From a virus (lineage: Duplodnaviria > Caudoviricetes), in the IMG/VR virus record IMGVR_UViG_3300005739_000402, positions 1 to 35,502 of that record: 35,502 nt of DNA, one strand, 5' to 3'. A program made the position numbers and the translations under genes. Under the pieces are notes generated by a model. That model worked only from the letters and a program-made list of their open reading frames with translations. It was not told where the DNA came from and did no database searches. Numbering within the stretch: position 1 is the stretch's first letter; every line of letters begins with the position of its first letter. Positions 1 through 35,502 of this stretch are shown piece after piece.

Positions 1-336
1 GCACTGGCAACGGTTTTAACCTCCCCTGATTGGTCGCACCTTGCCCCCTATGTCAATCTGAGCGATATTTACTGGCGGCTGCGGTGGGATCGGAAATGTC
101 GCCACATCAAACTCAACGGTGAAAAAGGATGTCTGACGCTTGAGGCCCGCCGCTGGGCACTGGGGGAAATCCTCGCCTTACAGGATGAGTCGGCACGGCT
201 AGCGCTGGAATTGGGGCGGAAACCTTATGTGCTGATTGAGCCGGAGGAAGTGGATCTGATTCAGCAGATGCTTGAGGCCCGGACATTCCCAGATCCTCGG
301 AGGTATGCCCCTGAAGAACTGGCTGATAAAAATTAG
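1..336 (+). CDS. 3' end of a PAPS-reductase/DndC-like protein (truncated by window edge)
   Basis: Frame 1 is open from base 1 to TAG 334-336: ...GCLTLEARRWALGEILALQ...LIEPEEVDLIQQML. This resembles the C-terminal pattern of DndC-like PAPS reductases as I recall it; catalytic motifs are outside the window. Confidence 0.5.
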   Translation, partial: ALATVLTSPDWSHLAPYVNLSDIYWRLRWDRKCRHIKLNGEKGCLTLEARRWALGEILALQDESARLALELGRKPYVLIEPEEVDLIQQMLEARTFPDPRRYAPEELADKN

Positions 337-422
337 ATGCTTTGGATGATAGGACTCTAAAGGTTACGGCCTTGCCCCGTGCCCAGGCGTTACACTAGGC
401 ATAGTTCCCCCCACTCCGCACG

Positions 423-1061
423 ATGTCGGACGATGCGCCACCCCCACTGATCCTAGTCGTCAACGTGCCCACGGAGGACGAGACGGTTATTTTGCACCTG
501 ACCAACGCTGTCGATGAACTACCCCAGCATTGGCAGATTGGACGGGCAAGCGATTGCGCGGTGAGGATTCGGGACAAACAGGTAAGCGCCCACCATGCGA
601 CGATTCGAGCCGAGCCAATCGTGGGTGGCAACAACTATGATCATTGGGGCCGACGCCGTTACCTGTGGCGGTTCAAGGATAACAACAGCACTAACGGAAC
701 GTTTCAAAATGGAATTCAGATAGGCGGTAGGGGCCATCCCTCACCCTGGATAGAGATTGAGGACAACGACTCGATTACCGTGGGTCAGCAGACTCGAATC
801 CGGTTTAGCTTCGATGGCAACTTTACCGACGGCACGGGCGAGGTAACCGTAGGGCTGGTAAGCGAACCCCACGTAACGCCATCGGGGCCTACAGATATTT
901 GCAGCAAAGCGTCAGAGGAGGCCAATAGGGGCACCCTTTGGGATATTCTGTACCTAGTCCTGCTAGGGCCAAAGGACTTGAGTAATTGGCTCTGGTGGCT
1001 GTTTCTGGCCATTGTCGGTAGTGCTGTGTTCCTTACCCTGGAGTGGATTAGGAGTCGGTAG
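423..1061 (+). CDS. FHA-domain protein with C-terminal membrane anchor
   Basis: FHA motifs IGR, VSAHHA and DNNSTNGTF; hydrophobic C-terminus WLWWLFLAIVGSAVFLTL. Confidence 0.85.
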   Translation: MSDDAPPPLILVVNVPTEDETVILHLTNAVDELPQHWQIGRASDCAVRIRDKQVSAHHATIRAEPIVGGNNYDHWGRRRYLWRFKDNNSTNGTFQNGIQIGGRGHPSPWIEIEDNDSITVGQQTRIRFSFDGNFTDGTGEVTVGLVSEPHVTPSGPTDICSKASEEANRGTLWDILYLVLLGPKDLSNWLWWLFLAIVGSAVFLTLEWIRSR

Positions 1062-1063
1062 CC

Positions 1064-1489
1064 ATGGAGATTGCAAGATGTCCTGGAGTGTTGCCAGATG
1101 GGTTTTACTGCGAACGCCGCTGGCACTGTGTTCGATACCGCTATGGCCATGGGGATCTGTGGTTAACGCCTGCCTTTATGGATGGCGTATGCCGGGACTT
1201 CAAGCCAATACACCAAGAGGGGAGAAGGGGAGTGGACTGGATTCATATTTGGCCGGGAGGGGTGCTAGTGTGCCACCCCAAAGGATGGGCAACGTTTCGC
1301 TTTTTGCCAGATGGGGGCTTCTCGATTGAGGTGGAAGAACCCCCGTCTGTGTCATGGCCCAAAGTGCTGCTGCAATGGGTGTTCGCTCCGGATTACATTC
1401 GCCTGAGTCATTGGCGCTGTCCCAGGAATTTGCAGCAATGGAAACGTCAGATCCGTTGGTGGCTTGAGGATATGAAGGGGGAGGAATAG
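1064..1489 (+). CDS. hypothetical protein
   Basis: 141-aa ORF tightly packed between its neighbours. Confidence 0.55.
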   Translation: MEIARCPGVLPDGFYCERRWHCVRYRYGHGDLWLTPAFMDGVCRDFKPIHQEGRRGVDWIHIWPGGVLVCHPKGWATFRFLPDGGFSIEVEEPPSVSWPKVLLQWVFAPDYIRLSHWRCPRNLQQWKRQIRWWLEDMKGEE

Positions 1490-1683
1490 TGAGTCGTCCA
1501 GTGTTGCCCCGCTGTCTGGGGGTGTTTCCCCAAGGCAACCCGTGCCCATACCGGGAAAGCTGCCTGCACTACACCAAAGGCCCCGACGCGCATGGAAGTT
1601 ACTGGGTGCCACGGGTTGAGGGGAAACGCTGCTTTGATTGGGAAACCGAACGGGGGTATGCCGTGGGAAGGGGGACACCATGA
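1489..1683 (+). CDS. small Cys-containing hypothetical protein
   Basis: GTG start overlaps the upstream TAG, preceded by GGAGG; CPYRESC motif. Confidence 0.55.
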   Translation: MSRPVLPRCLGVFPQGNPCPYRESCLHYTKGPDAHGSYWVPRVEGKRCFDWETERGYAVGRGTP

Positions 1684-1907
1684 CAAACACAGAAAAACTC
1701 AAAGCCTTTGCCGCTATACAACGAAACAAAGATGTGATGTTGCTGGCCATGCAGGGGCTAAACGACCGACAGATCGCGGCCAACCTACGCCTAGGGCGCG
1801 GCACTGTAACCACCATCGTCTCGCAAGCCAATGAACTACTAGGCAACGGCGGGGGCATTAGCATCCATGCTTTGGGGGCGACTTTGAGGGGGATGAAAAA
1901 GCCATGA
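1680..1907 (+). CDS. HTH DNA-binding protein (LuxR/sigma-region-4-like)
   Basis: GLNDRQIAANLRLGRGTVTTIV helix-turn-helix; ATGA overlap at 1680. Confidence 0.65.
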   Translation: MTNTEKLKAFAAIQRNKDVMLLAMQGLNDRQIAANLRLGRGTVTTIVSQANELLGNGGGISIHALGATLRGMKKP

Positions 1908-2191
1908 CTCGCGACGAAAAGCGCCAACTCGCCGACCACGACCGCACCCTAGACGCGACATTGCTCACGACCGAGGGTGTGTACCTAAACTCAGAACGCA
2001 CCGCTTTGAGGGATGCCTGTGGTGATTGGTAGCCTATCGCCTGGAGTAGCCACCTAGAGCGCTACGAATCTCCCATTGCCCATGTTGATGCCGTGCTGAG
2101 ACGGGCAAGCCGGAGCCTAGGGGACTAAGGATTGGGACGTTCTGGACAAGGACACCCTAGAATAGAATAGGCCAAGACTTTAGGGATAGCC

Positions 2192-4414
2192 ATGCAGGGG
2201 ACACCACTCTTACCGCCATTGTTCGGCACAGCGGCCCTGAAGGATACTGGGACGACGGAGGGCACTGTACCACTCAGGACGGTCAATGGTGCCTTGGTCG
2301 GCCCGATGGCCTGGTCTGAGCTAACCAATACTCCCACGACCTTAAGCGGCTACGGGATTACTGACGCGGCTACCAGTGCCCAGGGCAGTTTGGCGGATAC
2401 CGCTGTGCAGCCCGGAGACCTTGCCACGGTTGCGACCACGGGCAGTTACACCGACCTGCTGAATAAACCCACCATCACAACTGGCACCGTTGAGTCAGTA
2501 GGCTTGGCCCTGCCATCGCAGTTCACCGTCACTGGATCGCCTGTCACCAGTACAGGGACGCTAACCGCTGCCTGGGCTTCCCAGACCCAAGCCCATGTTC
2601 TAGCCGCGCCTAGCGACGGCAATGGTACGCCTACATTTCGAGCGTTGGTGGCGACCGATATTCCGACACTTAACCAAAACACGACCGGGACAGCGGCCAA
2701 TGTAACGGGTATCGTTGCAATAGCTAACGGTGGAACCGGGACAAACACAGCACAGCTAGCTATCAATACCTTGGTTGGAGCCGTTACCAGTGGTCAATAC
2801 CTTCGAGGCGATGGCACCAATGTGGTGATGTCTGCCATCCAGGCGGCGGACATCCCGACACTGAATCAAAACACGACCGGGACGGCTAGCAACGTCACGG
2901 GCATTGTCGCTGTAGCTAACGGGGGGACGGGGACAAGCACAGCACAGCTAGCTATCAATGCTTTGGCCGGAGCCGTTACCAGTGGGCAGTACCTTCGAGG
3001 CGATGGCACCAATGTGGTGATGTCTGCCATCCAAGCGACGGACATTCCAACCCTTAACCAAAACACGACCGGGACAGCGGCTAACGTCACCGGGGTTGTG
3101 GCCCTTGCCAATGGTGGAACCGGGGCGACGACGGCCCAGTTAGCCATCAATGCCTTGGCTGGGGCTGTCACCAGTGGTCAATACTTGCGGGGCAATGGCA
3201 CGAATGTGGTGATGTCTGCCATTCAGGCAGCGGATGTGCCGACCCTCAACCAAAACACAACCGGGACGGCTAGCAATGTTACCGGGGTTGTGGCCCTTGC
3301 CAATGGTGGGACGGGTGCAACGACTGACGCAGATGCCCGAACCAATTTGGGGCTAGCCATTGGCACGAATGTCCAAGCCTATGACGCAGACCTTGCAGCC
3401 CTTGCGGCACTAACGACCACGGGCTTGATTGACCGCACAGGCGATGGCACGGCCACAACTCGCGCAACTGGAGCGACTGGACTGAGTGTGCTGGCGGCAG
3501 TGAATGAAGCGGAGGCACGGACAGCCATTGGTGTCGGTGCCATTACAAACCGTAACCGCCTAATCAATGGTGGCATGGCCATCGACCAGCGCAATGTTGG
3601 CAATGCCCAAACCATTACAGCCGGGGCCGCATTGGCCTATACGGTAGATCGTTGGTACGCCTATTGCACTGGGGCAAACGTCACCGGGCAACGGGTGCAG
3701 GGTGCTACGGCTGGGCGTTTTCGCTATCAATTTACAGGTGCGGCTAGCGTTACCGCTATTGGTTTTGGTCAGCGGATTGAACAACTCAACAGCGCTGATT
3801 TAGCAGGAACCACCGCAACCCTATCGGTAGACCTCGCCAACAGCCTACTGACTTCCGTAACCTGGACGGCCTATTATGCCGCCACAACAGATACGTTTGG
3901 GACACTGGCATCCCCCACTCGCACCCAAATTGCAACGGGGACGTTTACCGTCAATAGCACCGTTACCCGATACTCCACTCAAATTGCAATTCCAATTGCG
4001 GCGGTAACGGGCATTGAAATTGTGTTCACGGTTGGGGCACAAACATCAGGAACATGGATAATTGGCAATGTCCAGTTGGAGCCGGGTAGTGTTGCTACTC
4101 TTTTTGAAAGTAGGTTGCACGGGACTGAATTGGCATTGTGCCAAAGGTATACATTTATAGGTGGAAATGGCCATCTTGTATCAGGATACCATGCACCTGA
4201 TGGAATAGGTAACTTTATATACCTTCAACCTTTTTATTACAATACTACCATGAGAGCTAATCCTACAGTCTCTTTCTCCCATGCAGGTGCATTTGTTATG
4301 GTATCATTTAATTCATTTCCTTTTGGTTTTTTATTCTATAGCTACAAAGCTTATACTGAGGGTTTTCAAAAGTCTACTCTGACTTCTAACATTTTTGCGA
4401 TAGCAGAACTGTAA
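2192..4414 (+). CDS. tail fibre protein with internal repeats
   Basis: PTTLSGYGITD motif, NGGTG repeats, NRLING...VDRW carbohydrate-binding-like region, and ELALCQRY...AEL terminal module. Confidence 0.85.
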   Translation: MQGTPLLPPLFGTAALKDTGTTEGTVPLRTVNGALVGPMAWSELTNTPTTLSGYGITDAATSAQGSLADTAVQPGDLATVATTGSYTDLLNKPTITTGTVESVGLALPSQFTVTGSPVTSTGTLTAAWASQTQAHVLAAPSDGNGTPTFRALVATDIPTLNQNTTGTAANVTGIVAIANGGTGTNTAQLAINTLVGAVTSGQYLRGDGTNVVMSAIQAADIPTLNQNTTGTASNVTGIVAVANGGTGTSTAQLAINALAGAVTSGQYLRGDGTNVVMSAIQATDIPTLNQNTTGTAANVTGVVALANGGTGATTAQLAINALAGAVTSGQYLRGNGTNVVMSAIQAADVPTLNQNTTGTASNVTGVVALANGGTGATTDADARTNLGLAIGTNVQAYDADLAALAALTTTGLIDRTGDGTATTRATGATGLSVLAAVNEAEARTAIGVGAITNRNRLINGGMAIDQRNVGNAQTITAGAALAYTVDRWYAYCTGANVTGQRVQGATAGRFRYQFTGAASVTAIGFGQRIEQLNSADLAGTTATLSVDLANSLLTSVTWTAYYAATTDTFGTLASPTRTQIATGTFTVNSTVTRYSTQIAIPIAAVTGIEIVFTVGAQTSGTWIIGNVQLEPGSVATLFESRLHGTELALCQRYTFIGGNGHLVSGYHAPDGIGNFIYLQPFYYNTTMRANPTVSFSHAGAFVMVSFNSFPFGFLFYSYKAYTEGFQKSTLTSNIFAIAEL
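2657..3330 (+). repeat. about 3.5 tandem 192-bp (64-aa) coding repeats in the tail fibre
   Basis: DIPTLNQNTTGTAxNVTG...GQYLRGxGTNVVMSAIQA recurs with a 192-bp period (~2672, 2864, 3056, 3248). Confidence 0.95.
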
Positions 4415-4417
4415 GCT

Positions 4418-4846
4418 ATGTATCAACTAACAGCATCAACAAACATTCTTCGACTAGCCGACAATGCCTTCATTCCGGCGGAATCAACAAATATTGATTA
4501 CCAGGAATATCTAGCCTGGGTATCAGCCGGGAATACGCCAGAACCCTATGTGCCGCCAGTTGTGGCAACGCCAACAGATTGGGATGGATTCAATCAAGCC
4601 ATTCTCAGCAACACCGAATTCAACCAGGTTTACGCCGCCGTTATGGCGAGTCATCCCCTGATTGCCGCTGCTCTCCCCGCTGCCCTAACCCAGGTGGCCA
4701 GTGGACAAACGGCGATGTTTGCCACGGTGTTTACCCAGATGTGTGCTGTGGCCAGTGTGAGTGCCGAACAGCGGGGCATCTGGGCTACCCTGGCGGAGAC
4801 TCACCACTGCCCTGCTGAGTTTGTGGCGGTGGTTCGAGGGACATAA
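4418..4846 (+). CDS. tail fibre assembly/chaperone-like protein
   Basis: MYQL...AFIP...NIDYQEYLAWV..GNTPEP N-terminus, directly after the fibre gene. Confidence 0.7.
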   Translation: MYQLTASTNILRLADNAFIPAESTNIDYQEYLAWVSAGNTPEPYVPPVVATPTDWDGFNQAILSNTEFNQVYAAVMASHPLIAAALPAALTQVASGQTAMFATVFTQMCAVASVSAEQRGIWATLAETHHCPAEFVAVVRGT

Positions 4847-4848
4847 TC

Positions 4849-5490
4849 ATGGCTAACGAACTCAACCTTGACCTAACCCCGGCCCGCACGGGCTACACCA
4901 TGACCGTGCAGCTGTTATTGAATGGCGCTTTGTACGGTAGCCCTATCGCCGCGACAGAACCCACCCCTGGCTACTACACGGCCACGATGACGGCCCCCGC
5001 TGGAGACTATGCCGTTCGGTTCATCGTGGATAGTACAACCATTGGTACTGGGTTTATTCGGTGGGACGGCACCGCAGAGATTTTGGACACCCCCGGTACA
5101 TCCACCTTGCTATCCCGCCTAAGCGAAACTCGCGCCGGATACCTGGACGCCGCCATTAGTAGCCGTTTAGCCGCGATCTCCTACACCGAACCCCTGACTA
5201 TTCTCCAAACTGCCAATGCCGTTACGGATGCCCTCACAGCCTACCCCGTGGCGACCCTGGCCCAAGTTCAGGCGGCGGGGTTTACCTCAGGTAGGGATGC
5301 CTCTTTGGTCGCTACAGAGGCCGCTGCTAAGGCCGTGGCAGACGGTCGGCACAAAATTGATTACTTGGCCGCTACCGCTACTCAGTACGATGTTGATGGC
5401 AACCCTCGGACGGTATTCGATTTGCTCGACCAAGACGGTAACCCCGCGACTACGGCTCAAGCTGCCGTTGAAAGGGTGCCACAACCATGA
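4849..5490 (+). CDS. hypothetical, probably virion-associated protein
   Basis: Ala/Thr-rich; YLDAAISSR motif; operonic with the fibre genes. Confidence 0.65.
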   Translation: MANELNLDLTPARTGYTMTVQLLLNGALYGSPIAATEPTPGYYTATMTAPAGDYAVRFIVDSTTIGTGFIRWDGTAEILDTPGTSTLLSRLSETRAGYLDAAISSRLAAISYTEPLTILQTANAVTDALTAYPVATLAQVQAAGFTSGRDASLVATEAAAKAVADGRHKIDYLAATATQYDVDGNPRTVFDLLDQDGNPATTAQAAVERVPQP

Positions 5491-5690
5491 CCATGCCCAA
5501 ACAAGAACAACTCCAAGCCCTAGCCAGTGAACTCTGCACCGATGACCAGTGTGAGTTCTGGATTGAGTATCGCCCTAACCGTGGGTGGTTTGCCGTTGCC
5601 ACAGAGAGCCGATGGTTTGGCGATGACGGCGAATACCTGGGCCGTGTTTACCAGGAAGCCCGCTACGGATTGATGGCCATCTTAGGATAA
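5487..5690 (+). CDS. hypothetical protein
   Basis: ATGA-coupled 67-aa ORF. Confidence 0.55.
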   Translation: MTMPKQEQLQALASELCTDDQCEFWIEYRPNRGWFAVATESRWFGDDGEYLGRVYQEARYGLMAILG

Positions 5691-5694
5691 TGCC

Positions 5695-5985
5695 ATGACA
5701 CTTTTCCCCCTTGGCCTAGAGCAAAACCTACATCCGATTCCCCTTAGTCCCGCTGCTATCAGCAGGCTATTGCCAACCATCTGCATTCCGGCAGTCTCCA
5801 TTGCTGATCTTAGCGACGTGCTGAGCATTCGCGATGCCCTGGAGATTTTGACGATCCGCGATGCCATGGACGTTCTGACGATTCACGAATCCATGGACAT
5901 CCTGGACATTCACGATGCATCAGATAGCCTAGAATTGACAGAGGACTTGCCCACAACGTCCATTATTCCCGGCTGCGAGGCATAG
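5695..5985 (+). CDS. hypothetical protein with 9-aa repeats
   Basis: LSIRDALEI/LTIRDAMDV/LTIHESMDI/LDIHDASDS. Confidence 0.55.
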   Translation: MTLFPLGLEQNLHPIPLSPAAISRLLPTICIPAVSIADLSDVLSIRDALEILTIRDAMDVLTIHESMDILDIHDASDSLELTEDLPTTSIIPGCEA

Positions 5986-5987
5986 CA

Positions 5988-6461
5988 ATGGCTGATGATT
6001 TTCTGGACGGCAAAATCTACACCGTTGGCACCGCTGGCCTAGAAGGGTTGATCTACGACTTCACCCAACCCGTGGAAAAGGACGAGCCGAGCTTGGTCAA
6101 TGCTGCCATTGCGTTACGGGTCTGGAAACTGGTAGGCACCGTCAAGTTCTCGACCGATGGCATTCTTGACAAAACCCGCGCTTTGCCGCCCGGATCGCCC
6201 ACTCCTTCCATAATCCTGACCGTGGGGAGTGGCCTCACTCGAATCACCAATCAGGCCAAGCACCAGACGGGCAGCATTCAGTTTACCCCCGCCCAACTTA
6301 TCACCCTGCTAGGCACCGACACCCTAGCGGCGTTTAGTTACTTGTGGGTCATTACCCCCGTTACCAATGGGCCCGCCGCTCGCCCCCTAGGGTTAGGGTA
6401 CGATGGGGTATTTGGCTTGGTCAAAGAGGGTTATACCCTGCCTAGTGCGGCGAAGGTTTAG
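5988..6461 (+). CDS. hypothetical beta-rich protein, possibly structural
   Basis: 157-aa ORF in the same operon. Confidence 0.6.
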   Translation: MADDFLDGKIYTVGTAGLEGLIYDFTQPVEKDEPSLVNAAIALRVWKLVGTVKFSTDGILDKTRALPPGSPTPSIILTVGSGLTRITNQAKHQTGSIQFTPAQLITLLGTDTLAAFSYLWVITPVTNGPAARPLGLGYDGVFGLVKEGYTLPSAAKV

Positions 6462-6544
6462 AGCAATGGTTTGGGGATTAACGTTGATTGCTGTGATAGG
6501 GCTGGCGACCGTGTTGTTTTTGGATGCAATTTTGGAGGATGACA

Positions 6545-7144
6545 TTGATTAAACCCGACATTTGGATTCAACAGCAAGCCATCGAAAACCGGATGATTGA
6601 TCCATTCGTGCCGAGCCTTATCCGAGAGGTAGATCGGGATGGCGTTACCAATCGGGTGATTAGCTATGGGCAGTCATCGTATGGGTACGATATCCGGCTG
6701 TCTCCTAAAGACTTTCGCATCTTTCGCCACATTCCCGGCGAGGTGGTGAATCCCAAACGGTTCAACCCTGCCCACCTAGAACAAGCCCCGCTATTCAGTG
6801 ATGAGGATGGCGAGTACTTTATCCTACCAGCCCATACCTATGCCCTAGGAGTGACCATGGAGCGGGTGGTGATGCCTCCCAATATTACTGGGCTGTTGCT
6901 CAACAAATCCACCATGGTACGTTGTGCCGTGTTGCTACCAACAACCGTTATTGAGGCGGGTTTTGTAGGGTCAATCACTTTGGAGATTTCCAACTCATCT
7001 CACAGCGATTGCCGCATCTATGCCGGGGAAGGCATTGGTCAACTTCTGTTTTTCGAAGGCGAAGCCTGTGAGATTTGCTATGAAACCCGCAAGGGCAAAT
7101 ACCAAGACCAAGCACTTGAAACCGTTACCCTAGCCAAAGTCTAA
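6545..7144 (+). CDS. dcd: dCTP deaminase
   Basis: ISYGQSSYGYDIRL, KSTxxR, ITLEISN, IYAGEGIGQLLFF and RKGKYQDQ motifs. TTG 6545 lies 6 nt after GGAGG (the track start at 6524 is an alternative). Confidence 0.9.
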   Translation: MIKPDIWIQQQAIENRMIDPFVPSLIREVDRDGVTNRVISYGQSSYGYDIRLSPKDFRIFRHIPGEVVNPKRFNPAHLEQAPLFSDEDGEYFILPAHTYALGVTMERVVMPPNITGLLLNKSTMVRCAVLLPTTVIEAGFVGSITLEISNSSHSDCRIYAGEGIGQLLFFEGEACEICYETRKGKYQDQALETVTLAKV

Positions 7145-7146
7145 CC

Positions 7147-7371
7147 ATGCTTGATACCCCTACTCTACGCATCCTTGATTCCCGCTTTGTCGCTGGCACA
7201 AAACACATTGTCCACCATGTGCAACTCTTTCAAAATGGTGATGTCATTCTGCAATGGATGGACAATGAAACGCTAAACGAATGGCGACGCAAACTTTACG
7301 GTTACACCATCAACGATGGCGCTGTCTCCCATGTTGGTAACGTGGTTTGCCAAAAATACAACCCTCAATAG
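7147..7371 (+). CDS. hypothetical protein
   Basis: 74-aa ORF following dcd. Confidence 0.5.
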   Translation: MLDTPTLRILDSRFVAGTKHIVHHVQLFQNGDVILQWMDNETLNEWRRKLYGYTINDGAVSHVGNVVCQKYNPQ

Positions 7372-7466
7372 CCATCTGCACACGGTTGCTTGCGTTGATT
7401 AGCCACGTTGCCCAGAAGCTCTAGCCCCGACGAAATTCAGTCAATCAAAAAGCAACTCAAAACCCT

Positions 7467-7781
7467 ATGTCAGAAACCCCAGGAACCTACCCCGACCGTC
7501 CCCAATGGCGCTCCAAATACCATCGCCCAATCTGGGGCCGCAATGCCAATGGTGATGCTGTACAAACCTGGGTGGATGTCTACGATGTCCTCCACGCCTT
7601 TCGCCACGATGCCGATGGTGAACCCCTATCCCACCAACCGGGGGATGACGCCGTGGCCCATGCCGTAAAGAAATTGCTATGCCCCGGCCAGCGGGGTAGC
7701 AAGGGCCGATTACAGGATCTTAGTGAGGCATTGGTGGCTGTGCAGCGGGCTATCGATGCAACCATCTTGGAAACGCCCTAG
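7467..7781 (+). CDS. conserved phage protein (DUF3310-like)
   Basis: VDVYDVL..F...AHAVKKLLCPGQRGSK...DL.EA pattern. Confidence 0.6.
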   Translation: MSETPGTYPDRPQWRSKYHRPIWGRNANGDAVQTWVDVYDVLHAFRHDADGEPLSHQPGDDAVAHAVKKLLCPGQRGSKGRLQDLSEALVAVQRAIDATILETP

Positions 7782-7784
7782 CCC

Positions 7785-7817
7785 AAAACAAAACCCCGAC
7801 CGAGGGATGGCCGGGGT
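7785..7817 (-). terminator. intrinsic terminator-like hairpin (copy 1)
   Basis: ACCCCG...CGGGGT stem followed on the minus strand by TTTGTTTT. Confidence 0.5.
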
Positions 7818-7874
7818 GAGTGGTTCAACAATAGGTGAGGTAACACAAGGAGTAGTCTGTCTCAAGGATAATCC

Positions 7875-7903
7875 AAAAACAAAACCCCGACCGGATCCGG
7901 GGT
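7875..7903 (-). terminator. intrinsic terminator-like hairpin (copy 2)
   Basis: Direct repeat of AAAACAAAACCCCGACCG...CCGGGGTG. Confidence 0.5.
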
Positions 7904-7999
7904 GTAGCAGGTAGGAGATACGAGCGGCCCATGACTGCGTGCCGTGTGCCCCTAGCCTAACCCATCGGGCTAAAATTGAGCTGTAGCGTCGTGCCACCC

Positions 8000-8623
8000 A
8001 TGCCTAAAGACAAAGGTTATTTGATTCCTGTTCATGAATGTTTTGGGCCAACTGTCCAGGGAGAAGGTTTCTGGTCTGGATCAATTGTCAGCTTTATTAG
8101 GTTATCCGGATGCCCTGTGGGATGTCCATGGTGTGATACGGGGTATGCCGATGGAGGCGCGTCTCTTCCACGAGAAAAACGCTCTATTCATTCACTTATT
8201 GCCAACACTCAGAATCGGGTTGTTATTTCAGGCGGTGAGCCGTTTATTCATGCCAACATCTCTATACTGGTTGAGCATTTGATCGCTGCTGGCAAAAACG
8301 TACACATTGAAACGTCTGGCTCTTTCTATAAGCCCGTCAATGATTTAGCTTGGATAACCCTTAGTCCTAAAACTCATGTCAACAAGGATTACCCTGTTCA
8401 ACCCGATTTATGGGATCGTGCCAATGAAATCAAGCTTGTTATCGCAGATGGCACCGAGGTCGATTTCTATGCTCAATGGCTTAACCAATTCTCCGGACAT
8501 ATTTTCCTACAGCCTGAATATAGCCAGGGGGACAGCTCCCTAAAAAATACATTAGAATTATTGTATGCCAACCCTCGGTTCAGACTTTCGCTGCAAACCC
8601 ATAAAATGATTGGGGTTCTATGA
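8000..8623 (+). CDS. queE: 7-carboxy-7-deazaguanine synthase (radical SAM)
   Basis: TVQGEG, FIRLSGCPVGCPWCDT (CxxxCxxC), SGGEP, IETSG, LSPK and RLSLQTHK motifs. Confidence 0.95.
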   Translation: MPKDKGYLIPVHECFGPTVQGEGFWSGSIVSFIRLSGCPVGCPWCDTGYADGGASLPREKRSIHSLIANTQNRVVISGGEPFIHANISILVEHLIAAGKNVHIETSGSFYKPVNDLAWITLSPKTHVNKDYPVQPDLWDRANEIKLVIADGTEVDFYAQWLNQFSGHIFLQPEYSQGDSSLKNTLELLYANPRFRLSLQTHKMIGVL

Positions 8624-9021
8624 CCTGGATTCTGTCTAAGGAATTTACCTTTGAAGCTTCACATCAACTGCCACACCATGATGGCAAATGTGCCAGACTG
8701 CATGGCCACAGTTGGCGTGGAATGGTTTATGTGTCTGGCGATGTCCTGCATTCTGACGGGGCAAAGCAAGGGATGGTGATGGATTATGCCGACATCAAGA
8801 GACATCTAAAGCCCTTGGTCGAAAATCATCTTGATCATTATCATCTCAACGATTCTCTAAAATTGGAGACACCCACCAGTGAAGCCGTCGCCCAATGGAT
8901 CTACAACCAACTCAAGAGCGTTATCCCTAACCTCGTTTGCGTCCGGATTGACGAAACCTGTACCAGTCGATGCCTCTATACTGAACTCGCTGACTTCAGT
9001 CATGCGATCCTTATGGGGTGA
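8620..9021 (+). CDS. queD: 6-carboxy-5,6,7,8-tetrahydropterin synthase
   Basis: FEASHQL, CARLHGHS, LDHYHLN and PTSE motifs. Confidence 0.95.
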   Translation: MTWILSKEFTFEASHQLPHHDGKCARLHGHSWRGMVYVSGDVLHSDGAKQGMVMDYADIKRHLKPLVENHLDHYHLNDSLKLETPTSEAVAQWIYNQLKSVIPNLVCVRIDETCTSRCLYTELADFSHAILMG

Positions 9022-9517
9022 CTTGCTAGACTCGGAAGGGATGGAGGATACCCCTAGGCGAGTATTAAAGCATTGGGCCACAATCACCCATGGATTGAAC
9101 CAAGACCCGCAAGAACCCCTAGCCAAGACGTTTCCATGTGACCATGATGAAATCGTGGTCATTAAAGACATCCCGTTTAATTCTTTGTGTGAGCATCATT
9201 TATTACCGTTCTACGGTGTCGCTCACGTTGCCTACATCCCTAGCGGGCGGGTTGTTGGGCTTAGTAAGATTCCCCGGTGCTTAGATATCCTAGCTTCTCG
9301 CCCACAGTTACAAGAGCGACTGACCGACCAACTAGCCGAAGCCATTAACACCGCTTTGCAGCCTGTCGGGGTGGCTGTCGTGCTTTCGGCAGAGCATACC
9401 TGCATGACCACTAGGGGAGTTCTAAAGCCTGGTTCTGCCACCGTTACCAGTTGCCTTCTAGGTGTGTTTCGGGAAGACTCCGCGGCCCGCGCTGAAGTGT
9501 TGGGGTTGATGAAATGA
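9002..9517 (+). CDS. folE: GTP cyclohydrolase I
   Basis: TPRRV, SLCEHHLLPF, GLSKIPR, QLQERLT and HTCMTTRG motifs. Start uncertain (frame open from 8879). Confidence 0.95.
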   Translation: MRSLWGDLLDSEGMEDTPRRVLKHWATITHGLNQDPQEPLAKTFPCDHDEIVVIKDIPFNSLCEHHLLPFYGVAHVAYIPSGRVVGLSKIPRCLDILASRPQLQERLTDQLAEAINTALQPVGVAVVLSAEHTCMTTRGVLKPGSATVTSCLLGVFREDSAARAEVLGLMK

Positions 9518-9698
9518 GGATACATTTAATCATCCCAACCAAGGGGGGGGGGATCAACCTATCTTCACTAGCGATGCTTTGATAGAAGAAAATTTTGAGA
9601 ACAGCTTGTTTAGTTTCGCTTACGCTAAATATGAACGTTATCAACATTATCTTTGGGATGAACTAATCAATCATGTCGAAAGCACTCGTAATTCTTAG
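9514..9698 (+). pseudogene. frameshifted stand-alone copy of the DpdA-like N-terminal module (G10 tract at 9543-9552)
   Basis: MRIHLIIPTKGG(G) in one frame continues as DQPIF...NSLFSFAYAKYERYQHYLWDEL in another. It is homologous to the repeats in 10368..11453; G8 or G11 would restore the frame. Confidence 0.75.
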
Positions 9699-10371
9699 CG
9701 GTGGTCAAGATTCCACGACTTGCCTTGCTGTAGCCAAGCAACGGTTCACCGAAGTTCATGCTGTGACGTTTGAATATGGACAGAAACACGCCATAGAACT
9801 TGAGTCGGCCCGCCGTGTCGCTGAGTTGATGGAGGTAAATTCCCACGAGGTCATCACTCTAGGGCGTATCCTGGCTGGTACATCGCCATTGGTTAGCGAT
9901 ACCCCTCTAGGGAAATACAACAGCCCTGCGGAGCTTCCAGGGGGCATAGAACCGACGTTTGTTCCGGGTCGTAACTTGCTGTTTCTCACCTTGGCGGCAA
10001 ACCGCGCTGCTGTGCTAGGCGTCAATCACCTATTCACTGGGCTATGTGAGGAAGACTTTGGAGGCTACCCGGATTGTCGTCAAGTCTTTGTCGACGCCAT
10101 GGCCTCGGCTTTGTCTGAAGGCATTTGGGGCCAACCTGGCGTATTCAAAATCCACACCCCATTGATGCACCTCAACAAAGCCGATTCGGTTCGATTGGCA
10201 GTAGATGTTCTGGGTGATCAGTTTGAATCTGTCATGGCAGAAACCCATACTTGCTACGATGGCGTTAAAGGTGGCTGTGGTCAATGTCATGCCTGCCATC
10301 TTCGAGATCGGGGCTTCCGTGAGGCGGGTATCAACGACCCCATCTGGAAATACCGCAAGGTGACAGCGTGA
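9673..10371 (+). CDS. queC: 7-cyano-7-deazaguanine synthase
   Basis: SGGQDSTT, YGQKH, FVPGRN, YPDCR and TCY...CGQCHAC motifs. Confidence 0.95.
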   Translation: MSKALVILSGGQDSTTCLAVAKQRFTEVHAVTFEYGQKHAIELESARRVAELMEVNSHEVITLGRILAGTSPLVSDTPLGKYNSPAELPGGIEPTFVPGRNLLFLTLAANRAAVLGVNHLFTGLCEEDFGGYPDCRQVFVDAMASALSEGIWGQPGVFKIHTPLMHLNKADSVRLAVDVLGDQFESVMAETHTCYDGVKGGCGQCHACHLRDRGFREAGINDPIWKYRKVTA

Positions 10372-10790
10372 GGATTCATCTAGCAGACCATAGCCCTGAA
10401 CGTGGTCAGCGCCTTTGTTTGCTGCAAGAAAAATGGGGGGGGTGGCTACATTCTTATGCCTATGCGGGAGTTCAAGGATGGGACGTTACGGAATCCTATT
10501 GGGAGTATTTAGTGAGGATTCATTTTGCTGACGCATCTACAGACAGAGGGCAGCTTCACTTGCGAGCAAGTGAAGCTGCCCCGTCCTCTTTGTTTAGCTA
10601 TGCATATAAAGATTCTCGTCACTTCTATGAACCCTTTGAACGCTACTGGGATGAACTTGTGAGGATACACTTTGCGGGGCAAGGGCCGTTTACTATCGAC
10701 TGCAAGGAGAGAGAGAACGTGCAAAATTATTTAACGACATATGCCTATCCTAAAGAAAACGATGCTCATTCATCTTTATGGAGTCGTGTT
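10368..10790 (+). repeat. three tandem ~48-aa N-terminal modules
   Basis: GTGAGGAT(T/A)CA starts at 10368, 10512 and 10659; each encodes RIH(L/F)A...(S/T)YAY...W. Confidence 0.85.
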
Positions 10791-11453
10791 GACCTCCGCC
10801 CCCGTGTAATCATCGACTCTGGCGCATTTACGGCATGGTCAACGGGGAAGACCATACGCCCCCAAGACTATGCAGAATGGGCGCTTGATTTTGATAAGCG
10901 CTGGCGTCATAAAATGGCGTCGCTTGAATTTATGAACCTTGATGTGATTGGCGATCAAGATGCTACTTGGGTTAATCAAGGTATCCTTGAGGGGCTAGGC
11001 ATGAAACCGCTCCCCATCGTCACCTTTGGCGTTGGCCTCAATCACCTCGACCGCGCATTAGAGAATTATGATTACATTGCCCTAGGTGGTCTTGTTCCCT
11101 ATACCAGGGACAAGGCCAAGCTTAAATCTTGGCTTGACGCTTGCTTTTCTCGTGTCATGGCATACCGAAAAAAGACAGGCATCTTGCGGCGGATTCACTT
11201 GTTAGGCATTACGACGGATTGGGTTCTAAAACGATATCCTTGCTTTTCTAGCGACTCATCCTCCTGGGTTTCGTGTCTACGTTTTGGCGGTGGCGACGCA
11301 GCCGGGATAAAGCAACTTCCTCGATACAAAGAATCGGACGCGGCCATGGCGGCGACTATTCATACCTTAAGGGCAGAGATTCGGAAATACAAAAAGATGC
11401 AAGACGAAGCGACAAAATTATGGGCCATGAGGGGGATCGCATTCGATGACTAA
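10368..11453 (+). CDS. DpdA-like / TGT-fold guanine transglycosylase, probably acting on DNA
   Basis: IIDSGAF, NLDVIGD, IALGG, IHLLG and SSDSSSW motifs; adjacent to preQ0 synthesis genes. Confidence 0.8.
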   Translation: MRIHLADHSPERGQRLCLLQEKWGGWLHSYAYAGVQGWDVTESYWEYLVRIHFADASTDRGQLHLRASEAAPSSLFSYAYKDSRHFYEPFERYWDELVRIHFAGQGPFTIDCKERENVQNYLTTYAYPKENDAHSSLWSRVDLRPRVIIDSGAFTAWSTGKTIRPQDYAEWALDFDKRWRHKMASLEFMNLDVIGDQDATWVNQGILEGLGMKPLPIVTFGVGLNHLDRALENYDYIALGGLVPYTRDKAKLKSWLDACFSRVMAYRKKTGILRRIHLLGITTDWVLKRYPCFSSDSSSWVSCLRFGGGDAAGIKQLPRYKESDAAMAATIHTLRAEIRKYKKMQDEATKLWAMRGIAFDD

Positions 11454-12105
11454 TTACAAAATAGAACGCGGTGTTGCTATCCCCAAGAGTAAGCTACACC
11501 CTAATCCCTGGAACCCAAATCACATGAAACCTCGCCAGCAAGCCGCTGTTGAGGAATCAATCAAGGCGTATGGGCAAATCCTAGAACTCCTAGTTCGGCC
11601 CCATCCTGACATAAAAGACGAATACCAAATCATTGATGGAGAACATCGGTTTAACGTTTTGCCTGATACGGTCTATTGCAACGTGATTCATGGCTTGCCC
11701 GATGCCGAAGCTAAGAAGCTGACCATCGTCATGAATGAAACCCGTGGAGCCGCAGACAAAATAGAACTAGCCAAACTGCTGGCCGAGCTTAGTACCGAGA
11801 TTGACGATCTTTCTACCGCTTTGCCCTGGGATGATGTCGAGCTAGACGAACTGATTAAGCTCGCGGATGTTGACTGGGACAGCTTTACCGATGCATTTGA
11901 AGAAGACGAACCACAAGCCAATGAAGAAGACCCTACTGACGATTTTGTGAGGCTATCGGTAGCAGTTCCAAGAGAGGCTATGGATATTGTGAACCAAGCC
12001 AAAGATTTAATTGAAGAACAAGGAGCATTGCATAAAGATGCCGCCCTAGCCTGGGGACAGGTTCTAGAGCGGCTGGCGGCTGATTACTTAGCGATGCCTT
12101 CCTGA
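11446..12105 (+). CDS. ParB/Srx-like N-terminal domain protein
   Basis: LHPNPWNPN, SIKAYG and YQIIDGEHR motifs. Confidence 0.85.
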   Translation: MTNYKIERGVAIPKSKLHPNPWNPNHMKPRQQAAVEESIKAYGQILELLVRPHPDIKDEYQIIDGEHRFNVLPDTVYCNVIHGLPDAEAKKLTIVMNETRGAADKIELAKLLAELSTEIDDLSTALPWDDVELDELIKLADVDWDSFTDAFEEDEPQANEEDPTDDFVRLSVAVPREAMDIVNQAKDLIEEQGALHKDAALAWGQVLERLAADYLAMPS

Positions 12106-12254
12106 CTATTCTTCCGTTCTCGCCATGCCTTTTGATAAGCGGCTATAACATAGCTTAGGCGAAAAGTGTCCACCATTTTTCTAAAATTGGTTGAACCCCC
12201 GCTAGGACAGGCATAATGTAACTATGTCTTGTCTGAAATGTCACATCCTGTCAC

Positions 12255-12749
12255 ATGGCTGAAACCGTTGCTCTGACTGATTCTCAACTAAAAGCCATAG
12301 CGCTACTGGCGGATGGTATGTCACAGGGTGCAGCCGCGAAGAGCATGGGATGCAACAGGGCCACCATCAACCGCTGGGCACAGAAAGAAGACTTTGCCGC
12401 TGCCCTTGCAGCCGAGATAGAACGTCGCCGCCAGCGCACCGAGGCCAAGCTACAGGAAGCGGCCAATGAACAAATTGATGAAGAGGTGGCTAGCCTGCGG
12501 GCTGAAATGGCGGAGTTCCATCGGGCTATCGTCAACGTGCAAAAGCAACGGTTGACCCGTGGCAAAATCATCATGGATAAAGCCTTTGCGCGGCTCCAAG
12601 ACTTGCCCACCGAAGCTATTGGTGTGAAGGACATCGCACCGCTAGTTATGGCCGCAGACCGCCTTTTTGAAAAAGGGCTGGAAACCTGGGGCGATGCTTT
12701 GGCTGTGGATGATTTGATGCAACGGCTAGGCGGTGATGGCCAAAGTTAG
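12255..12749 (+). CDS. terS: terminase small subunit (HTH)
   Basis: N-terminal HTH (SQGAAAKSMGCNRATINRW) plus coiled coil, overlapping terL. Confidence 0.7.
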   Translation: MAETVALTDSQLKAIALLADGMSQGAAAKSMGCNRATINRWAQKEDFAAALAAEIERRRQRTEAKLQEAANEQIDEEVASLRAEMAEFHRAIVNVQKQRLTRGKIIMDKAFARLQDLPTEAIGVKDIAPLVMAADRLFEKGLETWGDALAVDDLMQRLGGDGQS

Positions 12750-14238
12750 GGGACTGGAATACCTCAAGACCCGTTACCAAACCCCCCGCATTGAGAAGGC
12801 GCTGCAAGGGCGGGTAAGTCATCGACCATCGGCAACGGTGCCCCCCCACCTCACCCCATCCCCCAACGAACACCCCGCCGATTTCCTCAAGCGCACCCTG
12901 CCCGGTTCACCGATACCCACCGGGGCAAGGCACATGGCGGTTTGGGATTGGGCCGCTGCCCTACGACCGGGGGAACCTGCCCAAAGCCGAGTCGAGATCT
13001 GGGCACGGGGCGGAGCCAAATCAGACACCGCTGAAAAGCTGTGTGCCTACCTGGCTTGTGCCCTAACTCGGCGCTTTGCCTTGTACGTTTGTGGCACCCA
13101 AGATCAAGCCGATGACCACGTTCAAAACATCGCGGCTCTGTTAGAGCGCATGGGCATTCCTAGGGCCGTCAATGCCTACAGTGCCAGCATCAACTGGACA
13201 GCCAAGCAACTGCAAACCGCGCATGGCTTTGGGGTTTTGGGGGTGGGCCTCAATGCCAGGGTACGGGGGGCACGATGGGAAGATAACCGCCCTGACCTCA
13301 TCATCCTCGATGACGTTGACGGGGAACACGACAGCCCCCAGATGGTGCAGAAGAAGCTAGCCACCATCAGCAAGGCCATTCTCCCGGCTGGCTCTAGCGA
13401 TGCGACGGTGTTGTTTATCCAAAACCGCATCCACGAAGGCAGCGTGATTGCCCAGATTGCCGACCGTCGATCCGAGCTATTGCTAGGGGCCAGTATCACG
13501 ATAGAGCCCGCTGCCTATGACCTGGAATGGGAACGGGATGTGATCGACGGTGAACCCCGGTATCGAGTCACCGGAGGGCGTCCTACTTGGGAACAGGGCC
13601 AAGACCTAGCGGTGATCGAGAGACAGATAAACCAATGGACATTGCCCGTTTTTCTGAGTGAGTCGCAGCATGAAGACGCGCCGGACGGGGGGTTGTGGGA
13701 TAAAGACCGAGACCTTAACCCTTACCGTGTGGCGAGGGCACCGGAGCAGCTACGGCGCATTGTAGTGGGCGTTGACCCTAGCGGCAGCGTGGGCACCGAG
13801 GCGGGCATCGTCGCGGCGGGCCTAGGCTTTGACAACCATGCCTATGTGTTGGCCGACGACTCCCTGGCTGGCACTACCAATGAATGGGTAGCAGCGGCGA
13901 TTGCCCGATATCACTTGGCCCTGGCTGATGTTGTGATTTTGGAAAGGAATTTTGGCGGCGACATGGCAGAGGCCGCCTTCAAAAATGCAGACCCTAGGGT
14001 AGGAATCAAGATGGTGACGGCTAGCCGGGGAAAACAGGTACGGGCTGAACCTGTGCATCAACTCTATGAGCAGGGCAAGGTGCATCATGTGGGGCACTTC
14101 CCAGAGCTAGAACATGAGATGTGCTGCTGGCAACCGGGGATGAAATCGCCCAACCGATTGGATGCTATGGTGTGGGCCATCACGGATCTAATGGCCTTTG
14201 ATGACATTGCCGCCAGACTAAGCGCCTTGAGCGGTTAG
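12733..14238 (+). CDS. terL: terminase large subunit
   Basis: Walker A-like ARGGAKS, Walker B LIILDD, nuclease VVGVDPS and SPNRLDAMVWA. Confidence 0.92.
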   Translation: MMAKVRGLEYLKTRYQTPRIEKALQGRVSHRPSATVPPHLTPSPNEHPADFLKRTLPGSPIPTGARHMAVWDWAAALRPGEPAQSRVEIWARGGAKSDTAEKLCAYLACALTRRFALYVCGTQDQADDHVQNIAALLERMGIPRAVNAYSASINWTAKQLQTAHGFGVLGVGLNARVRGARWEDNRPDLIILDDVDGEHDSPQMVQKKLATISKAILPAGSSDATVLFIQNRIHEGSVIAQIADRRSELLLGASITIEPAAYDLEWERDVIDGEPRYRVTGGRPTWEQGQDLAVIERQINQWTLPVFLSESQHEDAPDGGLWDKDRDLNPYRVARAPEQLRRIVVGVDPSGSVGTEAGIVAAGLGFDNHAYVLADDSLAGTTNEWVAAAIARYHLALADVVILERNFGGDMAEAAFKNADPRVGIKMVTASRGKQVRAEPVHQLYEQGKVHHVGHFPELEHEMCCWQPGMKSPNRLDAMVWAITDLMAFDDIAARLSALSG

Positions 14239-14276
14239 CGGGTTACTATGGGAATACCCCTACATCCCCCGGTACG

Positions 14277-17200
14277 ATGGCCGATGATGCCCTTGCGACA
14301 ACCCAGCGTCTAGACTCTGTTCTGTCTGCCCTAAATCATTCCCTGATGCGTAATGGCGCGACGGGGATGGGGACTAGCCTTGATCCGTACACCCAGGTAG
14401 AGGTGAACTATGGGCGGTTGCTGAATGAGCAGCAGCTACGGGCATTGTACCGAGGGTCTTGGTTTATCAGGCGAGTGGTGGATCTGTTGCCCCAGGATAT
14501 GACCAAGGCGGGGGTAGAGGTGTTGTTGCACGATGGTAGCAATACCCGAATTGTGAACAAGGCCATGCAGGTTTACCACGATGGGGGCCAGCGCCAGAAC
14601 CCCTACGAAAAGCGGATGGGGTGTAATGAGGCTAGACGCCTAGCGTTAACCTATGCCCGATGGTTTGGGATGGGATACATTGTGTTGCGGGTCAACGGTG
14701 GCGAGAATCCCGCTAAGCCCCTAACCAAGGTGAAAAGTTTTGAGGGTGTCAGTGTCCTTGACCGCTACAGCCTACGCCCTGCCATTGGCACCATTGATGT
14801 TCATAACCCAGAGTTTTACCAGGTGTCGCGCCACGATGCCCCCGGTGGGTTTGGGGGTGAACTACCAGTGATGCAGCGCATCCATGCGAGTCGGGTATTG
14901 CCCTACAAAGGGGCGATGATCCATCCCTACGATATTCAGCTAGAAGGGGACGGTGGGCACGATAGCGTAGTGCAGCAAGTCTATGAGGCGTTCACCCGTC
15001 ACTTCATGGCCAAGGATGCCATTAGCAAAGGGCTGGATAGTTACAGCTTGTTTAAGGTGGCAATCTCTGGATTGTCTACGCTGTTGCAATCTCCGAACGG
15101 AACGCAGACCCTAACCGAGTATCTGAACACGGTGGCTCAACAGATGAGCCTACACCGCATCATCGTGCAGGATACCGAGGCCAGTAAGAGTGAGTTTCAG
15201 GAGCGGTCGTTTGCGGGGGTTGCTGAGAACTTCAAGTTTTTTGTAGATGACCTGATTGCCGCCACGGGCTACCCCCATTACAAAATCTATGGCAGCGTGG
15301 GCAAGGCGGGTTTAGCTGATAGCGGTGGTGCTGAATCGAGGGCATGGGCCGAAACGGTGCGGGCCTACCAGTCGATGGAGCTAGCCGACAATGATCGCAT
15401 CTTGTTTCACGCCATCTTTGAGGCATTGGGGCGGGTGCCGAAGCAGTGGGAGGTGGTCTATCCCAGCATCTATTCGGCAACCCCTGAGGAAGAGGCTACC
15501 CTGGCCAAAACCCAAGCCGACACCCTAACCGCCCTGACCCGTGAAGGGGTGATTACCACTCGCCAAGCCTACCAAGCCCTCGCCACGGGGCAACCCCTAG
15601 AGAACGTATTGAAGCCCCTAGATGAAGCCGAGGTGCTGACCCCCGTAGAGGAAGAAGCAGCGCAGGGGCCAAGCGCTGAAGAGGAATTGACAGCATTACT
15701 CGGTGGTGCCTCCGCAGAACCCGCCACCCCAGAAGCGCCCTCCGAGGAAATGGAAGCGGTTGAGGATGTACCCGAAGAGGTGGCGGCGGAAACCACACCA
15801 GAGGCCGTAGAAGCCCCCATGGAGGTCGATGAAGAACCGGAAGAGGAAGCCATTGAGGTTGCGGCTGAAACGGTGCCAGAAATAGAAGAGCCAGAAATAG
15901 AAGAGCCTGAAGAGGAAGAGGAACAGGAAGAACCCCTGAGCGCTGAGGATGAAATGGCGGCGCTGTTGGCGGTGGAGGAACAGCAGACGGATGCTGCCGA
16001 CACCTTTACCCCACCCAAAGCGGCCCAACGCAATGCCCAACGGGTCTTAGAATGGCGCGAACGGTACGGCGATGAAGTCAAGGGCATGACGGCCGTGGGG
16101 TGGACACGCGCTCGACAGTTGGCCAGTGGTGAACCAATTAGCCTTGACACCGTAAAGCGCATGGCGCAATTTAATCGTCATCGTCAGAACCGTACAGTTG
16201 CCCCGGAGAACAAGGGCACCCCCTGGAAAGATGCAGGCCATGTGGCATGGCTGGGCTGGGGTGGCACCGAAGGGGTTGATTGGGCTATCAACGTAAGTGG
16301 TCGAACGGATATTGATAATCTGTGGGGCTACCACATCCCCCGGCATTCTCAGGCCCGCCGAACCTTGAATATAGTGCTGGCCGACACGGTGCGGATTGAC
16401 AACCTAGACGAGGACTTGTTAGCGATGCTTAGTCAGGAAACGGCGCGGGAATTGGTGACGGTTGCCGCCACAGAACTCTATGCCCAACGGGGGCAAACCG
16501 TTGATGTTGCTGTTGATTCGGTGCATGTGGATGACGGGGCGCTGTTGGTAATGCTACGCCTAGACGGTGACGACGGCCACGGTGATGCCCTTGTGACCTA
16601 CCGGGATGGCCTGTGGCAAGAAGACCGGGTAGACATTGATGAACTACTGGAAAGCTTGCTGGGCTGGCGTGTAGATGCGCCCAAGGGTAGCAAGGGGGGC
16701 CGTAAGAAGCGCACCGAGAAACCGAAGTGTACCAAAGGTCGTAGCTGTGGGATGAGTTGTATTCCACAGAATCGCAAATGTAAATCCGATCTTAGTCCCG
16801 CTGCTGATGTGGTGGCTAAGTCGGTGGTGAGTAGTGGTGGGACAGGTGGGGGCAAGAGCAAGGGGCAAGGGGGGAACCAAGACCCATTTAGTCCACAGGT
16901 GAACCCGATCAATATCCCGGATGCGCCAAAGACGTACGTCATCCCTACTGCCCCAACCCCGGACATGAAGCTTCTGGGTAAGGGCGCTTTTGGAGCCGTT
17001 TATCTTGATGAGAAAAATAATGTTGCGTTGAAATATGTTACCGGAGAAAACCCCGCACTAGCTCAGTTTTATTCGACAGATGATGAAGTTCGGATGATGC
17101 AAAAGGCAAGTGACGCGGGAGTTGGCCCTAGGCTTTTTGGAACATCTCAAGACGCGGATGGAAACCCGATCATTGCAATGGAGTACCTGAAAGGGTTCAT

Positions 17201-17597
17201 TCCATTGAACGGAACAGACCCTCAAGCAAAATACGAAGACCTTAATAGACTCTCCGAGAAAAAACAGGCAAGGGTTATTGTGAACGTGCTGAAGGCTATA
17301 GAACAAATGTCTCAGGCGGGCATTATTCACAATGATGCTCACACAGGAAACATCATGTTTAACCCAAGGACTGGCCAGGTTAAAATGGTAGATATGGGAT
17401 TAGCGTCAGAGGGTTCAGCGATTGATACCGATGTAAGGCGGTTTATCATGGCGATAACAGCCCCCGGTTCGGCATGGAAATCAAGCTGGGCTATGAGTTC
17501 GCCTATGGAAAGGTTCCCACGAATTATGAATGAGCCAGATTGGGACGGAGATATTACCCCTTTAATTAAGCAATATGAGGATATGGCAAATGGATGA
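14277..17597 (+). CDS. portal protein (DUF1073-like) fused to an acidic linker, accessory domains, Cys4 motif and C-terminal protein kinase
   Basis: Follows terL; LY..SW..RRVVD..PQDM, ARWFG and RIHASRV portal motifs; C-terminal LGKGAFGAVY, VALK, HNDAHTGNIM and DMG kinase motifs. Confidence 0.85.
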   Translation: MADDALATTQRLDSVLSALNHSLMRNGATGMGTSLDPYTQVEVNYGRLLNEQQLRALYRGSWFIRRVVDLLPQDMTKAGVEVLLHDGSNTRIVNKAMQVYHDGGQRQNPYEKRMGCNEARRLALTYARWFGMGYIVLRVNGGENPAKPLTKVKSFEGVSVLDRYSLRPAIGTIDVHNPEFYQVSRHDAPGGFGGELPVMQRIHASRVLPYKGAMIHPYDIQLEGDGGHDSVVQQVYEAFTRHFMAKDAISKGLDSYSLFKVAISGLSTLLQSPNGTQTLTEYLNTVAQQMSLHRIIVQDTEASKSEFQERSFAGVAENFKFFVDDLIAATGYPHYKIYGSVGKAGLADSGGAESRAWAETVRAYQSMELADNDRILFHAIFEALGRVPKQWEVVYPSIYSATPEEEATLAKTQADTLTALTREGVITTRQAYQALATGQPLENVLKPLDEAEVLTPVEEEAAQGPSAEEELTALLGGASAEPATPEAPSEEMEAVEDVPEEVAAETTPEAVEAPMEVDEEPEEEAIEVAAETVPEIEEPEIEEPEEEEEQEEPLSAEDEMAALLAVEEQQTDAADTFTPPKAAQRNAQRVLEWRERYGDEVKGMTAVGWTRARQLASGEPISLDTVKRMAQFNRHRQNRTVAPENKGTPWKDAGHVAWLGWGGTEGVDWAINVSGRTDIDNLWGYHIPRHSQARRTLNIVLADTVRIDNLDEDLLAMLSQETARELVTVAATELYAQRGQTVDVAVDSVHVDDGALLVMLRLDGDDGHGDALVTYRDGLWQEDRVDIDELLESLLGWRVDAPKGSKGGRKKRTEKPKCTKGRSCGMSCIPQNRKCKSDLSPAADVVAKSVVSSGGTGGGKSKGQGGNQDPFSPQVNPINIPDAPKTYVIPTAPTPDMKLLGKGAFGAVYLDEKNNVALKYVTGENPALAQFYSTDDEVRMMQKASDAGVGPRLFGTSQDADGNPIIAMEYLKGFIPLNGTDPQAKYEDLNRLSEKKQARVIVNVLKAIEQMSQAGIIHNDAHTGNIMFNPRTGQVKMVDMGLASEGSAIDTDVRRFIMAITAPGSAWKSSWAMSSPMERFPRIMNEPDWDGDITPLIKQYEDMANG

Positions 17598-17778
17598 TGA
17601 TATAGCCTTGCTTGTGGCACAAAGAAGGGTTCTTATGCGGAAATATTTAGCACTTCCAAAGGATGACAGGGCCAGGGGCGATCTTATGGCGCAGGCTGAC
17701 GTATTGCTTTTAGAGATTGACAAACTGAAATCCGGCCAAGATCCATCAGCTTACATTGTCGGTATTGTAGGTTTATAG
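17590..17778 (+). CDS. small helical protein, candidate kinase partner/immunity protein
   Basis: ATG overlaps the end of the portal-kinase gene; same AT-richer segment. Confidence 0.55.
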   Translation: MDDDIALLVAQRRVLMRKYLALPKDDRARGDLMAQADVLLLEIDKLKSGQDPSAYIVGIVGL

Positions 17779-17786
17779 GCGATCTC

Positions 17787-19049
17787 ATGGCAAACCCAGT
17801 CCTTGACAGAATCCCCGTAGAGAAACGCATCGAGCTAGTCATCCGTAGTGTTTACGAAGACGCTGGGGGTGGCCCTGGCGGAACCGATGTTATCCGCGAC
17901 AGTGTGCGCGATGTCGAAATTGGCACACCCCCCAACGGGTGGACAGCGTTAGCCGATCTGGATAGTGCTGATGGACGGCTTACCATCAAAGCTGAGTATG
18001 ACGGCCAAAGCTACAGCGATGTGGTGGTGGTCGCTAATGGCAAACCCGTGACGGTGACGGATAGTGAGGATGACGGGATAGAGGATTACATTGACGCAGA
18101 GGCAGACCCAGAAGACTTGGTATTGTTGGCCGCTAGGGTAGTTTTTGAGGCGGGCGATTGGAAAATTCTAGGGATAAAGAATCTTGAGATTGATCCGGGG
18201 GAAGGGCTAACATTCCAGGTTGTTGTTGAGCAAGACGGAACGGGAAAGCGCCTCCTTCAACAGGTTGAGTACAACGCTATCACCAATGAATGGGTAGATA
18301 GTGTCATCGAAGGTCGTACTGATGTGTGGCGGAGTGATACACCTAGAAAAGGTAGCAAGCGAGGCAAGCGAACCGAAGCCCCTAAATGTAAAGCAGGTAA
18401 AAAATGCGGGATGACCTGCATCAAAATGGAGCGCGACTGCCATCAAAATCCTACAGGTGTTGTTGAAGAAGCCTTAAAGACAGCGGTAGGAACAAAATCA
18501 AAAGGGGGAGCGGCAAGTAAGCGGCCAGTTATCCCATTACCTTCCGGGGTTAAACGTAAGGATAATGGTGATGAAACTACCTATACCTTTGAGGCAGGCG
18601 ATGACATTTTAACGTTTACGATTAAGCCTGAACCAAGGCTAGCCGCCGCAAATGGTACGCGAATGGTTGACTTTGAGGTGAACTATTCCTTGGCCGCTGG
18701 CGAATTAATTGACAACAATAACGCTGTCGCTATTGCATCCAAGGCAAGGGCTATCATGCAGCACGACGCATCCCAAAGGCCAAACGGTTTTAGGTATAGC
18801 ACCCTTGCTTTTGCCAATGATGATAGGGGATCTGCCAGGGCTTTACTTTATTCAAAAGAAGGGTTCTCAACTCCCGGAGATTTACAGCTAGAAGGATCTA
18901 AGGGGATTCAATATGCCGTGGTTAAGAATGGCCGAATGGTGCCCTCTGACGCAAACGGAAAAGCAATTACTCCAGCACGTCAACGGAAAGCGATAAAGGC
19001 TTTAATTGAAGATGCACGAAAAGAGAGAAACCAGCGGAGGTCAGCATGA
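17787..19049 (+). CDS. Cys4-motif head-module protein with possible GNAT-like C-terminal domain
   Basis: Two copies of the shared N-domain; KCKAGKKCGMTCIKMERDC; C-terminal RALLYSKEGF. Confidence 0.7.
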   Translation: MANPVLDRIPVEKRIELVIRSVYEDAGGGPGGTDVIRDSVRDVEIGTPPNGWTALADLDSADGRLTIKAEYDGQSYSDVVVVANGKPVTVTDSEDDGIEDYIDAEADPEDLVLLAARVVFEAGDWKILGIKNLEIDPGEGLTFQVVVEQDGTGKRLLQQVEYNAITNEWVDSVIEGRTDVWRSDTPRKGSKRGKRTEAPKCKAGKKCGMTCIKMERDCHQNPTGVVEEALKTAVGTKSKGGAASKRPVIPLPSGVKRKDNGDETTYTFEAGDDILTFTIKPEPRLAAANGTRMVDFEVNYSLAAGELIDNNNAVAIASKARAIMQHDASQRPNGFRYSTLAFANDDRGSARALLYSKEGFSTPGDLQLEGSKGIQYAVVKNGRMVPSDANGKAITPARQRKAIKALIEDARKERNQRRSA

Positions 19050-19294
19050 GCAAGTTATTGACGGACAATGAATTAGATCGGGTATTGGATGCGGAGGCCG
19101 ATGCCCCTTTTGATGTGGACATTGCAAAGTATTTACGCTCTGTTTTTGCAAAGGAATCTTCATCTTTTTTAGCCTCCTTGGAGGATTATATTGCCCTGTC
19201 ATTGACCCCGTTTGCTAGCGATGAAACGATTGATCGGCTTACTTCGAGTAATCGCCGGGAAGACGTTGCACTCCCAAAGCCCTGGCCCCTGTAG
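19046..19294 (+). CDS. small acidic protein, candidate partner; possible -1 frameshift into the next ORF
   Basis: ATGA-coupled; C CCA AAG slippery site at 19273-19279. Confidence 0.6.
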   Translation: MSKLLTDNELDRVLDAEADAPFDVDIAKYLRSVFAKESSSFLASLEDYIALSLTPFASDETIDRLTSSNRREDVALPKPWPL

Positions 19295-19305
19295 AGGCTG
19301 AACGC

Positions 19306-20475
19306 TTGGTACTGCAAGCGGCAAAGGTCATCTACGGGGGGTTTGAGAACTGGGAAGTGCGGGGCATTCGCAACCTACGGTTAGGGGTGCCCTTGGGCGG
19401 GCTGACGGTGGAGGTGGTGACGGTTTCGGACGAGGGCGAGGTGCTGCGCCTGGAGGGGGTCTGGGATGGGACGCTGTGGACAGACACCCTAATCACTGAG
19501 AGCCGCGAAGATGCGGCAAAGAAAGGCGGCAAGGGTAAGCGCAAGGGGCGCACCGAGAAACCTAAATGCACCAAGGGCCGTGTCTGCGGGATGACCTGCA
19601 TTCGCCGATATAAAGCCAACGGAGAACCGACTGGTTGCCGTTTTGACCCGCCCCCGGTGATTGCAGAAGCGTTGAACCAAGCGGCGGCAATGGGTGGAAA
19701 AGGCGGTGGCGGTGATACGCCCACTAGCCTACCCAAAGACCATGTCGTGACCACCAACAAGCGCATCACAGCAGCGCGACTGGACAAAGCTTTGAATGCC
19801 ATTGATAGCCCTGGGGCCAAAGAACGGGTGAGGATGTTCCGTGCCTTTGTGGCAAAGACGGGGGTGCAAGCGGTGTTTGCCGACCCAGACGCGTCGTTGA
19901 CCGATCACCTGGCTGTGGTAGAGCGAGGGCTAAAAGACCAGCGCTATGCGGCGGAGGATGGTGGCCTACTGCGAAATACCAAGGCCGACCCAACAGCGGC
20001 GGGGTACACCACGTTTGTCTGGAACCATGTGGTGATTACGAGCGATTCGAGGGGAAGGGATGGGGCGTTTGTAGCATCTTCAGAAAAGCTGAGGCAAGCA
20101 GCGGATCGCATCTTTGAGGCCAATGCCGAGGACGAGTTAACGCGGGACGTTATGGCGTTCCCTTTTAGTGTTAGCGGATCGGTAAGGGATCGAGACTCTA
20201 GCGATATGATGACCTACATTCACGAAATGGGGCACCAAGTTCATGCCAAGGCAGGGCTTCCGGCTGTGCCCCTGACTATTAAGGGATCGGCTACCAACTA
20301 TGGTGCTGTCAATGAAGAGGAATGGTTTGCTGAGCACTTTGGCCTATGGATGTTGGATGGCCAAAGATACGAGCAGCTAGACCCAGCGGGGGCACAGTTT
20401 ATTCGAGATAGCTTAGTTAGAGCCACCGAAAACCCAGTGAGCGTTGATGAGTTGATCGCAAGGAGGAGAGCATGA
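19306..20475 (+). CDS. Cys4-motif head-module protein with zincin (HExxH) metallopeptidase domain
   Basis: KCTKGRVCGMTCI...C; YIHEMGHQVH and YGAVNEEEWFAEHF. Confidence 0.75.
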   Translation: MVLQAAKVIYGGFENWEVRGIRNLRLGVPLGGLTVEVVTVSDEGEVLRLEGVWDGTLWTDTLITESREDAAKKGGKGKRKGRTEKPKCTKGRVCGMTCIRRYKANGEPTGCRFDPPPVIAEALNQAAAMGGKGGGGDTPTSLPKDHVVTTNKRITAARLDKALNAIDSPGAKERVRMFRAFVAKTGVQAVFADPDASLTDHLAVVERGLKDQRYAAEDGGLLRNTKADPTAAGYTTFVWNHVVITSDSRGRDGAFVASSEKLRQAADRIFEANAEDELTRDVMAFPFSVSGSVRDRDSSDMMTYIHEMGHQVHAKAGLPAVPLTIKGSATNYGAVNEEEWFAEHFGLWMLDGQRYEQLDPAGAQFIRDSLVRATENPVSVDELIARRRA

Positions 20476-21605
20476 GAACCATTGGTAAGCCACAGTTTAG
20501 CAACCCCGCCACGGCAGCAGCCCATGAGATACTAGCCAAGGCCACAGGCACCGCAGCGGAATTAGCCACGATGCGCCGCATTGCGGAAGAAGCCAAAGGA
20601 GAGGCCCGATCACAAATTGGAAGTTTGATAGAAGCCTTCATCGTGCGGTTTGGGTTTCCCTCAGATGACGGCATAAGGGGCGATGCAGAACCCCTCCTTC
20701 CCGATGGCAATGGGCTAACCCGTGAGGAGGTATCGAGGATTGTGCGCGACCTTGAAACCCAAGAGCAGATCGATGCCTTTCTATCCACGGTGGTTTTGGA
20801 GGAGGCCGACGAGGAAACCCAAGCCACGGTAGATGCCCTGCTAAACGCTGCCCCAACTGAAGAGGACGGCATTGCCTTGCTGATGGGGTTGACGGTAACG
20901 GGCGCGGCGATGGTGGCACTATTCCTTGATGGCCGCTACCAAACCTTGACCGTGGATGTACCGCCAGGATGGGCTGACCTTGACCCCACAGAACGACGGG
21001 AGAGGGCCGCTAAAGCAATAGAAGGGGCCAAGCGTAGCCCAGTGGAGTTTGATGCCCTCGCAGAATACCGAGACGCCCTAGACGCCCATTACCGCATCGT
21101 GACCCGTGGCTATGGTGAAGCGCTGGCCAATGGGGACATTGACCTTGGGGAGTATCACCAATTGATGGTGGATGCGGTGATTGAGGCCCACACGGTGCAG
21201 CGACGGCTAGGGGAGGGGCCATTGACCCCGGAGGCCGTTGAAGAACTGCAAGCCACCTTAGACGAGCAGCTAGGCTACCTAGCGGACATGGTGGATCAGG
21301 TTGCGGCGGGTAGCCTGAGCGGTGCCCAGATTGCTGAGCGTAGTGGACGCTATGGGGCCAATGGTGGGCTGAGCTTTAACCAAGGGCTGGCGGCGGCGGC
21401 GTTTATTGCCGGGGCATCCTATGAGCAACGGTTCTTAGGGGCGTGTTCTCCCCATTGCGCAGACTGTGTGGACTATGCCGCACGGGGGCGGCAACCGATT
21501 GGGACGTTGCCTGCGCCACGAATGGCTTGCAGGTGTTTTCAGTCGTGCTGCTGTCGCCTTGAGTTCTTTACCCTTGGTGGGGCATCGTGGGGCTGGGTGG
21601 GTTAG
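20472..21605 (+). CDS. head morphogenesis protein (MuF/SPP1 gp7-like)
   Basis: C-terminal HCADC...LPAP..ACRC..SCCCRL cysteine pattern; lies between portal and protease. Confidence 0.65.
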   Translation: MRTIGKPQFSNPATAAAHEILAKATGTAAELATMRRIAEEAKGEARSQIGSLIEAFIVRFGFPSDDGIRGDAEPLLPDGNGLTREEVSRIVRDLETQEQIDAFLSTVVLEEADEETQATVDALLNAAPTEEDGIALLMGLTVTGAAMVALFLDGRYQTLTVDVPPGWADLDPTERRERAAKAIEGAKRSPVEFDALAEYRDALDAHYRIVTRGYGEALANGDIDLGEYHQLMVDAVIEAHTVQRRLGEGPLTPEAVEELQATLDEQLGYLADMVDQVAAGSLSGAQIAERSGRYGANGGLSFNQGLAAAAFIAGASYEQRFLGACSPHCADCVDYAARGRQPIGTLPAPRMACRCFQSCCCRLEFFTLGGASWGWVG

Positions 21606-21829
21606 ACGCGCCAGTAATTCATATCGACCCCTAACGAATCACTGAGCGGCCCTAGGGCTTCGCTGGGAATGTTGCCAGTGTATTGCCAATACTTCACCCG
21701 GTCGTAGGGATAGCCAACTTTTTCCGCCAGAACCGTGAGCGGCATGATGGGCACAAACTGGGCGCGTGCCTGCTGGAGCTTGACCCGGAAACGGTGGGAC
21801 GGGGTATCTATCACGGGTAAATTCTGCAC
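21602..21829 (-). CDS. Cro/XRE-like HTH protein
   Basis: LTVLAEKVGYPYDRVKYWQYTGNIP...LSDSLGV. Confidence 0.6.
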   Translation of the reverse strand: MQNLPVIDTPSHRFRVKLQQARAQFVPIMPLTVLAEKVGYPYDRVKYWQYTGNIPSEALGPLSDSLGVDMNYWRV

Positions 21830-21884
21830 ACCGTAGACTAATCCTTATCTTACCAGTCGCAGCCCATAGTAGACGGGGGTAGGC

Positions 21885-22928
21885 TTGGGGCAGATGCTAC
21901 GTGATAGCGCTGTGACTGTTTCCCTTGATTACGCTGAACCCTTAACGCTAGATACCAAGGCCGATGATGAGCGCTTGGTGTTGTTGGCCGTTAAAAGCAT
22001 TTATGAGCAAAGCAACTGGGAAGTTTTAGGCATTCGTAACCTGGTGGTGACGCTAGGGGAAAGCCTCTCGGTTGAGGTGGTGATTGAGAACGAAGACACC
22101 AAAGACCGGGTGATTGTCGCTGGGGACTATGACGCAGCGGCTAACCAATGGACAGACCGTTTGTTGTCTGAGTCTAAGGCCGATGAAGCCCTCGACCTTG
22201 ACGCATGGCGCATGGATAAGGGCAAGGGTAGCCGGGGAAAGCGGACAACGGCCCCAAAGTGTAATAAGGGCAGACCTTGCGGGATGTCTTGCATTGCCGG
22301 GAACCGGAACTGTCGAGTAAACCCCACGGGCGCGGCTGAGGAAGCGCTGAAGACGGTGGTTGGTGGTGGGGGCGGGGCGGGTAGCTCAAGCCGAGCGCCA
22401 ATCTTGGTTGACTTTACTTATCACACAAAGCCGACCAAAACCGTTTTTAACGACTTGCGGGACACGTGGCAAGACAACTATAAGGATAATTTTTGGTCAG
22501 ACGATAAAAACAAATCAAATCAAATAAAGGTTACTCAGAGAATACTGGCCGAACCAAATAAAGATGGACGCCTAAGAGAGATTAGAGATAGCGAAGGAAA
22601 TCTTCAGGCAGCAGCAATCATAACGCCATCGATCAATAGAATTAGAAGTCCTAATGACCATCTTCATGTTGACTGGTTAGCTACAGCACCGTGGAACTTG
22701 CCAGATAGTACAGACCATAGAAAGGTATCTGGAGCAGGAAGCGCAATGATAAGAGAGATTATCCAAGAAGCTAAAACAAATCTAGATAAATATCCTGGTG
22801 GAGTCCAGCTTGAATCGCTGCAAGCTGCTGTTCCTTTTTACAAAAAACTCGGATTTGATGTGCAAACCGAATTAAACAGCGTGTCTTATATGGTGCTAAG
22901 CGCAGACAAGATAAGGGGGATGAGATGA
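21885..22928 (+). CDS. Cys4-motif head-module protein with GNAT acetyltransferase domain
   Basis: KCNKGRPCGMSCIAGNRNC; LHVDWLATAPWN, SGAGSAMI and AVPFYKKLGF. Confidence 0.8.
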   Translation: MGQMLRDSAVTVSLDYAEPLTLDTKADDERLVLLAVKSIYEQSNWEVLGIRNLVVTLGESLSVEVVIENEDTKDRVIVAGDYDAAANQWTDRLLSESKADEALDLDAWRMDKGKGSRGKRTTAPKCNKGRPCGMSCIAGNRNCRVNPTGAAEEALKTVVGGGGGAGSSSRAPILVDFTYHTKPTKTVFNDLRDTWQDNYKDNFWSDDKNKSNQIKVTQRILAEPNKDGRLREIRDSEGNLQAAAIITPSINRIRSPNDHLHVDWLATAPWNLPDSTDHRKVSGAGSAMIREIIQEAKTNLDKYPGGVQLESLQAAVPFYKKLGFDVQTELNSVSYMVLSADKIRGMR

Positions 22929-24280
22929 AGACACTAGAAGAGCTAGAAAATGACGCTTTTGGTGTGCTTGCAGTTGTGCCCTCTAAAGCAAACTTAGACT
23001 CGGCACCCATGACCTCAATCCGCTTCGACCGTGCCCCCCTAGCCAACACCGAGCGCTTACCTGATGGACGCCTGCGGGTGAGGGCAACGTTTTCCCGTGT
23101 GGGGCCATTAAACTACCTTCGAGCCGACGGCACGATGCAAACCGAGATCGTGACCGCTGATGAGCTATTTCGGGAAGACTCGCTAGAGACAGCGGGCCTT
23201 GCCCCCGTTACCTTGGGCCATCCCCCCGATGGCATGGTGACACCGAAAACCTGGAAGAAATACGCCGTTGGGGCTAGTGGTTCTACCGTCATCGCCAACC
23301 GTGTGGATGGCTTGGTGGATGTCGTCTTTGTGATTGGTGATGAGGAAGCTATTGAGGCGGTGGAATCGGGCCGAGCCACTGAGGTGTCAGCAGGGTATAG
23401 CACCCTGGTTGAGCCCCGTGGAGATGGCAAGTTCTATCAAACCAATCGGCAGTATAACCACCTTGCCATCGTAGAACGGGGGCGGGCTGGGCCTGGGGTT
23501 CGCCTGCACCTCGACGCCGCTGAAGATTGGGCGGTGATGGCGGATGCCGTTGAGGTTGAAATCAAGGTTGAGCTTGAGGATGAACCGGAAGAAGGGGATG
23601 AAATCGAGATAGACCTTGAGGACGACAAAGTAAACACCGACAGCAAAGGAGGCTGTGATTGTATGCCAGGAATGAAATACAAAGGCATGGACATGGAAGA
23701 GGAAGTCTTCGATGCCTTTAAGGCGATGGAAGGCGAACTCGAAACCCTGAAGAAAGACATGAAGGGCATGATCCCTAAAAAGGATTCGGCCTATGAGGAA
23801 AAGGTGGATGCCCTCGCAGGGGAAAACGCTGGTCTACGGACTCGCGTTGCGGCCCTTGAGGCTGAGCTAGGCACTCGGATGGATGCCAGTGCAGTTGAAG
23901 AAGCTGCCCAGGCTCGCCTAGATGCCTACATGGAATGTCTACCCCTGCTGCCTGAGGGCGTGCGCTTTGATGCCACCCTAAGCCCCATTGAATGGCGCAA
24001 GGCGGCTATCGCAGCGGCTAACCCTAGCGTTGATCTGGAAGGCCGTAGCGACGACTTCGTGAACGGTATGTTCAGCACCATGCAGGTTGTCACCGCCAAG
24101 GCTGAGGCCAAGGTGGATGCTGCCAAGTCTGAGGGGTTTCGTCGCATCCTGGATTCAGCGGCTGTGGCGGGCCATAGCGGTAGCAGTACCGAAAGCCCGG
24201 AGGATCTGGCAGCTCGGCAAGATGCTGATGACATTGAAGCGATTAACAAAATCTTCGCCTTTAACGGAGGTGCGAACTAA
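22925..24280 (+). CDS. DUF2213-type prohead protease/scaffold
   Basis: PVTLGHP, EVSAGY and YNHLAIVERGRAG motifs; C-terminal coiled-coil scaffold. Confidence 0.88.
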   Translation: MKTLEELENDAFGVLAVVPSKANLDSAPMTSIRFDRAPLANTERLPDGRLRVRATFSRVGPLNYLRADGTMQTEIVTADELFREDSLETAGLAPVTLGHPPDGMVTPKTWKKYAVGASGSTVIANRVDGLVDVVFVIGDEEAIEAVESGRATEVSAGYSTLVEPRGDGKFYQTNRQYNHLAIVERGRAGPGVRLHLDAAEDWAVMADAVEVEIKVELEDEPEEGDEIEIDLEDDKVNTDSKGGCDCMPGMKYKGMDMEEEVFDAFKAMEGELETLKKDMKGMIPKKDSAYEEKVDALAGENAGLRTRVAALEAELGTRMDASAVEEAAQARLDAYMECLPLLPEGVRFDATLSPIEWRKAAIAAANPSVDLEGRSDDFVNGMFSTMQVVTAKAEAKVDAAKSEGFRRILDSAAVAGHSGSSTESPEDLAARQDADDIEAINKIFAFNGGAN

Positions 24281-24786
24281 TGGCAATCACGACTTACGAT
24301 GACATTTCCGCAGCGGGCCTAGTGGCTGGCCAGTTCTATACCAGTGTGGTGAACGGTGCCAAACTGACAGGCTACAACACCACGGGCAACGTTTTGGCGG
24401 CTGGCTTTGGTGCGGTGTGGACGGGCACGGGTAAGAACGTGGCCCTGCCCTCCGGCGCTGGCAACTTTGCGGGCATTCTGACCATTCCTACCGTTGAAGT
24501 TCGGGCAGACTATAGCCTAGACGCTAGTGACCGTTTTGGTTGGCCCGATGATTACGAGGTGGCCCTGGCAGTCACCGATATGTATGCCGTGTGGGTGGAT
24601 GACACCGTTGCCGTGGGCGATCCGGTGTACCTGAACCATACCGCTAGCACCTCGGTCGTTGGGGCATTCCGCAACGATACCAACAGCAACAACGCTCAGC
24701 TAATCACGGGGGCGCGTTTCATGTCGGCGGCGGTGGGCACTAGCTCCACCCTAGCGCTGGCCATTGTCAACCTCAGCGCTAACTAA
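24280..24786 (+). CDS. head decoration/cement protein
   Basis: Between protease and MCP; GFGAV...VAVGDPVY...GAFRN...ITGARF. Confidence 0.7.
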   Translation: MAITTYDDISAAGLVAGQFYTSVVNGAKLTGYNTTGNVLAAGFGAVWTGTGKNVALPSGAGNFAGILTIPTVEVRADYSLDASDRFGWPDDYEVALAVTDMYAVWVDDTVAVGDPVYLNHTASTSVVGAFRNDTNSNNAQLITGARFMSAAVGTSSTLALAIVNLSAN

Positions 24787-24800
24787 GGAGGATATCCACT

Positions 24801-25781
24801 ATGCCTACTGCTGGCACTTTTCAATACCGACAACTACAGCAGAAACTGCGGGGGGTGCTACGTCGCCGTCTGCGGGTTCAGCCCTTCTACGGTGGTGAGC
24901 TTATCCCCACCATGACCGACCTCACCCCCGGTACTCGCGAACTGGTGCAAGACCAGGTTCTAGAGTTTGGTGAAGCGGCCCTGATGGCCCCCGATGGCGA
25001 TGATATCCCCTTGGTGGAAATCAACGCGACTGAAAACACCTATCGGGTGGTGATGCCCGTGGCTGGCTATGCCGTGTCCTTCCAGGAGGAACTGGCAACC
25101 GAGGTGGCCCGTGGCAATGGGATGCAGTACAGCCCCCGCGATGTGAAGCTGACCGCCGCTACTCGCGTGATTGAGGAACGCTGCGCCAAGGTGGCTGCTG
25201 TGGGGTCTACCTCCCACGGGTTTACCGGACTGCTGAACAATGCGGCGATCACCCCCATCAACAGCAGCTTCGACCCGTTCGATGCAGGCTCTACCGCTGA
25301 CGATATTGCCGACTGGATTCTGTCTTTAATTGGGGATATTTTCTCGGCGTCGAATAACGTTGAGTACCCTAACACCATGCTGGTTTCCACCGCCCTAGGC
25401 AACCTGCTAGAGCGGCGTCGGATGCCGGACAGCGGCGATACGGTGCTGAGTTACATCATGCGAACTCAGGCGACCCGTGCTGCAATGAACGCAGGCCAAG
25501 GGCTGAAAAAGATTGTGCCCCTGGTGGAATGTGGTGCAACCTACCTGGAAGACAATGGCGTAGAGTCGAGCGGTACTAACAAAGACCGCATCGTTCTGTA
25601 CCCGATGGATCCTGAGGTGCTGGAGAAGCACATGATGTCTGGCGCGATTAACCTCTTCCCTGAGGACTGGGTTTTGAACAAAGGCGCTCGGAAGGTCTAC
25701 CCGATGTACTCGTTCATGTCGCAGACCATCATCAACTTCCCTGGTGCGTTCTCCTATGTCAAGCACAGTAAGGAGGCGTAG
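24801..25781 (+). CDS. major capsid protein (DUF2184-like, HK97 fold)
   Basis: AAGGAGG RBS; DDIPLVE, GFTGLLN and PNTML motifs; position in the head module. Confidence 0.85.
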   Translation: MPTAGTFQYRQLQQKLRGVLRRRLRVQPFYGGELIPTMTDLTPGTRELVQDQVLEFGEAALMAPDGDDIPLVEINATENTYRVVMPVAGYAVSFQEELATEVARGNGMQYSPRDVKLTAATRVIEERCAKVAAVGSTSHGFTGLLNNAAITPINSSFDPFDAGSTADDIADWILSLIGDIFSASNNVEYPNTMLVSTALGNLLERRRMPDSGDTVLSYIMRTQATRAAMNAGQGLKKIVPLVECGATYLEDNGVESSGTNKDRIVLYPMDPEVLEKHMMSGAINLFPEDWVLNKGARKVYPMYSFMSQTIINFPGAFSYVKHSKEA

Positions 25782-25788
25782 GAAGTAG

Positions 25789-26172
25789 ATGCCCATTGTG
25801 ATTTATAAGCCTGCCAACACTTACCCCCAACAGGCGGAGGGAAGCCAGGTGGGCTTTGATCGGCTACGGCTAAAGACTGGGGTAAACCATCTCACAGATG
25901 CCCAGTTTGCCGCCCTATCAAAGCACCCTGACTATCCCGCCTATGTGGCCCGTAAAGCGTTGGTAGTTCAGGAAGAAAAGGACGAAGTGGCGGTGATTCC
26001 CCTGACGGATATCCCCGCTAACCTGTCGGGGTATAACACCCAAGAGGCTGACGAAATCATTGACAATACCCACGATGTGGATATTCTCAAGCGTTGGCTA
26101 AAGGATGAAACCCGTGCCACAACCCGCCGCGATTTGACCCGCCGAATTAAAGACCTAGGAGGTGATCTCTAA
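25789..26172 (+). CDS. hypothetical head-associated protein
   Basis: Directly follows the MCP; LKRWLKDETR. Confidence 0.7.
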   Translation: MPIVIYKPANTYPQQAEGSQVGFDRLRLKTGVNHLTDAQFAALSKHPDYPAYVARKALVVQEEKDEVAVIPLTDIPANLSGYNTQEADEIIDNTHDVDILKRWLKDETRATTRRDLTRRIKDLGGDL

Positions 26173-26582
26173 TGACTGTAGCCATGCAACGAGTCATCCA
26201 AACGGATGCATCTAAGCGAGTCGCAGGGGCAACCATTACGGTTGCAGCGGTGAATGATGTCGCGAATACCTGTGCAGTTTCCATCCAGCTAACCGATGCC
26301 GCTGGGAATGACCTCGACTACCGTGGGGCGGTGCTGTTCTACCTAGGCGGTGCCAATGGTGACACCCTCAGCACAGCATCGACATCCTTGGCAATTGGCA
26401 CTGATGGCTTAATGATTGAGTACATCAGCAACAGCGCTGGTTTACTGGTTTCTGAAGCCGATGGCGACATTGATTTGGTAGTGGGCGGGGGCACGGGTGC
26501 CTATACGACCTACCTAAATATCGCCCTACCCTCTGGCGAGTTGCTGACCTCTAGTGCCATCGTATTCACAGCGGACGCATAA
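26172..26582 (+). CDS. hypothetical structural protein
   Basis: Operonic; beta-rich composition. Confidence 0.65.
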   Translation: MTVAMQRVIQTDASKRVAGATITVAAVNDVANTCAVSIQLTDAAGNDLDYRGAVLFYLGGANGDTLSTASTSLAIGTDGLMIEYISNSAGLLVSEADGDIDLVVGGGTGAYTTYLNIALPSGELLTSSAIVFTADA

Positions 26583-26585
26583 CCC

Positions 26586-26954
26586 ATGGCCGTTGACCTT
26601 GACCAGTTCCAGATCGACTTTCCGCAGTTCGCTAACACGGACACGGACTTGATTGAATCGGCCATTGCAACGGCCCTATTGATGGCGGGAGAGGCTGAGT
26701 GGGGAACCTTGGCAAACCGTGCCCAGTCTCTCCTAACCGCTCACATGCTGGCCCTTCAATCTCAGGCGGTGGCCACCGATGGCCGCAATACAGGCAACCT
26801 AACGGGCGTCTCGATACCGAGTGAGGTGAGTATGCAGTTCGCTCAAACCGCTAGTTTTGGCGGGAAAGGCGAGGAGGGGCTGAAGACCACCACCTACGGC
26901 CAAGAATTTTTGCAGCTTAGACAGTTTCGATTTTTACCCTTCAGGATTGTCTGA
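26586..26954 (+). CDS. head-to-tail adaptor (DUF4054-like)
   Basis: FQIDFPQF, LLTAHML and TTYGQEFLQL motifs. Confidence 0.8.
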   Translation: MAVDLDQFQIDFPQFANTDTDLIESAIATALLMAGEAEWGTLANRAQSLLTAHMLALQSQAVATDGRNTGNLTGVSIPSEVSMQFAQTASFGGKGEEGLKTTTYGQEFLQLRQFRFLPFRIV

Positions 26955-27301
26955 TGACTACCACTACTGTCGGCACCACTTTAACCACTATTGCTACCCT
27001 CGATACCGGACGCAGTGACCGGATCGGGGTTACCGTTACCAATGGGGACACGGCCTTCAATGCCTTTCAGCTACAGGGCACGATTGACGGCACGGCCTGG
27101 ATAGCGCTGGCCAGTGATGCGGGCGGGTTCTCTACTCCGCTGTTGCCCCTGCGCCGTTGCATTGGCACCACGGTAACGCTAGCGGGCGGTGCGGTGGCCA
27201 CACTATTGCTAGACGGGGGCTACTTCCGGCAGCTACGCCTGCAAGCCTCGGTCGCTAGCGGAACAAGCGTGGTGACGGTAGACGCTTGGACAAATCGCTA
27301 A
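26954..27301 (+). CDS. hypothetical structural protein
   Basis: TGATG-coupled; LQGTIDGTAW beta-sandwich-like pattern. Confidence 0.65.
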   Translation: MTTTTVGTTLTTIATLDTGRSDRIGVTVTNGDTAFNAFQLQGTIDGTAWIALASDAGGFSTPLLPLRRCIGTTVTLAGGAVATLLLDGGYFRQLRLQASVASGTSVVTVDAWTNR

Positions 27302-27305
27302 GCCT

Positions 27306-27584
27306 ATGGCCATGGATATCCCCCAGCCCCAGCCCAAGCCCCTACCGCTGAACGATGTTACCCAAATGATGTACGCCCGAAGGTGTATGGTGCATCACTT
27401 GCGGCGCTTGTTCCAGACTTACTATCTCGCCTGCGATGCGGATACCTTGGAAAGCTTTGCCTCGACCATCGCCAGCGCCATGCGTAGCGTTGAGGAGGAA
27501 ATCTATTACGATTGGAACGAACAGCCGGGGTTTGACCTCCCAGACGAAAGCGACGGCGGCGACGGTGAACCCGTTGGACGATAG
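27306..27584 (+). CDS. hypothetical protein
   Basis: 92-aa ORF ending before a terminator. Confidence 0.55.
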   Translation: MAMDIPQPQPKPLPLNDVTQMMYARRCMVHHLRRLFQTYYLACDADTLESFASTIASAMRSVEEEIYYDWNEQPGFDLPDESDGGDGEPVGR

Positions 27585-27617
27585 AATATGGCCAAAGCCA
27601 TTGAATCTACAGTGATC

Positions 27618-27646
27618 GCCCTCGGTTAATTCGAGGGCTTTTTCTT
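27618..27646 (+). terminator. intrinsic terminator
   Basis: GCCCTCG...CGAGGGC followed by TTTTTCTT. Confidence 0.8.
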
Positions 27647-27726
27647 GTGTGCCAGTAGGGTGTACCACTTATTTTCCAAAATTCTTGCCTTACCCCCTTG
27701 TAAAGTGCAGTCAAATGAGGCATTAT
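27647..27726 (+). promoter_or_regulatory. promoter cassette copy 1
   Basis: GTGTGCCAGT box, then TTGTAA-N17-CATTAT with conserved spacer GTGCAGTCAAATGAGG. Confidence 0.7.
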
Positions 27727-27759
27727 AAAGGGGTAAGCAATTACGCCGAGGACAAACCG

Positions 27760-28029
27760 ATGACCACTCAAACTGCACCCGCTAAGCCCGTTCGCACTGA
27801 AACTTGGCAAGATAAAAAAAAGGGATTGTCAACTCGAAAAGACTTTGTAATGCAAACCCCCATTACCTGTGGAACCTGCCTTCAAACACAAATCTCCATT
27901 TACACCTATGGAAATGGAGAAGAGCAAGCCTACATTGATTACGGCTCTAATACTCCCTTCTTTTGCAGCGTGGAATACGCAAGGGACGTTGCGAAAAGCC
28001 AGCTAGAAGCCGGATACAAATTCATCTAG
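27760..28029 (+). CDS. hypothetical protein
   Basis: ATG after GAGGA, downstream of promoter copy 1; followed by a terminator. Confidence 0.65.
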   Translation: MTTQTAPAKPVRTETWQDKKKGLSTRKDFVMQTPITCGTCLQTQISIYTYGNGEEQAYIDYGSNTPFFCSVEYARDVAKSQLEAGYKFI

Positions 28030-28041
28030 TACGCTACACTC

Positions 28042-28067
28042 GCCCCTCCCTTGAGGGGCTTTTTATT
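28042..28067 (+). terminator. intrinsic terminator
   Basis: GCCCCTC-CCTT-GAGGGGC followed by TTTTTATT. Confidence 0.8.
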
Positions 28068-28105
28068 GGCCTCTGTATCGCCAGGTACACCCCGATATTC
28101 CCCCC

Positions 28106-28411
28106 ATGCTACCCTGGGCAAAACTCTGGGTATCCACCATGCGACGATGCACCCTTTGCACGGCGGTTCACGATCCGGTTCAGCAGCGTTTCATCGTAAG
28201 CCACGGCCCGACGATAGATGAACTTACGTTCAACAGTCGATGTTGCCACTATGCCAGACAGCGGGGCCGAGAGGGGTGCATCAACCCGTGCAGGGTAGTT
28301 GACCAACGCGAGACGTTAGAGGGGCGCATGGCAGGGCTAGAAGCCACTATCGCAGCCATGCACCCAGAGGTGAGAGAATGCCTAGTTAGTTCTACCCCTG
28401 TTGAGCCATGA
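28106..28411 (+). CDS. Cys-rich hypothetical protein
   Basis: CTLC...RCC...GCINP; start may be at MRRC. Confidence 0.55.
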   Translation: MLPWAKLWVSTMRRCTLCTAVHDPVQQRFIVSHGPTIDELTFNSRCCHYARQRGREGCINPCRVVDQRETLEGRMAGLEATIAAMHPEVRECLVSSTPVEP

Positions 28412-28680
28412 CCCTACCCCCAACCCTGTTCTACCTGGCAGACCGTCACGACCGTTTTCGGTTGATGGCAGATGGCACGATCAACGCTGCCAACGATGGG
28501 ACGCCCTGGTATTTCACTACGGTTGAAGCCGCCCTCGATCATCCCGAAGCGGTGGGGCTGCGCGTGTTCCCTGTGCCGACCGTTGAAACTATCCCCGGTG
28601 CCCCCGTCGGAACACGCCTAGAGGATGCCGTAGACGCGGACGCCACCATCGCCAGGGCTACGGCTGGAGCACTGGTGTAG
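28408..28680 (+). CDS. hypothetical protein
   Basis: ATGA-coupled 90-aa ORF. Confidence 0.6.
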   Translation: MTLPPTLFYLADRHDRFRLMADGTINAANDGTPWYFTTVEAALDHPEAVGLRVFPVPTVETIPGAPVGTRLEDAVDADATIARATAGALV

Positions 28681-28740
28681 AGCCCCAACCGGAAAGGATT
28701 GCTTGATGGTTGCCCCGGCTACGGTTAGGGGCTTTTTCTT

Positions 28741-28799
28741 GTGTGCCAGTAGAATGTGACACTAATTGCTTGACATTGTGCAGTCAAGTGAGGCATTAT
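28741..28799 (+). promoter_or_regulatory. promoter cassette copy 2
   Basis: GTGTGCCAGT box, TTGACA-N18-CATTAT, same spacer; preceded by a terminator-like GGGGCTTTTTCTT. Confidence 0.75.
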
Positions 28800-28834
28800 G
28801 AAGGGGTAAGCAAAACACACCGAGGGCAAACCCC

Positions 28835-29005
28835 ATGAACATGACCACCGACGAAATGCGCCAGCTCGCGGAAATCCAAGCGATGGTTGCCCAGTTCCGC
28901 CAAACCGCAGGCTACGATGCCGTGGAACAAATGGCAATGTACATGGAAGACACCGCAGCCACCTTCCAGGAAGAACTCGAAGCCTGGGAGGACGACGAAG
29001 AATAA
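28835..29005 (+). CDS. small acidic protein (56 aa, not in ORF track)
   Basis: MNMTTDEMRQL...EELEAWEDDEE*; same leader as the gene at 27760. Confidence 0.65.
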   Translation: MNMTTDEMRQLAEIQAMVAQFRQTAGYDAVEQMAMYMEDTAATFQEELEAWEDDEE

Positions 29006-29074
29006 GTACTCCGTCCCGCCTTCGGGGCACCCTCCCCACCTCAGCCCAGTCCACTACATCAACACCTACCCACC

Positions 29075-29332
29075 ATGTCCATGTCTTTCTCTAACTCTCA
29101 ATCCTTCGCATCATTCGGCGGTTCTTTCAACCCCAGCCCAGAATGGCTCCAAACCGAAGAGGCTTGCCGGGAAGCCGGACGCCGTTGGGCCATGGCAGGC
29201 AACACCAAACTACCCGTACACACCATGGTCGCGGGCAGGGACGTTCAGATCGTCCGCTCTCGCCATGAATGGGCACAAGCTTTTATAAGCGGCTGGCGGG
29301 CCGCTGGCAAGGGCACCAAGCCCGTTCTGTAA
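29075..29332 (+). CDS. hypothetical protein
   Basis: 85-aa ORF followed by a terminator. Confidence 0.6.
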   Translation: MSMSFSNSQSFASFGGSFNPSPEWLQTEEACREAGRRWAMAGNTKLPVHTMVAGRDVQIVRSRHEWAQAFISGWRAAGKGTKPVL

Positions 29333-29352
29333 CCCGCTTCTCCACCCTATCG

Positions 29353-29374
29353 CCCCGGCATGACCGGGGTTTTT
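29353..29374 (+). terminator. intrinsic terminator
   Basis: CCCCGG-CATGA-CCGGGG followed by TTTTT. Confidence 0.7.
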
Positions 29375-29377
29375 GCT

Positions 29378-29602
29378 ATGGCTAAACACAATCCACCCTG
29401 CCCACACTGCGGGGGCAACCTGAACAAAGCAGGCATCACCGTGGCGGGTTTTCAGCGCTGGCGGTGCCGCCCTTGCAGGTATTACACCACAGACACCCCC
29501 AACAGCCACGGGGGCCACCGACACGGTGCCGTCGGGGGTACGCCTGCCAACGTCAGGGCCAGACGCTCTGAAGCCCGCAGAAGAGGCCAAGCCAATCCCT
29601 AG
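29378..29602 (+). CDS. zinc-ribbon protein (InsA N-terminal-like)
   Basis: CPHCGG..NKAG....FQRWRCRPC with a basic tail. Confidence 0.55.
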   Translation: MAKHNPPCPHCGGNLNKAGITVAGFQRWRCRPCRYYTTDTPNSHGGHRHGAVGGTPANVRARRSEARRRGQANP

Positions 29603-29627
29603 AGCACAACACAGCCACAATCCCCAG

Positions 29628-29659
29628 AGCCACCCATCAAAAAACTAGGGTGGCTTTTT
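29628..29659 (+). terminator. intrinsic terminator
   Basis: AGCCACCC...GGGTGGCT followed by TTTT. Confidence 0.65.
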
Positions 29660-29944
29660 GCTGCCTAAAAGATGCTGCTTTCAAAACAGAACAAATATCT
29701 AAAAGTTTGTGTACGGAATCTATCAGAAACCTGCGGGTATAAAATTTGACACCAAAACACCGAAATACGTAGAAGTGTATGCCAGTACTAGTGTGTTTTC
29801 ACAATACTTTCTGGAATTGGCACAAGTACACCAGTATCTACATTTTTCAAACGGTAGCGTACGCTACAAACTGTGATTTTGACAGGAATCGCTGAAACGC
29901 TTACCAGGTAGGGCTTTCGGCAATTTTGACGCTCCGTCAGAACA

Positions 29945-30324
29945 CTTGTCCTACCACGAAAGGATCGAAAAAAAGGTGGGGTACTCAAAGCCTTACGTAG
30001 CAATGGTTTAAGGCGGTAGTACGTATGTCTTCCCAAGGAAGGAAAATTGCTTCCGTGGGGGACTCTAATCCTTATATATCAGTATCTTTCCCTTTGGAAA
30101 GTGGCTTTCCCCACCAAAATTAGGGGGGTAGAGATTTTTTGTACGCTATAAAAAAAACAGCCTTTTGAAAATCCCAACTGTCACATACCCCCAAAAAATG
30201 TCGATTTTTTGTGGAACAAGCGACCCCGCCTTTCGGTGGGAACGTGGTAGTACAAATGTAACGCCTTGCCCTGTAAGGCTTAGAGTTCCCCACCTTTTGT
30301 AATTTGCTTCCGTGGTAGGACAGG
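29945..30324. repeat. ~65-bp imperfect inverted repeats in an AT-rich non-coding region
   Basis: CTTGTCCTACCACGAAAG..AAAAGGTGGGGTACTCAAAGCCTTAC (29945-) versus GTAAGGCTTAGAGTTCCCCACCTTTT..CTTCCGTGGTAGGACAGG (-30324). Confidence 0.75.
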
Positions 30325-30407
30325 CATACTACCAAAATAAAAACCCGTGCGATTGACGCGCACGGGCTTAGGAAAATGCATTTTTGTGGGTGGCTGTTTG
30401 GTTGGTA

Positions 30408-30875
30408 TTAGTGGCAGCTAAACCGAGCCGAAAAGCTTTTGGGCTTCCAGTCGATACCCGTGGAGAGCCGACCGATTTGGCCAGCGTCTAGGCGGGGTAA
30501 AAAGTCGTTACCCCAGTCCTCGACAGCATTGGTGTTTGGGTCAGTCCATTGCACCTCCATGTAAACGCCATTGCGACAGGTGACTGAGGGCATGATCTCG
30601 AAGTCAGCACAGTAGAGCCGTCCATCACAGCTAGGGCTTTGCCGCTGTTTGTAGGCTAGGCGTTGGCCCTGGTCGGTAACGTATAGGTTCCACCCGTCGG
30701 GGGGTTGCCATTGGGCCTGTGGTGTCGGGGTGGGGCTAGGTGTCGGGGTGGGAGCCGGAACAGGAGTGGAAGCTGTGGGCGGTGGGGAGGTTGGCTCTGG
30801 GGTGGTGGGGGTAACGGTGCCACCGCAGGCCGTCAGCAGGGATAGCGCGGCGAGAAGGGGTAGTGCGAGCTTTAT
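30408..30875 (-). CDS. lipoprotein with Pro/Thr linker (ATA at the start position)
   Basis: [ATA]KLALPLLAALSLLTACGG lipobox, open frame into the tracked ORF 30408..30593; in-frame TAG shortly upstream. Confidence 0.65.
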   Translation of the reverse strand: MKLALPLLAALSLLTACGGTVTPTTPEPTSPPPTASTPVPAPTPTPSPTPTPQAQWQPPDGWNLYVTDQGQRLAYKQRQSPSCDGRLYCADFEIMPSVTCRNGVYMEVQWTDPNTNAVEDWGNDFLPRLDAGQIGRLSTGIDWKPKSFSARFSCH

Positions 30876-30911
30876 AGGGGGAGTTGGAAAGGGACACCCC
30901 TATTGTGCCCA

Positions 30912-31165
30912 TAAGAAATCCCCGCTCAGGTGCTCCACTAGGGGCCATGGCGGGGATCCGAGTTTGGTGGGTGCTCTCCCAGGGCGCTTTTTACCAGGTT
31001 CCCAACTGGGGTCAGTTGTAACGGCACTCCGACCGGCAGGCCTCTTTGTTGATAACCCAGGCGCTGCATCACTGGGGCTTCACCGGACAGGGCGGGCTAG
31101 ATTCATCACCTCCCCCCTACCTTTCGCTAACGTCGGCGGCGGGGTTCCGATCTCCTGTCCTCCAC
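30912..31165 (-). ncRNA. putative structured non-coding RNA (~250 nt)
   Basis: Lies between promoter copy 3 and a terminator-like ATCCCCGC/GCGGGGAT stem; no credible ORF; stems GGACAGG/CCTGTCC, CCCAG/CTGGG and GGTGG/CCACC. Confidence 0.5.
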
Positions 31166-31171
31166 CCCTAT

Positions 31172-31250
31172 ATAATGCCCCATTTGACCGCACGTGTCAA
31201 GTGGTTTTGAAAAATTTTTCCAAAAAAAGTGTCACACGGCACTGGCACAC
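31172..31250 (-). promoter_or_regulatory. promoter cassette copy 3
   Basis: Minus strand: GTGTGCCAGT box, TTGACA-N17-CATTAT, spacer GTGCGGTCAAATGGGG. Confidence 0.75.
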
Positions 31251-31386
31251 GCCTATAAGTTGTTTCGTAGGGTGCTTCTAGTGGGGTATTGTGCCCAGTT
31301 GAGGGACGCCACAAGGGAACCCTAGGGGATTTCTGTTGGGGCCGTGGTGAAAGCTAGGATAGGGGCATGAGTTTTGGTGCTGACCT

Positions 31387-31773
31387 ATGCCCCTGCTGAA
31401 CCCATTGAATGTGCCCACGACAGCGTTGACCTTTACTCGCCTTTCGACGGCTACAGAGGATGTAGACGAGCTGGGAAATCCGGTGCTGACCAGCACGACG
31501 GTGACGGTTCAGGGTGTGGTGACGCCCCTGGGGAGCAATCGGCTATCAGACTTGGCCCCCATTGTGGGCGTGGAGGGCACTGGCATCCCGGTCAAGGTGA
31601 GGGTGGCGGCGTGGCCTAGTGGCGTGGGTGCGGGGGCAGCGGTGGCCAGCCTGACCTACAACGGACGACCCGCCACGATCCGCCTAGCCCCAATTCGAGA
31701 GGCCAGTGCAGCAGCGGCCAAAGTGGCGGCTAACTTGGGGGTTAGTGCTGAGGGGGTGCTGGTGTATAGCTAG
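31387..31773 (+). CDS. head closure/head-tail joining protein (putative)
   Basis: DELGNPV motif, size and position. Confidence 0.6.
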   Translation: MPLLNPLNVPTTALTFTRLSTATEDVDELGNPVLTSTTVTVQGVVTPLGSNRLSDLAPIVGVEGTGIPVKVRVAAWPSGVGAGAAVASLTYNGRPATIRLAPIREASAAAAKVAANLGVSAEGVLVYS

Positions 31774-32198
31774 TTGCCCCATGGAGAGCTAGGGGCATCA
31801 AATACTCTATTGAGCCTTGCCTTTTCTATGTTTATTAGCGCGTCCTGCCATAGTTCTACGGCATGGCGCATTGCGGATGAAGGGGTATCCCCATAGCCAA
31901 CCGATACTTTCCCATCGCTCCCAATTCCAAATGGGCTATTTTTCACTAAAATAACGGGATCGACAATGTCCTCATCATCGCGTAGGAGCCAATGAGATTG
32001 TAGAGTTGTTTGTCTTACGAAAGACGTAAAAGTGTCTTTTCCCTCATAGGCATCATACGAATCTTTTGGATTGTTGAATGCGTCTGATGGATAAATTACC
32101 GCAACAAATGTGTTCAACTCCTTGCAAGGCAACAACTTAATAGAATCGAAATCTTCGATTGAAACAGGGGACAATCCTGGAAATAATATTCTGGCCAT
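31770..32198 (-). CDS. hypothetical protein with HicB-like C-terminal motif
   Basis: VGYGDTPSSAMRHAVE; AT-richer than its flanks. Confidence 0.55.
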   Translation of the reverse strand: MARILFPGLSPVSIEDFDSIKLLPCKELNTFVAVIYPSDAFNNPKDSYDAYEGKDTFTSFVRQTTLQSHWLLRDDEDIVDPVILVKNSPFGIGSDGKVSVGYGDTPSSAMRHAVELWQDALINIEKARLNRVFDAPSSPWGN

Positions 32199-32522
32199 CT
32201 ATCTCTCCCACTTCTCCCTAGATACCTTATAGGGCTGGCTATTCAACGCCACCCCAATCGTGACCCAATCCCCGCCATCGACAAACCCCACGCTGACGAT
32301 CTCATCGGGTGTGATGAGTAGTTCTGGCTTGAGGCGGCGCAATACCCGATAGGCGTGGGCCTGTTGTTGTTGCCAGGTGGTTTGGGCCATGTGCCGTTCA
32401 TGGGCTTCTAGGATGCAGCGCTCCACGGCCTGGTAACGGGCACGATGACCCCAGAGTTGCTGCAGGCTATCGAGCCGTTCAATGATGGCAGGGGCAACGG
32501 TGCAGCGTAAATCTGAGGCCAT
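32199..32522 (-). CDS. putative ribbon-helix-helix DNA-binding protein
   Basis: LRCTVAPAIIERLDSLQQLWGHRARYQAVERCI. Confidence 0.55.
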   Translation of the reverse strand: MASDLRCTVAPAIIERLDSLQQLWGHRARYQAVERCILEAHERHMAQTTWQQQQAHAYRVLRRLKPELLITPDEIVSVGFVDGGDWVTIGVALNSQPYKVSREKWER

Positions 32523-32625
32523 CCTAAACCCTTGGCAACCTACCCCCAGTGTATCCCATGGTTTAGGAAATAAGGGCTAACGGGGACGGCTATAGCGACG
32601 ATAGGGATAGCGCTGTGGTGTTCCC

Positions 32626-33027
32626 TTGGCAGGCATTGTTAACCCTGGTCAGACGATCCGCGCCCTTGAGCAGATTGGGCTAAGGGCGATGGAAGGCGTC
32701 GTCCCTGCATTCGACTCGGCATTAACGCAGGCCATATCCGCACGGGTTTACCAATGGCCGAATCGAACGGTACGCCGCAACGGGCGAACGGTAGGTAGCC
32801 CCCGCGACATCATCGACACGGGGGAACTAGACAGCAGCCAACAGTTGACTCGTGAGAGTCGTTTTGTGTGGCGGTGGGATTGGACAGCGGCCCATGCCCT
32901 GTTTGTGCATGAGGGCGTGACATTGCGGAACGGGACTGAGCTGCCCGCACGACGGTGGACAGTCCGAGCGGTGGAACAGTTTAAGCCCGTCGCCAAGTTT
33001 GCCAAGGAGGTTAGGAAAAATGTCTAG
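32626..33027 (+). CDS. neck/tail-completion protein (HK97 gp10-like)
   Basis: RDIIDTGELDSS, ALFVHEG and PARRW motifs. Confidence 0.75.
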   Translation: MAGIVNPGQTIRALEQIGLRAMEGVVPAFDSALTQAISARVYQWPNRTVRRNGRTVGSPRDIIDTGELDSSQQLTRESRFVWRWDWTAAHALFVHEGVTLRNGTELPARRWTVRAVEQFKPVAKFAKEVRKNV

Positions 33028-33469
33028 CCTCCTGACAGAACTCGATATCCGATCTCTGGTATCCACCGCACTAACGGGCATGGTGGGAACCTACACCTAC
33101 AGCAATGGAGCCACCGAGGCCGCTCTGAAAGCGACCGATGGGGCGTACCGTGGCACGGGCCACCCCTGGGCATTTGGGCCTGAGGTGCCTAAGGTGACGG
33201 GCCTGGAAGTGCTGATTGAGTTGGACGTGGAAACGCCAGAGTATCAGCCCTACATGGGTAGTGATTATTGGATTCGGCGTAGGGCCAGAGTGACCCTAAA
33301 GCAACACACCATTACGTCCACGGTTCGCACCGCTGCGCGGGCCTTGGTCAAAGCGCTCAACCGACCCGACATTGTGGGCCTAGAGATTGGCCCACGGGTG
33401 AGCCGGGATTCTCGTGTGGACAACATTGAGACCCAATCGTTTTCGTTTCTGTACTCAACGGAGGATTAA
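33020..33469 (+). CDS. tail terminator-like protein
   Basis: AAGGAGG upstream; lies just before the tail tube gene. Confidence 0.6.
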   Translation: MSSLLTELDIRSLVSTALTGMVGTYTYSNGATEAALKATDGAYRGTGHPWAFGPEVPKVTGLEVLIELDVETPEYQPYMGSDYWIRRRARVTLKQHTITSTVRTAARALVKALNRPDIVGLEIGPRVSRDSRVDNIETQSFSFLYSTED

Positions 33470-33472
33470 CCT

Positions 33473-34204
33473 ATGCCTGGTGCTGCTTCTGGAACTGTTC
33501 TCGCCACCCCTGATGCCCGTACACGGGAAATGTATGTGGCCATCGTTCCTAACGATACGACCCCTACGGCCCTGCCCGAACCTGTCAACATTGTGTGCAA
33601 CGAACCGACGACGGGGCTACCCGCCTCGGCTACGGCAGCGGCAATGGACATTGACAGTGTGAGCCTACCGATCTCCATTCAAGTTGGCCAACGCCTTGAG
33701 TTCAAAAATGCCAGCGGTACCTACCTATTTGAAGTGACGACGGTAGCGCCCTCTGGCACAACTACCACCATTACCGGGATTGCCCGTGAGGGGATTCCTG
33801 ATAATGCCGTGGCTAAGTTTCCAACCCGCCTAGGCTTGGTGCTGAACATCGACACCAGCGAGACCACGGGCACCTCTACGTTCTCCACCTTCGACCATGA
33901 CGGAACCTCTGAGGTAGCGCGGGGTGAAGGTGAGCAGTCGATTACCAGTGCGGCGGGGGCCAGCTACTATAATGCGGGCCTAGAGACCATCATCTATGCC
34001 CAGCGCAACGGGGTAGACATCTGCTGGATTATTGAGCAGCCCAACCCCGACGGGGACGCCTTTAGCAAGCCTCCCTACGAATGGGGCGTCGGCGTGGTCA
34101 ATGACGTTAGCTCTAGTGGTGGCGTGAACGACAAACTACAGCGCAGCCTAGGGATTAGCGTTAAGGGTGGCATCAAGTATGCAGCCCCGGTGAAGGCAGC
34201 GTAA
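33473..34204 (+). CDS. major tail (tube) protein
   Basis: Size, beta-rich composition and position before the chaperones. Confidence 0.7.
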   Translation: MPGAASGTVLATPDARTREMYVAIVPNDTTPTALPEPVNIVCNEPTTGLPASATAAAMDIDSVSLPISIQVGQRLEFKNASGTYLFEVTTVAPSGTTTTITGIAREGIPDNAVAKFPTRLGLVLNIDTSETTGTSTFSTFDHDGTSEVARGEGEQSITSAAGASYYNAGLETIIYAQRNGVDICWIIEQPNPDGDAFSKPPYEWGVGVVNDVSSSGGVNDKLQRSLGISVKGGIKYAAPVKAA

Positions 34205-34205
34205 C

Positions 34206-34469
34206 GTGTTCCCCTGCTTTAGAAACCTAGATGTGGTGGCGATTGTGTGCGAGGTGGAGGGGGATACCCTGACGGCTCGATGGGTGCAGTTGCATCCGGC
34301 CAAATTCGCCACCCTACTAGGGACGGAACAAACCCTAGTACAACCCAAGACCGTAGACGGGATAACCGTTACGGTGCGAGTCCCTGAAGACCTTACCCCC
34401 GTGCATACCGATGTCAGATTCCCCATTGTTACCCTGGATCTCCGAACCGGGAAAAGTGCCACTAACTGA
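34206..34469 (+). CDS. hypothetical protein
   Basis: 87-aa ORF in the tail operon. Confidence 0.55.
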   Translation: MFPCFRNLDVVAIVCEVEGDTLTARWVQLHPAKFATLLGTEQTLVQPKTVDGITVTVRVPEDLTPVHTDVRFPIVTLDLRTGKSATN

Positions 34470-35010
34470 AACCCTAACCGACCCGGTGAGCGAGGCCAGC
34501 ATTACCCTGCCTCGTTTCAATGGCCTGACGGTGAATGAAGTGATGTTCCTGAATTGGGCAGCGGAAAACCTACCCAACCTAAATAAGGGGTTGAGCAATG
34601 CTCCAACGGTGGTTACTGAACTAACTCAGTTCTGCCATTGCTTTCTATGCCTAAGGTTAGAAAAGGCAGATTGGAACATTGACCAACTGGTGTTTGAGGG
34701 GCCAGAGCTGAAGCCCTCGCAAACCTTGAAGATGCCTGATGGTCGGTCAATCCCGCTCTATTTGATGTATCTGGTTTATGGCTTTGCGGTGGATGAGGAA
34801 AGCCGCTGGCTGGGAAAGCAGAACCCCCAGATGCTAGCAGCGGTGCGGGATGTAATCACGCAATCGATTGGCAACGAGTCTGGGGAACCCTCTATTGGAA
34901 ACTTCAACGAGAGTTCCCAGGACACCCCCGATTCAGTGGGCGGGCCTTTGGTCGTTGCCCCGTCTACATCATCAACGCCGCGATCCAAAACATCCAAGAA
35001 AGCCGCCTAA
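34456..35010 (+). CDS. tail assembly chaperone (gpG-like)
   Basis: Between tube and tape measure; contains G GGA AAG at 34812-34818. Start is GTG 34456 or ATG 34411. Confidence 0.7.
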   Translation: MPLTETLTDPVSEASITLPRFNGLTVNEVMFLNWAAENLPNLNKGLSNAPTVVTELTQFCHCFLCLRLEKADWNIDQLVFEGPELKPSQTLKMPDGRSIPLYLMYLVYGFAVDEESRWLGKQNPQMLAAVRDVITQSIGNESGEPSIGNFNESSQDTPDSVGGPLVVAPSTSSTPRSKTSKKAA

Positions 35011-35258
35011 CCGAACTCAGGGAAAACAACCGAGTACTGGCCAATATCGGTTATGTCTACCTGGTGAGTAAGGGGGCCAAGAATGTAGACCGCAATGCGC
35101 TCAATGATTGGGATACCATTGCCGCGATTGAGGAAGCTAGGGAGTCTGTACCCAAGGTCGTTGCTGAAACCTGGATGGAACTAAACCGCAAGGGTGCCCT
35201 ACCGACCTGGGCTATTGAGCAGATTAATGTGAAGACCATGGAGCTTGCCACGCTATGA
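34812..35258 (+). CDS. tail assembly chaperone -1 frameshift extension (gpT-like)
   Basis: The -1 frame is open from GGGAAAG through IDWQRVWGTLYWKLQ... to TGA 35258, which overlaps the tape-measure ATG. Confidence 0.8.
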   Translation, partial: GKAEPPDASSGAGCNHAIDWQRVWGTLYWKLQREFPGHPRFSGRAFGRCPVYIINAAIQNIQESRLTELRENNRVLANIGYVYLVSKGAKNVDRNALNDWDTIAAIEEARESVPKVVAETWMELNRKGALPTWAIEQINVKTMELATL

Positions 35259-35502
35259 CCAACGTAGGACAAGTCAGCTTCAAGATGGTGCTAGACACCT
35301 CAAACCTACGCGGGGAGGTGGCTAGGGTTAATGCGCTGTTGACGCGGCAAGCGATTAAGATCCCCGTTCAATTAGAGACAGGCCAACTTAAGGCGCAGCT
35401 TGCCCAGATTGCCAAAGAGGCACGGTCGATTAGGATTCCGGTGCAGGCGACTGGGGTAGCCCCTCGTGGGGGTGTGTCCGCCCCCGCTGGCCCGTCTCGG
35501 TT
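35255..35502 (+). CDS. tape measure protein, N-terminus (truncated by window edge)
   Basis: MTNVGQVSFKMVLDTSNLRGE..., directly after the G/GT chaperones. Confidence 0.75.
   Translation, partial: MTNVGQVSFKMVLDTSNLRGEVARVNALLTRQAIKIPVQLETGQLKAQLAQIAKEARSIRIPVQATGVAPRGGVSAPAGPSR

Follow-up and report, generated by a model that had tools for sequence, protein, structure and literature searches.

The open reading frame at positions 10368-11453 of the window (the whole stretch of DNA that was analysed, which is a 35,502-base linear virus record) is predicted from its sequence to encode a DpdA1-type transglycosylase within a phage queE-queD-folE-queC cluster. The arrangement of this gene is real and richer than first noted, in that the DpdA1 enzyme has a variable, probably switchable set of predicted first quarters of its barrel. 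The 361-amino acid frame consists of three tandem modules of about 48 residues followed by one DSGAF core (Table 1). It is highly probable, on the evidence of the structural models, that the modules are interchangeable barrel quarters. The fuller reading, in which these first quarters are supplied from nested starts or mini-genes, are switched by slippage, and set the DNA context that is modified, is considered probable, if only modestly so. A more far-reaching version is put forward tentatively: the first barrel quarter would be a plug-in specificity subunit, provided in cis by nested starts and in trans by 60-aa mini-genes, and slippage and recombination would give rise to programmable, population-variable 7-deazaguanine motifs. 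In addition to the preQ0 gene cluster, profile scans of the window, which is approximately 48% complete as a virus record, identified genes for a tail fibre, terminase, portal, protease and capsid.

Table 1. Coordinates of the modules, the core, the G runs and the neighbouring genes in the window
Feature	Position	Strand	Evidence and remarks
queE-like radical SAM gene (preQ0 pathway)	7976..8623	+	PHROG 2076, E 5e-33; NCBIfam QueE models below their cut-offs
queD	8620..9021	+	TIGR03367, 102 bits (cut-off 89)
folE, GTP cyclohydrolase I	8879..9517	+	TIGR00063, 211 bits, above cut-off; true start possibly further downstream
Module 0, free-standing mini-gene for a predicted barrel quarter	9514..9698	+	Module HMM, 21 bits, iE 8e-8
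G10 run in module 0	9543..9552	+	Run-length scan
queC, preQ0 synthase	9673..10371	+	TIGR00364, 202 bits (cut-off 150); stop overlaps module 1 GTG
Module 1, 48 aa, predicted quarter-barrel copy, GTG start	10368..10511	+	Module HMM, 34 bits
G8 run in module 1, in frame	10435..10442	+	Run-length scan
Module 2, 49 aa, in-frame GTG	10512..10658	+	Module HMM, 41 bits; GGGAG at 10501-10505
Module 3 and linker, in-frame GTG	10659..10802	+	Module HMM, 38 bits; GGGATG at 10648-10653
Catalytic core, predicted barrel strands 3-8	10803..11453	+	D150, S151, F154, D192, G240-G241, H277, D296
ParB-like gene	11446..12105	+	Overlaps dpdA stop; 3' of the core in many related loci

The frame is matched by PHROG 887 from residue 98 onward and also by PHROG 7068, and module 3 together with the core is 33% identical to the DpdA of phage 9g over residues 19-210, with 221 phage records matched. 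The three active-site aspartates and the Ser/Phe/Gly-Gly pocket of phage DpdA1 are present in the core, where D150 (encoded at 10815), D192, D296, S151, F154 and G240-G241 align with the 9g pocket (9g aspartates D72, D114 and D215). His196 of 9g, which PMC6884629 describes as the residue telling DpdA1 from DpdA2 and as absent in DpdA2, aligns to H277 and is invariant in alignments A2 and A4. The gene is also a phage gene beside preQ0 synthesis genes, as is characteristic of phage DpdA1. By analogy with 9g, CAjan and iggy, the enzyme likely swaps guanine in phage DNA for preQ0, a product suggested by the dPreQ0 that phages with the same gene set carry: folE-queD-queE-queC is reported to yield dPreQ0 in CAjan, iggy and Rosebush (PMC10484667). 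When the residue numbers of CAjan DpdA were mapped onto the frame through 9g (constant offset of 9), all of the pocket residues fell in the core. The only one that differs is His132, replaced here by Thr219 (codon 11022-11024), and this position is Thr in all 20 rows of alignment A1. The CAjan His132 is a pocket residue from a homology model and is not stated to be family-defining; Thr in its place might have altered base preference clade-wide. Since the mapped base pocket lies wholly in the core, a switching of base specificity by the modules, which had been proposed earlier alongside sequence specificity, is unlikely. No match to the frame was found in Pfam, NCBIfam or PADLOC, and a search of solved structures by sequence returned nothing relevant.

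The module HMM recovered all three of the modules described in the earlier note, each with GTGAGGAT, ahead of the single DSGAF core. The count of three was incomplete, as following up the G10 run led to a fourth, free-standing module (module 0) that had been overlooked. The conservation of internal start codons across the family had also escaped notice. Module 0 begins with an ATG that overlaps the stop of folE and runs at its end into the start of queC. In the window record module 0 is out of frame past the G run and stops at 9580-9582; intact 60-aa forms occur in three relatives (P0264-P0266), and the post-run part is identical to P0266 at 45 of 48 residues. The modules begin M-R-I-H, and free modules end in a tail without strand 3. 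Up to three free mini-genes, each with a similar tail at its end, stand in tandem between folE and queC in relatives (L033).

Three models support the earlier suggestion that each module corresponds to the first two strands and helices (beta1-alpha1-beta2-alpha2) of the TGT/DpdA TIM barrel. The first model, of module 3 plus core, was built from a 20-row alignment, with residues 1-27 at pLDDT below 50; its alignment with TGTs begins at residue 1, where the TGT barrels also start (Z 12.8, rmsd 4.0, 224 aligned), and Foldseek gave no match for it at E 0.001. The full-length model (138-row alignment, pLDDT 86, pTM 0.81) is a TGT-like (beta/alpha)8 barrel, with Z 19.0 to 1IQ8 (rmsd 3.4, 249 aligned), Z 17.8 between its residues 47-356 and chain 2-413 of the DpdA structure 7UI4 (rmsd 3.1, 239 aligned), and Z 14.2 to the next unrelated barrel. 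Module 2 of this model has strands at 50-54 and 73-77 and helices at 62-68 and 84-97 (pLDDT 88-96), compared to pLDDT of 73-78 in module 3 and mostly below 50 in module 1, and the model suggests that the non-adjacent module 2, rather than the core-adjacent module 3, can close the barrel. Because row coverage of the alignment was uneven (96% of rows over the first strand of module 2, 94% over the second strand of module 3 and approximately 5% over module 1), the choice of module 2 is partly alignment-driven and the model is uninformative on module 1. In the third model, the free module P0264, from another genome, was docked onto the core cut at residue 142, which is here an artificial construct and not a natural product. 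The score was 0.89, versus 0.00 for the best of three controls, with at least 92% contact agreement between runs and partner pLDDT of at least 75. Of 157 solved complexes, 116 pass the docking mark, as do 2 of 215 mismatched pairs. In the docked pair, residues 2-4 of the module pair with core strand 8 and residues 29-33 with strand 3. As this is a split of a known fold, the pass may reflect likeness to solved one-chain barrels.

One module copy suffices, as had been supposed, because relatives of each of the three module types in the window are found as the only module of their protein (P0110, P0068 and P0023); P0110, the best single-module relative of module 1, is 48% identical to it over 46 residues. 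Of 104 single-module proteins, 95 have beta1 starting at Met1. The idea that a free N-terminus is required for a module was nevertheless set aside, since 9g DpdA has a 9-residue extension and the full-length model seats module 2 with module 1 still attached in front of it.

The first homologue search returned 1,264 relatives, the best 120 of which were used, and a profile search added its best 150, which partly overlapped. Among the 263 proteins gathered, 255 contained the core motif and 233 a module match. Of these 233 proteins, 121 had one module, 56 had two, 25 had three, 23 had four and eight had five, so the copy number is not fixed. No form longer than 632 aa was found, which is weak evidence. 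The modules are recurring types whose order varies among relatives, with type A usually first and type D last, and the loop after beta1 is conserved within a module type and different between types. Among 116 cores, 52 pairs were at least 90% identical, and 12 of these 52 had the same array (truncated gene calls inflate the array differences); module series sit on cores up to 98-100% identical. The core of P0002, for example, is 98% identical to that of the window, its first module is identical and its second near-identical, and three different modules replace module 3. A contig of run X2 has 246 other bases in place of module 3 and run X6 has 140, and other modules also take its place in run X1, the assembly graph of which branches at 10388 and at 10636-10666. 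Among the viral contigs searched, from which records near the window may have been withheld, none with module 1 or its G run was found.

Branching at the junctions of the X1 graph, the lack in that graph of the window's module 2-module 3 link, and the broken modules of some relatives would all be expected if the array were neutral duplication debris or a chimeric assembly. This explanation is very improbable, given that the exact protein of the window is present on four contigs, that P0002 and runs X1 and X2 also join module 1 to module 2, that 112 of the 233 relatives contain arrays, and that dN/dS is well below 1. Median dN/dS was 0.16 for first modules (5 of 21 pairs usable), 0.21 and 0.28 for middle modules (27 of 36 and 15 of 15), 0.16 for last modules (10 of 36), 0.05 for cores (8 of 55) and 0.07 for free modules (1 of 6), with the remaining pairs saturated, including most of those for the window's own types (0 of 3 and 1 of 3 usable). 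By this measure, the modules are under purifying selection in homologues.

The same selection bears on the possibility that the core-adjacent module alone is used, the others being a store of cassettes moved by recombination, while the G runs and starts set the translation of queC and dpdA through coupling. Short stretches of identical DNA are found at the module junctions, which are also branch points in assembly graphs; translation of an out-of-frame module 0 ends approximately 90 nt before queC and could be polar, and a core without any module is not encoded, all of which would fit such a store. Nevertheless, it is improbable, as purifying selection acts on first and middle modules just as on the last ones and the full-length model seats a non-adjacent module in the barrel. 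In addition, seven intact free modules were tested and none clusters with the 322 fused modules at 55% identity, a separation unlike that expected of donors and one that fits peptides better than donor cassettes. Whether the free modules form one clade was also considered, and the tree did not resolve them.

Several relatives depart further from the window. In an alternative contig of run X1, 515 core bases (window 10939-11455) are replaced by 1,349, or about one extra gene, and the loose end of that contig reads as a different core type. Two dpdA-like cores also occur at five other loci (L010, L024, L025, L044 and L053). Five distant proteins (P0203, P0255, P0186, P0222 and P0131) repeat only the first strand and its loop, approximately 13-28 aa and mostly Met-initiated, suggesting independent origins of a smaller swap unit.

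The G8 run of module 1 behaves as the earlier note had described: with one G fewer, the frame ends at TAG 10510-10512, overlapping the GTG of module 2. With one G more, it stops at 10529-10531. The run is not remarkable by itself, as an iid model predicts approximately one G run of at least 8 per window and a Markov-3 model predicts 3.4 G/C runs. It is the position of the G runs, and not their length, that carries the signal. The only two G/C runs of at least 8 in the window both lie inside modules, and across 20 related loci, chosen for their length and with duplicates left out, 13 of the 17 runs of at least 7 fall in modules that cover 4.7% of 200,940 bases (P 1e-14, which overstates the case because the loci are related). 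The G7 allele predicted for module 1 was found in a related contig of run X2; assembled contigs otherwise have G8 at this position (window, X1 and X9) or G12 (X6, where the evidence is weak, with a depth of 4.6 near the contig end). The run at 9543 is G10 in the window and G8 in run X1, where the module is in frame. Run-length alleles that shift the frame are therefore present among close relatives, as in simple-repeat phase variation, judging from contigs and not from reads.

Of seven proteins with the module 1 motif, three are in frame and four start out of frame just before the motif (for three of the four, judged from the protein only). Among 14 free modules from nine loci, with duplicates dropped, 12 have a G/C run of at least 7, and nine are out of frame and five in frame; both free modules of locus L004 are in frame (G8 and C8), and both are out of frame in its close relative L009 (G7 and C9). 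Some of this variation is decay or assembly error, because breaks also occur away from the runs and in last modules (a stop in L009, frameshifts in L010 and L040, two shifts in L014 and a stop in L030). L078 was flagged as a possible further break. The frame states of the free modules, together with their tail lacking strand 3, could also mean that the free and upstream modules act as decoys, jamming the barrel to turn modification off, for example sparing host DNA in lysogeny; the Chlorogloeopsis chromosome contains one homologue, presumably as part of a prophage. It is nonetheless improbable that the modules serve this end: for each of the three fused types in the window, some intact enzyme has a relative of that type as its sole module (a comparison that covers fused and not free types), and an inhibitor would not need many types.

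Internal modules begin with M, V or L in 196 of 199 cases and with I or F in none, with Ile at position 3 in 130; for this count, 41 matches without the first-strand pattern were dropped, and the HMM had been seeded from modules starting with M, V or L. At the DNA level, the 58 internal starts found with 51 cores represent 37 unique junctions, 34 of which have ATG, GTG or TTG (ATG 25, GTG 6, TTG 3, ACG 1, ATT 1 and AGT 1, the last being a register slip two codons ahead of an ATG). Valine at junctions is GTG in six of six cases compared to 22% of 421 core Val codons, and leucine is TTG in three of three compared to 13% of 819 core Leu codons, although the junctions are related and their starts are therefore not independent events. 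Shine-Dalgarno-like pairing is also stronger at junctions (mean -4.4 kcal/mol, n=37) than before in-frame ATG, GTG or TTG codons in cores (-2.7 kcal/mol, n=383), a signal that can arise from conserved Trp-Glu/Asp codons. At two loci (L038 and L014), breaks in the upstream modules leave an internal start as the sole entry. No conserved in-frame start was found before strand 3, with scattered starts in 15 of 44 linkers and none in that of the window, so a module-less core isoform was rejected for this clade. A free module must therefore dislodge one that is tethered, at an energetic cost. No RNA datasets holding the locus were listed among public runs.

These observations can be combined into a mechanism for the preferred reading of the modules as switchable first quarters that set the DNA context. 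The FolE, QueD, QueE and QueC genes adjoin dpdA and the catalytic residues are kept; by analogy with 9g, CAjan and iggy, the enzyme would insert preQ0. Strands 3-8 are predicted to form a three-quarter barrel with a gap that accepts one module, beta1 lying on core beta8 and beta2 on core beta3. The in-frame start of each module would give nested isoforms (M1-M2-M3-core, M2-M3-core and M3-core), in which an upstream or free module would displace those behind it and later modules would take their turn in the shorter forms. The common order, with type A first and type D last, suggests an affinity ladder, in which upstream and free modules would win the gap over those that follow, and the weaker modules would obtain a barrel of their own through the nested starts. 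G-run slippage may toggle modules 0 and 1, while the own start of module 2 would keep enzyme production going. Modules are seen to be shuffled over the same core, and the exchange probably proceeds by recombination at the short conserved junctions. Finally, the type-specific loop after beta1 might lie on the DNA-binding face and alter the target motif, and the phage population would then differ in the restriction sites that are masked. Residues of the TGT beta1 loop are presumably linked to neighbouring bases, an assumption that was not used as evidence, and a literature search found no paper making that link. The proposed connection to sequence choice draws instead on the type-specific loops, on the active-site face and on motif differences among known DpdAs. 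The DpdA active site is at the C-terminal face, which bears the beta1 and beta2 loop insertions (PMC10164549), and the known motifs differ, with GA in one case versus GA/GGC in another (PMC10484667, PMC7544227). According to the CAjan paper, the reading of sequence context by DpdA awaits biochemical and structural work (PMC7544227).

The structural, start-codon and selection evidence fits equally well with barrel quarters that are exchangeable but tune activity, stability, timing or partner binding and not the DNA motif; partners could involve the adjacent ParB-like protein, or the modules could allow escape from a host factor recognising DpdA. In many loci the next gene after the core is ParB-like, and the modelled DNA contacts of Salmonella DpdA include Ins8, which is far from the module (PMC10164549). 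Such tuning in place of motif choice is unlikely, however, because many types with type-specific loops, kept in combinations, resemble a recognition repertoire more than dosage control, and the avoidance of restriction sites in the window points toward selection on DNA motifs. Restriction-like sites are strongly avoided across the window: GGACC/GGTCC has 0 copies compared to approximately 43 expected, CCCGGG, CTCGAG, CGATCG and GGCGCC each have 0 in the whole window, and six-base palindromes are at 0.53 of expectation.

Multispecific cytosine methyltransferases of Bacillus phages (SPR, phi3T, rho11 and H2) offer the nearest working analogy, one that would operate alike without belonging to the same class. 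Their modules sit in an internal variable region, outside the catalytic fold, and they are not known to have nested starts, free copies or slippage switches. They also differ in fold and chemistry from the window enzyme, with its TGT-like barrel and its PHROG 887 and 7068 matches. In these methyltransferases, tandem target-recognising modules give several motifs (PMC8936443). Phasevarions and target-domain exchange in restriction-modification systems similarly combine repeat-based on/off switching with swaps of recognition domains (PMC8936443), whereas the window system is on the phage side, its switched unit would be a barrel quarter, and the enzyme would stay expressed. Compared to the DpdA1 enzymes of Enterobacteria phage 9g, CAjan and Pseudomonas phage iggy (PMC6884629, PMC7544227, PMC10484667), the window keeps the catalytic aspartates, His196 and the gene set, but 9g DpdA has a single first quarter, as opposed to three fused copies here, each with a start codon of its own, plus a free fourth copy and slippery runs. 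The DpdA of Salmonella Montevideo (7UI4) and the TGT 1IQ8 share the TIM barrel with the window enzyme, as well as an Asp general acid and an Asp nucleophile (PMC10164549). Unlike the window enzyme, Salmonella DpdA requires DpdB and is part of a bacterial restriction-modification cluster (PMC10164549), and its barrel is one fixed chain instead of a modular one. Cap10 of type IV CBASS (9NTN; bioRxiv 10.1101/2025.04.06.647259) also pairs a TGT-like barrel (Z 16.9) with a QueC-like partner, and is described there as binding a deazaguanylated CD-NTase N-terminal Gly2; in the window, QueC is canonical and the modules begin M-R-I-H. The PADLOC search gave no match for the frame, and no match to the CD-NTase family was found in the 36 proteins scanned from this partial record. 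The literature search found no account of repeated, free or switchable DpdA quarters, within a coverage that was thin for subscription papers and supplements.

Natural module series on near-identical cores are ready-made swaps for locating the DpdA context determinant, and perhaps for programming base insertion. The exchange of a TIM-barrel quarter in vivo, if true, would surprise structural biologists, and a phase-variable DNA disguise, if true, would amount to bet-hedging for phages of restriction-rich hosts.

The host of the window phage is likely a cyanobacterium, as suggested by the named relatives, which come from Chlorogloeopsis fritschii PCC 6912, Dolichospermum bins and an unnamed cyanobacterium; two further bins with relatives are labelled Verrucomicrobiota and Gammaproteobacteria. 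The Chlorogloeopsis copy (L022) is available from a cultured strain. Among 401 sampled genomes from the phylum of genome G001, a match was found in G001 only. A terminase gene lies downstream of the dpdA frame, as does the ParB-like gene. In related loci, approximately 940 bases interrupt folE (L010, 2102-3766), and folE is fragmentary or undetected in L003, L004 and L009 (before 4433), L031 and L033. Elsewhere in the window, an FHA-domain gene lies at 423-1061, and the 1,106-aa portal protein (14277-17597) carries, fused at its C-terminus, a domain that resembles a protein kinase (Pfam Pkinase, E 2e-12, residues 897-1046). A 42-nt Cys-coding repeat is common to four head-region ORFs from portal to protease (16683-16764, 18381-18422, 19522-19603 and 22254-22295), one of which also gives a weak GNAT match. 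The tail fibre gene (2651-3320) contains three repeats with 192-nt spacing that are approximately 80% identical. A non-coding repeat, possibly regulatory, is present at 27635-27740, 28729-28813 and 31164-31250 as two direct copies and one inverted copy, and a 64-nt inverted pair is located at 29947-30010 and 30259-30322.
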